From a phage: a DNA stretch of 64,000 nt. The notes beneath the pieces are model-generated. The model made no database searches and was not told the origin of the DNA. It worked only from the letters and a program-made list of their open reading frames with translations. Both the position numbers and the translations under genes were made by a program. The stretch lies in the NCBI GenBank assembly GCA_028522875.1, contig GCA_028522875.1_3659.1. One strand, 5' to 3'. Position 1 is the first letter of the stretch, and the number at the start of each line of letters is the position of its first letter. Of the stretch, positions 1 through 64,000 are shown one piece after another.

Positions 1-2
1 GG

Positions 3-317
3 ATGCACGGATCTCCTACCCCTAAAAACCCAGAACCTGCTAAAAAACGAAAAGCTAAAGCTGCTGCCAAAGGTGGTTCGACATCTAAAAAGAAAAAGAA
101 AAACCCGAGAGAGGATGTTGGCCTTACTGTAACCACATGCCTTAACGGAGCTATCCTCCCAGAGTCCACTATTTATCTTAAAAGCAAGCAATATACAGGC
201 TTCTATAAGGTGATCACGGTACATCATAAGGGCACCATAGAAGGTGGTGATTACACTACAGAGCTTGGCCTTGGGGAAACAGTGGGTGGAGTTGTTGACA
301 AGACTGAGGAGGTATAA
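3..317 (+). CDS. hypothetical protein, 5'-truncated at window edge; Lys-rich segment then conserved C-terminus
   Basis: ORF runs from the window start; KKRKAKAAAKGG...KKKKK basic stretch; stop overlaps start of next gene (ATG at 317). Confidence 0.45.
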   Translation: MHGSPTPKNPEPAKKRKAKAAAKGGSTSKKKKKNPREDVGLTVTTCLNGAILPESTIYLKSKQYTGFYKVITVHHKGTIEGGDYTTELGLGETVGGVVDKTEEV

Positions 318-994
318 TGGCAATAAATAGGAAAGATGCTGCTGTAAGATCTTTTATGGAAAAAATAATGAGGGACTACCACACCAGTATCAGGGCCAGG
401 GTTGTCAGTGTAGACTACAGTATACCTTCTGCATCCGTGCAGCCAATAGCTGAAACTACGTTTGATGACGGGGATGTAGAGAGATACCCTCTTATCTATG
501 ACGTTCCAATTCAGGTGATGTCTGCAAACAGCGGAAAGGCAAGGTTAACACTTCCTATTAAGGCTGGAGATGTTGTAGGATTACAGTTTTCAGAGAGAAA
601 TGAAAACAATAACGACGATCAACAAACTCACGGCCTGTTTCCTGGGTGGGCAATCACCTCTGTTCATTCAGACTCAAACGCTTTACAGATCGATCCTGAT
701 AACGTAGAGTTATGGAATGATAGGGTTTATTTTAAACTGACACCTTCTGGCGATTTTGAGCTTCAAACACCTGGTGGGACATTACGGTGTGACAGCAGCG
801 GGGAGTTCTCTTTCACTAACGGTGCTGCCAATTTGCGAGCTGCTGTGGATGGAAATATCAGAATGAATGGTGCCACAATAGACCCATCTGGTAGAATTAT
901 AACTGCTGCTGGTGTGGATTTGGATTCATTCTATGCAGAATATAAAGGTCATACCCACTCTTGCCCTGATGGCGAGACAAGTGGACCGCACTAA
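317..994 (+). CDS. baseplate central spike protein (gpV / gp45 / gp138-like) with C-terminal His apex motif
   Basis: 225 aa; RBS gaggagg upstream; C-terminus ...YKGHTHSCPDGETSGPH has an HxH motif like metal-binding spike apex domains; followed by gp25-like gene. Confidence 0.5.
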   Translation: MAINRKDAAVRSFMEKIMRDYHTSIRARVVSVDYSIPSASVQPIAETTFDDGDVERYPLIYDVPIQVMSANSGKARLTLPIKAGDVVGLQFSERNENNNDDQQTHGLFPGWAITSVHSDSNALQIDPDNVELWNDRVYFKLTPSGDFELQTPGGTLRCDSSGEFSFTNGAANLRAAVDGNIRMNGATIDPSGRIITAAGVDLDSFYAEYKGHTHSCPDGETSGPH

Positions 995-1006
995 TAGAGG
1001 GCTTTC

Positions 1007-1723
1007 ATGGCTACGCTTTATAGTGATATATTGATGGACCCACAGACAGGCGATTTGGCGATAGACAAAGGTCTTGAGTTGATAGATTCAAACCAGGTAA
1101 GTCTGCGCCAGCGCTTGTGGATGAGGTTTAATACGTGGAAGGGGAGCTGGTACTTTGACGAGTTGTTTGGCTTCCCTTATATGGACTTTCTCAGTAAGAA
1201 GGTCATGAAGACTGTTCTTGATAACAAGATTATGGAAGTGGCAAGACAAGAGCCGGATGTGCTAAACATCATAAACTTCCAGTCTACCATGGATCGAAGA
1301 TCGAGAACATACCAAGCGTTCTTTGAGGTTGTTACCAAAGAGAACGAGATTGTAAGGCTGGCTTTCGTAGGTCTTGATCAGTTTACCTACCCACAGCCTG
1401 ATTCTGGGACAACCTCTCTCTGCGATGATGAAGGTTGGATTAAGTGGGCTAATAAACTGTACTACCTGATCAACTTCAGATTGCCTAGAACCGGAGATGC
1501 CACATGGTGGAACCAGTATGCTGGTCCTGAGATGGAAAACCCGATCCCTGTAGGCTCTCTGTTGACTCAGGATAAAGATCTGCTGATGACTGAGGCAGAA
1601 CAAACCATTAACCGCAACACCTGGACGCTTGCTCCAGATGAGCGCGAATACTCTGGTGTTATTGCTACCTCCAATGATGAGGCTATTGCCAACCAGTCTG
1701 GTCGTGCTATTGATGTTAACTAA
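1007..1723 (+). CDS. baseplate wedge protein, gp25/W-like (DUF2634-like N-terminal motif)
   Basis: N-terminus DPQTGDLAIDKGLELIDSNQVSLRQRLWMRFNTWKGSWYFDELFGFPY matches the TGDL...Q.i...L.T.kGEw..d...G pattern of gp25/XkdS family; position next to spike gene. Confidence 0.45.
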   Translation: MATLYSDILMDPQTGDLAIDKGLELIDSNQVSLRQRLWMRFNTWKGSWYFDELFGFPYMDFLSKKVMKTVLDNKIMEVARQEPDVLNIINFQSTMDRRSRTYQAFFEVVTKENEIVRLAFVGLDQFTYPQPDSGTTSLCDDEGWIKWANKLYYLINFRLPRTGDATWWNQYAGPEMENPIPVGSLLTQDKDLLMTEAEQTINRNTWTLAPDEREYSGVIATSNDEAIANQSGRAIDVN

Positions 1724-1732
1724 GGAGAAATC

Positions 1733-2401
1733 ATGGCTGTAGCTTATCCTACAATACCAATTCCAGATCTTGAAGATGCAGAAACAGTCCTGAGTGATGA
1801 CTTCTTGGTTGTCAACCAGACTGATGGGACAAGAAAGGCTAAGATTGACGATGTTGTCAACGATCTTAGCATCACTAAGATAGTCTATTTCACAGAAGGT
1901 GGTTATCTTAAGAGTAAGAAGGACTTTGCTTATGATCCAGAAACTAAGCGCTACTACACGTGGAACGGGGATTATCCTAAAATAATCCTCCCAGACTCCA
2001 CTGTAGAGGGTGCTGGAGGTGTGTCTGCAAATGCCTGGTCTGTTTTTGGTGAGCTTGCTGCAACTTCTTCTGGCAGAATAGTTGATTACGGATCTATCGG
2101 CGGTCAGCTTGATATGGATCTTGAAGTTGCGGATACTTTTAAGGTTCGACTAACTTCAAATACCACAATCTCTTTTGAAAATCAAACAGAAGGTCTTGAA
2201 GGGGTGGCGAGAACTATAACCGTATGCATTACTCAGACCTCTGGCGGCAACAAAGTCTATTGGCCTGGTAATGTTAAATGGTCCTACGGAAGAGATCCTA
2301 TCCTAACATTTACAGCTGGTGCAACAGATATTTTCAAGTTGGAAACCTACGACAACGGGTTAACTTGGTACGGGGCACTGATTATCGCAGGAGCTATCTA
2401 A
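1733..2401 (+). CDS. tail fibre-like protein carrying a conserved N-terminal anchor domain (paralogous to N-terminus of 5036-9481)
   Basis: RBS aaggag; first ~100 aa align with N-terminus of the 1481 aa protein (DD[FY]LVV.Q.D.TR..KI.DVV ... F.EGG.L ... DFAY ... W.G.[YF]P ... AW.V). Confidence 0.5.
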   Translation: MAVAYPTIPIPDLEDAETVLSDDFLVVNQTDGTRKAKIDDVVNDLSITKIVYFTEGGYLKSKKDFAYDPETKRYYTWNGDYPKIILPDSTVEGAGGVSANAWSVFGELAATSSGRIVDYGSIGGQLDMDLEVADTFKVRLTSNTTISFENQTEGLEGVARTITVCITQTSGGNKVYWPGNVKWSYGRDPILTFTAGATDIFKLETYDNGLTWYGALIIAGAI

Positions 2402-2402
2402 G

Positions 2403-5000
2403 ATGCGTATTCAACATAACATTGATAACGTATTTCAGATGATTGAGGGGCACAGGAAGTGCCTCGATAACAACACAGGTATTACCAACACCCCTACACA
2501 AAATAAGCTAGTAAACCCTGATGGTCTTATAGCTGCAGGGTGGGCAGGTAATAAGATAAATAATGATTGGGCGATGCATGAGTCCCAAGCTGTGTTGATT
2601 CTGGGATACATTGAAGCATACAGGGCATCGAAAAGCGATTTCTATCTGGATAGGGCAAAAGATGCTTGGGAAGCTTACAATAGCCATCTTCTAGGTGCAT
2701 ATGCAGTAGAAAGTAAAATGCAAAGATTGTCCCACTACCCTCTATCTACAGATGGGGTTCCATCACATGGTGGGTTTAAAGATGTGGTGGTGTCTTTTAC
2801 CAATGGTAGAGGAAAAATCCCAGCTGGATCTCCGACATGGGGGGAATACCTGGACAAGGCATTCCAAGCGTATAACGGCGTGTTAGGAAGAAACACTGTA
2901 GACTCTGATGTTTACGGTGGCACAGATGATAACCCAGATTGGACAACATCCGGATTAAGTTGGTGGGTTGAGTGGTATATAGCATGGGATGGTAATCGCT
3001 ATTGGGCTAACGGTAGCATAGCTGATAGTGGTCATACGTCTGTAGAGTTTGGCACAATCCAATTACAAGACAAGGGTGTTACAGGCAACCACAAAGTGAC
3101 CTATTGTGTAAGATTACCTCAAGAGCAGGGTGGATCGGTGATCCCTGCTGGATCCCCTGTAATTGTGAATCCTATAAACGTGGTTGCAGACAATCAAGCC
3201 CCAGAGTTGGATGGGGAAGAAATGTGGTGTGACGCTTGTTATCAACTCTACACCTTGACAGGTGAGGAAAAGTATTACACCGCGTTTAAACAGTCTTACA
3301 ACAAGTTGCTTAATTTCAGTGATATAAACGCTTACGACAAACTGTTTAGAAAGACCACGTTGATTAAGGCACCATTTACAGATGGTACTTGTCTTGTTGC
3401 AGGAACAGTTCCTGTCACGAGCAGAGACAGTGACGGGTATATCAATTTTAGAATGAACGCACGCCAGCCTTGCGAAATAATTCAAAAAGGTACCACCTAC
3501 AAAATAGGCAGAGATGCTGAAATTGTCATGAATTTCGGAGGGGAGGGGGTTCTGTTCCAGCCACATTTCATCCTTAATGATGGCAACAATAACAAAAAAC
3601 AGTACAGGATAGGTGTCCCTTTTGGAGGTGCAGAGGTAACAGAAATAGTTGCCAAGGTTACTGATTTCGTAGAGGTAGTTGGTAAAGACGGTAATCCGTA
3701 CCTCTTACCTAAAGAGGAAAACATTGCCGTGAGCGGTGGTGCCAGTGTTAGTATGCAGTACGATACTGACATTTACAACCACTCTGACAACTTCACCCGT
3801 TGTAATATAGCAAGAGGCAAAGTAACTTTCAATTTTGGAAGAGAGATTTCTTTAAACTCAGTAACTTATCGATCAGATGATGAGATGGTAAGGGTCAAAT
3901 TTCTTGACAAAGATAGGTGGTTATGGTATGCTGATCTATATGCCACCAATGGACAATGGATAACAGAAACTCTTACTCTAGGAGATTTCAAACTAGATCC
4001 GACACAACCTCATCACACTGAAGAAGAGATTAAACCTTTCTTTGCTAATCCTAAGGGACTCACCTCTGTAGATTTCAGCCTAAGCGACAGACAGATAGGT
4101 AATGGCTTGTTTGATCTATATTGCGTCAACACACTGCCGCAATTCTATATTGCAGATAGGGATGCTTATCTAATCTGGTTTAGCGTATGGATGGCAAGCA
4201 AGACAGAATCAACCGCTAAGGTTGGTGATTGCTATGTCAGAAACTACAAGCAAGGTGCATACAGGCACACTCCTGGTGTGTTCCCTGCCGGAAAGGTGAT
4301 AGATAAGGAAAACTATATCTTAGAGGAAAGGCCAAATTGGCCCTACCCAGGCATGCAATACCCAGCAGTCTACTGCATGGGTGCAGAAAACATAGATCGC
4401 CATAGATTGTCAAATACAATAGGCTTTCTGTATGACGCTCAAGTCTGGTATAATAATACATTTAAGACAGAGGGTCCAGTTGCCTCACGTTATGTATGGC
4501 AAAGAGGTAATGAAGGGTTGACTGGTTGGTGGGAGATGGTAGATAACTCTAAGCTCCAGTCAAGATCTTTTGTTGCTGCGTGCCGCACAATCTATGAGCT
4601 CAAGAAACATAAAGAACCTGTTGATGAAAGATTATTCCTGTTCTGCCAGAAATGGGCATGGTTCCTCAACAGATTCCAGTCATCTCATTCAGGAAATCTA
4701 CCTACAGACTTTAACACCTCTGGGGGATATTCTTATCAAGATAGAGGCGACAGGATGTGGGTGGTAGGTGAATGGCTTGCAGGTTGCTGCTGGCTAGGTC
4801 TGTGCGGGTATTCAGAGACAATACCCCAAATAGATATTGTTGTAGAGGCCTGTGTGAAGCTACTGCAAAAGCACCACTTCATTAATAGGGATAATGTTTT
4901 AAACGGCTGCTGGGCAGTTTCTGATCCGGTTGGCTATCACTCTGGCGAAATCCTTCGCGGTCTGGGCCTTTATGCTCAATACCGTGGATTGTACCTTTAA
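2403..5000 (+). CDS. large tail-associated protein, possibly an (alpha/alpha)-toroid glycoside hydrolase / depolymerase
   Basis: 865 aa ORF; W/Y-rich, N-terminal GWAGNKINNDWAMHESQAVLILGYIEAYRASKSDFYLDRAKDAWEAY resembles six-hairpin glycosidase repeats; functional call is tentative. Confidence 0.35.
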   Translation: MRIQHNIDNVFQMIEGHRKCLDNNTGITNTPTQNKLVNPDGLIAAGWAGNKINNDWAMHESQAVLILGYIEAYRASKSDFYLDRAKDAWEAYNSHLLGAYAVESKMQRLSHYPLSTDGVPSHGGFKDVVVSFTNGRGKIPAGSPTWGEYLDKAFQAYNGVLGRNTVDSDVYGGTDDNPDWTTSGLSWWVEWYIAWDGNRYWANGSIADSGHTSVEFGTIQLQDKGVTGNHKVTYCVRLPQEQGGSVIPAGSPVIVNPINVVADNQAPELDGEEMWCDACYQLYTLTGEEKYYTAFKQSYNKLLNFSDINAYDKLFRKTTLIKAPFTDGTCLVAGTVPVTSRDSDGYINFRMNARQPCEIIQKGTTYKIGRDAEIVMNFGGEGVLFQPHFILNDGNNNKKQYRIGVPFGGAEVTEIVAKVTDFVEVVGKDGNPYLLPKEENIAVSGGASVSMQYDTDIYNHSDNFTRCNIARGKVTFNFGREISLNSVTYRSDDEMVRVKFLDKDRWLWYADLYATNGQWITETLTLGDFKLDPTQPHHTEEEIKPFFANPKGLTSVDFSLSDRQIGNGLFDLYCVNTLPQFYIADRDAYLIWFSVWMASKTESTAKVGDCYVRNYKQGAYRHTPGVFPAGKVIDKENYILEERPNWPYPGMQYPAVYCMGAENIDRHRLSNTIGFLYDAQVWYNNTFKTEGPVASRYVWQRGNEGLTGWWEMVDNSKLQSRSFVAACRTIYELKKHKEPVDERLFLFCQKWAWFLNRFQSSHSGNLPTDFNTSGGYSYQDRGDRMWVVGEWLAGCCWLGLCGYSETIPQIDIVVEACVKLLQKHHFINRDNVLNGCWAVSDPVGYHSGEILRGLGLYAQYRGLYL

Positions 5001-5003
5001 CAT

Positions 5004-5024
5004 AGGGGGCTGTTTGCCCCCTTT
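5004..5024 (+). terminator. candidate intrinsic terminator (short U tail)
   Basis: hairpin agggggc-tgttt-gccccct followed by ttc, directly after stop of 2403-5000. Confidence 0.35.
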
Positions 5025-5035
5025 CAGGAGAAAGA

Positions 5036-8000
5036 ATGGCTGATATTAAAGTTGTCAGAATTGAATCTCTTCCTGCCACTACCGCAGTGACAGAGGATGA
5101 TTACCTGGTTGTTCAACAACCAGACCTGACTCGTCGTGTAAAAATTGGCGATGTTGTCCATGTGGATGGGACTGTTTCTCATGTAATCTCCTTTAAGGAA
5201 GGTGGTAAGTTAAACGGCCCAATGGATTTTGCCTACTTCGAAGAGGAAGACCTCTACCTGCGTTGGAAAGGCGAATTTCCGCACACCGTTCCTGCACTAT
5301 CTTCACCGTACTCCGATGGTGGGATTACTGATGCTGCATGGATGGTATATACAGATCCATCATTAAGAGAGGAGCTGGAATCAACTATTGGCGCATCCAT
5401 GATTATGACAGCTGAAGGTCAGTCTGTCCAGGATGTAATGGATGTTACAGTTAAGACCGCCAACGATGCTAAAGCACTTGCACAGCGGGTAGATTTTGGT
5501 ACCGTGCACACTGTAGGCGATGTTATTCACCTTGTCAATTTTGTTGGCCCTGCAGTTATTGAAGAGGGAAGAACTACTAACTACCCTTCCGTAGCAGCTG
5601 GTGAAAAATTCCTGAACGGTGTGGTATCTCGTCGTGATACTACAACTGTTGATGGTATTTTCCGTGGCGCTACCTCCGGAGCTATGTATACCATTGCAGT
5701 AACCAACGGTGTAGCAACAACAAAAAGAATAGCACTTCGTGATGAATTTAAACGCCTAGAGGCAAACAACCCAACAAGAACCGTTATTCGTGCTGGTGAT
5801 GATGTAAACACAGCCGGGTACTTGCAGCTTGATGCAACAGGTCGTTGGGGCATGTGGAACCAACAGACATCTTCATGGCAACCTCTTGCTATAGAGCAAG
5901 GTGGTACAGGTGCCAGAGATGCCGCAGGTGCACGTATTAATTTAGGAGCTTTTTATAAACAACGTGCAGCCCTTGAGGCAAATTTCAATATTAACAATTT
6001 GACTGGCAATCAGGATGGTGTATACTACCAGCCCATGACTGCCAATGCCACCGAGGCAAATGGTTACCCAGCAGGTTCTGGTGCTGGTCACCTGATTGTT
6101 TGGCAGAACAATGCTAACGGCGGTGCAGGTTGTCGTCAGGAATACTATCCATTCTCTAACGTAGATGTTTGGTATTTGAGAACCTATCAGGCCAACACAA
6201 ATCAGTGGACTGCATGGCAGCCGATGGTCAGACCTCGTAACGATGATACCTTCAGATCTCATATCGGCCTTGGTAAAAACAACTCACCAGCCTTCGGGCA
6301 CCTTTACTTAGCTCAATACTCTGGAGATGTTAAATCTGCCTCAGGTATTCTCCATGGAGATAAATATAATACTGATGGTGTTCTTGAGCATGGTTATAGG
6401 ATCTACTCTGAGGTAAGAAACGACAATAAGGCTTGGTTGACAATCCACCTGCACAAAGGTGCAAAAGGATCTGAAACCCATAGATATTTAGGTTTCCGCG
6501 AAGACGGCGTGCTAGACTGCCCTAAATATATGCAGGTTGGGGATCTTACTGGTCAGCTGACAAACTGGGGACTCGGAGAGTGGATCCGTAGTTCAGGAGC
6601 AGAAAGAGGCTTCTGGGGATCCAAGAAAGCCGCCAAGATGGTCATCTGGGATGGTGGGATGGATGAATCCGGTAACGGCACTCTGGAATGGGGTGTTTAT
6701 AACAACCGGAAGGCCAAGTGGGAACCTTTACCGCAAGCCGCAGGTGGTACTGGAGCTACAACTTTGGCAGAGGCTCAGAATCTGTTTAGAGTTCCTATAG
6801 CTGCAGGCGTAAAAGATTTCTTAACGCTGCCAAGAACCGCAGGGATGGAAGATGGGAAATACTACCCGATTATAGTTAGAACAGATCCGTATTATGCTCC
6901 AACTACTGGCACCGATATTACCATAGTTACTAGGTCGTCATCTGGTGGTGACCCCATGAACTGTGCTACCTTACAGTGTCATTATAGAACTGGTGGGTGG
7001 ACAGATAGAGGGGACTCTTTCTACGGAGTAGTAAATTTCTACCAGAATGAAAAAGCAATTCTTGGGATGGTTGCTCCAACAAGGGGTAAACAAGAATATG
7101 TTGCTTTCTATGCAGAGGCGCGTGCTTTCCCTGTCAGCATATACGCAAGTAGAAATGTTTTAGAGGTGTTTACCAAAGAACAAGACTACCAGGTTGGTTC
7201 TGTAACAAACAATCAGGACGGTGTTAAGTTTTGTGCTCCGTTAGAGTCAGCAGACTTAAATCTTGCGATAAAGGGTGATAATGTAACTAATACCAGACCT
7301 CTTGCGGAGTTTAAAGGAACATCAGGTTTTTACACAGGCGGTGGTACTCAGTGGCACTACATCGGCACACCTGAACGCTATGCGGTGATGAGTAAAATGA
7401 CCATGCCTAAAGTTGAGCTATGGGCAGATGGTATCGACTACCTATGCCCTGGTAGTCAGACCACAAGGAAAGCACTGTTCTCTAATGCTGGATTCCAGGC
7501 AGCATCTGAAGGTACAGAGGACTTAATTAACAACACATTTACTTCCAAATGCGGCAAGGGTGCAGGTCTGAAAGGCCAGTCAGAGTTCAGGTCTACCCCA
7601 GAGGCTGGACAGGTAATTGTCAGAGATGTTGTTGGTTCCGCACATAAGTTCTTTAACTTCAACAAAGACGGCACATTCTACCCTCCTGGCGGTTATGTTT
7701 GCCAGACAGGTGCGGATTGGAACAATCAGTTTGGTAACACAAACCCGTCAAAAATAATGGCTGGTAATGTTAACGGACCTGAAGGTTCCATGGTTGTAGC
7801 AGGGTTGTCGGTTGGTTTTTCTGGAAATTATGCATTCCAGATGGCTGGTCGTCTTGATCAGTTATACACCAGGTCTATTGAGGGTGGTAATCATAGAGCG
7901 TGGAACAAGGTAATCCAACACCGTGGTCAAGGCTTGGGTAATAGCAATCTTAATGATTACAAAGCTGATCGTGAAGGTATTTATCATCAAGAGGCAAACT

Positions 8001-9481
8001 CTAACGCCACAGCCGAAAGAAATTACCCGCCTGGGCAGCAGATGGCTGGTACATTGATTGTACTCAGAAACTCTGCTAACGAGGGCACGGGCTGTATTCA
8101 GATCTACAAGATGTACCTTGGTGGAACATGGGAAAGGTATTATAATAACACTGGTAGTGGAATGGCTTGGAGTCCTTGGAAGAGAACAAGCTTCCCGGAA
8201 AGCACAACCGCCCCAGTTATGCCTGATCTTTGGTTACCTTTGACCTCCAACTTAAAACCTGCACTTGGCGAGGGTGAGATGGTATTCTCCAGACCATCTA
8301 CAGCAACATACTTTTCTAAACGTGGTGTGATGGTTACTGCCCAGAACGATCAGCCTAGGTTTGAAAGAGATGGTCTGCTTATCGAAGGGCAAAGGACAAA
8401 CCTGATGCTTAACAGTGAAGACCCGAGTAAATGGGGAGCCAGTCAACAGATTACTGTTGGTGGTACTGTAACAAACACTAACGGCACAAAAGGTGCAAGA
8501 TTTACAGTAAACACTGCATCCGGTGTGGAAACAACAGCGTTAAACCTTGCTACAGTTCCAGCCACCAGAGGTGCCGATGTAACAGGTGCTGAGAAATTCT
8601 GTACTGGGTCTATTATTGCAAGGGGAGGTAAAGCGAACCAGAGATTACGTGTAAGATTCGACATGTATGACGGATCCACCACAGTATTCCAAGGTGACGC
8701 TTATGTTAACCTGTCAACACTTGAAGTTAAAACAACAGGTGGTGCAGCTGGGGGAATTAAAGTAAAAGCTGAGAGATGGCAAACAGCTGGACCTGCTTGG
8801 GTAAGGATTGCCGCTACGTTTGAGGCAGTGGCCTCTGACAAGAATATCGGGTGCCAGTTCCAGATTTCTCCACCTGAAGGTGCTCAGCATGTTGTAGGAG
8901 ATTGGGTTGATGTTGCAATACCTCAATTTGAGCTAGGTTCTTGCGAGTCCTCGTTTATTCCCACAGGGTCTTCACCTGTAACTAGAGCGGCAGATCTTTG
9001 CAAATTTCCGATGACTGATAACTTAGCACCTAGACCGTTCACTATTGCCGCTACTGTGGATGCTAACTGGAGAGGTTGGGGAAAAGCTCCTAACGCAGCC
9101 CCTAGGGTTATAGACACAGAAGGACACCAGTCGGGCGCACCTTTTATCCTCGGGTTTGGTTCTGCAACAAATATTGCAGAGGATGGGTATCCATATTGTG
9201 ATATAGGAGGATCTAACCGTAGGGTGTATGAGATGTGTAAGGTACGTAAGTTAAGAATGGGGTTCAGAATAAAAGATGATGGTAAAACATGTTCTTTTGC
9301 TAATGGATTGATTAGCTCTGAAACGCAATCTTCTTGGGAGTTTCTTGCAGGAGGGGCTTTTATCAGGATAGGTGGTCAAACAGCATCTGGTGAAAGACAC
9401 CTGTTCGGGCACATTAAGGATATCAAGCTTTGGAACTCGTCTTTGACCGATACGCAACTTATGATGGAGAATATTGAATAA
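5036..9481 (+). CDS. large tail fibre / tailspike protein with conserved N-terminal anchor domain and C-terminal ConA/LamG-like lectin motif
   Basis: 1481 aa; RBS caggag; N-terminus paralogous to 1733-2401; C-terminus ...HLFGHIKDIKLWNSSLTDTQLMMENIE resembles LamG/ConA-like jelly-roll end motif. Confidence 0.55.
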   Translation: MADIKVVRIESLPATTAVTEDDYLVVQQPDLTRRVKIGDVVHVDGTVSHVISFKEGGKLNGPMDFAYFEEEDLYLRWKGEFPHTVPALSSPYSDGGITDAAWMVYTDPSLREELESTIGASMIMTAEGQSVQDVMDVTVKTANDAKALAQRVDFGTVHTVGDVIHLVNFVGPAVIEEGRTTNYPSVAAGEKFLNGVVSRRDTTTVDGIFRGATSGAMYTIAVTNGVATTKRIALRDEFKRLEANNPTRTVIRAGDDVNTAGYLQLDATGRWGMWNQQTSSWQPLAIEQGGTGARDAAGARINLGAFYKQRAALEANFNINNLTGNQDGVYYQPMTANATEANGYPAGSGAGHLIVWQNNANGGAGCRQEYYPFSNVDVWYLRTYQANTNQWTAWQPMVRPRNDDTFRSHIGLGKNNSPAFGHLYLAQYSGDVKSASGILHGDKYNTDGVLEHGYRIYSEVRNDNKAWLTIHLHKGAKGSETHRYLGFREDGVLDCPKYMQVGDLTGQLTNWGLGEWIRSSGAERGFWGSKKAAKMVIWDGGMDESGNGTLEWGVYNNRKAKWEPLPQAAGGTGATTLAEAQNLFRVPIAAGVKDFLTLPRTAGMEDGKYYPIIVRTDPYYAPTTGTDITIVTRSSSGGDPMNCATLQCHYRTGGWTDRGDSFYGVVNFYQNEKAILGMVAPTRGKQEYVAFYAEARAFPVSIYASRNVLEVFTKEQDYQVGSVTNNQDGVKFCAPLESADLNLAIKGDNVTNTRPLAEFKGTSGFYTGGGTQWHYIGTPERYAVMSKMTMPKVELWADGIDYLCPGSQTTRKALFSNAGFQAASEGTEDLINNTFTSKCGKGAGLKGQSEFRSTPEAGQVIVRDVVGSAHKFFNFNKDGTFYPPGGYVCQTGADWNNQFGNTNPSKIMAGNVNGPEGSMVVAGLSVGFSGNYAFQMAGRLDQLYTRSIEGGNHRAWNKVIQHRGQGLGNSNLNDYKADREGIYHQEANSNATAERNYPPGQQMAGTLIVLRNSANEGTGCIQIYKMYLGGTWERYYNNTGSGMAWSPWKRTSFPESTTAPVMPDLWLPLTSNLKPALGEGEMVFSRPSTATYFSKRGVMVTAQNDQPRFERDGLLIEGQRTNLMLNSEDPSKWGASQQITVGGTVTNTNGTKGARFTVNTASGVETTALNLATVPATRGADVTGAEKFCTGSIIARGGKANQRLRVRFDMYDGSTTVFQGDAYVNLSTLEVKTTGGAAGGIKVKAERWQTAGPAWVRIAATFEAVASDKNIGCQFQISPPEGAQHVVGDWVDVAIPQFELGSCESSFIPTGSSPVTRAADLCKFPMTDNLAPRPFTIAATVDANWRGWGKAPNAAPRVIDTEGHQSGAPFILGFGSATNIAEDGYPYCDIGGSNRRVYEMCKVRKLRMGFRIKDDGKTCSFANGLISSETQSSWEFLAGGAFIRIGGQTASGERHLFGHIKDIKLWNSSLTDTQLMMENIE

Positions 9482-9813
9482 TGAAAGAGCTTACGCTGGG
9501 CTTTAAGGGAAGAAGTGAGTTTGAAGATCTCATGGAGGAGATCGGGTTTGCCACTGATGAGGATTTGCAACAAAAGGTCTTTGTAGAGGTTGTTGGTTTT
9601 ATTTATAAAGAGACCGATCAAACTTATGAGGAAGAAGATGAGTTTGGTAACGCAGTATCATATCCTGTCGTTGTTCGTAGTGATATGTTCTATGTAGACC
9701 TTCTTATCCTGGACCAATCTGCCGTCGATGTTGTGACCAAATGGGGTACAGTTATCGAAGATCCTGGAAGACCTAATAGGTTCTCAACCCCCGCAGTAAC
9801 ACTGGAGGAATAA
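9481..9813 (+). CDS. hypothetical acidic protein (possible fibre chaperone by position)
   Basis: 110 aa, ATGA overlap with upstream fibre gene stop; acidic composition. Confidence 0.45.
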   Translation: MKELTLGFKGRSEFEDLMEEIGFATDEDLQQKVFVEVVGFIYKETDQTYEEEDEFGNAVSYPVVVRSDMFYVDLLILDQSAVDVVTKWGTVIEDPGRPNRFSTPAVTLEE

Positions 9814-9825
9814 ATAATAACCTAA

Positions 9826-9848
9826 CCCCCGCATAGCGGGGGTTTTTT
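9826..9848 (+). terminator. rho-independent terminator
   Basis: cccccgc-atag-gcggggg hairpin followed by tttttt. Confidence 0.65.
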
Positions 9849-9855
9849 GTTTATA

Positions 9856-9884
9856 TTGCGTATTACCTTAAAATTTGATAAAAT
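9856..9884 (+). promoter_or_regulatory. sigma70-like promoter TTGCGT-17-TAAAAT
   Basis: -35 TTGCGT 9856-9861, 17 nt spacer, -10 TAAAAT 9879-9884, upstream of gene starting 9913. Confidence 0.45.
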
Positions 9885-9912
9885 AGTGAAAAGAATTATT
9901 AAACTGGGGGTT

Positions 9913-10506
9913 AAAATGTTTATATGGGAAAGGCCACGATATCTCCCTGATATAAGGCTTGAACTTCTTGCAGATATAGTTAGGTTCAAAAGTCCATTCG
10001 GAGGAAAGGTACAGGAAGTTGTTTATGCAACACCTAACTGGAAAGGAACCCTTACTGTTGCCAATATCAGCGCCTCTCAGCTTATTGAGCTTAGAAATTT
10101 TATAGATAGTGTATATAAAGATGGGAACATATTCCTCATAAAAACATATGGTCACTCTGTAACAGCCAAAGAACCTATTGCTCTTGGACCAACAGGTAAC
10201 GATGATTATTTGAAAACAGTTGGTTGGGAACCCAATACAGATATAGCTAGAGCTGGGGATAAAATATCTGTCAATGATGAGTTAAAGGTTGTAACATCTA
10301 ATGTAAGAAGTGATGGCGTTGGTGCTGCGGTGATTAATATTCAACCTAGGTTGAGAAACCCGATTAAATCAGGAGATACAATGAAGATCCTTACAGAGTC
10401 TCCTAAAGGAAGATTCCATATCAGGGATATTTACAAGATAAAGCAAAAAGTTGATCAGATGGTCACAGGGGACAACATAATCATCAATTTCTTTGAGGAT
10501 TTTTAA
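9913..10506 (+). CDS. tail tip protein (lambda gpL / GTA g12-like position), hypothetical
   Basis: start moved to ATG 9913 (MFIWER, RBS ggggg) because track start 9847 lies inside terminator/promoter; first of a L-K-J-like gene set. Confidence 0.4.
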   Translation, partial: KMFIWERPRYLPDIRLELLADIVRFKSPFGGKVQEVVYATPNWKGTLTVANISASQLIELRNFIDSVYKDGNIFLIKTYGHSVTAKEPIALGPTGNDDYLKTVGWEPNTDIARAGDKISVNDELKVVTSNVRSDGVGAAVINIQPRLRNPIKSGDTMKILTESPKGRFHIRDIYKIKQKVDQMVTGDNIIINFFEDF

Positions 10507-10507
10507 T

Positions 10508-11059
10508 ATGATTAGAGCACCATTTGATAACTTATTTTTAGAAAAACTTGAGCAGGATCGTGTTGAGGTTATTATAGCAGCAAAACTAGAGCTGTCAACA
10601 GGGACTGTAAGATTGTGCTCAGGCACTGGCACAGTAATGATTGCTGGTCAATTGTTTGTTGGGATAGGTGGATCTGCAACAATAAGCGCTGTTACAGAAA
10701 AGGATGCTACAAACTTCGGATCCGTAGTAGCAACACTTAACGGATTTGACCCCAAATTTGTTGGGGATTTGCTAAAAACAGAATATGCAGGATGCCGGGC
10801 CACATTGTATATAACAGCAATGGAAAATGGTCTACCTGTGACTACAAATGGGCTGTTTGATGGCGTTATTACCGACATGGCGATCCACACAGGTGAAAAT
10901 AGTGCACTATCTATCTCCATATCTTCTATCTTCAACAGTTGGCTAAAAGGTTTCCCCGCAAGATACACAGAGGAAAGCCACAGATCCAACAATGATAACG
11001 ATAGATTTTTTAAATACGTTGACCAGGTTGCTAGTCGTCCAATTATCTGGGAGGTTTAA
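10508..11059 (+). CDS. tail protein, DUF2163-like (tentative)
   Basis: ATG 10508 with RBS gaggat; precedes NlpC/P60-like gene as in lambda/GTA tail tip clusters. Confidence 0.35.
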   Translation: MIRAPFDNLFLEKLEQDRVEVIIAAKLELSTGTVRLCSGTGTVMIAGQLFVGIGGSATISAVTEKDATNFGSVVATLNGFDPKFVGDLLKTEYAGCRATLYITAMENGLPVTTNGLFDGVITDMAIHTGENSALSISISSIFNSWLKGFPARYTEESHRSNNDNDRFFKYVDQVASRPIIWEV

Positions 11060-11485
11060 ATGAAGGCAAAACCACGGTGTGTGGATTGGCAAACCAAACT
11101 TTTAGAAGTTATTAACGAAGAGTCTGATAAGGTATTTGAGTGGGGAATTAGCGATTGCTGCACTTTTGCAGCTAAGTGTATTGATGCACAGTACGGTACA
11201 AACTTTATCATGGAGTTTGAGGGAGAATATAAGACAGAAATTGAAAGCAGGAGATTGTGCATTAGGAAATTTGGGACAACTTACTTGCCATCAATTTTTG
11301 ATAATTTTTTGGAAAGAAGGGATTCAAAAAAGCAGGTTCAGAGGGGAGATGTTGTAATATTTACTGGTAAAAATGGACCTACAGCCGGAATTTGGTGGGG
11401 AGGAATGGTGGTATCTAAAGGTAAGAAAGGCCTTGTATGGATAGACTTTTCCGATATTGAAGTTTTAGATGTTTGGGGGTTATAA
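11060..11485 (+). CDS. NlpC/P60-like cysteine peptidase (lambda gpK-like tail tip peptidase)
   Basis: 141 aa; RBS gggagg; candidate nucleophile in ...EWGISDCCTFAAKCID... and His-containing C-terminal part; immediately upstream of J-like protein. Confidence 0.4.
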   Translation: MKAKPRCVDWQTKLLEVINEESDKVFEWGISDCCTFAAKCIDAQYGTNFIMEFEGEYKTEIESRRLCIRKFGTTYLPSIFDNFLERRDSKKQVQRGDVVIFTGKNGPTAGIWWGGMVVSKGKKGLVWIDFSDIEVLDVWGL

Positions 11486-11487
11486 TA

Positions 11488-14400
11488 ATGCCTATTGCGT
11501 TGGTGGACTCCATCGTATCCTCTGCAAGGTCTTCAAGTTACGACTGGAATGCTTCAAAAGCTGCTCTTGCTGACAGTTTAAACACGGTGACAACAAGAAC
11601 GCTTGATAAGATTTTTGAAGGTAACAGAGCTTACCGTGGTCAACAAGAAAGAAAGCAACTATTAAGATCATCTGCCGCCCCTTGCACTGTGGTGTACGGA
11701 GAAACAAGATCCTCCGGTCTGCTATCTTTTGTTGAGCAAGATAGCAGCAAAACACTGCATACAGCAATTGTTCTTGCAAGTCATCCGTTGGAAAGTGTAA
11801 CAGATATTCTTATTGATGGCAATCCAATCTCTAAGTACGGAGATCTTGTAAGCTATGAGATTCACAATGACCCTAAGGTAGCAGATCAGTACATGAGGCA
11901 GCATTGCCCGTCTTGGTCTGTAGACATGATAGGCAGAGGACTGTGCTGGATCAGGGTTAGTTTTAAATTTGACCCAAACAAATTTCCATTCGGCCTTCCT
12001 AATGTTACAGTTCTTAAAAAGGGTAAAAAGGTTTACGATCCTCGAACAGGGAAAAATGTATACTCAAACAACGCAGCTTTGATTATCCTTGACTATCTGA
12101 GAGTTTACCTTAAATGCCCTGATAGTACTATAAACTGGGAATCGTTTAAAGAGGCCGCAAATATCTGTGACGAGATGGTGCAGAATGCTGACGGGACCAG
12201 CGAAAGAAGGTACACCATAAACGGAGAGTTTGACATGGATGAACCCCCAGCAAACATAATGACAGAAATGCTGAAAGCTTGCGGTGGTGATCTTTGTTAT
12301 GTTGCTGGTAAGTACGGCCTTTTAGTTGGTGCATATTATGGACCTGCAAGATACAGGCTTGGAGAAGAATGCGTTTCAGGTGAGGTTAAGATATACCCTG
12401 AAGCGTCTTTCGATAAAAGATCTAATACAATCACGGGTAGATTCATAAGCCCTGCAAAAGGGTATTCTGAGACAGACTTTCCTTCTGTTTTTGTCCCAGA
12501 GTGGGTGGAAAAGGACAAAGAGAGAAAAGTAGTAGATATCGATTACAGGTTCGTAACAAGTCCGTATCAGGCCCAAAGAATTTCTGCAATCTTCTTAAGA
12601 CGTGCCAGAGCTGGTAGGATTATCGAAGTTACGTGCAATATGAGAGGGTTCAAGTTTAAACCTGGTCATTATGTAACCATAGATCTGCCAAGTATTGGTG
12701 TTGTTGGTCAAGAGATGAGGGTGCTTGAGTGGGAATTTACAAAGAAAGGTGGCGTTAAGGTAAAACTACGCCAAGATGCTAAGGAGTGGAATGACGCAAC
12801 AGGTCAACTCCCAGATTCTGGTGACATAGATATTCCGGTCTCTCCGTCAGGTGTTGCACAACCTCAAAATTTTAGATACTCTGTACTACAGGCTGGAGAG
12901 CTAACTCACGGCGTTTTAGCTTGGGACAACGTTGGTGCTTACGCTTATAACATTGTTCAGGTTAAGAAGAATGGTGAAATAGTCTGGACAGCACAGACTG
13001 TCGAGCAGTTTGTGAGGGTTGAGGGTCTTACCCAGGGGTCATACACAGCCACGGTGGTAGCAACATCGTACAAAGGTGGGGTTTCTCCTGAAGCTTATTG
13101 CGAGTTCAATATTCAGGCACCAGAACCACCTGCATCTGTAGAGGTTAAGCAGGGGTATTTTGCAATCACACTTATACCTCACAGCAGAGACCTGGCGAGT
13201 GTTAGTACTCAGTACGATTTCTGGACTTCAGGCACAACACGGCTTGCAAGTACAGCCAACAATATTGTTGAGACACAAGCAACTCGAATGGGTATAGGAT
13301 CCACTTGGACCTCGGAGGGTTTGCAAAACGATAAAACCTATTACTGGTATATCAGGACAACAAATGCTTTTGGTTCATCTGCTTTTGTGGAGTGTGCAGC
13401 CCACTGTTACACATCCATAGAAGATCTTATGCCACAGATCGATGCTGAGTTCAAAAAGACAGAGACTTACAAAGAGCTTACCGCCAATCTCGATAATGCA
13501 GTCAAGGAAATGGATAAAAATGTTGGTGCAGTCAATGACCGTGTTACTAGCATTTTTGAAGAGCTTGGTGATACAATAGAGGGTGTTGTCAGAGAGACGA
13601 CAGAAAAATTTACAGGGGTTAATGGAGAAATTTCTGCCCTTAACAGTAAGCTGGTAGCAGCTCAGCAATCCTTTGACGATAAACTTGCAGCAGAGTCTGG
13701 TAGGCTTGGGTCACTAATCGAGACAACAAATAGATCAACCGTTGATCTTGTTAATCGTAAAACTCAAGCATTGAGTGAGCAAATAACTGCAACTCAAGGT
13801 ACTCTGCGGGAAGAGTTGAAGAACACTGAGAGCAAACTTAACTCCTCTATTCAAGAAACCAACAAGGCAACAACCGATCTGCTAAATAAGACTACGGAAG
13901 CTATTAAGCAGGATCTGGTGGCGGCTACAGGGAAGATTACCAAGCTGGAAGATGATGTGCAGAAAGAGGTTGCCAATCTGCAAGCATCTATTCAAGAAAC
14001 TAATAGTACAACAGTTGATCTTGTTAATAATACAGCCACAGCGATCCGTCAAGAACTTACCTCTGCAAAACAAGAAATTGTTGACGAAATGGGTAATATT
14101 GATGAGCTTAGGGCTACAGTATCTAATACCTCTAAAGCTGTAACAACACTTGAGGGTAAAATAGATGCTCAGTGGGGAGCTAAGATTCAGGTTGACAGTC
14201 ATGGTAATAAATATGTTGCAGGTATCCAGCTGGGCATGGAGGGGTCTGGGGGACAAGTTCAATCATACTTCATGGTTAGTGCAAACAACTTTGCGGTATA
14301 CAACCCCGGAAACGGAACAGCAACCCTTGCTTTCGCAATCAAGAACAACCAAGCGTTCTTGAAAGACGCTTTTATAGAGAATGGCACGATCTCCTCTGCC

Positions 14401-15087
14401 AAGATTGCACAAGAAATTTCGTCAAACAACTACGATGGCAACGGGTACCATAAATACGGTTGGTATATTAACAAGAACGGGCATGCCCAATTTATGGATG
14501 TGTGGGTGAAAGGCAACATTAACGCCAGTTCTGGTAACTTCACAGGGGCAGTTAACGCCACTAGTGGTACCTTCCGTGGAGATGTTTATGCCAATAATGG
14601 TAGCTTTAGAGGCACCATAGATGCAACCGGAGGTACATTCCGTGGTCGTGTAGAAGCTTCTGTTATCCGTGCTAACCAGTTTGAAGGTGCAATTGTTGCA
14701 CACAGGACTTACGGAGATTGTGCTCCAGTATATAACTCCCAGCAGAGGGTTTGCCGTTGGAGGTGGAGATACGTAGATAACGTTTCAGGTCAAGGTAAGA
14801 ACGTAACATTCTTCTTTAAACTGAACGGTACTCGTGCCAACTCCCAACTAAATGCGTGGATAGCTGGTCATCAACTCCTTGCTGGCAAGAAGTACGGAAA
14901 CGACAATGATGGCATGTGTGCAGTTGGGATAACAGGTCTAGGTGAACAGACTATAGACATTATTATTGAAATCTACACCCCGTGGTCAACGTCAAACGTG
15001 ACAGGTATTACAATATCCTGTCCTACTGTGGTTGTTAGTCGTTCTAACTCCAGCTTCCAGGGACCTTGGAACGAGTCTCACGACTAA
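11488..15087 (+). CDS. host specificity protein J-like (tail tip fibre) with FN3-like domain and coiled-coil/heptad region
   Basis: ~1200 aa; ATG 11488 with RBS ggggg; FN3-like segment (GSYTATVVATSYKGGVSPEAYCEFNIQAPEPP); long heptad-rich segment with repeated ...IQETN(K/S)(A/T)T(T/V)DL(L/V)N... units; GxxxG-rich C-terminal repeats. Confidence 0.55.
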   Translation: MPIALVDSIVSSARSSSYDWNASKAALADSLNTVTTRTLDKIFEGNRAYRGQQERKQLLRSSAAPCTVVYGETRSSGLLSFVEQDSSKTLHTAIVLASHPLESVTDILIDGNPISKYGDLVSYEIHNDPKVADQYMRQHCPSWSVDMIGRGLCWIRVSFKFDPNKFPFGLPNVTVLKKGKKVYDPRTGKNVYSNNAALIILDYLRVYLKCPDSTINWESFKEAANICDEMVQNADGTSERRYTINGEFDMDEPPANIMTEMLKACGGDLCYVAGKYGLLVGAYYGPARYRLGEECVSGEVKIYPEASFDKRSNTITGRFISPAKGYSETDFPSVFVPEWVEKDKERKVVDIDYRFVTSPYQAQRISAIFLRRARAGRIIEVTCNMRGFKFKPGHYVTIDLPSIGVVGQEMRVLEWEFTKKGGVKVKLRQDAKEWNDATGQLPDSGDIDIPVSPSGVAQPQNFRYSVLQAGELTHGVLAWDNVGAYAYNIVQVKKNGEIVWTAQTVEQFVRVEGLTQGSYTATVVATSYKGGVSPEAYCEFNIQAPEPPASVEVKQGYFAITLIPHSRDLASVSTQYDFWTSGTTRLASTANNIVETQATRMGIGSTWTSEGLQNDKTYYWYIRTTNAFGSSAFVECAAHCYTSIEDLMPQIDAEFKKTETYKELTANLDNAVKEMDKNVGAVNDRVTSIFEELGDTIEGVVRETTEKFTGVNGEISALNSKLVAAQQSFDDKLAAESGRLGSLIETTNRSTVDLVNRKTQALSEQITATQGTLREELKNTESKLNSSIQETNKATTDLLNKTTEAIKQDLVAATGKITKLEDDVQKEVANLQASIQETNSTTVDLVNNTATAIRQELTSAKQEIVDEMGNIDELRATVSNTSKAVTTLEGKIDAQWGAKIQVDSHGNKYVAGIQLGMEGSGGQVQSYFMVSANNFAVYNPGNGTATLAFAIKNNQAFLKDAFIENGTISSAKIAQEISSNNYDGNGYHKYGWYINKNGHAQFMDVWVKGNINASSGNFTGAVNATSGTFRGDVYANNGSFRGTIDATGGTFRGRVEASVIRANQFEGAIVAHRTYGDCAPVYNSQQRVCRWRWRYVDNVSGQGKNVTFFFKLNGTRANSQLNAWIAGHQLLAGKKYGNDNDGMCAVGITGLGEQTIDIIIEIYTPWSTSNVTGITISCPTVVVSRSNSSFQGPWNESHD

Positions 15088-15095
15088 CCTTTAAA

Positions 15096-15122
15096 GCCCC
15101 GCTTCGGCGGGGTTTATTTTTA
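15096..15122 (+). terminator. rho-independent terminator
   Basis: gccccgc-ttcg-gcggggt hairpin (UUCG loop) followed by ttatttttat. Confidence 0.65.
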
Positions 15123-15130
15123 TGCTCAGA

Positions 15131-15159
15131 TTGACTATTGTTACAAAATTTGGTAAAAT
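15131..15159 (+). promoter_or_regulatory. sigma70-like promoter TTGACT-17-TAAAAT
   Basis: -35 TTGACT 15131-15136, 17 nt spacer, -10 TAAAAT 15154-15159; upstream of baseplate J gene. Confidence 0.5.
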
Positions 15160-15192
15160 ACCTTGTAGAGATTTTCATACCGGAGGAGTGAC

Positions 15193-16683
15193 GTGGCTAA
15201 GTATGGATTGACAGAGGCTGGTTTCGTTATACCAACCCTAAATGACCTAATCGTTGAAACTAAGCAAAGCCTGATCCGTGCTTTTGGCGAAAACTTCAAC
15301 GTACAGAGTAACTCCGTTGCAGATAAGCTGACCACTATCTTCAACGAGCGAGAGTATCAACTTATTCTTATGGCAGCATCTGTATACGCATCACAGACGC
15401 TGTATGGGGCAGAAGGTATTTACCTAGACGAACTTCTTGGAAGACAAGGTATTTACCGAAGAGGCCGTTCTAAATCATCAGGTACCTGCCAGTTGACGAT
15501 CAACACAACTGTGCCGTACAATATGATTTATGATTCCAAAACTTATACGCTGGATAGTGGCAACTTTGTTCTTAGCAATGATGTGCAAGTGGCAGGGAAT
15601 CTTATTGCCCACAGAATAAATGCTCCAGACCTAAGGATTGGTAAATACAACTTTCAAATTACCAACCAGACAGATGGAAGTATCAAAACAAAAAGTTTGG
15701 TTTTAACAGATAAGGCTCTGGACTCTTCTGATCTGCCAAGCTTTTACGGAGAGATTAAGCAATTCATTGTCGATAATACAACCCTGTTGAACGACGATTT
15801 GATTCAGATCGATATGTTGACAGGAACGTTGTGGATAGGGTACAATTCGAATCTTGATCAAGTTGGACTTAATAGTAGGGTAGATTTCAGAGTATCCCCG
15901 ATTGTAGGGGAAAGAACCATCACCCTGGATGTTATCGCTAACGAGGCTGGTGAGCTGTCAAGAGAGGCAGAAACCGTGACAACAATGTCACCTACTCCCA
16001 GTGGATTTATCAAGCTTACCAACCGCGAAAGATTCAACGAGGGCAGGGATGTTGAGAAAGATTCCGAGTATCGCTTAAGAGCTTCCAGCACTAAACAGTT
16101 AACATCGAAGGCTACCCGTCCTGCAATCCTTAGCGCGGTAAGCGAGGTGAAAGGTGTTGAGAAAGTGAGAGTGTTCTCCAACAACACCGATAAAACTGAT
16201 GCTAAAGGTATACCTCCTTACAAGTTCCAAGTGGTTGTGTTTGGTGGTGCAACGGAGGACATTTGCCAAGCACTTTACCAAACTATAGCCTGTACGAACA
16301 GAACTTATGGTAATATTTTCTACGATGTAACTACATCTGACGGTCAAACTGAAAGAATTTATTATTCCAAGGCAAATACCTACCGCCTGGATGTAAGAAT
16401 TACCTACTCAGGTGCTGCGCTTTCCACAACCGAAAAAGATGCCATTGTAGAGGCTCTTTTGCAGGTTGTTAACGGACTGGATGTTGCAGATACGTTGTAC
16501 AATATCCAATTGGTTGGTGCTGCATCTGCTGCTGTGTCGATAGGTAGATTTAATAGACTGGTAATTCAAGTTAAACCTGTGGGGGCTTCTGATGAAGCTT
16601 ACACTGCAAACGATATTGTTGCAAACATGACCGAGGTGTTTGACCTCGATGAAAGTAATATAACTTTCCAACAAACTATTTAA
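15193..16683 (+). CDS. baseplate J-like protein (gp6/gp47/gpJ family)
   Basis: GTG start with RBS ggagg; N-terminal region ...LILMAASVYASQTLYGAEGIYLDELLGRQGIYRRGRSKSSGTCQLT matches conserved baseplate_J motif (A.g..Ld.lg...G..R..a..A.G.v.ft). Confidence 0.65.
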   Translation: MAKYGLTEAGFVIPTLNDLIVETKQSLIRAFGENFNVQSNSVADKLTTIFNEREYQLILMAASVYASQTLYGAEGIYLDELLGRQGIYRRGRSKSSGTCQLTINTTVPYNMIYDSKTYTLDSGNFVLSNDVQVAGNLIAHRINAPDLRIGKYNFQITNQTDGSIKTKSLVLTDKALDSSDLPSFYGEIKQFIVDNTTLLNDDLIQIDMLTGTLWIGYNSNLDQVGLNSRVDFRVSPIVGERTITLDVIANEAGELSREAETVTTMSPTPSGFIKLTNRERFNEGRDVEKDSEYRLRASSTKQLTSKATRPAILSAVSEVKGVEKVRVFSNNTDKTDAKGIPPYKFQVVVFGGATEDICQALYQTIACTNRTYGNIFYDVTTSDGQTERIYYSKANTYRLDVRITYSGAALSTTEKDAIVEALLQVVNGLDVADTLYNIQLVGAASAAVSIGRFNRLVIQVKPVGASDEAYTANDIVANMTEVFDLDESNITFQQTI

Positions 16684-16694
16684 GGCGGCGAGAT

Positions 16695-17381
16695 ATGGCA
16701 GAGATTAAGTCGGATGTTAACCACATCCACACTCTGCCAGATTTTGTTCAGGGAGGTCTTGACTACCTGCCTGGAGATTTTCTGGCTGAGAAGGTTAATT
16801 TAGTCACATTCTTAACCGTGTACCTTAAAAGGTTGGAGGATGTTGATAAGATGCTGGTAGGTTTGGCTGAAGGAAGATTGCTTAATAATGCCAGCGGAAG
16901 ATACCTTGACGAAGTTGGTAATCAACTCGGTATTCTTAGGAATGGACTTTCAGATGCTGATTTTCGTGCCACACTAATTATTCAGCAGGCCGCAGCATCA
17001 AGGGGCGGGACTCGCGAAGATGTCATCTCCACCTTGCGACAATTGTTCGGAAGAAACAATTTCGATACGTGGAAAGGAGACAACTTCAGGTTTGACATAA
17101 ATATTAGAAAAACTTGCTTTGACATATTGCAGTCTATTGATCAGATCTTAGACATGCTACCACTGCCTTGTCATTTGCGTCTTACAGAATCGCAAGGGCA
17201 AGCTTTTGGTTTTGAAGGTGACTCTACAGCTCTTGGCTTCGGATCAGTGTGGGAAGAAAACCAATCCGGAGTTGGTGGGCTGGCTACTTTGCTGTATGTT
17301 CCTGACGTAAGACCTGATTGGGACACCACAACCATTTATTGTGAAAGTATTACAGTAAACGCAACTAGACAGGAGGGTTAA
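16695..17381 (+). CDS. baseplate/tail protein I-like (P2 gpI / XkdU DUF2313-like)
   Basis: 228 aa; segment LGILRNGLSDADFRATLIIQQAAASRGGTREDVISTLRQLFG resembles the kR.li..a....kGT...v...l family signature; directly downstream of J. Confidence 0.45.
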   Translation: MAEIKSDVNHIHTLPDFVQGGLDYLPGDFLAEKVNLVTFLTVYLKRLEDVDKMLVGLAEGRLLNNASGRYLDEVGNQLGILRNGLSDADFRATLIIQQAAASRGGTREDVISTLRQLFGRNNFDTWKGDNFRFDINIRKTCFDILQSIDQILDMLPLPCHLRLTESQGQAFGFEGDSTALGFGSVWEENQSGVGGLATLLYVPDVRPDWDTTTIYCESITVNATRQEG

Positions 17382-19453
17382 TGGCAACAGCTGTTTTTAA
17401 ACCTTACCGTGATTACTCTACAATGGCTGCACGGTTTCATTACCGCACAGTTCAGGATACTGCCGTTCCTGGTAGGGATTATGATCATGTTGAGGGCGAT
17501 ATAACTATCCCAGTTGGGGCAACCAGTATTGAAATCCCAGTGGAAATTGTTGACAAATTACCCAACAGGTTACCAAGAAGCTTCTTTATGGAGTTTTCAT
17601 CAAAATCTCAAGGGGTGATGATTGGGACACAAAGGGCGAAATGTACAATAGTTTCAGATGAGAATCTTGACAGAATATCTTGGGATACTGTCGAGGAGAG
17701 AATGTTTCACCCAAGATATTGGGTTACAACCACTCAGCAGACTGAAAGTACCTGTATTGTTGCAGATGACAACTGTTGTATTAACCGTTTAGTGTCAAGA
17801 ACATATGGAGGTATGGCTGGGTGCATTTGGGAAACAGTTGACAAGTATGACCATTTCGGTATTGGGTTTGATGATCACTATGAGATGAGAAACACCAAGC
17901 TTTGGTTCAGAATGTCAATAACCAATGCCAGCAACTTCTCCACTCCTGAAAAGATGATTATGACTGTAGACCTTGTTGATGGTACAATCATCTATGTTCC
18001 TTTAGCTCAATATGCTGTCAGCATCTCAGAGGATAAGAATGTTGCAGAGATTCATATTGATTTCGAGGACTGCGTCGGGATGGATCAGAACAACAACATG
18101 ATGGGTGTTGATCCTCGACAGGTGAGAAGAATTTTAATACCGCTCATGCCTAAAGACTGGGTAAGTAATAGCACAGACCCGAGAACGGAAAATGTAGAGT
18201 GTGAGTTGCGCCTAGATCTGCTTCAGCCAGACACGGGCTGGAAAATGATGCAACTTAACAATATTCAGGTTAAAGAGCACGACGTTGGGATCTGCACCGC
18301 ATATGACGATATGTGGAACGTATCTCCTTTAAGGGTGTTGAACAATATCAAGCGTCTGGGCTATACCGGAACCATAAACCATTATGTTGGTATGAGTCAT
18401 TATTATGACTACACATGGTCAGGAACCCAATGGTCTATAAACAGAACAGGGGCGCTAAACGCTGCAGCTTATAAATGGCATGATGATTTTATGTACAATG
18501 CCAAACGACATAACTTCGACGTTATGCAGTCTGTAAGTTTTGAGCTTTACAGCGATGCCTGCCCGTTGGAATGGACCCAAAGAGACTGGAATGATAACTA
18601 CGCTAAAACAGGATATACACCTTGTAGCTACCTCCTGTCTCCAACCATTGAAGAGGGTATGAATTTCCTTACTGCAGTATTTAAGAATTTTGCATCAGCC
18701 GCTATGAGAAACAACCTGCCAGTGATTATGCAGGTTGGTGAACCGTGGTGGTGGTTCAATACCGATACTCGTAGACCTTGTATTTATGATTACCCTACAA
18801 AACAGGCGTTTTATGATGAGACAGGCGAGTATGCCTTAGATATTGGGACTATTGACGATCCTAAAACTGGCGGTGTTTACGACAAGTATGTAGCATTTTG
18901 TCGTGGTAAGCTTGGCGCTCGTATTGCGGCTATTTCAAAGGCAATAAAGGCACACGCTGCATCAGCTCAGATGACAGCTCTGCTGTTTTTCCCAACCATT
19001 ATGGAAACCGAGCTTACGCAAAAGCTGAACCTTGCTGACCAATATAAAAAAGAAGCAGGTGCTCTTGATTTCTTCTGCACTGAGTGTTACGATTGGGTGA
19101 TGCAGGGAGGTATTGAAAAGGCAAAAGAGTCTGTAAACATACCTATCGTTAAGTTAGGTTGGCAACCGTCTGAAATACAATACCTTGCAGGGTTCGTTCC
19201 TAGTAAAGAGCTTGCTCCGGTATATGGATACGACCCAACCAGGAATTACCAAGAATTTTTATGGAGATGTATTTGCGGAAACATGGCAACTATAGAGTAT
19301 AGATACCCTGAGGTAAAACAGTATGTGTGGGCATACCCGCAAGTAATGTCTGACAGCATCACTGTTACCGCTAGAGATTCTACCGTGCTTCATATGGGGC
19401 AGGTTGCTCTGAAAGGGTATGTAGAGGATGTTGTCCCGCCAGACTTCTCATAA
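17381..19453 (+). CDS. tail-associated protein with N-terminal Calx-beta-like domain (function unknown)
   Basis: 690 aa; ATGA overlap with upstream gene; N-terminal FHYRTVQDTAVPGRDYDHVEGDITIPVGATSIEIPVEIVDKLPNRLPRSFFMEF resembles Calx-beta. Confidence 0.4.
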   Translation: MATAVFKPYRDYSTMAARFHYRTVQDTAVPGRDYDHVEGDITIPVGATSIEIPVEIVDKLPNRLPRSFFMEFSSKSQGVMIGTQRAKCTIVSDENLDRISWDTVEERMFHPRYWVTTTQQTESTCIVADDNCCINRLVSRTYGGMAGCIWETVDKYDHFGIGFDDHYEMRNTKLWFRMSITNASNFSTPEKMIMTVDLVDGTIIYVPLAQYAVSISEDKNVAEIHIDFEDCVGMDQNNNMMGVDPRQVRRILIPLMPKDWVSNSTDPRTENVECELRLDLLQPDTGWKMMQLNNIQVKEHDVGICTAYDDMWNVSPLRVLNNIKRLGYTGTINHYVGMSHYYDYTWSGTQWSINRTGALNAAAYKWHDDFMYNAKRHNFDVMQSVSFELYSDACPLEWTQRDWNDNYAKTGYTPCSYLLSPTIEEGMNFLTAVFKNFASAAMRNNLPVIMQVGEPWWWFNTDTRRPCIYDYPTKQAFYDETGEYALDIGTIDDPKTGGVYDKYVAFCRGKLGARIAAISKAIKAHAASAQMTALLFFPTIMETELTQKLNLADQYKKEAGALDFFCTECYDWVMQGGIEKAKESVNIPIVKLGWQPSEIQYLAGFVPSKELAPVYGYDPTRNYQEFLWRCICGNMATIEYRYPEVKQYVWAYPQVMSDSITVTARDSTVLHMGQVALKGYVEDVVPPDFS

Positions 19454-19465
19454 TCAGGAGATAAA

Positions 19466-20506
19466 ATGTCAAAACCTAGTTTTCCATTAGAGATTTGGGC
19501 AGAGGAGGATCAGGTTCTGCCTAACACCCACAGACAGAACAGGCTACGCCCGATTGATGATTTGTGGAGAAAAGGTTGGGATCTTGGTCAAAAGCCCTCA
19601 TGTGAAGAACTTAACTATATTTTCAATATGCTCGGAACTTGGGCAAAATACATTGCTGACGAGCAGATCCCCGCTCAAGAAGGCCGTTATCTGGTACGTG
19701 ATAATAACTTGAGTGATCTTTTGAACATTCCTGTTGCCCGTAGAAACCTTGGGATTATTACTAAGGAAGAAGCAGACGCCAGGTATGTAAAAGTTACAGG
19801 TGATACAATGACAGGCCCGTTGGGTTTGCAACGTATCAACTTTAAAGCTGCCGAGACAGATAAGGCTTGGATAGAGACAACTATTGGCCCAGATAAGACA
19901 ACTCTCGACTTTGGGCTAAGTGATAATACTGGGTCGTTTGATGATGGTGGTACATCTACAGTAGATGCGTTTCGTTGGAGATTCCAGCCAACTCAGCCGG
20001 ATATTAATCCAGAGTTCACTTTGATGTACCTTAACGCGATCACGGCTAACCGTGCGCTGTTGAAAGTGGTCGGCAATGTTGAAGTTGTCGATAACATGAG
20101 GTGCAATAACCTTACTATCAGCAATACAGCAACATTCACCAACTGTAATGTGGCTAGTCAGTTGACGACTGGGTCAGTGTATGTTAATGGAGGTGCAAGT
20201 TGTGACAGTATGGTTGTAAGAAGTCAGCACTGTGTTGTCGGTAACAGAAATGTGGTGCGCTCTGTGAATGGAGTGACGGCTAACGGTAACGGTGATGTAA
20301 CAATCACTATCCCGCAGACAGGTGTGCAAGACATCAGAATCGGTGCAAGACTTGTTGACGGCGTTTCCGAATCTCCAATTCGCAACGGCTACGTTGTCAC
20401 AGGCTGGCATTTCGGTGACAAAAAAGAGATGCGTGGTTCAACCTACTGGGCAGGACCTTTACAAAAACTTGTAAACGGTCAATGGATCACTGTTAATTAT
20501 GCATAG
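19466..20506 (+). CDS. tail fibre tip / adhesin paralog A
   Basis: 346 aa; RBS caggag; shares N- and C-termini with 21521-22564 (M.KP..PL.IWA..D.VL.NT ... W.G..QKLVNGQWIT..YA) with divergent centre. Confidence 0.55.
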   Translation: MSKPSFPLEIWAEEDQVLPNTHRQNRLRPIDDLWRKGWDLGQKPSCEELNYIFNMLGTWAKYIADEQIPAQEGRYLVRDNNLSDLLNIPVARRNLGIITKEEADARYVKVTGDTMTGPLGLQRINFKAAETDKAWIETTIGPDKTTLDFGLSDNTGSFDDGGTSTVDAFRWRFQPTQPDINPEFTLMYLNAITANRALLKVVGNVEVVDNMRCNNLTISNTATFTNCNVASQLTTGSVYVNGGASCDSMVVRSQHCVVGNRNVVRSVNGVTANGNGDVTITIPQTGVQDIRIGARLVDGVSESPIRNGYVVTGWHFGDKKEMRGSTYWAGPLQKLVNGQWITVNYA

Positions 20507-20520
20507 ATCGGAGGACTAGC

Positions 20521-21105
20521 ATGAAAATACTTCAAGAGTTTAAACTTTACCAACCGGGATCTGGCGAATACCACTCCAACAAGGAAACCAAGGAGCTGAC
20601 CCCTCAAGAGGTTGAGGATTACACCGCATACACTGGGTATTTTTTACGTAATGATGATGGCGATTGGTATGTGCAGTCACGAACATTACGACAAGAAAAT
20701 CCGGGTTGTATCTTCCTACTTGTTGACGAGAAGGGAATTCTTAAGACATCTACAGAAGAACCTGATGCCTTATGGCCTGCTCCAGGTCTTCGTGTGGTTA
20801 TCGCCAAAAAAGAAGAGGTACCAGAAAACATTATGCTTCACCACGACGCTTTGCGTTTAGTTGGTGATGAATTTGTCACAGATAATGAATTCTTTGTTCA
20901 ACAGGCAGAGGGTGTCATAGAGACAGAACTTGCTTGGGCTACTGCTAGAATTGGTGCCTATCAAGACATGATTGACCTTGAATATGATCTTACTGATGAC
21001 CAGAAACGTAACATCAGAGATTTGAAAATGTACAGGGTAAAACTTCTTGAAATAGATACATCTAAAGCCCCTGACATTTTCTTCCCGGAGCGACCTACCC
21101 TCTAA
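20521..21105 (+). CDS. tail fibre assembly protein (Tfa/gp38-like chaperone)
   Basis: 194 aa directly after fibre paralog; C-terminus ...MYRVKLLEIDTSKAPDIFFPERPTL fits the Tfa motif (yR..L..vd.s.aPdi.WP..P). Confidence 0.55.
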   Translation: MKILQEFKLYQPGSGEYHSNKETKELTPQEVEDYTAYTGYFLRNDDGDWYVQSRTLRQENPGCIFLLVDEKGILKTSTEEPDALWPAPGLRVVIAKKEEVPENIMLHHDALRLVGDEFVTDNEFFVQQAEGVIETELAWATARIGAYQDMIDLEYDLTDDQKRNIRDLKMYRVKLLEIDTSKAPDIFFPERPTL

Positions 21106-21116
21106 GAGGAGGTGTT

Positions 21117-21431
21117 GTGGAGTTGGATTTGGCGGCATTGTACGGTATCTGCATGGGTACCGTTGTCCCGATCTGTGTATGGGCTTTCAACCAGTGGCAC
21201 ACCAAATGGAAAGGCATTTCCAAGAGGTTAGATGAACTGGAGAAAGACCTCATCTTAGTGAAAAACAGTATGGTTACAAAAGATAAACTTGATTCCGTTA
21301 TCGAGACCCGGTTAAGCAAGCTAGAGGCCGATATTAACGACCTTAAGCAGGATGTCAGGACAGATGTCTCCGGTATCCGAGCTGATGTACAAAAGATTTT
21401 GCACATGCTCGTAGAGCATAGTAAAAGGTAA
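21117..21431 (+). CDS. small membrane-anchored coiled-coil protein
   Basis: GTG start with RBS agaggagg; hydrophobic N-terminal segment (ALYGICMGTVVPICVWAF) then heptad-like charged region. Confidence 0.4.
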   Translation: MELDLAALYGICMGTVVPICVWAFNQWHTKWKGISKRLDELEKDLILVKNSMVTKDKLDSVIETRLSKLEADINDLKQDVRTDVSGIRADVQKILHMLVEHSKR

Positions 21432-21440
21432 ACAAAGGTC

Positions 21441-21470
21441 AGAACGGAAAGGACTCCGTTCTTGCATTTT
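21441..21470 (+). terminator. rho-independent terminator
   Basis: agaacgga-aaggac-tccgttct hairpin followed by tgcattttgttct. Confidence 0.5.
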
Positions 21471-21490
21471 GTTCTCTAAAGTGTTAAAAT
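21462..21490 (+). promoter_or_regulatory. sigma70-like promoter TTGCAT-17-TAAAAT
   Basis: -35 TTGCAT 21462-21467, 17 nt spacer, -10 TAAAAT 21485-21490; upstream of fibre paralog B. Confidence 0.5.
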
Positions 21491-21520
21491 AGTCCTAAGG
21501 AATTTTCTCAGGAGAACGCG

Positions 21521-22564
21521 ATGACTAAACCAGTTATCCCTCTTGATATTTGGGCCAATCAGGATGTTGTGCTTGAAAATACGGGAGAGTTGAATAAGTC
21601 TCAACCAAAAAAAGAAGAGAGATTGAAAGGTTGGGATATGACACAAAGAGTGGCATGTGAAGTTGTTAACTTTGAACTTCACATGCTTTCTGCGTGGTTA
21701 AAGCATCTAACAGAAGATGTTGTCCCAGGATGGGATAATAGATTCTTAAGGGTCACTAATAATCTAGCAGACGTTCCAGACAAAGCTGCTGCACGTCAAG
21801 TTCTCAATGTATACTCGCCTGAAGAAATGGACGATTTGTATGTTGACAAGTCTGGAGACATAATGACTCAGACTCAAACTTTAGGCCTTCAAAGAATCGA
21901 GTTTGCATCTGCGTCAACAGACAATGCGGCAATATATACCACCATAACCTCAGACAAGACGATGATGGATTTCTGGATTATGGACAACATCGGTGGTGCT
22001 GACGGCACAGATCTTGATGATCCTTCTCACCAAATAGACGGGTTCCGTTGGAGATTTCAGCCTTCTGGTGGGCAGCCTGTGTTTTCGGCTATGAAGCTCA
22101 ATGCTATAACTGCCAACCGTGCAAGACTGGCTATCCAAGGAAATCTTGAATGCAACGATGCAAAAAGTTCCTCTGCAAATGCCAATGCAGTTACTATACC
22201 AAGAGCCACTGTTAATGGACAACAATCCTGCGGAAGCGCTCAAATAGGTGGAAGAGTTGATTGTAACGATGAAACCGTCAGGGGCCAATATGCAACAGTT
22301 GGTGGAAGAAACGTGGTCCGCAGGGTAAATGGTAACGGCGCAGACAGTAGTGGTAACCTTACTATTCCTATGCCTAGCAGAGGGGTTGATGATGTAAGGA
22401 TAGCAAACCGTTTCAAAACCACCTACAGAGAGTCAAGAGTCTACCCTGGACATGTGATGTGCTCTGGTAACTACGCTTATAAACACCCTTATCAAGGTGA
22501 CTACTGGACAGGTGCTATCCAAAAACTTGTAAATGGTCAATGGATCACTATATCTTATGCTTAA
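21521..22564 (+). CDS. tail fibre tip / adhesin paralog B
   Basis: 347 aa; RBS caggag; conserved termini shared with 19466-20506, divergent central region. Confidence 0.55.
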   Translation: MTKPVIPLDIWANQDVVLENTGELNKSQPKKEERLKGWDMTQRVACEVVNFELHMLSAWLKHLTEDVVPGWDNRFLRVTNNLADVPDKAAARQVLNVYSPEEMDDLYVDKSGDIMTQTQTLGLQRIEFASASTDNAAIYTTITSDKTMMDFWIMDNIGGADGTDLDDPSHQIDGFRWRFQPSGGQPVFSAMKLNAITANRARLAIQGNLECNDAKSSSANANAVTIPRATVNGQQSCGSAQIGGRVDCNDETVRGQYATVGGRNVVRRVNGNGADSSGNLTIPMPSRGVDDVRIANRFKTTYRESRVYPGHVMCSGNYAYKHPYQGDYWTGAIQKLVNGQWITISYA

Positions 22565-22575
22565 AAAGAGGGTAA

Positions 22576-22842
22576 ATGAAACTAACTCAGTTTTTATGGG
22601 GACTGGTTGCGGCATCTGATGACCCTACGAAAGTATCCCAATCTAAGCTATGGTCGAACATAGGCATGGCGGTGATGACTGGGGTGTTTATTCATATGGG
22701 GTATAATGATACGCTTCCTGAATGGTATGCGTGGATATATGCACCTTCAGTAGCCTGCCCCCAGCTTATTAGCAAATTCATCTCGCTCCGGTGGGGTTGC
22801 CAGCACCCTGACCACGTTAAAAACGAAGAGCAAAAAGCTTAA
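22576..22842 (+). CDS. small hydrophobic protein (possible membrane protein)
   Basis: 88 aa; RBS aaagaggg; hydrophobic segments FLWGLVAA and IGMAVMTGVFIHMG. Confidence 0.4.
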   Translation: MKLTQFLWGLVAASDDPTKVSQSKLWSNIGMAVMTGVFIHMGYNDTLPEWYAWIYAPSVACPQLISKFISLRWGCQHPDHVKNEEQKA

Positions 22843-22851
22843 GGAGAAATC

Positions 22852-24597
22852 ATGGCGCAAGACATGACAAGCTTTGAGCAGGCGGTAGATCAAGTAATTG
22901 TTGATTCTGAACGTTTGCACCTGATTGTCAACGGTAACGCTGTGGATGAAGTTGTCGTAGAGGATGGGACCACCATCCCTACGGTACGAAAAGCCATGCT
23001 TGACACCCTTTATTTTAAAACGCCGCCGATCCCTTGGGCGTATGGTGCATCCACAACAGTTTTTAACCAGCTATATGAGTTTAAAGGGGACACAGGCCCT
23101 CAGTGGTGGTACGCTCCCGCAGCATCAAAATCTAACCCGGTTAGAATGCCAGCAGATCCTTCACAATCTCCAAACTGGAGATTATATACCGACTCTGCAG
23201 TAATGGCAAAATACTACGCAAAACTTAACAGCCCAAGGTTCGAAGGTGACCCGCGAGTACCTACGCCTCCAATGGACGATAAGTCTGAGTCTATAGCAAA
23301 CACAGAGTTTGTTGTTGACTATGTAGATAGCATATTTGAAGCTATGGAGGGGATGAAGGTTACTGTAGGGTCTTTGGTGGTAAAAGGTCTTACAGAACTT
23401 GCTAACACCATAGTTGGTGGCACCCTTACCTTACATGGACCTGTTAATGGGGCAGATTCTACTGCACGCTTTAGGAATCTAATCCTCACGGCAAATACTT
23501 CTACACTTACTTTTGCGTGGAGCGATCCTAAGCATGCAGACTGGAGAAGTACAGAGCTGCAACCTCATGAAGTGTCCACCCACAGGGTTATAGCTGACAC
23601 TATAACTTCTGGGAAACCAGTGGCTAATAATAACGATGTGCATTTTGATGGTCTGGGTAATAACTTTTTTGACTACGTGTACATTCGTGGTAATGCCATG
23701 AAGGCAGCAACCGAACCGACATTGCAGGTCGATGGGACCACCAGGGTTAAGAACCTTGAGGTGACAGGTACCGTTACAGGGATAACATACTCTGTCGATG
23801 GCACCATGATCTACCCTAGCTATATTGAAAGCACGGGTGATGCACTGATAAATGGCGATTTGGAGGTTGGCGGGTCTGTAGTTATTCGAGGTACAGCCTC
23901 TATCCAAAATATATCTCTGAATACTCTAAGAGTCAATGAGCGTGCAACTTTTGAAGGAGAAGGGCTTACAGCCAATAAAGGTACAATTACCGAGCTGACC
24001 GCCACCACTTTAACTGCAACAACTGCAAACTCTGAAAACTGCAACATTACCAGAAACTTGCAGGTAAATGGAGATGTCAGTTTAAACGCCTCAGGGACTG
24101 GCACCACCTACCTTCACAATCTTGAAATATCCGGCACAGTGACCGGGTGGCTGCCAGACTTCTCTAATGTCAACTTTGTCTGTAATGGCATTAACTCCAG
24201 TGGTAAGATAACCACCTCTCAAGAAATTGAGGCTGGTAAAACCATCACTGCCCCTACTTTCCACGCAGGGAAGGTAGATTTCGATTTAGAGGAGGTTGAC
24301 GCGTCCAGTGGGACATGGACACCTAACGGGCAGGCCAGTATGTATGTTGTCCACGCTAAAGGGGATTTTACAATAGGGCAGTGGCCTGGAACATCAGCGG
24401 AAGATAAACCTTATCCATTCACTGCAGTTATCTATGTAATTCAGGATGCTGTAGGTCACAACGTGACTCTGCACGATAAGTATGCTATCCTGTCGGCAAC
24501 ACCTGTTATTAACAACAAGGCTAACAGTGTTACCTTGCTGCAATTGACGTATTGTGGTGTTGGTGATATCGTAGACGTAGTAATTGCACAACGTTAA
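22852..24597 (+). CDS. tail fibre protein (P2 gpH / lambda Stf-like N-terminal collar motif)
   Basis: 581 aa; RBS aaggag; contains LNSPRFEGDPRVPTPPMDDKSESIANTEFV, matching the conserved tail-fibre motif SP.ftG.PtaPT....nstqIAtTaFV. Confidence 0.6.
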   Translation: MAQDMTSFEQAVDQVIVDSERLHLIVNGNAVDEVVVEDGTTIPTVRKAMLDTLYFKTPPIPWAYGASTTVFNQLYEFKGDTGPQWWYAPAASKSNPVRMPADPSQSPNWRLYTDSAVMAKYYAKLNSPRFEGDPRVPTPPMDDKSESIANTEFVVDYVDSIFEAMEGMKVTVGSLVVKGLTELANTIVGGTLTLHGPVNGADSTARFRNLILTANTSTLTFAWSDPKHADWRSTELQPHEVSTHRVIADTITSGKPVANNNDVHFDGLGNNFFDYVYIRGNAMKAATEPTLQVDGTTRVKNLEVTGTVTGITYSVDGTMIYPSYIESTGDALINGDLEVGGSVVIRGTASIQNISLNTLRVNERATFEGEGLTANKGTITELTATTLTATTANSENCNITRNLQVNGDVSLNASGTGTTYLHNLEISGTVTGWLPDFSNVNFVCNGINSSGKITTSQEIEAGKTITAPTFHAGKVDFDLEEVDASSGTWTPNGQASMYVVHAKGDFTIGQWPGTSAEDKPYPFTAVIYVIQDAVGHNVTLHDKYAILSATPVINNKANSVTLLQLTYCGVGDIVDVVIAQR

Positions 24598-24606
24598 TAT
24601 ATCTAA

Positions 24607-24630
24607 CCGCTCCTGACGGGGCGGTTTTCT
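24607..24630 (+). terminator. candidate rho-independent terminator
   Basis: ccgctcc-tgac-ggggcgg hairpin (one G-U pair) followed by ttttctt. Confidence 0.45.
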
Positions 24631-24645
24631 TATCTGGAGAACACA

Positions 24646-27600
24646 ATGCTTCCAATCCCTTTGCTAAAACTTGGTCGTCATTTCCTCGATAAGAGGGGTG
24701 GAATTAAGGAACTTGCTGTTCTGTCATACCCAATAGACAACAGTGACGGTACAAGCACTGCAGTATCCTATGTAAACAGCTTAGCTATACTTTTTGACGA
24801 TGGTCAACTTAATATTACGGGCTATAACAAGTTCGGGGAGTGTCGCACTGGGGATCGTAACCCTATAAACTACCCGAGCGAAACAGCATGGAATGTTGAT
24901 CATGTGTGGAGAGCAGACCGTGCGTTTGTGATCCGGACTTTTGATAATCAGTTTTTCTACATCGGCTGCACTGCAGGTCTTATCGGATCCACTGCGGCGG
25001 GTGGTAATGATGTTTGTGTCAGAGAGTGGACACCTTTGCCGGAACAGATCGTAACAGGGTTGCATTTGGACACCCATCCTGAGAGACTTGTTGAAGTAAT
25101 GGGTGGCATAAACAATACAGTGTGGGTAATTGCTGCACCAGAGGCTGATGGTATGCTTCACCTGTACGGCTCTGGCAATAATACTTACGGCTCTCTTCAT
25201 GTTGACAAAAATCAACACGCTACTCCAGTTAAGATTGGTGAATCATCTGAAAGTCCAGAGACAGGTCCTTGGAAAAATCCAAGAATTAATTGTGAAGTTC
25301 ATGACAACTCGGTTATTTTTGGTGGTCCTAACGGATTCTGGATTGCAGGTTACGATTTCTTAAGAAATAACAGCAAAAACACACCAGTTTATCCAGCCGA
25401 GCATGTGACTCTTGACCAGTTTAAAGGCATCCCAGTGGGCGAGACATGGAAAGGGTTCATGTGTGGACCTAATGGTGCAATTATAGCCACAGAAAGGATG
25501 CACAAACCTGATGACCAACAACTTGTTAATGTGTTTTATGGTCAGGATGTTTGGGGTGACGACACGTGGAGAAGCCTTAACATCACCTATACCCATGAAG
25601 TAATTATGGCTCGCGGGTACGGGACTAGTGGAATTTTCTTCAATAATGGTACAAAACAGTACCGTGGTTTCTCCAGAAACCTGTGTAACGATATTGGTGC
25701 TCAATCTGCTAATAATAATCCTAGGGCCAATTTTATTCATTACAGAGCGCTGGCAACAGCTAAGTTTGTTGAACAGACAGAGCCAGTAAGCTGGACAGAA
25801 AGCGTTTATTTTCAAGGGATCCACAGGGAAGGTTTCTTAGGCACATTCTGTGTGGTAAATGGAAAGCTTTGGTGGTCAGGTATCCCAAGGGGCAGTTTTT
25901 CAGGCTCTAATAACCTGTTCGGCGGCAGACTTAACAGCCAAGGGTTCACAGAGATTCCTGAGAATTGGTATAAAAATGTTCCGGTAGATAGCTGGAGTAT
26001 CGAAGACATCTTTGATGTCAATGGTGTAAGCAGTGTTAGCAATATATACATTGGCGACACTGTCAAAATGAAGTTGAAACCTCAACCGGAGGGTGCTACG
26101 TTCATTATTGACAAGATTGAGCTCGTGAACGCTGCAGGTACTGTTGTTACAGATGCAAACTATCAGTTCTCTACTAACTGGAACCATGGCGGTGCTAACG
26201 AGATTGTGGTTACCCAGCATAACCGTAACATCAACAGACGCGGTCTGTATTCTGTCAAGATCACCTATCATGATAAACATGGCGCTGGAAGAACCCACAC
26301 CACACGAAACTTAAACTGGAACATTATAGTTCCTGCATATCCGTCAGACGGCAAATGGCACACTGTTGGCAGGAAGAAACAGTTCCATGTAAACGATACT
26401 GTATACTTTGGGCTTAACGGCTCTCAGCCTGCTCCAGAAAGCGATACAGCATATATGGTTAGGCTTCACAGGCAAGATGCCGGATCTACCACGTATGATG
26501 TGACCCAGGAGATCTACGACCAGAGACGCAGTATCTATGACAATCTTGTGAAAACACAAGCCTTGTGGGAGTTCAACCCTAACGGCAAAGGCGGGAAGAT
26601 GCTGCAGGTTAACGAGCAGAACGGAACATCGTTAACAGTGCACGAGCATGCTGATCCATGGCCTGATCCTGGTAAGCCTCACCCAGGTGCTCGCACACTG
26701 AAAGTTGTTAGCCACAACGCAGGGTATTTCGGGATACGTTGGGAAGCTACAGTAAAATATGTTGATGGAACAACAAACAATATAGGTATTACTCTGGGTG
26801 GTACCAGTGAAGATAGTTCTCTGAAAATTGCCTACACCCCTAGAGGCATCTCTATTGACAATATGGATATAGTTCGTAACGGTTACGGTGATGTAAACAT
26901 CAAAGTTACCCTCGGTGAACATCTTGGTGGAGAAAGGATCATCATGTATGCCTTTGACCATGATCCTCGCACCAATGGAACCTATGCAAATCAGGCGTGG
27001 AGTTACCTGATAAATGCACCTGAGCCAAATACTAAAGAGTTTTATTATGGTATGAAGCGCGATGTGTGCAAGAAAACAGGAACACATGACTGGATCGCTA
27101 TCTGCGTTAAAGATGAGCGGACAGCTTGGGACGAGCCTGTTAACAGATGGTTCATAGGAATCCCAACCAGAAGTGATAAATATGTCACAGAATATATTGT
27201 GTGCATGGGCGGCACCAACCTGAACCTGTGTTGGAACGAAGATGCAAACAAATATTCCGATTATGACTATATGAGAGATATCTCTTGTAATCAGTGGTTT
27301 AACCAGACTACAGGTTACCCTCCGCGTCAGGCGAGAGTAAACCCTGCAATCTTCACAGATACGCAGGTTTTCTTGACAAAACAGGCCAACGAGGTTCAGA
27401 CCTTCAAGAACAAATACGACCCTAACAAGTGGTTTTATAACTGTTATGGCGCATTTTTCTGGGGTCCGGGGGAACTACCTAACGGGGGATCTTGCTTCGA
27501 GGCTGCAACCTATGGCAGCGACTATATTATGGGGCAAGTCAAGAAATACAAAATGATCCCTGGTCCTGAAACCCTGGGTAATGCTGTTGACCCGTATATA

Positions 27601-30282
27601 GTCTTCTCGTCTGTCCATGCAAATATGAACGGAGAGAAGTATCCGTTCGACGTTCCGGTAGCCAATAGATACAGACGTGTCGTGATGATCATTAAGTGCG
27701 ACCTGATAGGTAAGCAAGTTCCTGCTGAAAACGGAACATCAACACACCCGTTTGAAATTGCTCTGCACTACCAATTTGCAGATTCGCCTTTTGCAGGGGA
27801 TAAGAGAATATCTGATACAGATGCACAGCGTTGTAAGAAGGTATTGTTAGGTGCTGGATGGTGGTGGTATGAGTTTGACTTGACAGACAAACTCACAGAC
27901 AACACAAAAACTCTTACAGGTATTCGTCTGGACCTTGGTGAAAACATGCACAAAAGTGTCTGCGATGGCACCTATGGTGATCCTACAGTACACTTGAAAT
28001 ATGTTTCTCTTGAGCATCCGGAGGAAACTGTTATTGGCCCCAAACTGAGACTGTTTGGCAGCTGGATTGCTAAAGACAGAGTAGGAATGGGTAAAAAGGT
28101 AAGAGGATTCCTGATGGATGCGGGGACAGAAGACATGCTGGTTAATGCAGTGTGGCCTACTCTAGAGGGAACCGACTACAACAATGCTGCAAGATCTGTC
28201 AACTGGTTTAACATCCACAGAGCCATGTGGACTACCAACTGCTATTTGTGGAGAGAGCTTAACGATAATGCCTTCGGCTTCAGCAATGGCAGAAGGATGG
28301 CTATCATTTGCTGGACAACACTGCAACGTTGCTATGACCACAACTATGAAATAGGTGGTAGAGCGTGGAAAGACACCAGGGATAGAATTGTGTACAACTT
28401 TGCAGACGACAACGGTGGTGGAGCGTATAACTTCGGCACAAGCAGACTTATCCACTTAAACGGATCCTCGGCCTACAAGAAAGAAGGTTACTCTGGATCC
28501 ATGATTGAGTGGGGTCTGGTAAAAGATGCTCGCGTATTGATGGGCCAACAACTTGCTGCTGCAATAGGTCCTAACGCAGTGCAATCTGTTAAACCAGCGT
28601 GGTTCGATATTCCATTGTGGTCATCCGGCACACCAGGGACTGCTGCAATCAATCCTACCACGGGAGATCTGGAAATCTCTTGGGAAGACTTGAAGCAGGT
28701 TGGGGGCTGGGATAAGACAGGGTATCAGGTGCAGTGGTGGAAATCTGACGGATCGTTAGCAGCTGATGAGTTTGTTAAGGACAATTTCTACACCATGTCT
28801 TCTGCAAAAGCACAGCAATTGTTTGGTCAGGCCACTCCGTCAACGATCACCATGTCTATGTGTTGTAAAGACAACAGGACTGGAGCTCTGGGACCAAGGG
28901 TTGCTAAAGTTTTCTCAGGTATCAAATGGAATCTACCTGTTCAAAGTGTTTCATGGAAGCAAATAGGTGATAACAGGCTGCTGGTTACTCCTGCTTGCCA
29001 GTTCAACGCAACTCTTAACGTTGTTCCGGTTGTTGCAGCAAACTCAGCCAAAGCTTCTGACTTCTCTGTGTCTAACACTGCCATGGCAGATGTGAGAAAG
29101 ATTGACACACTGAATGCAAGAATCACCTGTAAAAACACTTATGGCACCTTCCAGGTTATCAACAACTTCACAGATGCCGATTCTAAGGTGGTGAGAACCG
29201 CAAGCCAGACCTTGCGTTTAGGGACTTTGGCTTATGCAGCATTGATCACTGAGCAGTCATCTACCCTTCAGGGTGGTGGCGTAGGCAAGTCTATTACAAC
29301 ACCTGTTTGGAAGCCTAACGAGTGGGTTGTGTTTGATTTGACTGTTGACTTCTCCAGTGATAATAACTGGACGTGGGTAAGGGATTGCTTGTCTCAGTTA
29401 ATGGGTGGTCCAAGCTCTATCAGGGATAGCCACGACTCTACCGATCCTGGCGTGTTCCAAGTGGGTAAAACTCACCCAGAGACCGGGGCTACATTGCCTG
29501 ACAGGAAGTATGCTTTGGTTTGCATCTCCCACGGCAAGGCCGATGTCACATTCTCAGGGACACATACTTATAACGGAACCTACAACTTCTCAAGAAAATA
29601 CAGCCTCAAGGCTGGGAATATTGTAGATGAGGTTGGGGTGTTGTATAACCCTGGCAATGGCATAGGTATTGTTGGCGGTAAACTGCAGATGCAGGAACCC
29701 TCTATCACCCCTTCCAACGTAACAGGGATCAGAAAGACTTGGGAAAGTAGTAATACTGGCATAGCAACCGTTGATGCTAACACAGGACTGGTAACATTTA
29801 AAGCGCCCGGTAATGTCAACATAACGTTTGTAGTTACGGATGATGCAGGCCGCAAGACGTCTTCAACATCTTTCACTGTCAAACAGATGACACCACAGTG
29901 GAGAATGTGGATAGGCAGAGCAACAAACGGGGCATACCCAAATCCGGCAGGGACTTCAGGAATGAAGACTTTCTCTGCAAGCAGACCGATGGAGTATGGC
30001 AGCGGTCCTAAAGTAGGGCAAATGGTGTACTTCGGCGCATATATTCCTGAAATTATAGGGCTTCCGAGAAATCAGATCCAGTTGCTGTTCGGATCTGGAG
30101 TTGACGAGCTTGCTACTTTCGGGTATAGCGATAACATCGAGGCTGCAAGAAGTTCCGGATGGGTAGGGTTCAGACTGCAGTTGGCAGTAGAAGGCAGGGT
30201 CATGGGGTTTGGCTCCATAGGTGCCATGCTTCCTGGTGATCAGCAGTATGATCTTGAAGCTTATGCAACTTTCTCTCGTTAA
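24646..30282 (+). CDS. giant tail-associated protein (1878 aa) with RCC1-like repeats and a Big_2 Ig-like domain
   Basis: Single uninterrupted ORF; N-terminal repeats (ITGYNKFGECRTGD, LYGSGNNTYGSLHVD) resemble RCC1 blades; C-terminal region PSNVTGIRKTWESSNTGIATVDANTGLVTFKAPGNVNITFVVTDDAGRKTSSTSFTVK is Big_2-like. Confidence 0.5.
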   Translation: MLPIPLLKLGRHFLDKRGGIKELAVLSYPIDNSDGTSTAVSYVNSLAILFDDGQLNITGYNKFGECRTGDRNPINYPSETAWNVDHVWRADRAFVIRTFDNQFFYIGCTAGLIGSTAAGGNDVCVREWTPLPEQIVTGLHLDTHPERLVEVMGGINNTVWVIAAPEADGMLHLYGSGNNTYGSLHVDKNQHATPVKIGESSESPETGPWKNPRINCEVHDNSVIFGGPNGFWIAGYDFLRNNSKNTPVYPAEHVTLDQFKGIPVGETWKGFMCGPNGAIIATERMHKPDDQQLVNVFYGQDVWGDDTWRSLNITYTHEVIMARGYGTSGIFFNNGTKQYRGFSRNLCNDIGAQSANNNPRANFIHYRALATAKFVEQTEPVSWTESVYFQGIHREGFLGTFCVVNGKLWWSGIPRGSFSGSNNLFGGRLNSQGFTEIPENWYKNVPVDSWSIEDIFDVNGVSSVSNIYIGDTVKMKLKPQPEGATFIIDKIELVNAAGTVVTDANYQFSTNWNHGGANEIVVTQHNRNINRRGLYSVKITYHDKHGAGRTHTTRNLNWNIIVPAYPSDGKWHTVGRKKQFHVNDTVYFGLNGSQPAPESDTAYMVRLHRQDAGSTTYDVTQEIYDQRRSIYDNLVKTQALWEFNPNGKGGKMLQVNEQNGTSLTVHEHADPWPDPGKPHPGARTLKVVSHNAGYFGIRWEATVKYVDGTTNNIGITLGGTSEDSSLKIAYTPRGISIDNMDIVRNGYGDVNIKVTLGEHLGGERIIMYAFDHDPRTNGTYANQAWSYLINAPEPNTKEFYYGMKRDVCKKTGTHDWIAICVKDERTAWDEPVNRWFIGIPTRSDKYVTEYIVCMGGTNLNLCWNEDANKYSDYDYMRDISCNQWFNQTTGYPPRQARVNPAIFTDTQVFLTKQANEVQTFKNKYDPNKWFYNCYGAFFWGPGELPNGGSCFEAATYGSDYIMGQVKKYKMIPGPETLGNAVDPYIVFSSVHANMNGEKYPFDVPVANRYRRVVMIIKCDLIGKQVPAENGTSTHPFEIALHYQFADSPFAGDKRISDTDAQRCKKVLLGAGWWWYEFDLTDKLTDNTKTLTGIRLDLGENMHKSVCDGTYGDPTVHLKYVSLEHPEETVIGPKLRLFGSWIAKDRVGMGKKVRGFLMDAGTEDMLVNAVWPTLEGTDYNNAARSVNWFNIHRAMWTTNCYLWRELNDNAFGFSNGRRMAIICWTTLQRCYDHNYEIGGRAWKDTRDRIVYNFADDNGGGAYNFGTSRLIHLNGSSAYKKEGYSGSMIEWGLVKDARVLMGQQLAAAIGPNAVQSVKPAWFDIPLWSSGTPGTAAINPTTGDLEISWEDLKQVGGWDKTGYQVQWWKSDGSLAADEFVKDNFYTMSSAKAQQLFGQATPSTITMSMCCKDNRTGALGPRVAKVFSGIKWNLPVQSVSWKQIGDNRLLVTPACQFNATLNVVPVVAANSAKASDFSVSNTAMADVRKIDTLNARITCKNTYGTFQVINNFTDADSKVVRTASQTLRLGTLAYAALITEQSSTLQGGGVGKSITTPVWKPNEWVVFDLTVDFSSDNNWTWVRDCLSQLMGGPSSIRDSHDSTDPGVFQVGKTHPETGATLPDRKYALVCISHGKADVTFSGTHTYNGTYNFSRKYSLKAGNIVDEVGVLYNPGNGIGIVGGKLQMQEPSITPSNVTGIRKTWESSNTGIATVDANTGLVTFKAPGNVNITFVVTDDAGRKTSSTSFTVKQMTPQWRMWIGRATNGAYPNPAGTSGMKTFSASRPMEYGSGPKVGQMVYFGAYIPEIIGLPRNQIQLLFGSGVDELATFGYSDNIEAARSSGWVGFRLQLAVEGRVMGFGSIGAMLPGDQQYDLEAYATFSR

Positions 30283-30294
30283 CGGGGGGTAAAT

Positions 30295-30324
30295 AAAAAG
30301 GGGCCAAACGGCCCCTTTCTTTTT
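30295..30324. terminator. bidirectional rho-independent terminator at convergent gene junction
   Basis: aaaaa-ggggcc-aaac-ggcccc-tttcttttt: GC stem flanked by A-run and T-run, between + gene ending 30282 and - gene ending 30329. Confidence 0.7.
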
Positions 30325-30328
30325 ATAA

Positions 30329-30529
30329 TTAATAATATTCCCAACACGACCCATCTTCAGACGGCTGGACGCGTTTACCTTTGTGGTCAACGTAGATATA
30401 GCCGCAACCTTCGCAGATAACAGGTGCTGCATAACCTTCCTTCCACTGATCTTCTGTGATTAGTCCTTCCAGATCTCCGCAATCGTGACCAAACAACTCT
30501 TCAGAACAGTCTTTACAAAAATCAGCCAT
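30329..30529 (-). CDS. small Cys-rich zinc-ribbon-like protein
   Basis: 66 aa; CxxC...CxxC arrangement (CKDC ... CEGC); RBS gaggac. Confidence 0.45.
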   Translation of the reverse strand: MADFCKDCSEELFGHDCGDLEGLITEDQWKEGYAAPVICEGCGYIYVDHKGKRVQPSEDGSCWEYY

Positions 30530-30532
30530 TTA

Positions 30533-30940
30533 TCAGTCCTCGCATTTAATAAATTTTTCTACAGACCCGCCAAGAACAGCTTGTTGCTTGAGGGCGCTTT
30601 CTTCATCGTAGTGAATAGATTTATGTTCCGTGCCTCCAAACTTACCTGTGTGGAAGGTATGCACCCAAATCTCTTTGGGGAGTGAGTTACCCTCTTCCTT
30701 CACCAACTCCCACATTCCCCACAAATGATCCGTAATATCACGGATAAAATATCCCTCACCGAGGTTTGTATTAACACTGTAGGCAGATTTATGATCCCCG
30801 CAAGTATAACGGACGGCAGTGTATTCCTTGCCTGCTGTAAAATGGGTATCCATGATTATAGCTGTTATAGAGCTGGGGTCTCGAAAGCCTAAGAATTTTA
30901 GCTTAACAATTTCGACTTTTATATTTGTAAGATTATCCAT
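30533..30940 (-). CDS. hypothetical protein (His-rich, possible metal-binding)
   Basis: 135 aa; RBS gaggag; several His clusters (MDTHF, GDH, HTFHTG, EHKSIHYDE). Confidence 0.45.
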   Translation of the reverse strand: MDNLTNIKVEIVKLKFLGFRDPSSITAIIMDTHFTAGKEYTAVRYTCGDHKSAYSVNTNLGEGYFIRDITDHLWGMWELVKEEGNSLPKEIWVHTFHTGKFGGTEHKSIHYDEESALKQQAVLGGSVEKFIKCED

Positions 30941-31103
30941 GACAGTCTCCTCTGCTTGGTTGGTGGGATAATCATATAAAAATTCTGCGTTGATGTCAAG
31001 CTTAATTTTAAGCGATTTAAGAGGGTGTTTGTTTCAGGAAGGCAATCACATAGGGTGGGGCAATTTATGAAGGCACAGGCCTCGTTTGAGGCCTTAAATT
31101 CTA

Positions 31104-31484
31104 TTATGACACTTTGACATAGCGCTCTGACAAAGCTGGGAAGCCAAAAGTAGTGCCTATACTACCATAGGCTATCCACCATTGAAGTTCATCGTGACAC
31201 CATTTTCCGATCAGGAAGGTGCTGGGATAGCGGGTCAGTATTTTGGCATAAGCTTTAGGATCTGCATCTTCTGGGATAATGATGCTTGGAACATCTTTGT
31301 TATGACCACAGCAGCAGTTTAGAGTTTTCAATCCTGCCGCCCATAGACTCATGATAGGTTTAGCCATGCACTTATCAAGGCACACACGTTTTTTGCCGTC
31401 ACGGAGCTTTTTAGGCACATCAACGATAACATTTGGATGCTTGGCACCTTTCACTTTCCAATTATATGATTTACACTTGCACAT
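31104..31484 (-). CDS. hypothetical Cys-rich protein
   Basis: 126 aa; RBS ggagac; Cys cluster CLDKC ... CCCGHN. Confidence 0.45.
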   Translation of the reverse strand: MCKCKSYNWKVKGAKHPNVIVDVPKKLRDGKKRVCLDKCMAKPIMSLWAAGLKTLNCCCGHNKDVPSIIIPEDADPKAYAKILTRYPSTFLIGKWCHDELQWWIAYGSIGTTFGFPALSERYVKVS

Positions 31485-31535
31485 TTAGTCAGTCTCCATC
31501 TAGAAAGCCATACTATTACGTTTTTGAGGCATACC

Positions 31536-31706
31536 TTACTTAAAGTCTTTGTCACCTATCACGATTGCACGAATCCACTCATTGTGATGTTTAATGGCGG
31601 TAAGGTGTAACATAATGCAGTGATTGTCATTGCTAAACACGGTGCGGTAAGCTTTAGCAGCACCATGATATAACTTCCACATCAGGTAATGATATCTTCG
31701 TTTCAT
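31536..31706 (-). CDS. small hypothetical protein (56 aa), translationally coupled to HAD phosphatase gene
   Basis: ATGA start/stop overlap with upstream gene (31703-31706); below the 60 aa track cutoff; found by manual translation. Confidence 0.3.
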   Translation of the reverse strand: MKRRYHYLMWKLYHGAAKAYRTVFSNDNHCIMLHLTAIKHHNEWIRAIVIGDKDFK

Positions 31707-32182
31707 GGCTCTTTCTCCGGCTCAGGGTCTGGGTAATCTTCAATAATAAAGGGCCATCCGTTCCGCTTAGCATCAGACTTGTACTCAATCTCCTTCATTG
31801 CAAACTCTAACTGATTTTTAGCCGGAATACATGCCGGAGAATCATCAATCCAGATATCTGGGTAGATATCAAACTGCGCCAGGTAGGCTGCCTTCTGAAC
31901 ACCGCCAGTATAAAACACCCCAACATCAAGCTCCTTGCGCCAATATTCAATGTCCACGTTGTCTTGAGTGATGAACCGAGAAGTCACAAGGTAGACTGTC
32001 CACCTCTCCTTCTTCAGATCCCTGATCAGGCGGGAGAAGATGAAAGGGCTCGCATTAAACGTTCCATCAAAGTCAATGGCAATGATGTGTGTGCCGTGGC
32101 GAGTCTCATATGGATTGCTCGTGGTAAGATTGCTGTAGTTAAAAGGAACTTCTTCCCCGCAGTAGCTGTAGTCCATATTCAC
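31703..32182 (-). CDS. HAD-superfamily phosphatase (nucleotidase-like)
   Basis: HAD motif I IIAIDFDGT (DxDGT), downstream LVTSR and IWIDDSP (DD motif); RBS gagaaggtg. Confidence 0.55.
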   Translation of the reverse strand: MNMDYSYCGEEVPFNYSNLTTSNPYETRHGTHIIAIDFDGTFNASPFIFSRLIRDLKKERWTVYLVTSRFITQDNVDIEYWRKELDVGVFYTGGVQKAAYLAQFDIYPDIWIDDSPACIPAKNQLEFAMKEIEYKSDAKRNGWPFIIEDYPDPEPEKEP

Positions 32183-32454
32183 ACCTTCTCGTTGATAAAT
32201 TTACGGGCGGTTTGGTGAGTTGTTTCTGCTGTCTTCAGAATGATATTAATCTTATTGTCAAGATCATTCATCTCTGCAGTTAATTCAGGAATCTCTCCAG
32301 CATGCATAGTGAAATCATACATAGACATGCCCAGAATCTCATTGATGCGGCGGTTGCATTCTGCAGCACGCTGGTTCATTTTCCAAGCTAACACCAAAGC
32401 CTCCTGCGTAGCCTCTAGTGCAAAATCTAATACGTCGGCCTCTTCTTTCGTCAT
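32179..32454 (-). CDS. hypothetical protein
   Basis: 91 aa; RBS caggagag; ATGA overlap with downstream gene. Confidence 0.45.
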   Translation of the reverse strand: MTKEEADVLDFALEATQEALVLAWKMNQRAAECNRRINEILGMSMYDFTMHAGEIPELTAEMNDLDNKINIILKTAETTHQTARKFINEKV

Positions 32455-32511
32455 CTCAGTCTCTCCTGTTGTATTGTTGGTAGGTGTATGAATACCTTAT
32501 AACTCACCTTT

Positions 32512-33078
32512 TTATTCAAACTGCAATAGTAAGTCCACCACCGCGCTAGGTCTGTCAACAAATTCCCCAGGTCCACATGCCCACAGAGGGTATCCGTCCA
32601 CATACCTCCAAATCCAACCTGCAGTGTGTAGCTCAAGCAGGGCAGTACCGTCCTTACTGTCAACCACTCTTTCCCACAGTGTTGGGCAGCGAAGCTTGAG
32701 AATCGGATCACCTCCCTTATACCCGTCCATGTAGATACCCATTGCAAAGTTCAGCATCATCTTTTTGTGCACTGATCTCTTACTGAGGGTGCTCATCACT
32801 TCCTCTTTGTGAATGTTTGTAAGCTTCTCTTTGGCTACCCGCAGATCGTTGCAACCATTGTTCAGCAGATCTTCCAGACACTTGATCCGGAGGTCGTGAA
32901 TGTCTTTGTCGTGTACCGTTGGCACAGGGTCGTAGCGGTATAGCACTGTTGATACAAGGTTGCTCGGGTGTGGGTCTGACAGCAACCCATAACCCCAATA
33001 CTCTTCTGTATCTGAAAGGACAAGACACCCAATGTCTCTGTCAAGCTTTCCTGTGTTGTAAGCCACATTGACCGCCAT
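32512..33078 (-). CDS. hypothetical protein
   Basis: 188 aa; RBS ggagc; no recognised motif. Confidence 0.45.
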   Translation of the reverse strand: MAVNVAYNTGKLDRDIGCLVLSDTEEYWGYGLLSDPHPSNLVSTVLYRYDPVPTVHDKDIHDLRIKCLEDLLNNGCNDLRVAKEKLTNIHKEEVMSTLSKRSVHKKMMLNFAMGIYMDGYKGGDPILKLRCPTLWERVVDSKDGTALLELHTAGWIWRYVDGYPLWACGPGEFVDRPSAVVDLLLQFE

Positions 33079-33080
33079 GA

Positions 33081-33326
33081 CTATAGCTCCACTAGCAAAG
33101 TGCTTTCAAAGTGCCGTTCATGCAGACCGTTGTAAGGGACCACTTCCACAACACCATCACGGACATACGGGGCCATCATAGTGGTATAATCTCCAAACGG
33201 GTTGGTATTGTCACTAACCACAACCACCTTCTGCCCTTCCTTGGCAGAGTGCCAAATAGATCTGCACTTCATCAGGTGTTCTAGAGCTCCAGGTAAAATT
33301 TTGTTACGTTCTTTACGGGTCTTCAT
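33081..33326 (-). CDS. hypothetical protein
   Basis: 81 aa; RBS ggagc; overlaps upstream stop. Confidence 0.4.
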   Translation of the reverse strand: MKTRKERNKILPGALEHLMKCRSIWHSAKEGQKVVVVSDNTNPFGDYTTMMAPYVRDGVVEVVPYNGLHERHFESTLLVEL

Positions 33327-33775
33327 AACAGGTATAGCTCCTTATGAAAGTGGTCTTTTAATTTCTCACTGAGAAACTTCTTGATACCTTCCTCTAAAGT
33401 GTTTTCGATGTAGTCCAGCTTAACTGCTTCGATGGACATATCATAGATCGCCAGCTCTAAGCTGTCAAGTCCCATCATAGCATGAACCATAAGATTTTCA
33501 TCTTCAGATACATTCAGTGGACTTCCTATAACATCTGTAGGTAGGATAGTTTCCCAATTATTCTGGGGGGTAGTTCTCCCACCATCCACTTTACGGCGCA
33601 GTTCGAAGGTGTTCTTAGTGTAGAACACTTCATAAGAAACGATACGACTATCGCTTTCATAATAAACGAAGTTCAGGTAGGAGCCTAGCCGCAGTCGGCA
33701 AACTTCTACCCCAAACCATTGTTTCTTATAAGAATTCAGGCTAATGCTGTCGCATTCACGTTTGCTCAACACGGC
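33323..33775 (-). CDS. hypothetical protein
   Basis: ~150 aa; probable GTG start at 33775 preceded by aaggag (track lists TTG at 33772). Confidence 0.4.
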   Translation of the reverse strand, partial: AVLSKRECDSISLNSYKKQWFGVEVCRLRLGSYLNFVYYESDSRIVSYEVFYTKNTFELRRKVDGGRTTPQNNWETILPTDVIGSPLNVSEDENLMVHAMMGLDSLELAIYDMSIEAVKLDYIENTLEEGIKKFLSEKLKDHFHKELYLL

Positions 33776-33788
33776 TATCTCCTTTTTG

Positions 33789-34022
33789 TTAATCTTCGTA
33801 AATCAGGATTTCTGCTTTAGGTTTTCGTGCTTTCAGGTCCAGCTCTATCCAGTGCACCATAGCTGTTTCAAGAAAAACAGCTTGGATGCATCCGTCCTCA
33901 GCGTGCCCCACCAACATAACGAGATCTTCACCTTCGTCATCTGCATCACGAACATAAAGAATCTCTCCAGATTCAAAGTCTTTCACAACCTGATTGCTAG
34001 ATAATTTACGAATTTTTGCCAT
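33789..34022 (-). CDS. hypothetical protein
   Basis: 77 aa ORF in operon context. Confidence 0.4.
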   Translation of the reverse strand: MAKIRKLSSNQVVKDFESGEILYVRDADDEGEDLVMLVGHAEDGCIQAVFLETAMVHWIELDLKARKPKAEILIYED

Positions 34023-34023
34023 A

Positions 34024-34287
34024 TCAGAAACCCTCTAAAAAGCTCTTGTAGAAAACAATCTCAGTATCCACACCAGTCACAATCTTGTCGTTCCTGATTT
34101 CATCGGTAAGATAGGTGTCAAAACGCAGAACCTGTGTGGTGTTGTCACACATCCACTCAGCTGTGACCATTGCGAAAATCTTAGCATCTTCATTATCTGG
34201 TGTGAATGTTACCACCTCACCGCACTTAAACTTTTCGATAGGCTGAGTGTTAGCTTTCGGTTCTGCGATAGTGATTTTTGTGGTCAT
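34024..34287 (-). CDS. small protein, member 3 of a tandem 87-aa paralog triplet
   Basis: 87 aa; RBS aggaggag; shares M(A/T)T...F.s..K.kK......G(T/E)VV ... lp ... vtE.D..I.ilGE pattern with the two upstream genes. Confidence 0.5.
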   Translation of the reverse strand: MTTKITIAEPKANTQPIEKFKCGEVVTFTPDNEDAKIFAMVTAEWMCDNTTQVLRFDTYLTDEIRNDKIVTGVDTEIVFYKSFLEGF

Positions 34288-34550
34288 TATTCTCCTCCTT
34301 CTTTTGAATAGCTTGTCTCTCCAAGGATGGTAATTTTGGTGTCAAGCTCTGTAACTTTCATGTTTGGCGGCAGATCGTACAACTCATTATTTTCTAAATC
34401 GAACCCCCACACACAATGTTCTCCTGTTTTGACAATCATAACTATGTTTTGAATACCGTCTCCGTCGCAACTTACCACGGTCCCACACGGAAAACTGTCT
34501 GCACGCTTTTTGTTCTTCACTTTAGAATTGAATACAATGCTAGTAGCCAT
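34287..34550 (-). CDS. small protein, member 2 of a tandem 87-aa paralog triplet
   Basis: 87 aa; ATGA overlap with neighbours; paralogous to 34024-34287 and 34550-34813. Confidence 0.5.
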   Translation of the reverse strand: MATSIVFNSKVKNKKRADSFPCGTVVSCDGDGIQNIVMIVKTGEHCVWGFDLENNELYDLPPNMKVTELDTKITILGETSYSKEGGE

Positions 34551-34813
34551 TATTGTTCCTCCACCATAACTTCGCCAAGAATTTCTATGCAGGCATCCAT
34601 TTCTGTAACAACCAAACTGTGAGGTAGTTCTACAAACACCTTTCTGAACAGGTCAAATACCCCAACATATATGTTTGCAGGATGTGATTTTACAACAAGT
34701 GCTGTATTCACATCCCCAAGTTCATCAACAAACATCACCACAGTGCCTGGAGCTACTGAGGACAGATACTTCTTAGTTTTACGGTTTGATGCAAATTTTA
34801 ACTCTGTTGCCAT
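34550..34813 (-). CDS. small protein, member 1 of a tandem 87-aa paralog triplet
   Basis: 87 aa; RBS gaggagg; paralogous to the two downstream genes. Confidence 0.5.
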   Translation of the reverse strand: MATELKFASNRKTKKYLSSVAPGTVVMFVDELGDVNTALVVKSHPANIYVGVFDLFRKVFVELPHSLVVTEMDACIEILGEVMVEEQ

Positions 34814-34828
34814 AAATAACCTCCTCTC

Positions 34829-36310
34829 TTACTTAGCGTACTCGATTAATTCCACAGTTTTCCCAAAGCTCGGGATATAATTTTTATTATACCCTTCGGT
34901 TAGAACCCATAAAGTATCGTACTTTTTCCACTTGTTGTCAACAGCCTTTTGTTCAAAGTTATGCTCAAAGTATAGGTCGGTCAGGACGATGACATCTTTT
35001 GCATTCGGTATGTTGGCATCCAGATACTCGAACACGCAAGCAGCTGTTGTGCCCCATGTTGAGTGGACCTCATAGTTAATCATCTCGTCTATGTTGCCGC
35101 GAGTGTATACTTTAACCTCTCCAACCTCAGTTGACCAACAGAACATTGTAACCTTAAACTCTTTATACAGATTGCACAATCCGGTGATTTCATTGAACAT
35201 TTTCTTTAAAGTTCTTTGAGAGATCGAGCCAGAAACGTCTAAAGCCACCACAATATCTATAGTGTTTTCCGGATTACGACCAGGAACAATAACGTGCTGG
35301 TTCTTGTTTATAGCCCCAACTTTTCGCATTGTGCTGGTCAAAGACCCAGATCGGCGACCAGGTTTTCTGTAGGTCAGTTCAGCCTTTCGTTTAGACAACA
35401 TGCGTTGCTTAATGATGTCTATATAGTTGATTACAGGCTTACCTCTGTTCTTGACAAACTCACGCACCGCCTCGGGGCAACGGCCTCCGGACGCTTGCAT
35501 TGCTGCCTCCAGCATATCACCAGAGTCCTGCATGGCCTGATCTTTATCAGATTGGCTGATTACAGGTTGTGGCTGATCATACCCCATAGCTTTTCCAAGA
35601 TCATCACTGGTGCCACCGTTCCCACTCATGTGATCATCTGTTTGTCGCTTATCACCTTGAGAGTTCTCACCTTTACCGTTCTTACTTTTACCGTTATTCT
35701 GATCTCTTTGCTTATCAAGAACTGCATAAACGTTCTCAGCAATCCATCCATGAAACTTCATATCGCAGTAGCAGCTGGCTAAGAAGCCAAAAGGCTTACC
35801 TTTCACGAACGTAGTGCTTTTCCCCTTCGGGAAGAAAACACAAGGAGGCTTGCTAAAGTCCACCACAAGTCCTGTGTTGATAACGTGATCACAAGCAATA
35901 TTGAACAGTTCCGGCTCAAAGCTTTTACCACGGACCAGGTGATCACAGATAATATGCCCCACCTCATGCGACAGAAGAAAGGCCACCTCTTTCACAGATT
36001 TGGGGGAATAGAAAACCTCAGCCATCTCAAACTGCTCGTCAGTTAGAGAAGCCTTAAGAATAGCCTTACGTTCATCAGCCAACCCCATAATGAACTCAGG
36101 ACTGTAATAGATGCGTTTATGGTCGGTTGCCATGGTGGAGCACCATGTATGGTTTTCTACGAACTGCAATCCTGACAGCAGTGTGCCATAAAACGGCAGC
36201 TTTTCAAGGAGATACATACGTGCAGCCTGCAACATTCTCAGGGCATCATCTTTTTGTGAGGCAATGATTTCTGAACTTCTGATATCCATTAAAACTCCAG
36301 AAGGGGCCAT
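34829..36310 (-). CDS. vWA domain protein with N-terminal HExxH metallopeptidase-like motif (DUF2201-like, MoxR partner type)
   Basis: 493 aa; HEVGHIICDH (HExxH); C-terminal vWA MIDAS motif DIVVALDVSGSIS (DxSxS); acidic/Gln-rich linker; start codon sits in a GC hairpin. Confidence 0.55.
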   Translation of the reverse strand: MAPSGVLMDIRSSEIIASQKDDALRMLQAARMYLLEKLPFYGTLLSGLQFVENHTWCSTMATDHKRIYYSPEFIMGLADERKAILKASLTDEQFEMAEVFYSPKSVKEVAFLLSHEVGHIICDHLVRGKSFEPELFNIACDHVINTGLVVDFSKPPCVFFPKGKSTTFVKGKPFGFLASCYCDMKFHGWIAENVYAVLDKQRDQNNGKSKNGKGENSQGDKRQTDDHMSGNGGTSDDLGKAMGYDQPQPVISQSDKDQAMQDSGDMLEAAMQASGGRCPEAVREFVKNRGKPVINYIDIIKQRMLSKRKAELTYRKPGRRSGSLTSTMRKVGAINKNQHVIVPGRNPENTIDIVVALDVSGSISQRTLKKMFNEITGLCNLYKEFKVTMFCWSTEVGEVKVYTRGNIDEMINYEVHSTWGTTAACVFEYLDANIPNAKDVIVLTDLYFEHNFEQKAVDNKWKKYDTLWVLTEGYNKNYIPSFGKTVELIEYAK

Positions 36311-36322
36311 TGGCCCCTGTCA

Positions 36323-37366
36323 TTATTTAACGTGTTTGAAAATACCTGCCAACTCGGTCATTGTCATGCGGGTGGTCTTCATAAGATCTGTCATAGCTTT
36401 CTCCATAATTGGAGATACTACCATAAAGTTTCCTTTAGTGAAACCTTTATTCCAGTCGGTCACCAACAGTGGTTTAAGTCCAGCTCCAAGACGTTCACCA
36501 GTTAAAGCACAGCATTTGCGAATATACGAACTCTTAAATTGGCTGAACGACAGATCAACTTTCATACCTACATCGTAGAACGTTTGACAATAGAAAGTGT
36601 AAGCTTTGGCAATCTCAACATCATCAGGTAGTGCAGGAACCTCTTCTGTAAGCTCCTCTTCGACCTCCTGAGTCTCTTTTTCCTCTTCATGCACCTGTTG
36701 CGTCATTTCTTCAATCTCTTCTGTGATAGGCTCGTTTACAATGTCGGAAATGTGCTTCTTGGGTGCACGATAAGTAACTTTAGACATCGGTAGCATATCT
36801 TCCTCCTCTTCTTCGTCAAAGAGTGCTAGTTTATCCTCTTCCGTTCCATATTGCAAGATGAAATCTTCAAAAGTATAATCACCTTTCAATTTCTCCATAC
36901 GCTCTTCGCTCAGGTGGAGCATCATCTGCTGGACAATTTTTCGATCAGTTTCGTCTTTAATCAAGACTGCAGTCTTTTTATCTACCAGACAGTCCTTTAG
37001 AGAGTTGCATCTCAATCCCACCACACAACAGTTATCAACCGCATAAGGACCTTCATCATCTATCCGCTCCAGAGATGGGTAGAAAGGATTTCCCAGCCCG
37101 TTTTCATCTGTGTGCATGTCAAAAGGTATAAGGGTATAGTCGCATACTCCATCTCCTAAAAGTTTTTTACCAAATAGGAGGTATTCTTCCCATGACAGGT
37201 CGAACTCTATATCTCGTTTCCGTGCATTATTCTGTTTGCGTCTATATTTTTTGAGCAAGCGCTCTAACTCTTCTGGTGTATAATATTTTTCAAGATTCAT
37301 GAGTCGTCTCTCGTGCTCTGTAAGTGAAGAAATCGTATCAATTGTCTCAACAGATGTCAACATCAA
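36323..37366 (-). CDS. HNH endonuclease (HNH_3-like His-Me finger) fused to acidic C-terminal region
   Basis: 347 aa; motif PSLERIDDEGPYAVDNCCVVGLRCNSLK resembles HNH_3 (s.dRId...gY...N...v....N..K); Glu-rich C-terminal half; internal MSKVTYRA repeated at start of gene 38631. Confidence 0.5.
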   Translation of the reverse strand: MMLTSVETIDTISSLTEHERRLMNLEKYYTPEELERLLKKYRRKQNNARKRDIEFDLSWEEYLLFGKKLLGDGVCDYTLIPFDMHTDENGLGNPFYPSLERIDDEGPYAVDNCCVVGLRCNSLKDCLVDKKTAVLIKDETDRKIVQQMMLHLSEERMEKLKGDYTFEDFILQYGTEEDKLALFDEEEEEDMLPMSKVTYRAPKKHISDIVNEPITEEIEEMTQQVHEEEKETQEVEEELTEEVPALPDDVEIAKAYTFYCQTFYDVGMKVDLSFSQFKSSYIRKCCALTGERLGAGLKPLLVTDWNKGFTKGNFMVVSPIMEKAMTDLMKTTRMTMTELAGIFKHVK

Positions 37367-37373
37367 AAACGTG

Positions 37374-37402
37374 TTGACTTTACTCTAACTCCACAATATA
37401 GT
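37374..37402 (+). promoter_or_regulatory. sigma70-like promoter TTGACT-17-TATAGT in divergent intergenic region
   Basis: -35 TTGACT 37374-37379, 17 nt spacer, -10 TATAGT 37397-37402; 40 nt upstream of ATG 37443. Confidence 0.5.
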
Positions 37403-37442
37403 GCACCCATTCGAAAGAAAACTAACATAGGAGCACTTACTT

Positions 37443-38342
37443 ATGGCAAATCTTAACAGTTTTAGTACGCGGTGGAAACAGGACATAACAACCAATCTTT
37501 CAGCTGGGGACATCCTTTCTGCAATTTACGAGGCTTTAGATGATAAAGCTACTTCAAAAGCGGTTTGTACCAACCCACTAATTCCTGTAGTGATGAAGGT
37601 TATTGAGCGCAGATTGGTATCTGGGTCTGATAAGTGGACATATTTAGATAATGAAGGACACACCTATTCCAATGGGTACGTCGATATAAAAGTAGAATAC
37701 GCGGTATCATACCGCCGGAGCGGTTCTGTAACTTTCAACTTCTCTGGAGGTTTTCGATCTCTGGCTACCTCACCTTTTGTTTCCTCAGAGGAGAAGTATG
37801 AGCTACCATTTCTTTGGATGATGGCTAACGCGACAGGAAAAACCCCCGTTAGCATCCGAGTAAAATACAACTACAACGGATCTAGTAAGATCTATGCCGA
37901 AAGTGTCTCAGCAAGTTTTTATTTTGTGATGGGGGATGGAATCCTCAAACATATAAAGATGTGCGATATGCATGATGTTATAAATGAAGTGACTGATAAG
38001 AATGTTCTAGTGAAAGACCTCAACAATTTTTATACACCCGGAGACTATTACGTCAGCCGTCCACTGTGCATCTTTAATGCCGCACACCCTCTAGGTGAGT
38101 ATTTGATCGCCAATAGCGATATTGCCAATAACCGCTTCGAGGTAGCAAGAGTTCAGAATGAGGTATTGACATCTTGCAAGAGCGGTGATAAGTTTACCGA
38201 AGAAGAGATGGGTGTTTTAGAAATGATGGGATATAAGTGTAGCCTTTGGGTAGATGAGGTGTTTAATGATTGCATCTATGGACAGGATATTTACCCATTA
38301 AAGAAGTATACTGATACAAGTTTAATTTATGCGAGGGTTTGA
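37443..38342 (+). CDS. hypothetical protein
   Basis: 299 aa; RBS aggagc; first gene of rightward early block. Confidence 0.5.
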   Translation: MANLNSFSTRWKQDITTNLSAGDILSAIYEALDDKATSKAVCTNPLIPVVMKVIERRLVSGSDKWTYLDNEGHTYSNGYVDIKVEYAVSYRRSGSVTFNFSGGFRSLATSPFVSSEEKYELPFLWMMANATGKTPVSIRVKYNYNGSSKIYAESVSASFYFVMGDGILKHIKMCDMHDVINEVTDKNVLVKDLNNFYTPGDYYVSRPLCIFNAAHPLGEYLIANSDIANNRFEVARVQNEVLTSCKSGDKFTEEEMGVLEMMGYKCSLWVDEVFNDCIYGQDIYPLKKYTDTSLIYARV

Positions 38343-38617
38343 CTATGATGAAGGCATGTGGTAATGTATATTACGTCGGTGAACATGTTCAGGCAGACAG
38401 TGTGTGGAAATCTATTAAGTCCACCACTGACGATGCCTTTCTGAGTGGACTATGTTTCCCCAATCCGGGAGACATCCTCCCCCATCCTGGAGATTTTGTT
38501 GTCAACAAGATGGACGGTTATACCGTGTGCCTGATGGTTGAAAAAATCTTTTTAGACACTAGACACAATCACCGTCTTGTGTTAAAATTTCAAGAATGTA
38601 AAATGACAATTGCCTAA
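38339..38617 (+). CDS. hypothetical small protein
   Basis: 92 aa; ATGA overlap with upstream gene. Confidence 0.4.
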   Translation: MTMMKACGNVYYVGEHVQADSVWKSIKSTTDDAFLSGLCFPNPGDILPHPGDFVVNKMDGYTVCLMVEKIFLDTRHNHRLVLKFQECKMTIA

Positions 38618-38630
38618 GGAGACCTTACCG

Positions 38631-38987
38631 ATGTCTAAAGTTACTTATCGTGCAGCTATTTACTGCAATGAACACCCAATCAATAATGATGGTCACTGCC
38701 TTTTTAAAGAAAATCAATTGGGCTGTATTGTCCTCCCTGATGAAGGGGAAGGTTATCTGATTGCATTGACAGGGTTTGAACCTGAGGCTCTGGAAGCCAA
38801 TCTGGACTACCTGGTAGAAGAGGGTGCTGCAGACCTGGTTGCCAATGGCCTCTCCATAAGCCTTGACGAAGTAGAGCGCTTCATGGGCAATTACCGTGTA
38901 GTGCGTGAGTTTACTATCGAGGTGGAAACTCCCGAGTGGAGTAGCACTGAAACTAATGCCGAAGAAAAAGAAGAGGAGGTAGAATAA
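38631..38987 (+). CDS. hypothetical acidic protein; start region duplicated (inverted) inside HNH gene
   Basis: ATG 38631 with RBS aaggag (track start 38610 less likely); N-terminus MSKVTYRA encoded by 29-nt sequence identical to 36764-36792 on opposite strand. Confidence 0.45.
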   Translation: MSKVTYRAAIYCNEHPINNDGHCLFKENQLGCIVLPDEGEGYLIALTGFEPEALEANLDYLVEEGAADLVANGLSISLDEVERFMGNYRVVREFTIEVETPEWSSTETNAEEKEEEVE

Positions 38988-39244
38988 TGAAAATACAGAT
39001 CTTGACTAATGCCGAGAAGATGTTTATTGAAGATACACCTTTTGAAGCTGGTGAGCTACAGTTCGTTTATTTTGTTGACTTAGATAAGGTGTTTCCTGCA
39101 CTGAATCTAGGTTTGGATGAAGTTCCTCATAAGGTTTTGTGCCAAGTTGTTCGTGCCTTAGCGGCAGAGGGGGAGTTCCACACCCTTCAAGATGTCCAGA
39201 CCTACGGGTATCTTGAACTACAACGAGAAGAAGAGGTGGACTGA
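38987..39244 (+). CDS. hypothetical protein
   Basis: 85 aa; ATGA overlap; acidic C-terminus. Confidence 0.4.
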   Translation: MKIQILTNAEKMFIEDTPFEAGELQFVYFVDLDKVFPALNLGLDEVPHKVLCQVVRALAAEGEFHTLQDVQTYGYLELQREEEVD

Positions 39245-39246
39245 TA

Positions 39247-39627
39247 ATGGCTCAGTGGAAGACAACAGTTGACCTTCATGATCAGTGGTTAGGACGCATC
39301 ACTGAAGACGGGAAGCTAGTGGAGTGGGACAATAAGCATGTTAGCGAGTTGGCAAGTATTGTGGCTGGCAAGTTACGCTCCAAGTTCCCTGAACAACTGG
39401 ATCCTGATAGTTCAAAGTTCGATCCTGAGTTGGAGGATGTTGTATACTACTTCGATACCGTGGATGACTACGATGCGTGGTTTGCAGCACGGGAGCTTTA
39501 CCCACAAGGCTCTGCTATGCGCCAGATGGAAGAAGATTATCCTCCGTGTGAGCAATTCAATAGTGCAATGACTTGCCTCTATGATTGGGCAGATAAGAAC
39601 CTTGTCTGGATTCGGACTGCATTTTAG
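39247..39627 (+). CDS. hypothetical protein
   Basis: 126 aa ORF in operon context. Confidence 0.45.
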   Translation: MAQWKTTVDLHDQWLGRITEDGKLVEWDNKHVSELASIVAGKLRSKFPEQLDPDSSKFDPELEDVVYYFDTVDDYDAWFAARELYPQGSAMRQMEEDYPPCEQFNSAMTCLYDWADKNLVWIRTAF

Positions 39628-39671
39628 TGGGCAGGAATGGCGGCAAGGATGCTGCTTAAGGAGTAGTAGAG

Positions 39672-39941
39672 ATGTTATACCAGCAATATGAACTTCGTGC
39701 AGAAAAAGAGTTAAATTTTGACAAAGATATTCACAGATATTATTATGGGAAAGTTAGAGGGCAAGCAAGAAAGTGTACTCCAACACTCTTTTATGCCAGC
39801 AGACGACTAGCGCCAGAAGAGGCAACAGCAGAAAGGGTTGCGTACAACTGGAGAGTCACGTATGATATTGACAGATTCGATGTGATATCTGTTTTGGAAA
39901 ACTTTGAAAACACTTACACACAAGTAGAGGACTTTTACTAA
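39672..39941 (+). CDS. hypothetical protein
   Basis: 89 aa; RBS aaggag. Confidence 0.45.
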   Translation: MLYQQYELRAEKELNFDKDIHRYYYGKVRGQARKCTPTLFYASRRLAPEEATAERVAYNWRVTYDIDRFDVISVLENFENTYTQVEDFY

Positions 39942-41125
39942 TGTCAAGAAACGTATTCGAAAGTGGTCAAATCACTGTCCGTGAGTTGCCAGCTATTATT
40001 CAGTTTGCCCAACGTCATAGCCGATCTGTCCTAATTTTGGGACCAATGGGTGTGGGTAAAAGCCAGGTGATGAAGCAGATCGCTGATAATATGTTCGGTG
40101 AGCGAGATGACAACCTTGTTGACGTGCGACTGTCAGATAAAGATCCTGCCGACTTATCTGGGCTACCTATCCCTGTAGAAGCGGATGGAACTACACGTAC
40201 AGTGTTTGCAATTCCAGAATTTTGGCCTGCGGATCCTGACTGGAGCGGAATTATCTTTCTGGATGAGCTCACTCATGCAGATAACTACCTGCAAAAGGTT
40301 GCAATGCAAATTATGCTTGACCACAAGTGCGGCACCTATGCATTCCCTAAGGGTTCTGTTTTTGTGGCTGCGGGTAACCGTTCTACAGATGGTGCGGTTC
40401 TTTCGGCGCTCGAAGCCCCTCTGGCTAACCGTTTTATCATTGTAGAGGTTACAAGCAATGCAGAGGTGTTTATTGAGGACTACGCATTCCTCAACGGGGT
40501 TCACTCCTCTGTAATTGGGTATCTGAAAAGAGTTCCATCAGCTATTGATAATTATGAGGCTATGGCTGAGATTAATTGTCCATCTTTTGCCACACCACGA
40601 TCTTGGGTTGCTGCATCTGACATCTTGCACGATTTTGACAGCGGTATTATTTCTGACGCTATGGCCCGTGTTCTTCTGCAAGGTGCTATTGGTCACACTG
40701 CAGCGGTAGAGATCTGGACATACCACACCAAGAAACGCAATTTACCGGAAATCGGTCGGATTATGGCAGGTGGCTGCAAAGAATACGTAGGTCCTAAGCA
40801 GCCAGACATTTTGTGGATTCTTGGATCTGAAGGTTGTATCGCTATTCGTAATATGATGGAAAATGCAAGTATCTCAGACGAAGATCTTGTCAGCTGCGTG
40901 GCAAACTTCCTCGATTTCCTTTGGGAAAACTTCAAGGACGAGAACCGAGATTTTGTATTCTCAGTCTTTATGGCGATGATGAAACCTAATGCCTTAGGAA
41001 ATGCCTTGCTTATAGGTAAAGGGCGTGACAAGATTGTTGCTCAGCTGATCAAAGCATACCCAAACCTGATGAAGATTGTAAAAGAGTTTGGTGAAGAGTT
41101 TAGCGCCATTTTGGCTAAAGCTTAA
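39941..41125 (+). CDS. MoxR-like AAA+ ATPase
   Basis: 394 aa; Walker A GPMGVGKS, Walker B IIFLDELTHAD, sensor/arginine region AAGNRSTDGAVLSALEAPLANRF typical of MoxR/RavA-type ATPases. Confidence 0.7.
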   Translation: MSRNVFESGQITVRELPAIIQFAQRHSRSVLILGPMGVGKSQVMKQIADNMFGERDDNLVDVRLSDKDPADLSGLPIPVEADGTTRTVFAIPEFWPADPDWSGIIFLDELTHADNYLQKVAMQIMLDHKCGTYAFPKGSVFVAAGNRSTDGAVLSALEAPLANRFIIVEVTSNAEVFIEDYAFLNGVHSSVIGYLKRVPSAIDNYEAMAEINCPSFATPRSWVAASDILHDFDSGIISDAMARVLLQGAIGHTAAVEIWTYHTKKRNLPEIGRIMAGGCKEYVGPKQPDILWILGSEGCIAIRNMMENASISDEDLVSCVANFLDFLWENFKDENRDFVFSVFMAMMKPNALGNALLIGKGRDKIVAQLIKAYPNLMKIVKEFGEEFSAILAKA

Positions 41126-41135
41126 GGGGGGTTGT

Positions 41136-41516
41136 ATGGCTAAAGTAGGTAAGCGGGGAAACTACCTGGTGGTATTGACCGAGGAGCCGGAGAAGGAGTA
41201 CGAATGCAGCTCCACTTGCGTGATCGATATCCGAGAAAAAGATGTAGATGAAATCTGGTTTAAAATATTGGACGCTTGCGATAGCAGTGATTATTTCTTC
41301 ATTTATGTCAACGATAAGGCTGGATTCTTCCATGACGACGGAGAGTTGCCGTATGAAATCTATGAACTTGTAGAGGCTTGCCATCGTGGAGATGCGGAGT
41401 TGTTTGGCCTACGGCTGAAAAGCGGTAAATTCTTCTATCAAGATGAGTGCATGAATCTTCATAACTTTGTAGAGGGAACTTGCAACGATGGAGAGATTTT
41501 GGCACACTACGATTAA
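41136..41516 (+). CDS. hypothetical protein
   Basis: ATG 41136 preceded by aagggggg (track start 41088 overlaps upstream gene). Confidence 0.45.
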   Translation: MAKVGKRGNYLVVLTEEPEKEYECSSTCVIDIREKDVDEIWFKILDACDSSDYFFIYVNDKAGFFHDDGELPYEIYELVEACHRGDAELFGLRLKSGKFFYQDECMNLHNFVEGTCNDGEILAHYD

Positions 41517-41529
41517 TTTCTAAGACCTC

Positions 41530-41556
41530 CCCCGCTTCGGCGGGGATTTTCTATTT
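41530..41556 (+). terminator. rho-independent terminator
   Basis: ccccgc-ttcg-gcgggg hairpin followed by attttctattt. Confidence 0.65.
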
Positions 41557-41565
41557 GGAGTCATT

Positions 41566-42066
41566 GTGAAAATTAAGATCTTTGCTATTATTTTGAGCGC
41601 ACTTTTATCGCTGCCTGTTGTTGCAGCACCAAAACAAAAAGTATATCATACTTGCAAGCCCTCAGATACTAAGGAAAACATTCTGGCATGCAATATCTAC
41701 AGGGAGGCTAGAGGGGATGGCACGATGGGTATGCTGGCATCAGGGTTTGCCACACTAAACAGGAAATCTCACCCCAAATACCCAGACACTATAAGAAAGA
41801 TTGTCTACCAACCTAACCAGTTTTCGTGGACAAACCACGGCAAAACTTTTAAGGTGACAGAAAAAGATTCATGGGATCACGCTAAAAGTCTTGCAAAGAT
41901 GCTTCTAAAGGTCTATAATAACAACCATGTTGCATACATGGCTATGGACATAACAGGTGGAGCAACACACTACCATACAACCAAAGTACGACCGAAATGG
42001 GCAAAAAAGATGCAGAGGACAGCTCAATTCGGGAGTCATATCTACTACAAGGAGCGCAATAAATGA
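41566..42066 (+). CDS. secreted cell wall hydrolase, SleB/Hydrolase_2-like, with N-terminal signal peptide
   Basis: GTG start with RBS ggag; signal-like N-terminus MKIKIFAIILSALLSLPVVAAP; motifs NIYREARGDG ... TLNR ... YPDTIRKIVYQPNQFSW typical of SleB-type hydrolases. Confidence 0.5.
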   Translation: MKIKIFAIILSALLSLPVVAAPKQKVYHTCKPSDTKENILACNIYREARGDGTMGMLASGFATLNRKSHPKYPDTIRKIVYQPNQFSWTNHGKTFKVTEKDSWDHAKSLAKMLLKVYNNNHVAYMAMDITGGATHYHTTKVRPKWAKKMQRTAQFGSHIYYKERNK

Positions 42067-44045
42067 TTGTAAACAGTAATGAAACTAAAGCAGTACTAAC
42101 CGGAAATATGGAGGTCACCAGGGGCTCAATTTCTCTGAACAAAGAGACTTTTGGGCTAATCATTAAAGGGATTTACGAAGATAAGGTGCTGGCAAGCTGC
42201 CGTGAACCAATCTTCAATGCTGTGGACTCCCATGTTGAGTCTGGACGGGGTGATGTACCGATCATCATTCACTCTCCTACAGACCTTGAACCATACTTCT
42301 TTGTGCAGGACGTTGGATTGGGCATGTCGGAAGAGATGGTCCGCAACACTTTCATGAACCTCGGGGAGTCAACCAAGCGCAACAGCAACGCTCTGGTAGG
42401 TAATAAAGGTGTAGGTTCAAAGGCCCCGTTCAGCATGGTGGACACTTTCGATGTGATCAGTGTGCACAACGGTGTTGAAAGCACATATCTGTTGTTCTTG
42501 GATCAGGGTATCCCAAACGTTACCAAGATCCGCGAGCGAAAGACTGAAGAGCACAACGGGGTAAAAGTTCAGTTCCATGTTAAGAAAGAGCATGTTCTGA
42601 AATATCGCACTGCTATTGCGTCATGCCTACGCTATGCAAAGTTTCCGTTTACCGTTACCGACCCTATGACCAGTAAGATGCTGGAAGGTGACAAGGTTGA
42701 GGCGCAGTATCGCTACGAGAAAGATGGTTGGAAAATGACTATCCTGAAAGGTTATACCAGCTCTGATGAGAGCCGTGTGGTGATGGGACACCAACCTTAC
42801 CGCTCTAAGTTTCTGGAAACATTGACAGACTACCCTGCAATCTGTGTAGAGATCCCTATCGGGGATTGCAATATTAACCCTGGGCGCGAATGGACCATAG
42901 AGGGGCACGACGATGGTGGATTCCAGGATCGCCTGGAGGCCTTTGTCAAAGAAGGTATACGTCTTCGTGGGGCAGAAGTTGTTGCGGAATTGGAGACAGC
43001 AAAAACATCCTCAGAAGCACGTGAGATGATGAAGAACAGTGGAGTGTTCGGACACATCTTCGGCAAAAACTTTATGTGGAACCGTTGGGAAGAAACAGGG
43101 CTTGGCGACTTAGGCGATTGTGAAATTTTCGCTGGCGGCTTAAATAAAGGCCGCATAGGCTATGCTCGTTACGGAAAGTCGGAGTTCTTACGAGGTGTAT
43201 ACCTTGTATTTAACGACGGAGACGGCAAATATAACCGAAATAAGTGTAACTACTTAAGCGAGATCACCGGACGCAACGTTTTCTATTGCCGTAACACGGA
43301 TCTGATGGAAGAGTTTAAAGAAGCGGCACACCACCCGTTCTTTGCAGATACGGTCAAATTGTTATCAGAGCTCCCTCGCCGTCCTGTAAAGAAAGGTGAA
43401 ACAAAAACTCACTATGAGCCAGGGTATTGGGTTAAAAAACTTGAGAAAGATGGTTACTTCCGTCGTGAGCGTATTACTAAGGCAGAGTTCAAGAAGATTA
43501 AGCACTGCATTCCTTATGAGGGTGATATCCAACGTGGAAGTTGTTGGCTGGGACAGCTAAGTAACATCTACCAGCAAAATTATGACCGTGTGCGTGCGGC
43601 ACTCCAGATTCCTGAAGGGGAAGATCTGTACCTGGTATCAGAATCTCGTCTGCTTTGGACTGATCCTGATTGCCAGTATGTTACAGAGAAAAATGTGGAA
43701 CATTTGTTGAAAGAGGATGCCTGGAAATTCTTACTGACTCGCGCAGCAAATGAAACTTCATATGACAGCCTGTATAGACAATTAGGGAAAATTATCCCCA
43801 TGCAAGATTTTGGAAATTATCGGCCACATTTCCACAAGTGGGAAGGTAACACCGCGTGGAAGCACAGTGAGCTAAATCATCGTGCCAAAATCTTAATCGC
43901 CAACCGAGTCAAGTGCGGGAAGGCCTATATTGCAAGATTGGAAAAGAAATATCCACTTTTGAAGCATGTGGGCTTGAAATATTGGGACACTCCTGCTATG
44001 ATTGAATACCGTGAACTGATCGACGCAAAGAATAACACCAAATAA
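42063..44045 (+). CDS. rIIA-like protein with N-terminal GHKL (Bergerat-fold) ATPase domain
   Basis: 660 aa; N-box REPIFNAVDSH, G1 DVGLGM, G2 GNKGVGSKA; large gene followed by second gene as in rIIA-rIIB pairs. Confidence 0.5.
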   Translation: MIVNSNETKAVLTGNMEVTRGSISLNKETFGLIIKGIYEDKVLASCREPIFNAVDSHVESGRGDVPIIIHSPTDLEPYFFVQDVGLGMSEEMVRNTFMNLGESTKRNSNALVGNKGVGSKAPFSMVDTFDVISVHNGVESTYLLFLDQGIPNVTKIRERKTEEHNGVKVQFHVKKEHVLKYRTAIASCLRYAKFPFTVTDPMTSKMLEGDKVEAQYRYEKDGWKMTILKGYTSSDESRVVMGHQPYRSKFLETLTDYPAICVEIPIGDCNINPGREWTIEGHDDGGFQDRLEAFVKEGIRLRGAEVVAELETAKTSSEAREMMKNSGVFGHIFGKNFMWNRWEETGLGDLGDCEIFAGGLNKGRIGYARYGKSEFLRGVYLVFNDGDGKYNRNKCNYLSEITGRNVFYCRNTDLMEEFKEAAHHPFFADTVKLLSELPRRPVKKGETKTHYEPGYWVKKLEKDGYFRRERITKAEFKKIKHCIPYEGDIQRGSCWLGQLSNIYQQNYDRVRAALQIPEGEDLYLVSESRLLWTDPDCQYVTEKNVEHLLKEDAWKFLLTRAANETSYDSLYRQLGKIIPMQDFGNYRPHFHKWEGNTAWKHSELNHRAKILIANRVKCGKAYIARLEKKYPLLKHVGLKYWDTPAMIEYRELIDAKNNTK

Positions 44046-44055
44046 GGAGACAGCT

Positions 44056-45261
44056 ATGATTTTCATCTACGAACATTTCAAAACTCGTAAAGAAGCACGC
44101 GACCGCCGTGCAGAACTTGAGAAGAAGGGTTTCACATGTGCTATTGAGAAAGGTACTACAACATGGACACTGGCAGTAGGTGCCCCAGAGCTGTTTGATC
44201 CTGACCGAGACAGTGTCTGCTATACCCGTGAGGATTTTGAAACCCGCGAAGAGGCACGTTTATTCCGCTACGGACTGGAAGACAACGGTAAGTACGCCAT
44301 GATCTTAGATTCAGGTGAAGGTTCCGTTAAACGTTGGGGCGTGGTATACCCACTGTGTGTTGTTCACGGTGTGGGGTTCACTGGGGTAGCAATCAAGTCA
44401 GAAGAACCTTTAGTAGAAGTCAAAGATCCGGTGCTGGAAGTGGTGAGCAGTGTGTCTCAGCAACAGTCTCGAAGCATCGAGCCTTTGGTAGTTATTTGCG
44501 GGGAACTCCTCCAGATCACCTGCAACGAAGGCATTTTTGAAATTCGCCGCAGCGAAAGTGAGGAAGTTTACCAGAAAGTCTTCGACCATATTTCTGTTCA
44601 GGAATATGATGAGGCAATTGGTGAAATCCTTGTCTGGCTGGAACGCAAGAATGAGTTCACCACACTTGCAGACAACCTGATCATGAAAGATGGTAAGCTC
44701 TACTACTACGGTGTAGAGATGCGATCCACCATTGCAAAGAAAATTGAGGAAGATTATGTAGATGGAACACTGGACGACCGATATGTTAAATTCCTTGTCC
44801 GTCTGCTACGCAACCCGTCTGCAAAATCTGTGAACATGCTCTACGATTTCATGCAGGCTAATGACATCCAGGTTGCAGAAGATGGTCGAATCATTTGCTA
44901 TAAGGGGGTTCAGTTTAACGGGAGCAGGTGGGTGGATTGGCACAGCGGTAAAGTTCCACAATACCAGGGTGCTTTTGTGTCCATGCCTCGTAACTTTGTA
45001 GAAGATGATCCGGAAGCTGCGTGTTCTTATGGCCTGCACTGCGCCAGCAAAGAGTATGCAGCGGGCTATGGCACTGTAATGATGGTTATGGTTGACCCTG
45101 CGGATGTGGTTAGTGTGCCATACCAACACAACAGTGCTAAGTGCCGTGCATGCCGCTACGAAATCGTAGCAGCACCGGAATCACGCAAAGATGGCGATCC
45201 GATTGAATACGTAGTTGACCGTGATGGTAACATCATCGACATTATCTACGAGGAGGCGTAA
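44056..45261 (+). CDS. hypothetical protein (rIIB-like by position only)
   Basis: 401 aa directly downstream of rIIA-like gene; RBS aaggag; no motif recognised. Confidence 0.3.
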   Translation: MIFIYEHFKTRKEARDRRAELEKKGFTCAIEKGTTTWTLAVGAPELFDPDRDSVCYTREDFETREEARLFRYGLEDNGKYAMILDSGEGSVKRWGVVYPLCVVHGVGFTGVAIKSEEPLVEVKDPVLEVVSSVSQQQSRSIEPLVVICGELLQITCNEGIFEIRRSESEEVYQKVFDHISVQEYDEAIGEILVWLERKNEFTTLADNLIMKDGKLYYYGVEMRSTIAKKIEEDYVDGTLDDRYVKFLVRLLRNPSAKSVNMLYDFMQANDIQVAEDGRIICYKGVQFNGSRWVDWHSGKVPQYQGAFVSMPRNFVEDDPEAACSYGLHCASKEYAAGYGTVMMVMVDPADVVSVPYQHNSAKCRACRYEIVAAPESRKDGDPIEYVVDRDGNIIDIIYEEA

Positions 45262-46631
45262 TGGAAAAAGGGCAGTATGACGTAGGCACAGATGCTGCCC
45301 TCATTGCAATCATGAGCGGTGAGAATGTCTTCGTTTCAGGACCTGCAGGTTGTGGGAAGACGTATCTCATCAACATGATCCAGTCAATGTATGGAGACTC
45401 TTGCATAACGGTTGCCCCGACAGGGGTAGCCGCTTTAAACGTTAATGGAGCAACAGCACACCGAACATTCGATCTTGCAGCAGGTGTGAGCATGGAGTCG
45501 GACTGGACTGCAATAAGGGCAAAAACAGCAAAGCCTTTGAAAAGCAAGGCATTTACCATCCTAATTATCGATGAAATCTCTATGATCCGTGCTGATAAGT
45601 TTATAGAGATGGATAGGAAACTCCGCTTCCTTCGAAAAAATGACAAACCTTTCGGAGGCATACAGGTCATATTGTTTGGCGATTTTTACCAAGCACCTCC
45701 TGTTGTCTCTTCTATGGAGAAGGAAGCCTACTTCAACTTCTACCATACGGACCTGTGTTGCTATACCGAATCTTGGAAAGAACTTGACCTCCACAACATA
45801 GCCCTAGTAGATCAGTTCCGACAGGAGTCTATTCGATTTGCCACAATGCTCAACTGTGTTCGTGAGGGTCGTCGCATAAAAGAGGTTGTAGCAGAACTTA
45901 ATGCTCGTTGTTACAAAGGCGGTGTACCAACAGACGCTCTCACAATTTGCGCCACCAACAAACAAGCGGAGGAAGTGAACAGAAGGTTCTATGATGCCAT
46001 CAACGCCCCAGAAAAGGTATACACTGGTGAAATGAAGGGTAAGTTTCCCTCCACCCTGCCAGTTGAGCAGGAGATGAAGTTGAAAATTGGCATGAAAGTT
46101 ATGATAACCGCCAACGATGTTGACCCGACGCACAAAGTACCTTATTATGTTAACGGAACACGTGCCACAATTGTTAAATTTAAGAACAAGGCGGTGGTGG
46201 TAGAGCTTGAAGATGGAACACAGGTTGACATAGAACAGAGGTTGTGGGAGAATAACGAGTATAAGCCATCTCAAAGATACAACATTGCAGAAAGGAAGAT
46301 GGAGAAGTTTATAGAGAGGGTAGTGATTGGATCATACAAGCAACTTCCTCTGAAATCTGGGTATGCCGTAACATCTCATAAAAGTCAAGGACTTACGCTA
46401 GATTGTTACAACCTGGACCTTGGAAAGAACGGAGCTTTCTCTCCTGGGATGACGTATGTTGCTTTGAGTCGAGTTAAGACAATACAAGGGATAAACTTGT
46501 TGCGTCCACTAAGAGAAGTTGATATTATTGTTGACCCGAGAGTCGTAGAGTTTTACAATACAACATTCCCTGACTTAGACAAAATTGTCAGGAAAGATTT
46601 TGAAACCAGAGCAGAAGAGGGGGACGTATGA
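45261..46631 (+). CDS. Dda-like SF1 DNA helicase (RecD/Pif1 family)
   Basis: Walker A GPAGCGKT, Walker B ILIIDEISM, C-terminal motif VTSHKSQGLTLD ... ALSRV characteristic of Dda/RecD-type helicases. Confidence 0.7.
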   Translation: MEKGQYDVGTDAALIAIMSGENVFVSGPAGCGKTYLINMIQSMYGDSCITVAPTGVAALNVNGATAHRTFDLAAGVSMESDWTAIRAKTAKPLKSKAFTILIIDEISMIRADKFIEMDRKLRFLRKNDKPFGGIQVILFGDFYQAPPVVSSMEKEAYFNFYHTDLCCYTESWKELDLHNIALVDQFRQESIRFATMLNCVREGRRIKEVVAELNARCYKGGVPTDALTICATNKQAEEVNRRFYDAINAPEKVYTGEMKGKFPSTLPVEQEMKLKIGMKVMITANDVDPTHKVPYYVNGTRATIVKFKNKAVVVELEDGTQVDIEQRLWENNEYKPSQRYNIAERKMEKFIERVVIGSYKQLPLKSGYAVTSHKSQGLTLDCYNLDLGKNGAFSPGMTYVALSRVKTIQGINLLRPLREVDIIVDPRVVEFYNTTFPDLDKIVRKDFETRAEEGDV

Positions 46632-46969
46632 GTTTGTGGAGAAATATAGTTAACTACGTGTGTGGCAATCCAACTCCTGAAGAGAAGGATGTTGTGATTC
46701 ACGATTTTACTAAAAGATCTCGTGAAAAAGACCTACTGCTAACAAAGGTGACTGATAAAGATCCTGCAGTAGGGGACTGGGCAGGTTTTGCGTTTACATC
46801 GGACAAATACACCTTTAACAAAGGTGACTATCTTGTTGTAGATTTTAACGAAGACATTGATGGTGCTGAACCTTACTATCAGACCCTTATTATTGCAGGG
46901 TGCGTTGATCTCTCTGCAGGCATGCACAGTTTGATTCTTTTTGAGCTTGACTCTGAAGACCTTCAGTAG
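46628..46969 (+). CDS. hypothetical protein
   Basis: 113 aa; ATGA overlap with helicase gene. Confidence 0.45.
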   Translation: MSLWRNIVNYVCGNPTPEEKDVVIHDFTKRSREKDLLLTKVTDKDPAVGDWAGFAFTSDKYTFNKGDYLVVDFNEDIDGAEPYYQTLIIAGCVDLSAGMHSLILFELDSEDLQ

Positions 46970-47029
46970 TAAGATGTTAGTCTAAAGGGGAGGCACTCCT
47001 CCCCACAAAAACTAAGGAAGCACTAAACG

Positions 47030-47332
47030 ATGAAACGTTATAAACCGTACACTTTTGAAATCGATTTCGAACTTGACGATATGTTTACTGTGGAAGCTCA
47101 AGCAGTTGTCCAGTTGCCAGACTCGGAGTGCCGTGACTCTGATGTTGACTATTACGGATTTAGACAAATTACCGATGTGCGTGTTTACCACAACGGTGAA
47201 GAGGTGGACTTCCACCAACTGCCAAACGATATGCGCCACTCAATTTACAAACGTGCAGCCCGTGAACTAGAGTCCTATCTGGATGCAGCGACGACAGCAG
47301 CTGCATTTGCTGAAGAAGTTGGAGGTTTCTGA
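47030..47332 (+). CDS. hypothetical protein
   Basis: 100 aa; RBS ctaaggaag. Confidence 0.45.
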   Translation: MKRYKPYTFEIDFELDDMFTVEAQAVVQLPDSECRDSDVDYYGFRQITDVRVYHNGEEVDFHQLPNDMRHSIYKRAARELESYLDAATTAAAFAEEVGGF

Positions 47333-47727
47333 TGATTACAGGTGTGAAGATTATCCAATACCACTTAACCAAATTAGAAGATGCTGAAAAAGAGCTTGCA
47401 GAAGTTCTGAATAGTGGATATACTTTGCTATCATGCGCCTGCTCAGATACCTACGCTGTGTGGACACTTATCCGGAAGGAAGAGCCTGCATGGACCTTGG
47501 TGCCAAACCCTAAGATTATTAGTGAGGTGGATGACTACCCTCAGGACGGCCTACCAGAAGACTGGGAAGTATGGGAAGGTGGTGAAAACCCTGCACCAGG
47601 TAAGTGGGTAAAATATAAACTACGTGGTGGTGCACAGTACGCTGACTACTCTGATAACCTAGACTGGAGTCATTCTTCACTAGGATCGTCTGCAAGTTCA
47701 TATGATATCGTTGCTTTTCAGGAATAA
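47332..47727 (+). CDS. hypothetical protein
   Basis: 131 aa; ATGA overlap. Confidence 0.45.
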   Translation: MITGVKIIQYHLTKLEDAEKELAEVLNSGYTLLSCACSDTYAVWTLIRKEEPAWTLVPNPKIISEVDDYPQDGLPEDWEVWEGGENPAPGKWVKYKLRGGAQYADYSDNLDWSHSSLGSSASSYDIVAFQE

Positions 47728-47739
47728 GGAGAAGGTGGT

Positions 47740-48222
47740 ATGTCAGATTTTATGTGGAAAGTTGGTTATTCCTCCCCTGAAATGTGTAAGGCCTGTTTTG
47801 TGAAAATAGGTCGCGAAGATATCGACAAAGTGATCCTTAAGTTTCGTGATGTGGCTGTGATCGGCAACCGAGTGCTTAAGCACTTAAAGAATCTGAAGCT
47901 CACCAAAAAGAAATTCTTCGGACTTTTCGAAGAGAAAGTTGATGCTTGGACCCATTGCATTCAGGAAGCTAAATCTCACTACAGTGCTATCGTTACCCCA
48001 GAACGGGTAGCCAAGATGGAAGGACTCATCAACAGCACAGAGTTTGAGTGTCTGAAAGCTGCGCTCGATAGTTATCCGAAATGCCTCAAGCACTTGGACA
48101 AGTATGTAGAAAAGGATGGGGAAATGTATCTCACCCTGGACGCATACTATGAGATGCAAGAAATTTTAAATTTAGATTTGACATTGGTATCCACCGAGTA
48201 TACAATAGGTATCCGGGTTTAA
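47740..48222 (+). CDS. hypothetical protein
   Basis: 160 aa; RBS aaggagaagg. Confidence 0.45.
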   Translation: MSDFMWKVGYSSPEMCKACFVKIGREDIDKVILKFRDVAVIGNRVLKHLKNLKLTKKKFFGLFEEKVDAWTHCIQEAKSHYSAIVTPERVAKMEGLINSTEFECLKAALDSYPKCLKHLDKYVEKDGEMYLTLDAYYEMQEILNLDLTLVSTEYTIGIRV

Positions 48223-48228
48223 CACTAG

Positions 48229-48256
48229 GCCCTGCCCGAAAGGGTGGGGCTTTTTG
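48229..48256 (+). terminator. rho-independent terminator (22-nt element repeated at 59620)
   Basis: gccctgcccgaaagggtggggc hairpin followed by ttttt; identical 22-mer at 59620-59641. Confidence 0.55.
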
Positions 48257-48273
48257 CATTAGGAGACAGCAAA

Positions 48274-49038
48274 TTGAAATTTATCTACAAAGAACACTAC
48301 CACAAAGGTGTTGTGTGGAGTCTATTTGACGGGTCTGGTGGTGCAGTCATTGACTGGGCAAAAGCTGGGTACCTGTGCCTGTGCTTTAATGCAGAAGGTG
48401 CTGATCACGGCAGTTATGCAGAGGTGATAACCGATCATCCCAACATTTACTATGTGGATTATTGGATTGACCCATGGTTCCCTCAGGAAACTTTTTGCAT
48501 GTACCCAGCTCCAGACTTTATTCTTGCATTTCCTCCGTGCACGCATTTAGCGGTATCAGGTGCTGCACATTTTAAGAAAAAGCTGGCTAAGGACCCTATG
48601 ATCCAAATTAATGCTGTAAAGGATGCTCGGGTTGCGGAAGAGCTGGGAGAGATTTACGATTGCCCGTGGCATGTAGAGAATCCTGTAGGTGTTATGTCCA
48701 CACTGTGGCGCAAACCTGATTACCGTTTTCATCCTTCTGACTATGGCGGGTATTTACCGGAGGATGATGTAAACCCTTGGTTTCCTGAATTTATAGCTCC
48801 ACGCGATGCCTATCCAAAAATAACTTGCGGCTGGATAGGTAATGGATTTATAATCCCGGCCACAAAACCTGTCCCGCAAATAGTTGACGCGGTTAGCGGG
48901 TATTCCATGCAACACGCTAAGCTAGGTGGAAAAAGTGCAAGGACGAAGATGATTCGAAGCCTCACACCCCGTGGCTGGGCAAAAGCCGTATTCTTAGCAA
49001 ACGAGCCTGTAGTAAGGAGCAGAATTAATGGGAAGTAA
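48274..49038 (+). CDS. DNA (cytosine-5)-methyltransferase-like protein (short form)
   Basis: Motif I LFDGSGG (FxGxGG), motif IV FPPCTHLAVSGA (PC), motif VI HVENPVG (ENV-like); probable TTG start 48274 after aggaga since track start 48244 lies in terminator. Confidence 0.45.
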   Translation: MKFIYKEHYHKGVVWSLFDGSGGAVIDWAKAGYLCLCFNAEGADHGSYAEVITDHPNIYYVDYWIDPWFPQETFCMYPAPDFILAFPPCTHLAVSGAAHFKKKLAKDPMIQINAVKDARVAEELGEIYDCPWHVENPVGVMSTLWRKPDYRFHPSDYGGYLPEDDVNPWFPEFIAPRDAYPKITCGWIGNGFIIPATKPVPQIVDAVSGYSMQHAKLGGKSARTKMIRSLTPRGWAKAVFLANEPVVRSRINGK

Positions 49039-51106
49039 ATTTATGGCATCTGCATATAACCGTTTCGGTGAGCCAAACCCGAAAGCAACTAAGTATAAAA
49101 GTGGGGGAAGTGTGAAACGAGACTATCGTGATGAAAAAGAGGTTGAAACTGTAGAGACTGTTTTAGAAAATACTAAAATCGTCCCTGTCCCACAACAAAA
49201 TATCGGTCTGATGGCTGCACAATATTTTGGTGTGCGATCAGCATTGTCCCAAGAAGACGGTGTGACAGTTACTGCAACATATTTCCCATATTACGACCGC
49301 TACGGGAATCTGTCCGGTTTCAAAAAGCGTGACTGGACGATCCCCAAAGAGCAACGTGGGCACTTTACGACGGTTGGGATCGTAAAGGCTAACTCCCAAA
49401 TGTTTGGGCAAAAGCTGTGTGCATCTTCTAACAACCGTAAGCAGATTAACGTTTGTGAGGGGGAAGGCGATGTTATTGCAGCATGGCAGGCTGCATATCA
49501 GATACAAGTAAAAGGGATTCTCACCAACGCTAAAGCCCCGGCAAAGGTGAAACAGTGGGCTAAAGAGGTCCAGGACGGGATCGATGCAGTTATCAACGGG
49601 GGTGATCTGGCAGGAAAACCCTGCCTACCTTTTGTTGGAATTAACTGTGGATGTGCAAACGCAGTAGATACTTTTGCAAACAATGAGAAATTTATCCGTA
49701 GCTACGGAACAGTGGTCCTTGCAATGGACAACGATGCAGCTAACGAGGTAGAGAAGCAAAAACACGTTATCAAAGGTGTTGAAGCCACACATAATATCGC
49801 GGCATTTTTGATGGCTGATAACGTTTACCACGTGGAATACCCCAGCGAGGTAAACGACCCTGACGGTGTAAAAGATATCCGTGACATGCTGAAGGCTAAA
49901 AAGCTGGAAGATATTGTCAACATGTTCCGTCACCCAGTCAAATATGTGCCCGATGCTGTATCTGATTTAGAAGACTTCTCCATTGAATCTCTTCGTAAGA
50001 AGACTTCTAATGGCGTAGATATCAGCGCGGAGTTCCCTAAATTGCAGAAGATGCTGAAAGGACTCCACAAAGGCACCTTGATGATGCTGACAGGCCCATC
50101 TGGCGGTGGTAAAACAACTGTAGCCAAGAAACTAGAGCACTGCATTGCAAAATACTTGATGGATCCGACATGCCCTAAAGCCGATGATTATGAAGAGGAT
50201 GATCGCCTGTGTCTGATTCACCTTGAAGAGGACCCTGAGGAAGCAATTAACTCTCTATACGCCAACCAGTTGGGGTTTGATGTTAAAGAGTTTGTTGAAG
50301 ACCCTAGTCAGTTCCTGACTGATCAGGAGCATGCTGAGATTCACCAATCTTGGGCCAAGGCTGGAAAAATCAAAGTGTTCAAGCATTTTGGGTCTATTCC
50401 TGTAGATGAGTTGATCACTAAGCTTAAACAAATGGTGTGTCTGTATCACTGCCGTTATATTGTGCTGGATCACCTGTCCATGGTAATTTCAGGGCTTAAT
50501 GTTAAGGATGAGCGCAAAGAACTTGACATGGCTATGACGCAACTAGCCGCGTTCTGTAAGCAGTTTAATGTATTTATCTTGGTGATCGCTCACCTGAAAC
50601 GCACAGAGATTGTGCCTCCAAAGGACAAGGATGGGAATCCGTTACCTTTTTGGTATCCTGTACGAAAAGAGAACCTTCGGGGTAGTGCCGGATTGGAGCA
50701 ACTTAGCTGGGTAGTTGTTGGGGTGGAGGCAGAAGAGATGGTGGATCGTTCCCGTGGACGTGTCCGACTGGTAGGTCTTAAAAACCGCCCAGCAAAAACG
50801 TTAGGCATTGCGGATACCTTAGTTATGGATCCCCACACAGGTAAGTTCCATGATGCCAGCAACTGGTACTGGGACAAAGAAATGCAGATGTTCACAGACG
50901 GCGAAGGTGGGGAGGTTGTTTGGAGACCTCAAGCTATGTTTGAGGATCAAGAGCACGCAGTTGTAGAAACACCTGTAGGTAGGGTTGTGGCTGATAAGGT
51001 TGTAACTCCTACTGTTAACCCTGTTGACACACAAGAAGACCTTCCGTATGATGATCCGTCCTCTGACCCTGTTCCAGGTTTTGAAGACGATGAAACACCT
51101 TTTTAA
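49028..51106 (+). CDS. primase-helicase (Toprim primase fused to DnaB/gp4-like helicase)
   Basis: Toprim-like CEGEGDVIA and LAMDNDAANE; helicase Walker A LTGPSGGGKTT and Walker B-like YIVLDHLS; acidic C-terminal tail. Confidence 0.65.
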   Translation: MGSKFMASAYNRFGEPNPKATKYKSGGSVKRDYRDEKEVETVETVLENTKIVPVPQQNIGLMAAQYFGVRSALSQEDGVTVTATYFPYYDRYGNLSGFKKRDWTIPKEQRGHFTTVGIVKANSQMFGQKLCASSNNRKQINVCEGEGDVIAAWQAAYQIQVKGILTNAKAPAKVKQWAKEVQDGIDAVINGGDLAGKPCLPFVGINCGCANAVDTFANNEKFIRSYGTVVLAMDNDAANEVEKQKHVIKGVEATHNIAAFLMADNVYHVEYPSEVNDPDGVKDIRDMLKAKKLEDIVNMFRHPVKYVPDAVSDLEDFSIESLRKKTSNGVDISAEFPKLQKMLKGLHKGTLMMLTGPSGGGKTTVAKKLEHCIAKYLMDPTCPKADDYEEDDRLCLIHLEEDPEEAINSLYANQLGFDVKEFVEDPSQFLTDQEHAEIHQSWAKAGKIKVFKHFGSIPVDELITKLKQMVCLYHCRYIVLDHLSMVISGLNVKDERKELDMAMTQLAAFCKQFNVFILVIAHLKRTEIVPPKDKDGNPLPFWYPVRKENLRGSAGLEQLSWVVVGVEAEEMVDRSRGRVRLVGLKNRPAKTLGIADTLVMDPHTGKFHDASNWYWDKEMQMFTDGEGGEVVWRPQAMFEDQEHAVVETPVGRVVADKVVTPTVNPVDTQEDLPYDDPSSDPVPGFEDDETPF

Positions 51107-51164
51107 TGTTTAACCAAGAGTGGGAGGGGTAGTACAACCGCCTCCCCTTTAAGGAGAACTGTAT

Positions 51165-54100
51165 ATGAGCATGTGGTCTTTCGATTTTGAGTCATCCGGT
51201 TTGCTGGAAGACCCAGATCTTTATTATCACTGCGGCCTGTTTAAAGAGCTGAATAAGAACCGTTTTATGCTGTTCCTTCCTCTAAATGACCGCACACACT
51301 ACTCTGAAGAGGATATAGAGAAGGCTAAGAACTTTATTCTGGCAAAGAAAACTCTTTATAAAGATTTTGAAGTTCGCATAGCAGATTTTTCAGAGTTGGA
51401 AGGTTGGCTTACAGGAAATTCTGACTGGTCACCCACAGCTTTGAACTGCCACAACTGCTACAGCTACGACTTTATGCTGATGGAGAGATTGTCCGGTATT
51501 CATTTTGATATGTTCCGTGACCCTAAGTGTATGGGGACTATCAACGACCACCAGGTTAATCTGTTTGATACGTTGGCGATGAGCCGAATCTTGTGGCCTG
51601 ATCGCCCTTTACCAAAAGGTTGTCCGGACTCTGTATTCAACCCGGTTACTAAGAAAATGCAGCCTGTTGGTCCTCACGGCCTTATGGCATGGGGCTACGC
51701 CCTTGGTAACCAGAAAGTTCAAATTGATGACTGGCGCGATCTTCCGTTGTGGAAGTATGTGGATCGTGTATTCGAGGACGTTATCATCCAGGAGCTGCTC
51801 TGGAAAGAGCTGGTAGCGGAATCAAAAGGTGTATTCTACGGCAAATCTGACATGCAGAACTTTATGTACGATCCAGCCAAAGAGAAGCCGAAAGGGTTCA
51901 AGAAGATCACCTGGAAGAACGCACTACGTCGAGGCATGCTGCAGCACTTCCTGATGGAGCTGCAGGCCCGTCAGGGTGTATACTTCGACATAGATGGAGC
52001 TATTGCTTTACGTGACCGTTGCGATGCGTGGATGAAAGAAATCGCTGATCGTGTTGAACCACAACTACCTTTAAAAGAGCTGTCAATGTCTCAGCGGCCC
52101 AAGTTCCCTGAAAAGCCGTTTAACCAAGACGGGACAATCTCTAATAATGGTTGGAAATGGTTAAAAGATAAGCTTGGCTATCCTGTAGACATGAGCGCTT
52201 TAGATTTCAAAGCCCCGCCTAAGCGAGCATTTACCTCTACAGGAGATGTCAGCAAGATGGGGATAAAATGGTGTGAAGAGATGGGCTGCAAAGACCCCGA
52301 TAAGATGGCTGATTTCTTGAGAGGCTATATTAAGGGCACTTCCACACCTCACCCTTTGCCTAAAGAGCTGATGGATCAGGCAATAAGTGATCTACAGCAG
52401 AAGCGAATGCCGGACTGCAAGATACCTATGAAAATCAGCAATCAGGACGACATTAAGCGGTATCTGATCAGTGCTGGCTGGCTACCGACAATGTGGAGAA
52501 CTAAGGATGTAACTAAAGATAGCAAGAAGAAAGCTCTACCTGATGCGGATGTTGATGCACGAGTATATGCATATATGGACGAGCTTTTAGAGTCAGAGTA
52601 TTGTGACCTGATTATCAACTTCTGGAACAAAACTGATGCCAAGTTCCAGACAACTGTGCACAAGTTCCGAAGCTTTCCTAACTCTGAAAGGATTAAAAAG
52701 GAAGTATTCGGGAAAATACGTAGAAAAGCCAGAGCACTTATTACTTCTCCGCAACTGAAAGATACGTTTGGACACCTGTGTCCGAATCTTGAAAAATTGA
52801 ACGGAGAGATGGCTAAAGATATCGTCTTGTGGTTATCATTGCGAAACCGCAGATCAGTCCTTGATCCAATCAAGGAGGATAAGGTTGATACTGGTCTTCT
52901 TAATCACCCACGTTTGAAGATTGACCATAAGCTTCCTGCTAAAAGCTCTGGATTAACAAACACTTCCAGACAGAAACACAGTATTTGTGCAAACATGCCT
53001 AAACCATCCCCTAAAGTGGTTATGGGTAAAGAGATGCGCAGTCTGTGGGGTGTTCCTCCTGGATACTTTCAGATCGGTATTGACGGGTCCAACTTAGAGC
53101 AGCTTATCGGGGCTTGGGGTGCCTTTGAGTTCGACAACGGCCTGTATTACGATGTTGTAAGTAACGGCGATGCACATTGTTATTCAGGAGATACACAAAT
53201 TCTCACGGAGAAAGGGTGGGTGAGGTTTGAAGATCTTGATCCGGGAACACAAGTGTTCCAGTACGATCACAACACCTCGTCAATGAACCTTGTTACTCCA
53301 TTAAATTACGTTAAGCGTAGTTATTATGGAGATATGTATCATTTCCACAACAGTAGTGTGGATTTTATGGTTACAGATCAACACAGGATGCTGACTGTGG
53401 ATCACAGAAGCAATAAATTGTTTGAAGATTTGGCAAAAGACCTGAAAGCAGGTAAAGGGTCTAATTCAGGAAGAAGGTTTATCCATGCGGCAGAGTTTTA
53501 TGGGAATACAGCCTTATCTCCTGCCCAGGTTAATTTGCTTATTGCTATTCACGATGATGGGCACTTGCATACAAATAAGGACGGCAGCATCGTGTGCAGG
53601 ATTCAGGTCGGAAAGGGAAGAAAAGTTGCAACGCTTTTAGATACTTTTTCTGCTCTAAGCCTTAGTTATGTAGAGCAGAGCGGGAAAACCACAAAAGGAG
53701 GCTTACTGGCGAGAAGGTTCCAATTCCACGTTCCGTCTTGGGTATTTGAGTTTTTGGACAGCAATAAGGATTTCACCTACAACCTGATGAACCTTGATAA
53801 AGAATCTAAAAACCTGTTTATAGCTTCTTTATCTAACTGGGACGGGTGGGTATCTTCAGAAGGTGGAAAGGTTGCTTACTACTCCCAGGCCGAGTGTAGG
53901 AAGAAATCTGTAGAGGTGGTGTCTGCGCTGGCTACTCAGTGTGGTTTACGGAATAATACGGTGGCGATTCACAAAAAAGGTCGTGCCGTGCAGCACAGAA
54001 TCACAATTGGTAGCAAACAGAGAGCAGGGTTGCTGACACTATCTAAAGAGTCTGTCGAGGTGAGCGGTTCTTTGGTTTATTGCGTTACCGTCCCTTCTGG

Positions 54101-54557
54101 AGCAATCATTGTGAGAAGGAATGGTAAAGTGGCAGTGTGCGGTAACTGTAATAACGCCAAAGCTTACTCTTCTGTAGCAGGCAAGGAGATTTCCCGTAAC
54201 GATGGTAAGCCTATCACGTATGGGGTTATGTACGGGGCACAAAAAGATAAAGTTGCAGATATGCTGGACATCTCTCCAGAGTTGGGACAAAGGGTAATCG
54301 ATGCACTCTGGGATGCCAACCCTGGTCTCAAGGGGCGCAAAGAGGATCTGGAGAAATTCTGGGAAGCAACTGGTAAGAAGTTTATCTACTCTTTTGATGG
54401 TCATGCTATCTGGACCAGATCTAAACACTCTTTACTTAATGCATACCAACAGAATGGTGGTGCATCGCTGTGTGACTTAGTTGGGATACTTATGCACCAC
54501 CAAATGGTGAAGCGTGGGTGGTACGATGAAGGTGTTCGTCGTATTATTTATTACCAT
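51165..54557 (+). CDS. DNA polymerase, family A (T7-like), exon 1; contains an in-frame intein
   Basis: 3'-5' exo motif FDFESSG; motif A IGIDGSNLEQLIGAW; motif B KPITYGVMYG; ORF stops right after ...IIYYH-K at motif C position. Confidence 0.8.
53178..54146 (+). mobile_element. intein (Hint domain with degenerate LAGLIDADG-like endonuclease region) in DNA polymerase
   Basis: 323-codon insert between pol motifs A and B: starts CYSGDTQILTEKGWVRFEDL (block A), TxxH block B at VTDQHRMLT, ends ...RRNGKVAVCGN with +1 Cys; flanks align with T7 pol NGDIHTKNQIA. Confidence 0.6.
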
Positions 54558-54833
54558 AAATAACATTGTGGCTTCATAGAGTAATCTATGTCGAATAACC
54601 TCTTTAACTGCGGGAAGCCTAAACCTTATGGCAAGGTAATCCGCAACGAAGCGCTCAAAAGAGCGAACGCTCAGAGGCCATTCCGAAAGGAAGTAGACCA
54701 GCAAGTGCGGTCGAAATGGGAGGATTCCTGTGGTTGCTTATCATAGGAATATGAGATGGTCCGATCCTACGTGAAAACGTATGGCTATGCACGTAATGGT
54801 GCGGGGTAGCTTAACGACCTACCTGAACTATTG
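54558..54833 (+). ncRNA. group I self-splicing intron (no ORF) interrupting DNA polymerase motif C
   Basis: 5' exon ends in U (54557), intron ends in G (54833); P1 exon CCAU with intron GUGG (54567-54570); core elements P CUGCGGGAAG (54607-54616), Q AAUCCGCAAC (54637-54646), R GUAGACCAGC (54692-54701), S GAGAUGGUCCG (54752-54762); splicing restores YYH-DEYQ. Confidence 0.75.
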
Positions 54834-55187
54834 GATGAGTACCAACTTCAGGTCCCTGACACGCCTAAGTATAAGACTGTGTACACCTTCGACACAATTG
54901 AAGAATTGGAAGCATTTAAGGCAGAGCAGGAGGCCAAACTTCATGTGTTTGACGGTCATAAGTACAAAAAGGCACGCAAGGATGAAAACGGAAACGAAGT
55001 GGTTGACAGAGACGGAAACACGGTGTACGATCCTATCCTGAACGATGACGGAAAGCTTGAACTTATCTGGAGCCCTGTGGGTGAAATGGTGGTGCATTGC
55101 TTCTGGCAAGCTTCTAAAATGATGGGCGTTCCATTCCAGATCACAGGTGAATACTTGTGTGGTCGGAACTGGGGTGATTGTCACTAA
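54834..55187 (+). CDS. DNA polymerase, family A, exon 2 (C-terminal part)
   Basis: Begins GAT GAG (DE of motif C HDE) right after intron-terminal G; C-terminus ...GRNWGDCH parallels T7 DNA polymerase ...GPNWAICH. Confidence 0.75.
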   Translation, partial: DEYQLQVPDTPKYKTVYTFDTIEELEAFKAEQEAKLHVFDGHKYKKARKDENGNEVVDRDGNTVYDPILNDDGKLELIWSPVGEMVVHCFWQASKMMGVPFQITGEYLCGRNWGDCH

Positions 55188-55236
55188 TGTAAACTATCAG
55201 CATAGGGAGGTGCTGTTGAGCAAAGAGGGGATTTTT

Positions 55237-55521
55237 ATGGTAGTAGAACCAACAAAAACATTTACATCTATGACTATCCCTGTTATTATGCAGGTGGAGT
55301 GTGTTCAGGTATCTCAAGTGTGGCCTGGCACCAAAATCCCAACAGGGCCTGATTTCTTTCAGGTTGGGAAAGTGTACAATGTCTGGAAGGCACCAGATTG
55401 TTACCCTTTCATTAAAGATGACCGTGGAATGTTGTGGTATCTTGGAAATGATTTGACACTGCACCTTGGGAATGCTATTATTGCAGTATTCAGACTTAAC
55501 AAGAAGGAGACCGATCAATGA
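55237..55521 (+). CDS. small protein, member of tandem paralog array
   Basis: ATG 55237 with RBS gagggg; shares F..G..Y.v ... KDD.G..W(Y/F)L ... a..f core with the next two genes. Confidence 0.45.
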   Translation: MVVEPTKTFTSMTIPVIMQVECVQVSQVWPGTKIPTGPDFFQVGKVYNVWKAPDCYPFIKDDRGMLWYLGNDLTLHLGNAIIAVFRLNKKETDQ

Positions 55522-55745
55522 CAACTTTGGTTAAAGCTACTTTTGTAGAAGAAAAGATGACAGACCTGTCCTTCTTTAAAGAAGGAAAGACCTACGAGGT
55601 TTATTACGATAAAGCTCGTGCAAACAAAATGATTAAAGACGAGGAAGGGGTTGCCTGGTATATCTCTCACCTGGCAAACGGTGAGTATCATATCTACGGA
55701 ACCACTTTGCTTGCCAAGTTTGTAGTTGTTGAAGAGGACCTATGA
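55518..55745 (+). CDS. small protein, member of tandem paralog array
   Basis: 75 aa; RBS aaggag; FFKEGKTYEVYY...IKDEEGVAWYISHL. Confidence 0.45.
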   Translation: MTTLVKATFVEEKMTDLSFFKEGKTYEVYYDKARANKMIKDEEGVAWYISHLANGEYHIYGTTLLAKFVVVEEDL

Positions 55746-55936
55746 AAGTAAAGTATCTTGCTGAAGGTATGAATAGGTATTTTACCCTTGGTGAAGAATA
55801 TTGGCCCTTTACAAACAACGGCGATGTCTACGTGAAAGATAATTTCGGCACGCCGTGGTTTCTGCACTCTAATGGGCTGGGATACTCTATTTACTGCGGT
55901 GCAGTGAACAACACAACTCTTGCAGAGTTCGTTTAG
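55742..55936 (+). CDS. small protein, member of tandem paralog array
   Basis: 64 aa; ATGA overlap; YFTLGEEYWPF...VKDNFGTPWFLHS. Confidence 0.45.
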   Translation: MKVKYLAEGMNRYFTLGEEYWPFTNNGDVYVKDNFGTPWFLHSNGLGYSIYCGAVNNTTLAEFV

Positions 55937-55946
55937 AGGAGGTAGG

Positions 55947-56318
55947 ATGCTAGTAAAAGGTACCCACACAGTCAAACAACGTATTGAAGTTGAGATTGAT
56001 GATTGTGAGCTGAAGCATATTTTACGGTCATGCTCCAACGTTTTGCTCCTTAGTATTCTTCAGGAGCGAGCGGAGAACGAGTTCTTAAATGCATTGGCAG
56101 GCCGTCCAGGTGACTTTTGTGTGCGTAAGCGTGGTGACAACAAGTCATGGTTGTGGGAAATCGATGCCGACTGGGATTACCACAAAAATGAGGGCATAGA
56201 TGAGCCTATTCGTGAACTGACGGACAAAGAGATTCAGATGTACAATGAAGTTTGTCATTGGGCAACACGCCAACAAATTTACCTAGACCCTGTGTGGCTG
56301 ATTGAAAATAGCCATTGA
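55947..56318 (+). CDS. hypothetical protein
   Basis: ATG 55947 preceded by gaggagg (track start 55920 less likely). Confidence 0.45.
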   Translation: MLVKGTHTVKQRIEVEIDDCELKHILRSCSNVLLLSILQERAENEFLNALAGRPGDFCVRKRGDNKSWLWEIDADWDYHKNEGIDEPIRELTDKEIQMYNEVCHWATRQQIYLDPVWLIENSH

Positions 56319-56394
56319 CAAGAAGTAAGATTAGATATAAGATGCTTCACACAAACAAAGCGTTGATTTTTAAATAACTAAGGAGACTGCCAAG

Positions 56395-56649
56395 ATGAAA
56401 ATTACTTTGAAGCCGGAATGCGTTGCAAATGACCGAGCTTTTAAAGATTGCACAGTCGGTGCAATCTATGAAGCAGAGTTTTGTGAGAACCCTCTGGTAA
56501 AAGCCCTTCTGGAAGAAGGGGCCCCTTTATCACAAGAAGAGATTGATGAGCTGGAAAACTCAGCACAGTGCCTTACCTTTAAAGATGATGAAGGAGACTC
56601 TGTCTGGTGCACTGTTAATGAAGTAGTTTTTGTAAAACCTGAACATTAA
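56395..56649 (+). CDS. small protein, paralog of 56713-56985
   Basis: 84 aa; RBS aaggag; shared K.KP(E/D)...(N/K)D.AF(K/R)DCT ... (F/I)KDD(E/Q)GD.V.CT pattern. Confidence 0.45.
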   Translation: MKITLKPECVANDRAFKDCTVGAIYEAEFCENPLVKALLEEGAPLSQEEIDELENSAQCLTFKDDEGDSVWCTVNEVVFVKPEH

Positions 56650-56652
56650 TAC

Positions 56653-56681
56653 TTGACAACAGTGATAGGGCCTAATATAAT
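56653..56681 (+). promoter_or_regulatory. consensus sigma70 promoter TTGACA-17-TATAAT, with -10 inside a 9-bp perfect inverted repeat
   Basis: -35 TTGACA 56653-56658, -10 TATAAT 56676-56681; GATAGGGCC (56664-56672) and GGCCCTATC (56682-56690) flank TAATATAAT. Confidence 0.55.
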
Positions 56682-56712
56682 GGCCCTATCAAAACGAAAG
56701 GGGACCACAGCA

Positions 56713-56985
56713 ATGACCAAACAATATCAACGAATTAAAGCCAAGGTTAAGCCAGACTATCTGGAGAAAGACTCTGCTTTTCGGGACTGCACAGCCGACA
56801 AAGTTTACACAGGGGCCGTCCTGTTGAACGATGAACTTGAAGTAGATATTCTGGGTAAAGAGGCCACTATTAAGGACGACCAAGGCGATTATGTTTGCTG
56901 CACCACACGTGAGCTAGAAATCTTAGAATACTTCGGTGAAATCTTCACCTCTCTTGATGATTACTTAGATGATGAGGAAGCGTGA
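56713..56985 (+). CDS. small protein, paralog of 56395-56649
   Basis: ATG 56713 with RBS aaagggga; track start 56653 rejected because it overlaps the consensus promoter. Confidence 0.45.
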   Translation: MTKQYQRIKAKVKPDYLEKDSAFRDCTADKVYTGAVLLNDELEVDILGKEATIKDDQGDYVCCTTRELEILEYFGEIFTSLDDYLDDEEA

Positions 56986-57374
56986 TGAAAAATATTTGGG
57001 ATATTGATATCTTTGAAGCCTCTAAGCTTGATGGTGCTGATGGAGTGATTATGGTATCTGATGGCAAGGCAACACTAACTTCCGGAGATATCATCTATGC
57101 CTTGGACGAGCTGGCGCTTCTGAAATCTACCGGTAACACTCTAGAGGAGCGTCTTCAAGGCTTCGCCTTCAAAGAAGGTACAAATACAGCCATGATGTGC
57201 ACCACACGGACAGTTCAGATGGGTAACGGTGTCTATATGATTATTGCTGTGTGTCCTAAATTCAGCAACGTCAACAAAGATGATGCTGACGCGGTAAACG
57301 ATGTGGTTGTTCTCTTCGTGGGTGACGCTATGGCAGATCTGATGAATGCGGGAGAAGCAGCAAATGAAGACTGA
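56982..57374 (+). CDS. hypothetical protein
   Basis: 130 aa; RBS gaggaag; ATGA overlap. Confidence 0.45.
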   Translation: MMKNIWDIDIFEASKLDGADGVIMVSDGKATLTSGDIIYALDELALLKSTGNTLEERLQGFAFKEGTNTAMMCTTRTVQMGNGVYMIIAVCPKFSNVNKDDADAVNDVVVLFVGDAMADLMNAGEAANED

Positions 57375-57666
57375 AAACATCACCCCAGCAGGGTTCTTAA
57401 AAGTATACCGTGAACTGCTGTATACTACAGAGGACAGTGTTCTAGAGTATCCAGAATATCTCTTGCTGTATAAGTATCTGCAGGAGGCTGGTGAAAATCT
57501 GCCAGTTAGTGCAGAAGGCGGTCCGAACTGGGTATACAGCGCATGGAGAAAGGTTGACATTCTCCCAGACCCAGGCAAAGATATGGTAGTTTGGCAGCTT
57601 ATCAACAACATCGGGATTCCAATCTTTGATGAAGCTGTTAAAATCTATTTTGAACTTGACGATTAA
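57364..57666 (+). CDS. hypothetical protein
   Basis: ATG 57364 preceded by gggag (track start 57346 less likely). Confidence 0.4.
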   Translation: MKTENITPAGFLKVYRELLYTTEDSVLEYPEYLLLYKYLQEAGENLPVSAEGGPNWVYSAWRKVDILPDPGKDMVVWQLINNIGIPIFDEAVKIYFELDD

Positions 57667-57683
57667 TATCAGGAGACCTTAAG

Positions 57684-57929
57684 ATGACTGAAGTAGTTGC
57701 TCGCGCAGGACAGAAAGTACGTTGTGTTGAAGTAGGTTTTGGTGGCAAAGGGTGTCAAAACTTGACTCAAGGTAAGGAATACGCTGTTATCTCTGGTGGT
57801 GGCGACGAAAGTATTGTGTTCGAGGGCCACATCCTGGATGCTGAAAACTTTGAAATCTTTGACGACGATGGGGATCCGATCACCTGCCTGCTGGACGGGA
57901 ATTGGGGAACTTTCGAAGTGATTGGCTAA
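57684..57929 (+). CDS. small protein, distant member of tandem paralog family
   Basis: 81 aa; RBS caggag; GKEYAV ... FDDDGDPITCLL resembles KDD.GD...CT core. Confidence 0.4.
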   Translation: MTEVVARAGQKVRCVEVGFGGKGCQNLTQGKEYAVISGGGDESIVFEGHILDAENFEIFDDDGDPITCLLDGNWGTFEVIG

Positions 57930-57939
57930 CAAATACCTA

Positions 57940-57968
57940 TTGTAATTTACAGAAGGGGATGCTAAAAT
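57940..57968 (+). promoter_or_regulatory. sigma70-like promoter TTGTAA-17-TAAAAT with extended -10 TG
   Basis: -35 TTGTAA 57940-57945; spacer ends ...TGC; -10 TAAAAT 57963-57968; upstream of 58013. Confidence 0.45.
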
Positions 57969-58012
57969 AGTGTCTCCTTCTATGTTGTTCAAATAAAATC
58001 GGAGATTCCATA

Positions 58013-58378
58013 ATGGAACAAATGAACGATCAAGCGTCGGTTGCGATGAACGAGCAAGAACAACCTCAAGAATTTTTCTTAGGGTTAAGTAAAGATCAAG
58101 TGTCTCTTTTGCTAGTGCTTTCTTCTTTCATGGGAAGACTTCAGGAGCTCACACAACAACCGGAGGCTGAACAATTATTTCAGGCCCTGCGCGAAGAAGA
58201 AAAATATCGTCGTTTGGACTATGCCTTAGGTTGGGTAGCTCAACAACGAGATATGTTGATGGCCCTCTCTGGGACCACAAGTTTTGCAATGGGCCTGTTG
58301 GCTCAAGTTCAGGACAAATTAATTCAAGCAGGGTTTGCACACACGGCAAACACTAACGAAGAACAAGGAGACAAATAA
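58013..58378 (+). CDS. hypothetical protein
   Basis: 121 aa; RBS ggag. Confidence 0.45.
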   Translation: MEQMNDQASVAMNEQEQPQEFFLGLSKDQVSLLLVLSSFMGRLQELTQQPEAEQLFQALREEEKYRRLDYALGWVAQQRDMLMALSGTTSFAMGLLAQVQDKLIQAGFAHTANTNEEQGDK

Positions 58379-59604
58379 TGAGCGTTATTCAACAATTCGC
58401 TAACCCGATGAATCCGCGTGAAACTGTTTTACTGGCTCACGGTATGATCAAGCGTGTTAGCATCAAACCTATTAAAGGGGCTGATCCTGCAACAGGTATT
58501 AAAACCACCGTGTGGCAAGGTAAGAAAATTGAATCCAGCCACACCATCTCTTTACTGATTTCTGAACTGGATTCCTCTGATAACCTGCTTCAAGGTGGCG
58601 AAGAAGTCTGGATCAGCATGGGTGATAAGCTGCTTAAACCGGGTCATCAAGACTCTGTCTCTGTTAAGATTGATGACAAGTGGGAAACCGTAACACCAGG
58701 ATGGATCGTAAATATCCCTTTGAAGGCAAACGAGCATAACGGTAAGACCTATTACAAAGGCTCACTGGCTAAGATGGTCAAGCTGGGTGCAGGAGAGGCT
58801 CCAGCAGCGACTCAGCAGCAAAAACAGCAACAAGGTGCACAATCACAAGGTCAGAAGCAGAAACCTCAGCAGAATGCCAATCAGGACGTTTTACGCATCT
58901 ATGGCGATGTGACTCAGATTGTTGGCAACGTGGTTACTGTTAATGACCACAAGATCGGCGAAGGTGCTATGGTTGTCACGGATGAGCAGCTTAAAGACCT
59001 GGTGGTAGGTGGTCGTGTTGCAGCCATTGTTGACAAAGCCACCGGAAACATTATCAGTGGTTTCAAAGCCTATCCACCTAAGGCAGAGAACGGCACCCAA
59101 GGTTCTGGTGGCAAGCGTAAATCCTCTTACGACCCTATCGGTGTGGAGACGGGGCATAGCATCAATGCGTTGCAGATCATCCTGGATCGCGGGTTTAAGG
59201 TAGACGACCCACTAGGCGTGGCTAAAACACTGCACGTAGTCACCATTGAGCTTAAGAAAGAGTATGCTCAAGCCACCAACCGAACTGAAGATGAAGTAGG
59301 TGCCAGTGTCGGTAATGCGGTGTTGAACGCTTGTCGCCGTATTAACAAGAAAACGAAAGTTGATGATTTTGCAGCGGCAATTACTGCAGAAGCAAAAGAT
59401 GTCTTGACTAATCTGGCTGAGCCGTTGTACGATTGGATCAAGAACGGTTCTGGGTCCACTGACCATCAAGAACCCCAAGCTGCCAAACAGGAAGCAGCTC
59501 CACAGCAAAACACTGTAGACGCTCCTCCTGTAAATGATGAGGAAGATGACCCAATGGATCAGAATCCAGCACAGTACTCCTTTGATGATGACATCCCTTT
59601 TTAA
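58378..59604 (+). CDS. SSB-like protein with Gln-rich linker and bacterial-SSB-type acidic C-terminal tip (DDDIPF)
   Basis: 408 aa; RBS aaggag; linker ATQQQKQQQGAQSQGQKQKPQQ; C-terminus ...DEEDDPMDQNPAQYSFDDDIPF ends like E. coli SSB (DDDIPF); in replication gene neighbourhood. Confidence 0.5.
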   Translation: MSVIQQFANPMNPRETVLLAHGMIKRVSIKPIKGADPATGIKTTVWQGKKIESSHTISLLISELDSSDNLLQGGEEVWISMGDKLLKPGHQDSVSVKIDDKWETVTPGWIVNIPLKANEHNGKTYYKGSLAKMVKLGAGEAPAATQQQKQQQGAQSQGQKQKPQQNANQDVLRIYGDVTQIVGNVVTVNDHKIGEGAMVVTDEQLKDLVVGGRVAAIVDKATGNIISGFKAYPPKAENGTQGSGGKRKSSYDPIGVETGHSINALQIILDRGFKVDDPLGVAKTLHVVTIELKKEYAQATNRTEDEVGASVGNAVLNACRRINKKTKVDDFAAAITAEAKDVLTNLAEPLYDWIKNGSGSTDHQEPQAAKQEAAPQQNTVDAPPVNDEEDDPMDQNPAQYSFDDDIPF

Positions 59605-59619
59605 CAATTAGTTAACATA

Positions 59620-59647
59620 GCCCTGCCCGAAAGGGTGGGGCATTTTT
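59620..59647 (+). terminator. rho-independent terminator (copy 2 of repeated element)
   Basis: gccctgcccgaaagggtggggc hairpin followed by attttt; identical to 48229-48250. Confidence 0.55.
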
Positions 59648-59665
59648 GTATAAGGAGATCTGAAA

Positions 59666-60082
59666 ATGACATTAGAAGATATCATTGTTAAACCTGAGAA
59701 CTATGACCAATACAACCTGTCAACTCAATCTGTAGACCTTGGATGCGCCACGGTCAGTGCGTGGCTGGTTAACGGAAAAGAGCTAGATAAATGCTTAGAA
59801 GCTCACATGTCTATTAACAAGTTTCTGGATGAAAATACTCACTGGCTTGAGGGTGCAGGAGTATATGCTTCATGGTTGGAGAGTATGGGATTCGACTACC
59901 AATCTGAAGAAGGGTGGTGGAGCTATTTAGCTATCTGCCCAGAGACGCTGCAATGCTTCATGAAATATTCTGAAGATTTGGAGTACCGGGCGGTGGTTGA
60001 TAGTGCTATTGCCCGTTATAGCCGTAAACCTTTTTCCCACGACATTAAAACTGTGGAAGAGTTTGTTGAAGTTTTCTGTTGA
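59666..60082 (+). CDS. hypothetical protein
   Basis: 138 aa; RBS aaggag. Confidence 0.45.
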   Translation: MTLEDIIVKPENYDQYNLSTQSVDLGCATVSAWLVNGKELDKCLEAHMSINKFLDENTHWLEGAGVYASWLESMGFDYQSEEGWWSYLAICPETLQCFMKYSEDLEYRAVVDSAIARYSRKPFSHDIKTVEEFVEVFC

Positions 60083-60178
60083 CACAGGCTGAAAGGTGTG
60101 CAATTATAACTTCATAGAACGGGAGGACGTGATGAACGAAGAAAACTGGGATGTATAACTAACAGGAGGCCACTGCCC

Positions 60179-60376
60179 ATGATTTATCGAATCCGTGTAA
60201 GAGAAGATGCACCAGGCTGTTACTTTGACTGGCGTGGGTGGTGGTTTCTACACCCAATGGATGGACTCACAGATAGAATGCTGGATGCTGCCCTTTATAC
60301 AGATACCGACATAGAATATAATCTCTATCTGAAGGACGGTATAGATAACGGCCTGTTTGAAGCAATTCCTGTGTAA
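60179..60376 (+). CDS. hypothetical small protein
   Basis: 65 aa; RBS ggagg. Confidence 0.4.
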   Translation: MIYRIRVREDAPGCYFDWRGWWFLHPMDGLTDRMLDAALYTDTDIEYNLYLKDGIDNGLFEAIPV

Positions 60377-60444
60377 GAGACTGTGATAGCTATGTTTTAT
60401 GATCTTCCTGTAGCACCACCACCTGTTGAACCCGGAGAACTAAG

Positions 60445-60870
60445 ATGATCTATGAAATGCCAAAACTGATTCGTGACGATGCCCAAAACGCCCACACCTT
60501 TATCATGGGCAAGCGCATGGATATTATTTGTCATAAAGATTTCTGGGAAGGGAGTTACTTCACGGAATATTTTGGTAAACTGGATAATGGTCTGCTGATC
60601 CAGTTCTACACCGATGCGGAAAACAATATCTGCTGGGAGTTCGAAACTGAAGATATCCATAAACTTTTCACCTTCCTAGGTATTAAGGTTGAGGCCAAGT
60701 TCGAAGAAGGTGAGTGCGACGATTGTGGATTCTACGAGGTAACAGATTTCTATCTCCCAAGTGGTGAGAACCTTTACTATGAAAGCCACTTCGGCAACTC
60801 AAATATGCCACAAGGTTGGGATGAGTTTTTTGAAATTGTGGAAGAGGAGCTGGCATACCGTGATTATTGA
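60445..60870 (+). CDS. hypothetical protein
   Basis: 141 aa; RBS ggagaac. Confidence 0.45.
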   Translation: MIYEMPKLIRDDAQNAHTFIMGKRMDIICHKDFWEGSYFTEYFGKLDNGLLIQFYTDAENNICWEFETEDIHKLFTFLGIKVEAKFEEGECDDCGFYEVTDFYLPSGENLYYESHFGNSNMPQGWDEFFEIVEEELAYRDY

Positions 60871-61318
60871 TACTGTAGAGGGAGATTTAATCTCCCTTTT
60901 TAAGAGCGGCGCTGGTCACCTGATCCACGGTTGTAACTGCTTCCACACAATGGGCAAGGGGATAGCAAAACAGATTGCCCGTGAGTTCCCTCAAGCATTG
61001 GCAGCTGACAAAGAGACCAGACATGGTTGCCTAAGTAAACTGGGTGCGTTCTCCCGATGGGAGCACTTATCTCCGAGAGGTATTGTCTACGGAATCAATC
61101 TGTATACTCAGTTCTACCCAGGACCTAATGCTGAATATTTCTCAATCCTGAAAGGCTTTGAGCTAGTCAATGAGGTATTCAGTGGATCGACTTTACCATT
61201 CTACATCCCTAAGATCGGGTGCGGCATAGGCGGTTTGAAGTGGGAGCACGTAGAGGACGTTATTAACCTTGCCACTTTTGATATGGATATTATCGTGGTG
61301 GAGTACAAAAAGTGTTGA
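60860..61318 (+). CDS. macro-domain-like protein (ADP-ribose binding/processing), tentative
   Basis: GTG 60860 after gaagaggag; motif HLIHGCNCFHTMGKGIAKQIAREFP resembles macro domain glycine-rich loop (hG.N....MG.GiA ... P). Confidence 0.45.
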   Translation: MIIDTVEGDLISLFKSGAGHLIHGCNCFHTMGKGIAKQIAREFPQALAADKETRHGCLSKLGAFSRWEHLSPRGIVYGINLYTQFYPGPNAEYFSILKGFELVNEVFSGSTLPFYIPKIGCGIGGLKWEHVEDVINLATFDMDIIVVEYKKC

Positions 61319-61361
61319 CAGCTGGTTTTTGAGACGGTATAGTCACCACAACGATTGAGAG

Positions 61362-61541
61362 AGGGAGCACTATGGAGACTAAAATCTTAATTCTGGCTGT
61401 GATAGATACAACCGAAGGGGCTGTGTTCGAATCTGCAGGAGGGTATTTCTACCTACCTTACGGAAAAAGAACTGCTGAACCAGGTAAAGATTCAATCATC
61501 AAAGTGTTCCCGTGTGCTTTCTGGCTGGAGATTTTGGTATA
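61362..61541 (+). CDS. small hypothetical protein (59 aa)
   Basis: ATG 61362 with RBS gagagggag; below track cutoff; found manually. Confidence 0.3.
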
Positions 61542-61568
61542 AGATTGCAGAGGATTTGGGAGAGAATT

Positions 61569-61763
61569 ATGAGAAACAAGAGAGAGCTTTACTCTGGCGA
61601 GTGGATCAACGATCAACAAGTCGGAGAGGTAACCTGCTTCCGGTGTTTTACTCGGTACAATCTTAAAACTGCACCAAAAAGTGTTCCAAAGACTGATGGT
61701 TATTACATAAAAGAACCTCATTGCCCAAAATGTAAATGCCGATTGTGCTGGAGCAATCTATAA
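61569..61763 (+). CDS. small Cys-rich zinc-ribbon protein
   Basis: ATG 61569 after gggagag; CFRCF ... CPKCKCRLC. Confidence 0.4.
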   Translation: MRNKRELYSGEWINDQQVGEVTCFRCFTRYNLKTAPKSVPKTDGYYIKEPHCPKCKCRLCWSNL

Positions 61764-61826
61764 GAGGTTGACATCTGAAAACTGCAGTGTATAGTATACG
61801 CATAAACTAAAAGAGAGCGATGTATT

Positions 61827-62018
61827 ATGGTAATTTTTAACCGGGATGGTATCATAGTTAGACAGCACCCGTTCCTTGAATACTATCAAATTGAGCAATG
61901 GTGCTACGGAGATTGCAGTCACTCCTATGGGCAAAGTTGGGGATATCGCACAGTTTTTGAATCAACAGACCTTGACAAAGTAAGACAGAAAGTTTTAGAA
62001 CTTATTAACAACAAGTGA
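61827..62018 (+). CDS. hypothetical small protein
   Basis: 63 aa; RBS agagag. Confidence 0.4.
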   Translation: MVIFNRDGIIVRQHPFLEYYQIEQWCYGDCSHSYGQSWGYRTVFESTDLDKVRQKVLELINNK

Positions 62019-62027
62019 GTATGATAT

Positions 62028-62360
62028 ATGGTAACATTAGAAAGACGTAAAGCTATCGCCGCCACACTGGCAGACATCTTTTGGGATTGCAACTTAAAAG
62101 ATACCAGAAATTGTGGCGCATCTGTAGATGTATTATTCCCACGGCCCACCATTGTTGCAATGGGAAACCTGTTAAACGTAGTGTACGGAGCATGGGACAA
62201 AGAAGGTGGATTCTATATCTGGCAACCTGACTACGGAGCCTGGAAAGAGGTAAGGGGTACGGTTGACTTTGGGCCTACAAGTGCTAAGATGGATGGCTGG
62301 GAAATTTATGTTGGAAACGACATGAAGCTGAAAGGCGAGATTGTTTACTGGTTGCCTTAA
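62028..62360 (+). CDS. hypothetical protein
   Basis: 110 aa; consecutive with neighbours on + strand. Confidence 0.4.
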   Translation: MVTLERRKAIAATLADIFWDCNLKDTRNCGASVDVLFPRPTIVAMGNLLNVVYGAWDKEGGFYIWQPDYGAWKEVRGTVDFGPTSAKMDGWEIYVGNDMKLKGEIVYWLP

Positions 62361-62419
62361 GAACGTGCAGGAGATAAAGTATAAACAAAGGGTGGACATT
62401 CGTAGACGGCGTTAAAAAC

Positions 62420-62626
62420 ATGCCTCTTGGAAAGTATATTGTAGCCATGGCAGATGAGAATGGCAAGGTGGATTTCGGAGTTTGCGAGGTTGTTCTTGCA
62501 GGATCTGGCGACTATGTGCACAAAACTGGGATAATTAACGGTCATTTCTACTTTGATTACAACCCTGTTGTGGCGTATATGGCTATGCCAGAGTTTAAGT
62601 TCCCAAAGGATGGTGCTGATGTTTAA
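62420..62626 (+). CDS. hypothetical small protein
   Basis: 68 aa; stop overlaps next start (ATGTTTAA). Confidence 0.4.
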   Translation: MPLGKYIVAMADENGKVDFGVCEVVLAGSGDYVHKTGIINGHFYFDYNPVVAYMAMPEFKFPKDGADV

Positions 62627-62816
62627 GCTTAAATCCGCATGGAACATTGCTGTAGGTGACGAGATCCGTATTCCAGGTGGAGAAACTATTATGAAGATAT
62701 CTCGTATCGAGTATGAAGGTGACCGTGTATTCCACATCTTTGCAGAAGATGGTCGAGAAATTTATATACAGGCAGGCTCTCACATCTATATTTGTAAGAA
62801 AGGGGACGACAAATGA
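62619..62816 (+). CDS. hypothetical small protein
   Basis: ATG 62619 (MFKLKSAW) after aaggatgg; track start 62553 less likely. Confidence 0.4.
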   Translation: MFKLKSAWNIAVGDEIRIPGGETIMKISRIEYEGDRVFHIFAEDGREIYIQAGSHIYICKKGDDK

Positions 62817-63145
62817 CAGAGATCATCGTTTCAACTGCAGGGTATGTATTCCTGACAATCATTGCGCTGGCTATTCTGGTGGCGGTGTATGGATTTGTTA
62901 TCCTGCCTATTCTTGAGACATTTAGTTTGTGTCGGTGTTGGAGAAAAGCTTACGGACCACAACCGTGGAAAGACTGGTTCCATTTGGTGCGTATAGCGTT
63001 CTCTTATGCCTATGACCACTCTAGCAGTGCATGCGTAACCGGGTACCATGCCTACAACTGGAACTGGGAAGGGTTAGGGAGATGGACTGTTACAAAAACT
63101 ATACCCTTACGGTTGTACAAAGGAAAGAACACACTGGGAGCCTGA
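62813..63145 (+). CDS. small membrane protein
   Basis: 110 aa; ATGA overlap; hydrophobic N-terminal segment GYVFLTIIALAILVAVYGFVILPI. Confidence 0.45.
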   Translation: MTEIIVSTAGYVFLTIIALAILVAVYGFVILPILETFSLCRCWRKAYGPQPWKDWFHLVRIAFSYAYDHSSSACVTGYHAYNWNWEGLGRWTVTKTIPLRLYKGKNTLGA

Positions 63146-63174
63146 TATTTTAAGTTATCAGGTTGCCAGAGATC

Positions 63175-63212
63175 AGGAGGATTTCTAAAATGGATTTCCT
63201 CCTTTTGATATT
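63175..63212 (+). terminator. candidate terminator after last gene of rightward block
   Basis: aggagga ... tcctcct inverted repeat (large loop) followed by tttgatatttt. Confidence 0.3.
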
Positions 63213-63457
63213 TTACCTGCCATGATATTTTAAAATCCTTAGAAAATCAGAAAATGGATCGAAAACTAAAATGGATTTTTCAGAGTAGGCGCGACAAGCT
63301 GAATCACTCATCCTATCGTTTGCACCATATTCCAGACCACCATTACAGATTTCCCGCACATGCTTACATCTCGCTACTAGAACTTCCTCCACTCACCCTT
63401 GACCTTTTATAGCAATAATCCAACCACTATCTTGAAGTTGCGGTGCAGCTTTCCAGG

Positions 63458-63633
63458 TACTCGATCTGTTTTTCGTTTCAAATATTGAATTTTCTGAAAA
63501 TTTTTCTCGATAAATTTCTCAGTACTCGATCTGTTTTTCGTTTTCTGAATCGGATTTTCTGGAAATCGTTCCGGATCTCGACCTGAAATTTTTGGGGACG
63601 AAATCGATTTTTCGTTTTCAGAAATGGATTTTT
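63458..63633. repeat. iteron-like direct repeats in non-coding AT-rich region
   Basis: gtactcgatctgtttttcgttt at 63458-63479 and 63523-63544, related cgatttttcgttttc at 63605-63619; recurring aaatggattt units at 63190, 63254, 63271, 63622. Confidence 0.55.
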
Positions 63634-63740
63634 AAAATTTGTATATGGAAATATTTTAGGAGGTATTATTTTATATAGAATTGTCACGGTAGGTAATTAG
63701 CATGCTAACTAAATTTATGAAATGCGAAAAGTTCTCATTT

Positions 63741-63950
63741 AGAACTTTGAATGATAATCATTCTCGTTTGCAGAATAACGGGCAGGCCCGGTGATTGTCT
63801 CCCGGCCCCTGTTGCCCCGGCTTGTTATTATAGTATCACGCAGGACAAAGAAGGCAAGGATTTTTTGCATAAATTTTTAAATGATAATGATAACCGTTCT
63901 CATTTTATGCATCGCCCATCCCCGGTGGTTGTCTCCCCCGTCACCGGTGC
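63741..63950. repeat. two related ~75-nt units with GC-rich hairpin cores
   Basis: Both units carry aatgataat ... ttctc ... cccggtg(a/g)ttgtctccc ... ccgg; no ORF; located at window end. Confidence 0.45.
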
Positions 63951-64000
63951 CTGCCGTCCTTTCGATAGGTATATTGTGCCACCTGGCGGGGTCGCTGTCA

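Follow-up and report, generated by a model that had tools for sequence, protein, structure and literature searches.

The 64,000-nucleotide stretch of phage DNA analyzed here, called the window below, encodes a 408-residue protein that is probably the phage's own SSB (a protein that binds single-stranded DNA), a non-canonical one used in replication and recombination. The protein ends ...YSFDDDIPF, and its last six to seven residues are those of the E. coli SSB tip. A preliminary description of the DNA had reported such an ending for this open reading frame, and it is borne out by the sequence and by the annotated E. coli ssb product, which ends ...EPPMDFDDDIPF. The core of the finding is already known, as a near-identical ortholog, Bas52_0087, was described as SSB-like with a C-tip in a preprint dated 30 April 2026 (bioRxiv 10.64898/2026.04.29.721553). 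What we add is a three-module model, a conserved helical domain that holds both residues altered in defense-escape mutants, the finding that kinship with SSBs by sequence is confined to the tail, and a search for a second SSB. The gain beyond the preprint is incremental.

The window belongs to an rV5-like Vequintavirus, an E. coli phage type. Over the 20 kb around the SSB-like gene its DNA is 92-95% identical to rV5-like Vequintavirus phages, and about 115 of their genomes encode a "hypothetical protein" with 95-99% identity to the window's protein. The gene and its immediate surroundings are as follows.

58013-58378, plus strand: 121-aa open reading frame of phrog_7310 (unknown function), directly upstream of the SSB-like gene
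58365-58370, plus strand: Shine-Dalgarno sequence AAGGAG, 7 nt 5' of the SSB-like ATG, within GAACAAGGAGACAAATAATGAGC
58378-59604, plus strand: SSB-like coding sequence, complete (408 aa and stop), family phrog_4477, ortholog of Bas52_0087 and bas48_0087
59620-59651, plus strand: intrinsic-terminator-like hairpin (59620-59641) and T-run, 16 nt 3' of the SSB-like stop

The reading frame opens with ATG and closes with ...NPAQYSFDDDIPF followed by TAA. Its ATG overlaps the TAA stop of the 121-aa phrog_7310 frame in the sequence TAATG, suggesting the two genes may be translationally coupled. Phage KpS11 likewise has a phrog_7310 homolog (34% identity, E 2e-15) immediately upstream of its SSB-like gene, and in the phi92-like phage ESCO5 an unrelated gene takes its place. 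The phrog_7310 product may be a Vequintavirinae-specific partner. The hairpin downstream has a 9-bp stem with seven GC pairs and a GAAA loop.

The SSB-like gene is positioned in the replication gene cluster, downstream of two genes in the window.

49028-51106: primase/helicase gene
51165 onward: DNA polymerase gene

Bas48 (CarlMeissner), a curated BASEL genome, has its ortholog, bas48_0087, about 3.2 kb downstream of the genes for primase/helicase and DNA polymerase, and in phi92-like phages a distance of about 1.7 kb separates the homolog from DNA polymerase I, which is upstream of it. Positions 1-135,800 of the Bas48 annotation (the genome up to its last 1.8 kb) list a polymerase, primase/helicase, helicase, ligase, exonucleases, and EndoVII, with neither an SSB nor a recombinase among them. 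We also searched the window and these loci by tblastn with E. coli SSB, whose sequence was identical to the annotated ssb product, and with provisional sequences of T4 gp32 and T7 gp2.5. The sole match was the tail of the SSB-like gene itself.

The polymerase gene has features of its own. Compared with the Bas48 polymerase, the window's open reading frame (51165-54563, 1132 aa) carries an in-frame insertion of 324 aa between residues 671 and 673 (window 53178-54149). The N-terminus of the insertion matches a Hint domain weakly (PF13403, E 7.5e-5, under the gathering score), and the insertion is probably an intein. A group I catalytic intron at 54548-54783 (Rfam RF00028, E 4e-16; 64.7 bits, gathering score 50) splits the gene between Bas48 residues 808 and 809, leaving 54834-55184 as the last exon.

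An AlphaFold2 model of the full-length SSB-like protein, built on a 27-sequence family alignment, has three confident domains joined by disordered linkers and followed by a disordered tail.

58378-58797, plus strand: N-terminal beta-rich OB-like domain (aa 1-140), the presumed ssDNA-binding module, from the AlphaFold2 model
58798-58881, plus strand: Gln-rich disordered linker 1 (aa 141-168), pLDDT below 50, glutamine at 12 of 28 positions
58882-59085, plus strand: small middle beta barrel with a minimal OB-like fold (aa 169-236), from the model, family occupancy about 0.3
59086-59124, plus strand: second disordered linker, short and basic (aa 237-249), pLDDT below 50
59125-59445, plus strand: C-terminal four-helix domain (aa 250-356), from the AlphaFold2 model
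59446-59583, plus strand: disordered acidic tail rich in Pro, Gln, Glu, and Asp (aa 357-402), from low pLDDT and composition
59584-59601, plus strand: C-terminal tip DDDIPF (aa 403-408), the same hexapeptide as the E. coli SSB-Ct

In the model the ordered parts are slightly shorter than these segments, with the beta-rich domain at residues 1-138, the barrel at 171-232, and the four helices at 253-356. The strands of the middle barrel are predicted to run strand-strand-strand-short helix-strand-strand. In the four-helix domain the long helices all have pLDDT above 90 in the full-length model, and modeled alone the domain reaches a pLDDT of 92.4 and a pTM of 0.84. No annotated fold relative turned up for it. 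Including the tip, the tail (aa 357-408) has a net charge of -12 and, from residue 359 on, pLDDT below 50 at all but three isolated residues. The OB fold expected of the canonical SSB family is present at the level of predicted structure, as an OB-like N-domain and a small OB-like barrel; structure prediction had been proposed as a check for such a fold. The best structural matches of the protein are ssDNA-binding OB folds. The OB assignment is itself a predicted one, made from the model. Two other points in the preliminary description stood in part. A disordered tail does precede the tip, as had been said of a Gln-rich flexible linker, but the strongly Gln-rich stretch is residues 141-168, between the first and second domains. 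The protein is indeed longer than canonical SSB (408 against 178 aa), with two extra modules, the barrel (169-236) and the four-helix domain (250-356), in place of the single extra central domain proposed.

By sequence, only the tail of the protein resembles an SSB. A profile search of the PDB matched the tail of E. coli SSB (E 0.019), and the PDB sequence and profile searches together returned only that tail and fusion constructs bearing the tail peptide, with no matches for the folded domains. In tblastn the acidic tail aligned to residues 135-178 of E. coli SSB (E 0.009). The NCBIfam SSB models TIGR00621 and PRK09010 likewise matched the tail alone, at 12-23 bits compared with cut-offs of 54-260, and for the PHROG SSB families matches were confined to the final 40 residues of a short-form family member. 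Pfam, PF00436 included, gave no match at E ≤1 for the window protein and 26 relatives, and eight further divergent family members had no Pfam match at E ≤0.1. Detection of the OB fold by sequence profile, which had been proposed as a check, failed: with hhalign the profiles of the N-terminal, middle, and C-terminal domains each aligned to the E. coli SSB OB domain with a probability below 1%. Aligning the N-domain profile with that of the middle domain also stayed below 1%, giving no sign of an internal duplication. No OB domain scoring above the curated cut-off of the canonical SSB family was thus found in the SSB-like protein, and neither sequence nor fold similarity to gp32 (a Zn-binding OB protein) or gp2.5 was detected. 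The whole protein, residues 1-408, falls in phrog_4477 (E 5e-173), a family of "unknown function".

Searched with a profile of this family, 1.84 billion representatives yielded 240 clusters at E ≤1e-3. Two architectures are found in a non-redundant set of 143 members. In about 100 short members (233-305 aa) the N-domain is followed by the helical domain and the tail; some 43 long ones (323-418 aa) add the middle barrel, an accessory module missing from roughly 70% of the family. The N-domain has conserved residues at G22, H55, G82, K97, G108, and G122 and aromatics at 78, 102, and 120 (W78 and W102 among them). Conservation across the family is highest in the four-helix domain, with conserved positions D252 (119 of 143 members), G255, G259, H260, N263, K293, G308, and G312. 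Among isolated phages, the family is limited to the Vequintavirinae, the Stephanstirmvirinae (phi92-like), and related large myoviruses (for example CR3, phiTE, Hena1, and ABPH49). In three members (P0040-P0042 in alignment A1) the N-terminal OB domain is divergent and the linker and middle barrel are near-identical to those of P0007-P0039, a mosaic that indicates recombination at domain boundaries.

Like canonical SSBs, the protein has a disordered linker leading to an acidic D-D-D-[IL]-P-F tip at the extreme C-terminus. In the 143-member alignment the tip columns are conserved (D403 in 109 of 139, D404 in 103 of 139, D405 in 111 of 139, P407 in 136 of 141, and F408 in 134 of 142). With P407 and F408 kept in about 95% of these relatives, the tip is not a chance match. 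An ending of the form acidic-x-[ILVM]PF is found in 144 of 204 collected relatives, the remainder being mostly fragments or proteins with an acidic run and then F or W at the end. The window and E. coli SSB have all eight tip residues in common while using the same codon for only two of the eight, which argues that the peptide is held by purifying selection. The window and the phi92-like ESCO5 homolog likewise have two of eight codons in common. Recent capture of the window gene's tip from host ssb is ruled out by this low codon agreement.

ESCO5 itself looks different at this site. The final 13 codons of its gp225 (L002:6526-6564) encode EPPMDFDDDIPF and the stop. Nine of the 13 are identical to those of chromosomal ssb (L009:601-639), the TGA stop is common to both, and its closest ssb match reaches 92% nucleotide identity across 39 nt. 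This codon agreement is weakly suggestive of capture of a host ssb tail in the phi92-like (ESCO5) lineage.

Beyond the IPF, 15 of the 204 relatives continue for 13-16 residues, including the isolate KpS11, a 98%-identical metagenomic phage, and very divergent family members. At one locus (L008) the source of the extension can be read directly. An insertion of about 650 bp (L008:3725-4367) begins right after the IPF codons, at the counterpart of window position 59601/59602, and homology to the window resumes at the terminator hairpin, whose sequence is conserved downstream of the insert. The insertion appends 15 residues, APVGLQYGKSRIHAL, to the SSB-like protein and codes for a 207-aa protein of phrog_1035 ("endonuclease VII", E 6e-40) that also matches several HNH endonuclease families; its start codon lies within the extension. 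By these matches, the insert is classed as a free-standing homing-endonuclease-type cassette. Programmed readthrough or a second linear motif is ruled out as the source of the extension, which at L008 is the 5' edge of the cassette. Extensions are found in very divergent members as well, suggesting that the conserved DNA encoding the tip may be a site of repeated insertion or homing. In the window the gene has a plain TAA stop and the extension sequence is absent. Host partners of SSB use the carboxylate of the terminal Phe of the SSB-Ct. A post-IPF extension would bury this carboxylate, suggesting that a free tip may not be an absolute requirement.

Bas52_0087 (QXV84166.1) is encoded by the Escherichia phage RudolfGeigy (MZ501102, 75981-77207). 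The window protein is identical to it at 403 of 408 positions (98.8%), the substitutions being A38T, A221D, N323D, S358A, and A369T, and the two agree in D252, Y351, the FDDDIPF tip, and genomic position. In the preprint, mutants of Bas52 escaping the DRT10/UG17 reverse-transcriptase defense were isolated, each with a single missense change in Bas52_0087, D252V or Y351C (bioRxiv 10.64898/2026.04.29.721553). Its authors called the protein "SSB-like", noting a conserved FDDDIPF resembling the E. coli SSB C-tip and an SSB-like fold according to Phold (bioRxiv 10.64898/2026.04.29.721553). Our results support the same interpretation, offered independently in the preliminary description, for the window protein. 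Added wild-type Bas52_0087 strengthened DRT10 restriction during infection, and the protein expressed alone neither affected E. coli viability nor triggered DRT10 (bioRxiv 10.64898/2026.04.29.721553). Overexpression of SbcB (ExoI) weakened the defense, and competition between Bas52_0087 and SbcB was proposed (bioRxiv 10.64898/2026.04.29.721553). Papers on KpAvs2 (PMC11564622) and retron Eco2 (PMC12916289) also mention the Vequintavirinae but concern different genes.

Both escape alleles are missense, which fits an essential gene. The two positions, D252 and Y351, are in the four-helix domain, and the preprint gives an "oligomerisation interface" reading (bioRxiv 10.64898/2026.04.29.721553). 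Where the preprint described two OB-folds and a stretch of disorder at the C-terminus, our models add the conserved four-helix domain at 250-356. From the near-identity of the two proteins, the window protein would be expected to be required for DRT10 (UG17) activation during infection as well, a requirement established genetically for Bas52_0087 only.

Going by the fold prediction, the setting of the gene, and the lack of an alternative SSB, one or both OB modules may bind ssDNA, coating that of the phage during replication and recombination. The helical domain, judging by its conservation, the position of the escape residues, and the interface reading of the preprint, could serve in self-assembly or cooperativity, and perhaps in docking of phage replisome proteins. 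Tip identity, tip conservation, and the SbcB genetics of the preprint point to presentation of the tip to host partners. The flexible tail would offer DDDIPF to ExoI/SbcB, RecQ, PriA, Pol III chi, and others, in their hydrophobic and basic pockets. In this way the tip might bring host SSB-interacting proteins to phage ssDNA in competition with host SSB, and the altered ssDNA metabolism could be the signal sensed by RT-based defenses such as DRT10.

The protein could instead be a decoy or hub that uses its tip to titrate or redirect host SSB partners, for example by neutralizing ExoI/SbcB, RecQ, or PriA, with beta domains that are scaffolds or bind something other than ssDNA. The confinement of SSB resemblance by sequence to the tail, the strong selection on the tip, and the link the preprint makes between Bas52_0087 and SbcB dosage, including the proposed SbcB competition, are in keeping with this. 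However, a titrator of essential SSB partners would not be expected to be harmless to E. coli when expressed alone, as Bas52_0087 is. The folded domains are also conserved beyond what a scaffold needs and find their best structural matches in ssDNA-binding OB folds, the gene sits in the replication module of a phage with no other SSB found, and some relatives extend past the tip. We consider a decoy or hub unlikely.

Were it a mediator of recombination or a single-strand annealing protein, the SSB-like protein would combine an OB fold and a helical domain in the manner of RecO and act on SSB-coated DNA; it would then fill the apparent recombinase/annealase gap left by the Bas48 annotation (1-135,800). 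Known mediators, though, bind the SSB tip and do not carry one, while a disordered linker with an acidic tip is a hallmark of SSBs themselves. RecO structures score no better as matches than generic OB folds, and a zinc-finger motif is absent from the SSB-like protein. A role of this kind is quite improbable. That the tip is a functionless, passive relic of captured host ssb DNA, an idea compatible at most with the nine of 13 codons and the TGA that ESCO5 has in common with ssb, is most improbable, as six of the eight tip codons of the window show synonymous differences relative to host ssb and to ESCO5 alike with the peptide kept, and the tip is retained in relatives down to about 25-35% identity, where a relic would have decayed.

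As a phage SSB, the protein can be compared with several known systems. Like E. coli SSB (PF00436/TIGR00621) and the plasmid and prophage SSBs with DDDIPF, it has a predicted OB module, then a low-complexity disordered linker, then the identical acidic tip. It differs from E. coli SSB in length (408 against 178 aa), in its added barrel and four-helix domain, and in an OB module with undetectable sequence homology. Its oligomerization probably differs from the OB-mediated tetramer of E. coli SSB. T7 gp2.5 and T4 gp32 are phage SSBs built on an OB fold, in which an acidic C-terminal tail organizes replisome contacts, and gp2.5 ends in an essential Phe. Neither has sequence similarity to the SSB-like protein (with provisional query sequences), and both lack a four-helix domain and have tails that bind phage proteins, with no copy of the host SSB-Ct. 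The phi92-like ESCO5 gp225 (295 aa) is also of phrog_4477, with an OB-like N-domain, a helical domain, and the tail EPPMDFDDDIPF. As a short form it lacks the middle barrel of the window protein.

A broader reading, which we offer tentatively, is that the rV5/phi92-type protein represents a third phage SSB architecture: an OB fold that cannot be linked to any SSB family by sequence, a four-helix assembly domain specific to the family, and a host-copied SSB-Ct. Here the helical domain, and not the OB fold or the tip, would be what DRT10-type defenses read, the tip would hijack ExoI-like partners onto phage DNA, and an endonuclease cassette would repeatedly home to the tip-coding DNA. Phage SSBs are increasingly recognized as frequent triggers of RT-based immunity (retron Eco8, DRT9, and DRT10). 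Across the rV5-like and phi92-like phages, large myoviruses of E. coli, Klebsiella, and Salmonella that are used in phage therapy and biocontrol, this family is the SSB candidate. Recognizing a non-canonical OB protein with an exact host SSB-Ct and escape sites in its helical domain would improve annotation and give biochemistry a target.

In current records nearly all family members are labeled "hypothetical". A few are called "single-stranded DNA-binding protein" (ESCO5, ESCO9, and ESCO25/37 among them), and the KpS11 protein is an "ssDNA-binding domain-containing protein". These SSB labels probably derive from tail-only matches. About 20 unannotated records of the series MG0656xx (for example MG065659, "Campylobacter phage C5", and MG065635, "C12") encode proteins 97-98.5% identical to the E. 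coli rV5-like protein. Their Campylobacter jejuni host labels look doubtful, contamination or mislabeling being possible.

Follow-up and report, generated by a model that had tools for sequence, protein, structure and literature searches.

We identified in the window, by which we mean the whole 64-kb stretch of DNA analyzed here, a small gene at 60860-61318 whose product is, on sequence comparison, the rV5-like counterpart of T4 Tk.4/AdfM and a member of the same family. With moderate confidence, we propose that this protein is an orphan DNA de-ADP-ribosylase that counters DarT2, the toxin of the host DarTG2 defense. The fold, class, family membership, active-site residues, conservation, and genomic setting of the protein are established by the analyses described below. 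An earlier note on this DNA, made from the letters alone, had put the gene forward as a candidate counter-defense factor, and the homology found here strengthens that proposal, as the protein is homologous to T4 Tk.4/AdfM and Adpp, two macro proteins of phages that have been studied by experiment.

The coding sequence and its probable ribosome-binding element are as follows.
60860-61318, + strand: macrodomain coding sequence, single domain, of the T4 Tk.4/AdfM-type family (459 nt, GTG start, 152 codons, TGA stop)
60842-60849, + strand: Shine-Dalgarno-like AAGAGGAG, 10 nt 5' of the GTG, read directly from the sequence

The mechanically derived ORF starts at 60761, inside the upstream gene at 60445-60870. 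The GTG at 60860 is supported as the real start of the macro gene, and it is preferred because the Shine-Dalgarno element AAGAGGAG precedes it, because the alignment with T4 Tk.4 starts at residue 1, because the annotation of phage I29 contains an identical gene model, including an 11-nt overlap with the upstream ORF, and because the GTG is conserved in both I29 and JES2013. The ORF is not a chance one, as it matches Pfam Macro above the gathering threshold, matches PHROG 335, has many homologues, and shows a low dN/dS. Between Vequintavirus copies of the gene dN/dS is 0.08-0.14, the mark of purifying selection, and the gene is retained across the genus Vequintavirus. Of some 50,700 phage records, 2722 contain a homologue of the family, and a search of 1.8 billion representative proteins returned 1408 clusters at E<=1e-30.

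The macro fold had been proposed in the earlier note from a glycine-rich motif, with a profile search set in advance as its test, and in that search Pfam Macro, PHROG 335, and DarG HMMs all matched. Pfam Macro (PF01661) gives 28.3 bits, above its gathering threshold of 22 (E 1.9e-6), PHROG 335 matches with an E of 2e-59, and the sole notable NCBIfam/PADLOC matches are the DarG HMMs, which match in their macro part only (47.5 and 49.9 bits). An AlphaFold2 model based on an alignment of 67 homologues (pLDDT 96.6, pTM 0.91) predicts a three-layer alpha/beta/alpha fold with a mixed beta-sheet. The leading matches of this model in a Foldseek search against the PDB are TARG1, Poa1p, and DarG, mostly as ADP-ribose complexes, with E values of 4e-10 to 2e-8 and TM scores of 0.72-0.85; the predicted structure is that of a macrodomain, and this second test named in the earlier note thus also favors its call. 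The nearest structural and profile neighbors lie in the ALC1-like/TARG1-like class rather than among the MacroD, PARG, or viral X-domain proteins. Because both the profile matches and the Foldseek neighbors point there, the modeled protein is assigned to the ALC1-like macrodomains, the class of TARG1, DarG, SCO6735, BT1257, and Poa1p.

Judged by its sequence, the window comes from an rV5-like Vequintavirus of E. coli. The 5-kb segment around the macro gene matches 120 phage records at 90-98% identity, almost all of them from rV5-like Escherichia phages, with vB_EcoM-Pr121LW as the best nucleotide relative (97.8%), and the macro protein is 99.3% identical to its counterpart in phage FFH2. Copies are also present in the BASEL phages Bas54-59, that of Bas59 being 82% identical. 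In public records the gene is labeled 'macro domain protein', 'phosphatase', or, in several of them, 'O-acetyl-ADP-ribose deacetylase'. The gene order of the window runs from tail genes to replication genes (helicase, AAA ATPase, and a 1132-aa DNA polymerase, by their positions in the ORF list) and then to a block of small ORFs on the same strand. The macro gene lies within this block, about 6 kb downstream of the polymerase gene, and it is preceded by a gene for a 408-aa protein, then a terminator-like hairpin, and then a promoter match. The features surrounding it are listed below.
51165-54563: DNA polymerase, 1132 aa, matching the polymerase annotated in relatives
59620-59641: terminator-like hairpin, upstream of the promoter match at 60079-60107
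60079-60107, + strand: putative sigma-70-like promoter from a consensus scan only, TTGACA-17-AATTAT with an extended -10 TG, a candidate for the unit of 60179, 60445, and the macro gene
60179-60376, + strand: ORF of 65 aa, PHROG 9903 (unknown function), between the 60079-60107 promoter match and the ORF at 60445
60445-60870, + strand: ORF of 141 aa from the ORF list, PHROG 8157 (unknown function), with no Pfam match
61315-61343, + strand: putative sigma-70-like promoter from a consensus scan only, TTGACA-17-TATAGT, 11/12, starting inside the macro stop codon

The macro gene is probably co-transcribed with both upstream small ORFs, and the 65-aa ORF is probably the first gene of this transcription unit. 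The stop of the 141-aa ORF overlaps the macro start by 11 nt, as is also annotated in I29, and this overlap suggests co-transcription and translational coupling of the two genes. The promoter match at 61315-61343 would start the next downstream unit. The 6.5-kb block contains 23 sigma-70-like promoter matches, compared to 12.8 +/- 3.4 expected. The earlier note had assigned the gene to the early region; the same-strand block of small ORFs and the excess of promoter matches fit this assignment and make it plausible, although the fit falls short of proof. All of the neighboring ORFs belong to PHROGs of unknown function, and their sole Pfam match is a phage zinc-binding domain at 61569-61763. None of the ten neighboring ORFs has a Pfam match to DarT or another toxin, a PDB sequence search with the neighboring 408-aa protein gave no match, and no tRNA genes were found within the window.

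The elements of the predicted active site are the following.
60917-60991, + strand: the motif of the earlier note, HLIHGCNCFHTMGKGIAKQIAREFP, residues 20-44, ADP-ribose-binding loop 1, from the Pfam profile and family residue counts
61097-61111, + strand: N80-L-Y-T-Q84, end of the strand with the catalytic position, from profile alignments to PDB chains
61112-61135, + strand: 8-residue post-Gln loop FYPGPNAE, from Q84 to the next conserved Tyr, from the loop-length comparison
61208-61243, + strand: loop 2, P117-K-I-G-C-G-I-G-G-L-K-W128, glycine-rich and ADP-ribose (diphosphate)-binding, aligned to DarG and to the PRIGCGLAGGTW of SCO6735

Both the ORF, with its translation of 152 codons and a stop, and the motif HLIHGCNCFHTMGKGIAKQIAREFP had been placed correctly in the earlier note. 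Its interpretation of the motif as the ADP-ribose-binding loop also holds, since positions 1-32 of the Pfam Macro profile align with residues 22-53, making it loop 1 of the macro fold. Among 238 aligned family members, the loop 1 residues H23, G24, N26, G34, and A36 are invariant or nearly so, as are N80, Y82, T83, Q84, P117, G120, and G122; H23 is present in 233 of the 238 members, and position 84 is Gln in 234 of the 235 that are ungapped there. N26 aligns with N22 of DarG, and K33 aligns with K29 of DarG and K34 of SCO6735. Within loop 2, G120-G125 aligns with G117, G119, and G121 of DarG, so both loops (N26 and G32-K-G34-I-A36; G120-C-G-I-G-G125) align with the DarG ligand contacts N22, K29, G117, G119, and G121. 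H23 aligns with H23 of Poa1p and with H24 of Gary Adpp, which was mutated in the Adpp study (H24A mutant primers are listed in its Table S4; 10.64898/2026.01.28.702374).

Profile alignments to PDB chains place Q84 at the position of DarG K80, TARG1 K84, and SCO6735 Q85, and BT1257 also has a Gln at this catalytic position. K80 is the catalytic lysine of DarG, and the K80A mutant is dead (PMC5179494). SCO6735, with Gln85, efficiently removes thymidine-linked ADP-ribose from DNA, and its Q85A and Q85E substitutions abolish all activity, for which a water-mediated mechanism was proposed by the authors (PMC9411070). Because SCO6735 is active with Gln85, Gln84 is no sign of inactivity, and the alignments are compatible with a catalytically competent macrodomain despite the replacement of Lys by Gln. 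The length of the post-Gln loop is bimodal across the family, with 8 residues in 112 of 231 database homologues.

T4 Tk.4 is the best-scoring experimentally studied protein in our comparison set, with 39% identity to the window protein over residues 1-150, its full length (E 2e-40, 120 bits). The two proteins share their size and single-domain architecture as well as the invariant motifs H-G-C-N-C, MG.G.A, N-L-Y-T-Q, and P.IG.GIG, and both, together with the Whisky protein, have the 8-residue QF.PGPN.EY loop after the Gln. The gene of Krischvirus Whisky at the regB-vs-tk.4 position encodes a protein with 68% identity to the window protein, and the window and Krischvirus proteins form a clade with 95.5% bootstrap support in a neighbor-joining tree. 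The same tree puts T4 Tk.4 closer than Gary Adpp, but with bootstrap values below 45% at the nodes concerned, so the phylogeny does not settle a Tk.4-type versus an Adpp-type role and we claim no clean clade. The genes also differ in their surroundings: tk.4 neighbors vs and tk in T4, whereas the macro gene here lies downstream of DNA polymerase and SSB-like genes in another phage family, and because the genome architecture differs there is no synteny with tk.4. In T4, tk.4 was the single hit of a transposon screen for genes needed on DarTG2 cells, was confirmed by a clean deletion, and was named adfM (bioRxiv 10.1101/2025.11.20.689424). The T4 case is purely genetic and comes from a 2025 preprint, whose authors go no further than to say that removal of the ADP-ribose by an enzymatic route 'seems likely' (10.1101/2025.11.20.689424). 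Our literature search found no published challenge of a Vequintavirus with DarTG2.

We also compared the window protein with DarG2, including the structures PDB 5M31, 5M3E, and 5M3I, and rejected an identity as a DarG2 antitoxin. Its match to NCBIfam NF048014 reaches 47.5 bits against an equivalog cut-off of 250 and covers the macro part only (profile positions 3-141 of 338), and the catalytic Lys (K80 of Taq DarG, after the FPT strand) is replaced by the family-invariant Gln84. In addition, the 152-aa protein consists of a macro domain only, without the C-terminal DarT-binding domain and without an adjacent darT. A macrodomain alone neutralizes DarT (PMC5179494; for PhiKZ AdfM, PMC13309987). 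In vitro, gp104 (AdfM) of the chimallivirus PhiKZ strips the ADP-ribose added by DarT2 off DNA, and the phage needs it to withstand DarTG2 (PMC13309987). Unlike the window protein, to which it is 21% identical, gp104 keeps the Lys of FPTK; it scores 132.9 bits with the DarG HMM versus 49.9 for the window protein, and it clusters with DarG at 98% bootstrap. Based on its FPTK motif, its DarG HMM score, and its place in the DarG clade, we conclude that PhiKZ AdfM represents a different, Lys-type lineage and was acquired separately. That the phage AdfM with biochemical proof is of another lineage counts against our proposal.

SCO6735 of Streptomyces coelicolor (PDB 5E3B), a hydrolase of thymidine-linked ADP-ribose on DNA, shares several active-site features with the window protein. 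Both belong to the ALC1/TARG1-like class, Q85 of SCO6735 corresponds to Q84, H24, N27, and K34 correspond to H23, N26, and K33, and loop 2 of SCO6735 reads PRIGCGLAGGTW. However, the identity is about 26%, and SCO6735 is encoded by a bacterial chromosomal gene under DNA-damage control. After the Gln it also has a 13-residue mobile loop with Lys89; that of the window protein is 8 residues long and lacks a counterpart to this Lys. That the proven Gln-type DNA hydrolase carries the long rather than the short loop counts against the proposed action of the window protein on DarT2-modified DNA.

We favor the Tk.4/AdfM role for the window protein because of its similarity to Tk.4, the location of its nearest T4-like relative at the tk.4 locus, its 8-residue loop, and the lack of NARP1. 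From these comparisons we infer thymidine-linked ADP-ribose on DNA as the substrate, an anti-DarTG2 role, and the timing of expression. In the proposed mechanism, the macro gene would be expressed together with the neighboring small genes of the replication/early block. Infection would release the host toxin DarT2, which would ADP-ribosylate thymidines in single-stranded phage DNA and block replication. The macrodomain would then bind the ADP-ribose in a cleft made up of loop 1 (N26...G32-K-G34-I-A36) and loop 2 (G120-C-G-I-G-G125), where the invariant Gln84 may hold the distal ribose and a water molecule in place, in the manner proposed for Q85 of SCO6735, with no Lys nucleophile of the DarG/TARG1 kind. 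Hydrolysis of the ribose-thymine bond would give free ADP-ribose and restore the base, making the DNA replicable. Because the window protein lacks the C-terminal DarT-binding domain of DarG, its main role would be that of an eraser rather than a stoichiometric antitoxin.

Two other readings involve Adpp, a Poa1p-like protein of phage NARP1 operons, which converts ADPR-1''-phosphate, the product of RES-domain NADases, to ADP-ribose and thereby defeats aRES (bioRxiv 10.64898/2026.01.28.702374). We infer that loop length may serve as a functional marker within the Gln-type family, in which H23, N26, and Q84 are invariant. The family could accordingly be split into short-loop members such as T4 Tk.4 and the window protein, which would erase thymidine-ADP-ribose independently of Lys, and long-loop members such as Adpp, which would dephosphorylate ADPR-1''-P for NARP1; or else a short-loop enzyme could do both and counter DarTG2 as well as RES-type NADases. 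We regard this as unlikely.

It is likewise unlikely that the window protein is simply an Adpp-type phosphatase, one that would convert ADPR-1''-P made by the RES-domain NADases of aRES defense to ADP-ribose as in Vibrio phage Gary. Gary Adpp is itself a member of the Gln-type family (35% identity, 69 bits, E 4e-19), sharing the HxCNC, MG.GIA, N.Y(G/T)Q, and IGCGLAGG motifs and the conserved catalytic His, and the best of the other NARP1-associated macro proteins scores 86 bits to the window protein, but the similarity to T4 Tk.4 (120 bits) is greater than that to any Adpp. Yeast Poa1p (PDB 6LFQ), which we grouped with Adpp as a comparison system, is among the top structural matches and shares the H-x-C-N-C and MG.GIA motifs, with His23 of the window protein corresponding to H24 of Adpp and H23 of Poa1p. 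Furthermore, 'phosphatase' is the family label in PHROG and RefSeq, and E. coli carries aRES systems. All 13 distinct NARP1-linked sequences that we compared, however, carry a post-Gln loop of 12-15 residues, and the PGPN-type short loop is absent from the whole of Table S1 of the Adpp paper, whose table of NARP1-linked macro genes includes no Escherichia, Salmonella, or Klebsiella phage.

The genomic context differs as well. The benefit of Adpp needs NARP1, which rebuilds NAD+ from ADP-ribose, and adpp genes lie inside Adps-Namat operons, whereas the Vequintavirus lineage of the window phage has none. Neither the 64-kb window nor the complete 136.9-kb genome of JES2013 gave a tblastn match to Adps, Namat, Nampt, or Nmnat at E<=1, and the neighboring ORFs contain no NARP1-type domains. 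Because the phage lineage lacks both NARP1 and NARP2, an Adpp activity loses its useful context, and T4, which is also without NARP1, shows the DarTG2 phenotype for Tk.4. Minus-strand ORFs at 34829-37366 had been suspected by their size to be NARP1 genes (Namat/Adps) and were identified by Pfam as a DUF2201 metallopeptidase/VWA protein.

A broader eraser, which would strip ADP-ribose from proteins or RNA that a host ADP-ribosyltransferase defense or a phage enzyme has modified, or an O-acetyl-ADP-ribose deacetylase serving a phage Sir2-like protein, is improbable. TARG1 and SCO6735, both close structural relatives, also use protein substrates, but CmdTAC, an mRNA ADP-ribosyltransferase defense, still restricts T4 despite Tk.4 (PMC11618068). 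Genes for a Sir2-like protein and a nucleotide pyrophosphohydrolase occur elsewhere in the genome of JES2013, a close relative, and several GenBank records carry the O-acetyl-ADP-ribose deacetylase label; however, the Sir2 gene is unlinked, lying some 50 kb off and beyond the window, and the deacetylase labels are automatic annotation. To our knowledge, T4 has Tk.4 but no Sir2, which we count against the deacetylase reading. Degradation or sequestration of ADP-ribose-derived signals (Thoeris gcADPR, His-ADPR), or non-catalytic binding of ADP-ribose, has very little probability, since we know of no macrodomain of the TARG1/DarG/SCO6735 class that cleaves gcADPR or His-ADPR, the roles demonstrated for the closest studied relatives are different ones, and H23, N26, and Q84, whose importance for catalysis has been shown in relatives, are strictly conserved, which speaks for an enzyme rather than a sponge. 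Of the two activities suggested in the earlier note, the reversal of ADP-ribosylation is the better supported, with DNA as its target, while signal degradation found no specific support.

The window gene adds a putative member to a kind of phage counter-defense enzyme that was described only recently, and its macro annotation was already public, so for the gene itself the result is confirmatory and unsurprising. Of modest interest are the Lys-free active site and the apparent split of one family between short-loop proteins directed against DarTG2 and long-loop ADPR-1''-P phosphatases; knowledge of the substrate range, and of whether loop length sets it, would show how a single small fold can fill two anti-defense roles. 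If the proposed role in countering DarT2 is true, the 'orphan antitoxin-like enzyme' strategy extends beyond T-even and nucleus-forming phages, and rV5-like phages come equipped with an enzyme of their own against DarTG2, a trait that would help to explain and predict their host range.

Upstream of the macrodomain gene (the macro gene, 60860-61318), and adjoined by replication genes in the window, lies the gene of a larger protein:

58378-59604, + strand, 408-aa protein, PHROG 4477

This protein had no match in Pfam and none in the PDB sequence search. Its central part is low-complexity and Gln-rich, and its C-terminal end reads YSFDDDIPF. This ending matches that of E. coli SSB, whose C-terminal tip recruits SSB-interacting proteins. 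The 408-aa protein is a candidate for a phage SSB or for a mimic of the SSB tail.

Directly 3' of the 408-aa gene, I29, JES2013, ECML-10 and other relatives carry a gene of ~0.6 kb annotated as 'endonuclease VII' or 'putative endonuclease', while the window and phage vB_EcoM-Pr121LW do not have it. The site was located by comparison with relatives:

window ~59604-59666 versus L002:7622-8245 (DNA record of a relative), endonuclease gene present/absent

Because this gene is missing from the window, the DNA search with the segment around the macro gene returned two-piece matches. The comparison suggests that the gene in the relatives is a mobile endonuclease insertion.

Two near-consensus sigma-70-like candidate promoters are found near the end of the macro gene and beyond, and the first begins within its stop codon:

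61315-61343, + strand, TTGACA-17 nt-TATAGT, 11/12 matches
61768-61795, + strand, TTGACA-16 nt-TATAGT, 11/12 matches

The block 57500-64000 contains 23 promoter-like sites, compared with ~13 expected. Of the ORFs neighbouring the macro gene, only the second one on its downstream side has any Pfam match:

61569-61763, + strand, 64-aa ORF, phage zinc-binding domain (PF23903, E 1e-21)

Long ORFs are absent from 63150-64000, a stretch that may be a regulatory or origin-like element and includes:

63447-63632, three imperfect direct repeats of ~47-62 nt, spacings 65 and 74 nt
63588-63625, hairpin of 16 pairs
63746/63876 and 63787/63921, two more repeat pairs, spacing ~130 nt

Elsewhere in the window, a domain scan with a 492-aa query identified two Pfam domains in the following ORF:

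34829-36310, - strand, 493-aa ORF, putative metallopeptidase domain (DUF2201_N) and VWA-like domain (DUF2201)

The adjoining 347-aa ORF (36323-37366) had no Pfam match. JES2013 ORF12 (486 aa), paired by approximate size and position, appears to be the counterpart of the 493-aa ORF, and on this pairing its RefSeq label, 'HNH endonuclease', looks like a mis-annotation.

Outside the window, the close relative JES2013 carries the following genes, with an RNA-ligase-like gene (ORF76) nearby:

L006:15875-18633 (JES2013 DNA), Sir2-like protein (ORF78) and nucleotide pyrophosphohydrolase (ORF79)

Unlinked to the macro gene, ORF78/ORF79 are another NAD+/ADP-ribose-related module of the same phage lineage.

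Follow-up and report, generated by a model that had tools for sequence, protein, structure and literature searches.

We tentatively read positions 63146-64000 of the window, the whole 64,000-nucleotide stretch of DNA analysed here, as an essential non-coding control region. Its most likely role, held with somewhat less than even confidence, is in replication, as an origin or as a region controlling initiation, with early-type promoters that point leftward at the AT-rich core and Fur boxes lying in between. The window belongs to a Vequintavirus, an rV5-like E. coli myophage. The most informative feature of the region, overlooked by the initial annotation, is the Fur-box array in the AT-rich DNA beside the GC-rich cores, a predicted operator for the host iron sensor Fur. 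A literature search found no paper combining Vequintavirinae with Fur, and the Fur boxes of this phage region appear to be previously undescribed. What the initial annotation had observed (non-coding DNA, repeats, and two related GC-rich units) is confirmed, and its interpretation as a replication origin, packaging site, or genome terminus holds in part, with the origin being the best supported of the three and the terminus finding no support.

The last real upstream gene ends at 63145 and is followed by the intrinsic terminator of its rightward block, which folds at -15.0 kcal/mol compared with -8.4 kcal/mol for shuffled sequences (z = -3.16; 1/200 shuffles equally stable). The non-coding stretch is truncated by the window end; the same gap spans about 1.15-1.25 kb in relatives, and the control region most likely comprises window positions 63146-64000 together with about 300 nt past the window end. 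It corresponds to 81.2-82.4 kb of the sister phage Bas54, which aligns to window positions 63100-64000 without indels. No tRNA or tmRNA was found within the window, and a host origin of the stretch was rejected, with no match among 5,426 E. coli genomes. Scans of viral contigs with short patterns gave mostly chance hits and were useful only for L008, L035, L036, and L169.

Among five Vequintavirus genomes, variable sites counted by codon position show a third-position excess in the neighbouring genes (14/5/39, 2/0/21, and 19/9/32) and no such bias in the four ORFs of the gap (13/16/16, 7/10/6, 6/4/5, and 5/4/7), which bears out the earlier statement that about 850 nt lack convincing ORFs. The 59-codon ORF lies where the gap is least conserved, with positions 63300-63450 showing 15-28 variable sites per 50 nt. 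The features of the region are collected in Table 1.

Table 1. Features in and around the non-coding stretch, in window coordinates.
Feature	Position	Strand	Basis or detail
Three TGATATTTT boxes, candidate protein-binding motif	63143..63233 (TGATATTTTAA at 63143, 63206, 63223)	+	Recurrence in all genera examined
Intrinsic terminator for the rightward block of genes upstream	63172..63216	+	AGGAGGA...TCCTCCT hairpin, then T-rich run; directly after the last real gene
AAAATGGATTT units amid A-tracts (GAAAATCAGAAAATGGATCGAAAACTAAAATGGATTTTT)	63187..63280 (63187, 63268; third copy 63621)	.	Repeat search
59-codon ORF (gene in the phiWec191 annotation), considered non-coding	63213..63392	-	Codon-position variation 13/16/16
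Three direct repeats (iterons), 47-nt family	63447-63493, 63512-63558, 63586-63632	.	Spacing 65 and 74; core 22-mers at 63457, 63522, 63596
AT-rich core, candidate DNA-unwinding element	63633..63694	.	76.5% AT
Fur box 0, degenerate	63721-63739	.	3 mismatches to AATGAKAATNATTMTCATT
Possible Fur-overlapped rightward promoter P(+)	63747..63776	+	-35 TTGAAT 63747-63752, 18-nt spacer, -10 CAGAAT 63771-63776; 8/12; start predicted near 63783
Fur box 1, AATGATAATCATTCTCGTT	63750-63768	.	1 mismatch (18/19) to AATGAKAATNATTMTCATT; 29 nt from box 0
GC-rich hairpin 1	63779..63819	-	Outer stem CGGGCA / TGCCCCG; conserved core CCGGTGATTGTCTCCC at 63788-63803; then UUAUUCU (63778-63772) on the minus strand
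Predicted leftward sigma-70 promoter P1(-)	63830..63857	-	-35 TTGCCT 63857-63852, 16-nt spacer, -10 TACTAT 63835-63830; start predicted near 63823
Fur box 2, a pair of overlapping 19-mers	63880..63904	.	Classical 19-mer GATAATGATAACCGTTCTC at 63883-63901
GC-rich unit 2	63922..63947	-	CCGGTG...CACCGG stem; conserved core CCGGTGGTTGTCTCCC at 63922-63937
Predicted leftward early-type promoter P2(-)	63973..64000	-	-10 CACAAT 63978-63973 after TG; -35 TTGACA 64001-63996, truncated where the window stops; start predicted near 63966

A transposon screen of Bas54 is available from the HIDEN-SEQ preprint (10.1101/2025.11.20.689424, Extended Data Table 8), and the TA-site counts computed here reproduce the published ones. 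The AT-rich core corresponds to Bas54 positions 81668-81729 in the annotated ORF bas54_0101, for which 0/11 TA sites were hit and which was scored “Essential”. The iterons overlap the spurious ORF bas54_0100 (1/3 TA sites hit). Insertions across the Fur and hairpin units map to bas54_0102, scored as “Strong fitness defect”, with 5/15 TA sites hit and mean reads of about 13, compared with about 200 in the neighbours; these scores were given per annotated ORF. The left third of the gap, with 22 intergenic TA sites at Bas54 81181-81463, carries no score. The genes flanking the gap are dispensable and 86-100% saturated with insertions, genes several kb to either side tolerate insertions, and the authors dispute widespread polar effects. 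The transposon data show that the DNA is required, which does not in itself demonstrate cis action in replication. In Bas54, transposon insertions are also missing from a second non-coding stretch of about 2.5 kb (92.8-95.3 kb), which could equally well be the origin.

At the left edge of the gap, the box GATATTT(G/T) occurs in two to four copies in every genus examined, always on the plus strand, and three more copies lie in the second insertion-free region of Bas54. In the window, three of the four plus-strand occurrences of TGATATTT fall within 63143-63230. The A-tract and AAAATGGATTT run, with comparable “gaaatggtttt” and “gaaatcgatttc” runs in other genera, may bend the DNA; for the short words AAAATGGATTT and TGATATTTTAA, the window-wide counts alone are not significant. 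The longer repeat GTACTCGATCTGTTTTTCGTTT has two exact copies, at 63457 and 63522, where none is expected from shuffles of the 64-kb window, and a third, degenerate copy with 6 mismatches at 63596, so that the direct repeat, its related third copy, and the short recurring units listed in the initial annotation were all found. The iterons are free of indels and show 0-6 variable sites per 50 nt across five to eight Vequintavirus genomes. Absence of the repeats from relatives had been named as evidence against the earlier interpretation; Seunavirus, Mydovirus, Certrevirus, and Hena1 all carry three repeats spaced by about 63-78 nt at the same position. Phapecoctavirus has different repeats there; in all, five genera other than that of the window have three or more regularly spaced direct repeats. 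Adjoining the iterons, the 60-mer with the highest AT content anywhere in the window begins at 63621; the sequence of the AT-rich core differs among relatives and its AT-richness is retained.

The order of these modules is common to at least seven genera in two subfamilies, running from the GATATTT boxes through three iterons, the AT-rich stretch, Fur-type palindromes, and a GC-rich hairpin to a counter-oriented sigma-70 promoter. Positions 63447-64000 show no indels in eight Vequintavirus genomes and fewer substitutions than the neighbouring genes. All indels among these genomes lie right of the window end, and natural variants therefore test no element's dispensability.

This layout resembles the iteron-type origins of lambda (ori) and of plasmids (oriV), in which regular direct repeats lie beside an AT-rich stretch and the repeat sequence varies by lineage while the layout stays constant; here the region is also insertion-intolerant. 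It differs from them in having only three repeats, about 47-70 nt long and spaced by 65-78 nt, and in having no recognisable adjacent initiator gene and no DnaA boxes but a Fur-box array. Neither DnaA boxes (up to 1 mismatch) nor IHF consensus sites were found in the region, and the neighbouring proteins have matches solely to PHROGs without an assigned function and none to Pfam, so that no initiator gene is evident. Clustering of Dam (GATC) sites as at oriC or the P1 pac site was considered and rejected (5.8 per kb compared with 4.6 in the window; mixed in other genera). The rV5 paper sought a replication origin and found none, and it reports GC-skew shifts confined to changes in transcription direction and not at this region. 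The origin proposed in the initial annotation is thus favoured by iterons beside the AT-richest 60-mer, a conserved architecture, and the lack of insertions, with the missing DnaA boxes and initiator gene standing against it.

All four matches of the window to the Fur-type palindrome AATGAKAATNATTMTCATT lie within 63721-63904 (185 nt), compared with 0.19 expected in 64 kb, and the 19-mer GATAATGATAACCGTTCTC matches the classical Fur consensus GATAATGATAATCATTATC at 16/19 positions, the sole such match in 64 kb (0.03 expected). Across the genera, one to five such palindromes are present, phased by 29 nt. In most of the 16 lineages scanned the proximal box sits at register -23, and most arrays have further boxes at -52 and -81, with no Fur-box match elsewhere in those loci; the exceptions are L169, with a box at -20, and L113, with an array phased by 23-29 nt. 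The exact phage palindrome has more than 120 matches in bacterial genomes. At the first 10 of these loci, the nearest downstream ORF encodes a TonB-receptor Plug (two), a ZnuA-type protein (two), an iron-type solute-binding protein, an FTR1 iron permease, a Lys/Orn N-monooxygenase of the siderophore type, an ABC ATPase, or an unknown protein (two), giving an iron or metal uptake-type gene in 8/10 cases. Fur-like and GATATTTG boxes are likewise present in the second insertion-free non-coding region of Bas54.

The arrangement is similar to Fur-repressed enterobacterial promoters such as iucA, fepA, and ryhB, with near-consensus 19-bp palindromes that are often arrayed, one of which would overlap the possible -35/-10 pair of P(+). 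Temperate phages carry Fur boxes in front of stx1 or sitABCD. In contrast to these, the phages here are virulent and the boxes control no protein-coding cargo gene; they lie in insertion-intolerant non-coding DNA at a fixed distance to a hairpin and a counter-oriented promoter. The sit operon Fur-box case in lambdoid phages has been described (PMC6969025).

Each GC-rich unit combines a Fur-type box with the core CCGGTG(A/G)TTGTCTCCC, which occurs only at 63788 and 63922 (0.03 expected). The two related GC-rich units described in the initial annotation are real, but they lie about 135 nt apart and are not 75 nt long. The Fur box and hairpin form the sole part of the gap with DNA-level conservation across genera, and GC-rich unit 2 is almost invariant in eight Vequintavirus genomes. 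In other genera the outer stem of hairpin 1 runs through a series of G-C, G.U, and A-U pairs, with pairing kept on the minus strand only.

At the place of P1(-), a TTGnnn -35 and a TAnnnT -10 hexamer separated by an unrelated 16-17-nt spacer recur in 18/21 sequences, with the caveats that three sequences score only 7/12, that the best-scoring hexamers are shifted in rV5 and L036, and that none was found in L042. P2(-) scores 10/12 with a TG in the relative L001 and is the only minus-strand TTGACN promoter of 13 in the 12-kb locus L002, where an A/T-rich upstream element is present. Both promoters aim at the AT-rich stretch, and the minus strand beyond them has no coding ORF. P(+) is conserved in most genera; the key A at position 2 (-11) of its -10 hexamer is absent in Mydovirus (CTGAAT) and PhiTE (CGGAAT), and its promoter function is probably not universal.

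If the region is an origin, a phage or host initiator would bind the iterons, and the AT-rich stretch would act as the unwinding element. P2(-) and P1(-) may supply leftward transcripts that help to open or prime this stretch in the manner of the T7 primary origin, T4 oriF/oriG, or ColE1; alternatively, their products may be short RNAs that must not enter it. Host Fur-Fe(II), bound to the one to five boxes that follow immediately after the hairpin and its weak U-tract, might gate the read-through and, in most genera, also the rightward antisense promoter. Phage DNA replication would then be coupled to the iron status of the host, with Fur serving in activation or insulation. Against such Fur gating, leftward transcription through Fur-bound DNA would leave growth in iron-replete LB to be explained.

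The primary origin of T7 consists of promoters 1.1A and 1.1B with an AT-rich region, T4 oriF and oriG combine a promoter with an unwinding element and an R-loop primer, and ColE1 uses RNA II and RNA I. As in these origins, two tandem predicted promoters face AT-rich DNA and have no ORF to express, and the convergent promoter of most genera would give an RNA antisense to the 5' hairpin, as RNA I is to RNA II. The present case differs in that the predicted promoters are of the host sigma-70 type and lie about 130 and 270 nt from the AT-rich core with Fur boxes in between. A further parallel is the lambda oop RNA (pO) beside ori lambda, a short, counter-oriented, terminator-ended transcript under LexA control that is antisense to cII. 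Here too, a short counter-oriented RNA would be made next to an origin under a host repressor, presumably Fur; in contrast to oop, with which there is no sequence relation, it has no coding target and is a transcript predicted from sequence.

It is possible, but rather unlikely, that the essential or important element is instead a non-coding RNA locus, in which P1(-) and P2(-) produce short leftward RNAs acting in trans on host or phage mRNAs via the conserved loop GGGAGACAAUCACC. The P1(-) RNA would be about 55 nt long and end in hairpin 1 and UUAUUCU, the Fur-repressed rightward antisense promoter would tune the RNAs to iron, and the iterons and AT-rich DNA would be a separate element. Such a locus would fit the geometry of promoter, hairpin, and U-tract, which suits the minus strand only, the outer-stem series, which is functional on that strand, the hairpin core sequence kept across genera, and the strong fitness defect from insertions in the Fur/hairpin part. 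In other genera there is also a second conserved candidate RNA on the minus strand, which has a promoter to itself and shows covariation at two base pairs. However, the U-tract is weak, the conserved core pairs differently in units 1 and 2, and the hairpin folds show no extra stability over shuffled sequence (z between -0.04 and -1.25; hairpin 1, z -0.86). RNAalifold on a MAFFT alignment gave no common fold across genera because the arms change register between them. An Rfam scan, suggested in the initial annotation, gave no family match in the window (Rfam 15 covariance models, nothing below E = 0.2 and all matches far under the gathering score), none in five other genera, and nothing meaningful in the second Bas54 region. 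A search of the window for targets of the conserved loop returned only chance-level matches with three mismatches, and an RNA leaves unexplained why it is the AT-rich stretch, devoid of RNA features, that received zero insertions. The small structured RNAs offered in the initial annotation are thus weakly indicated, with a minus-strand sigma-70 promoter per unit and minus-only stem variation speaking for them, and Rfam and the fold energies against. ToxI-like repeats, as in the pseudo-ToxI of PhiTE, were also rejected: chance matches of 9-15 nt to the 36-nt ToxI repeat were found, none in this region, and the GGTGATT common to the core and ToxI is a coincidence. The escape locus of PhiTE lies at another intergenic site.

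We consider it unlikely that the region is a transcriptional boundary or regulatory hub only, with no role in replication or packaging, in which the terminator of the upstream block, operators for Fur and for a hypothetical phage regulator, and promoters timing early or middle expression are brought together. The clear terminator, the strong early promoters immediately downstream, and the GATATTT boxes in another non-coding region would agree with such a hub. However, with insertions tolerated in genes several kb to either side and the neighbours dispensable, their lost regulation cannot explain lethal insertions in the AT-rich stretch.

Known pac sites lie within or beside terS, and those of SPP1 and P1 consist of repeats plus bent or AT-rich DNA. 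The repeats and the AT-rich, possibly bent DNA found here resemble the latter, and the small terminase subunit might bind the repeated A-tract-rich DNA so that headful packaging starts here; we regard this as quite improbable. The cis-essentiality of a pac site agrees with the transposon data, and the family packages by headful, yielding circularly permuted genomes, with PhiTE being a generalized transducer. However, the terminase operon, at which the Bas54 map begins, is about 80 kb distant, and no part in packaging suggests itself for the Fur boxes and the counter-oriented early promoters. CB7, in which read depth is nowhere raised and which is described as T4-like permuted, also counts against the packaging site of the initial annotation. 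A fixed genome terminus is unlikely because the genomes of rV5, PhiTE, and CB7 are reported to be circularly permuted; GenBank records start inside the region in 2/124 cases, no more than chance.

That the small annotated ORFs (homologues of bas54_0100, bas54_0101, and bas54_0102; rv5_gp192-194) are genuine essential micro-protein genes, as their annotation in several GenBank records and their essential scores in the transposon screen might suggest, is highly improbable, given that the third-position bias strong in the neighbouring genes is absent, that the bas54_0101 frame has a TTG start, no ribosome-binding site, and a stop 6 codons earlier in this window, that the 92-codon frame starts within Fur box 1 and runs across the promoters and both hairpins, and that the annotated ORFs are unlike between genera, leaving no reading frame common to them.

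The screen counts two of these ORFs, with no further remark, among genes that are essential or strongly required and lack an assigned function (10.1101/2025.11.20.689424), and our analysis argues that both, bas54_0101 and bas54_0102, are a cis-acting or RNA element and not genes. For the Vequintavirinae, the region provides a candidate replication origin with exact coordinates. More broadly, and still doubtfully, rV5-like and phi92-like virulent phages may wire an essential non-coding element, probably the origin, to the host iron sensor via phased Fur boxes that separate the counter-oriented early promoters from the unwinding element, making replication conditional on, or tuned by, Fur-Fe(II), with the second Fur-box-bearing insertion-free region in the same circuit. 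If true, Fur boxes at a fixed register in at least seven strictly lytic genera would tie the iron status of the host directly to lytic development, which would bear on phage therapy at iron-limited infection sites.

The last real gene ends at 63145; the flagged stretch (positions 63146 to 64000) begins directly 3' of it and is truncated on its right side by the end of the window. More than 100 Vequintavirus genomes (rV5-like E. coli myophages) are 93 to 96% identical to positions 62000 to 64000. In relatives, the gene-poor gap measures about 1.15 to 1.25 kb; beyond it lie small early-type genes, each with a TTGACA-type promoter in front. Together with the T-run that accompanies it, the first hairpin in the stretch forms a clear terminator of the gene block upstream. 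Sixteen unannotated records named “Campylobacter phage” (e.g., MG065654.1 and MG065666.1) are about 94 to 96% identical to E. coli Vequintavirus over the region and are probably mislabelled or contaminant assemblies. All natural indels among eight Vequintavirus genomes lie just beyond the window end (relative loci L001 4700 to 4760 versus L002 7060 to 7300), with none in 63447 to 64000, and the small gene after the region (bas59_0099/bas54_0103) is partially deleted in phiWec191 and replaced in Murica. Further upstream, positions 58378 to 59604 (plus strand) encode a 408-residue protein ending, after a long Q/P-rich linker, in the tail of a bacterial SSB (...DDDIPF); its sole match is a PHROG of unknown function, with no Pfam family.

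Features of the flagged stretch; module numbers give the left-to-right order
Feature	Position in window	Strand	Remarks
Terminator hairpin	63172-63209		T-run; fold z -3.16 versus shuffled sequence
Module 1, GATATTT(G/T) boxes		+	all on this strand
Module 2, runs of “gaaatggtttt”-type units			
Module 3, three direct repeats (47-nt iterons)	63447, 63512, 63586		63- to 78-nt spacing among loci; Phapecoctavirus repeats differ in sequence
Module 4, AT-rich stretch	63633-63694		
Module 5, Fur boxes	63750-63768, 63880-63904		one to five per locus
Module 6, hairpin 1 (GC unit 1)	63779-63819		
P1(-), predicted	TTGCCT 63857-63852, TACTAT 63835-63830	-	
GC unit 2	63922-63947		
P2(-), predicted	TG-CACAAT 63978-63973	-	at unit 2; stronger than P1(-); TTGACA cut by window end; A/T-rich upstream element

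The initial annotation saw no convincing ORFs here, which is borne out by codon-position variation among five Vequintavirus genomes. Neighbouring real genes vary mainly at third positions (e.g., 2/0/21 and 19/9/32), unlike the four ORFs annotated in the gap by various records (13/16/16, 7/10/6, 6/4/5, and 5/4/7). Several GenBank records place short “hypothetical protein” genes without coding signal over the iterons, AT-rich core, and Fur/hairpin units (63440 to 64000 and relatives; bas54_0100 to bas54_0102, bas59_0097 and bas59_0098, rv5_gp192 to gp194, and PVP-SE1 gp202 and gp203), which are probably spurious calls.

The direct repeats and their third related copy also hold up: the 22-mer GTACTCGATCTGTTTTTCGTTT occurs exactly twice in the window, with none expected, and a degenerate third copy downstream extends the array to three 47-nt units, at spacings of 65 and 74 nt. 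For the recurring short units, only the clustering stands, as AAAATGGATTT and TGATATTTTAA are concentrated in the flagged stretch, yet singly unremarkable across 64 kb. The two related GC-rich cores, CCGGTG(A/G)TTGTCTCCC, are found at 63788 and 63922 and nowhere else in the window. No 60-mer of the whole window is richer in AT than that of the AT-rich stretch, whose sequence differs between relatives while its composition stays constant; an unwinding element would be expected to behave in this way. Next in AT content comes the area 9841 to 10540, where 60-mers reach 80% AT.

Transposon tolerance was mapped in phage Bas54 (MaxBurger) in a 2025 preprint (10.1101/2025.11.20.689424). Bas54 aligns to positions 63100 to 64000 with a constant offset and no indels, and our TA counts per annotated ORF equal those of the preprint table (21, 3, 11, 15, and 14). 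The last real gene is dispensable (insertions at 18 of 21 TA sites). Insertions were recovered at 1 of 3 sites in the “ORF” that spans iterons 1 and 2, and at 0 of 11 in the one that spans iteron 3 and the AT-rich stretch, which is scored “Essential.” The “ORF” that includes the Fur boxes and the two GC units has insertions at 5 of 15 sites, with about 15-fold-lower reads, and is scored “Strong fitness defect”; the seven genes that follow are classed as dispensable or intermediate (10.1101/2025.11.20.689424). All 11 uninserted sites fall in 63633 to 63694. The preprint authors do not discuss the gap ORFs and argue against widespread polar effects (10.1101/2025.11.20.689424), and two of the probably spurious genes are listed as essential or strongly required in its HIDEN-SEQ tables. 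Given also the codon test, the most economical interpretation is a requirement for the DNA itself or for RNA made from it.

A feature overlooked in the initial annotation is that the AT-rich DNA immediately 5' of each GC core resembles a Fur-type operator. At 63883 to 63901, 16 of 19 positions agree with the classical consensus GATAATGATAATCATTATC; the window has no second match of this quality (0.03 expected), and the 9-1-9 palindrome form has four matches, all in 63721 to 63904, against 0.19 expected. The Fur identity was checked independently by searching bacterial genomes with AATGAGAATCATTCTCATT, the exact palindrome common in relatives, which occurs more than 120 times. Taking the first ten loci in list order, the nearest downstream genes encode TonB receptors (two), ZnuA-type metal-binding proteins (two), an iron-type solute-binding protein, an FTR1 iron permease, a siderophore-type Lys/Orn monooxygenase, and an ABC ATPase (8 of 10 in total). 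The proximal box lies at register -23 in 14 of 16 phage lineages, with others usually at -52 and -81, a 29-nt phasing; the exceptions are locus L169, with its box at -20, and L113, whose array is phased differently. No Fur-type matches were found elsewhere in the scanned loci of these lineages.

Bas54 carries another insertion-free noncoding region, of about 2.5 kb, outside the window between the convergent genes bas54_0134 and bas54_0135 (locus L363, Bas54 92300 to 95600). It has Fur-type palindromes at L363 1847 and 1963, with two mismatches each and 116 (4 x 29) nt apart, as well as three GATATTTG boxes and several direct and inverted repeats (L363 1829 to 1981 and 1941 to 2263). With Fur-like and GATATTTG boxes of its own, this region might belong to the same circuit or act as a second origin.

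A sensitive blastn search with the whole gap as the query showed only the Fur box and hairpin 1 to be conserved outside Vequintavirus, at 72 to 88% identity, in Seunavirus, Mydovirus, Certrevirus, Serratia and Erwinia relatives, and Phapecoctavirus, which belongs to another subfamily. These sites almost always lack annotation. The order of modules 1 to 6 is common to all loci read.

On the minus strand, immediately to the right of hairpin 1, TTGnnn and TAnnnT flank a 16- to 17-nt spacer of unrelated sequence in 18 of 21 sequences (three of the 18 scoring only 7/12); the best matches are shifted in rV5 and locus L036, and L042 has none. Fixed hexamers with free spacers are the pattern left by a working sigma-70 promoter. 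A 12-kb relative locus has 13 TTGACN promoters, of which P2(-) alone is counter-oriented. Both predicted promoters face left, toward the Fur boxes, AT-rich stretch, and iterons, with no gene to express that way. A rightward promoter (TTGAAT-18-CAGAAT) overlapped by Fur box 1 plausibly exists in most genera, but it is not taken as universal since the critical A is missing in Mydovirus and PhiTE.

In other genera, the place of Vequintavirus unit 2 is occupied by a highly conserved block of about 95 nt (ACGCCACCCCACGGCGAAAAGGCGGGGCUAAC...GGUGGAUCGCCGGUAG; L105 2160 to 2290, minus strand; also L004, L005, L008, L103, L104, L106 to L108, and L110 to L122), preceded by its own conserved minus-strand sigma-70 promoter. 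With two covarying base pairs (G-C 8/A-U 7 and C-G 13/G-C 2) and no match in Rfam, the block is a candidate for a new phage RNA. Immediately upstream of the P1(-) -35 element, TCTTTACA is present as two direct repeats 10 nt apart (minus-strand sequence TGTAAAGA; L105 2130 to 2160, with equivalents in Seunavirus, Mydovirus, Certrevirus, and Phapecoctavirus, and absent from Vequintavirus), which look like an activator-binding site. An insertion in one Mydovirus-like contig (L120 6175 to 7100) splits hairpin 1 from the block 2 element, whose left end is gone, showing that the two modules are separable.

For the GC-rich units as structured RNAs, the evidence is mixed. The Rfam scan returned no family matching them, they fold no better than shuffled sequence on either strand (z -0.04 to -1.25), and the conserved core is paired differently in unit 2 than in unit 1. 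The minus-strand geometry is favourable: the predicted leftward RNA would begin 6 to 8 nt ahead of the outer stem, and its end, UUAUUCU, would directly follow the stem, whereas the predicted rightward start falls within the stem. The outer-stem 3' arm variants (CCCGC, CCCGU, CCUGU, and CCUGC, opposite GCGGG or GCAGG) form a G-C, G.U, A-U series on the minus strand and A.C mismatches on the plus strand, which, with few independent changes, gives modest support to a minus-strand hairpin. The likeness of the core to a ToxI antitoxin repeat is a coincidence.

Among the functions initially proposed (origin, packaging site, or terminus), the iterons, AT-rich core, and transposon data favour the first, and we tentatively suggest, at somewhat less than an even chance, that the region combines a replication origin with the control of its initiation. 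In this model an initiator would use the iterons and unwinding would take place at the AT-rich core, with two tandem leftward promoters aimed at the core. Fur would lie exactly between these promoters and the core, where it might block read-through, shape the DNA, or repress an antisense promoter. The T7 primary origin, T4 oriF/oriG, and ColE1 have promoters aimed at the origin core, an arrangement which the predicted promoters resemble. Against an origin, the region lacks DnaA sites, IHF sites, and GATC enrichment, no recognisable initiator gene lies nearby, the rV5 study reported no GC-skew shift at this position, and Bas54 has its second insertion-free noncoding region.

An essential small-RNA locus would account for the right half of the region but leaves the AT-rich core unexplained. 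A pac site is possible, but the terminase genes are far away and CB7 has no coverage bias. A fixed terminus is unlikely, since circular permutation has been reported for these genomes (rV5, PhiTE, and CB7). The codon test contradicts the idea that the annotated small ORFs encode micro-proteins, as does the bas54_0101 frame, which ends six codons early in the window.

Our literature search found no report of any function for the flagged region or of Fur boxes in Vequintavirinae; on temperate phages, Fur boxes preceding cargo genes have already been described. None of the three elements, iteron origins, promoter-activated origins, or Fur boxes, is new by itself.
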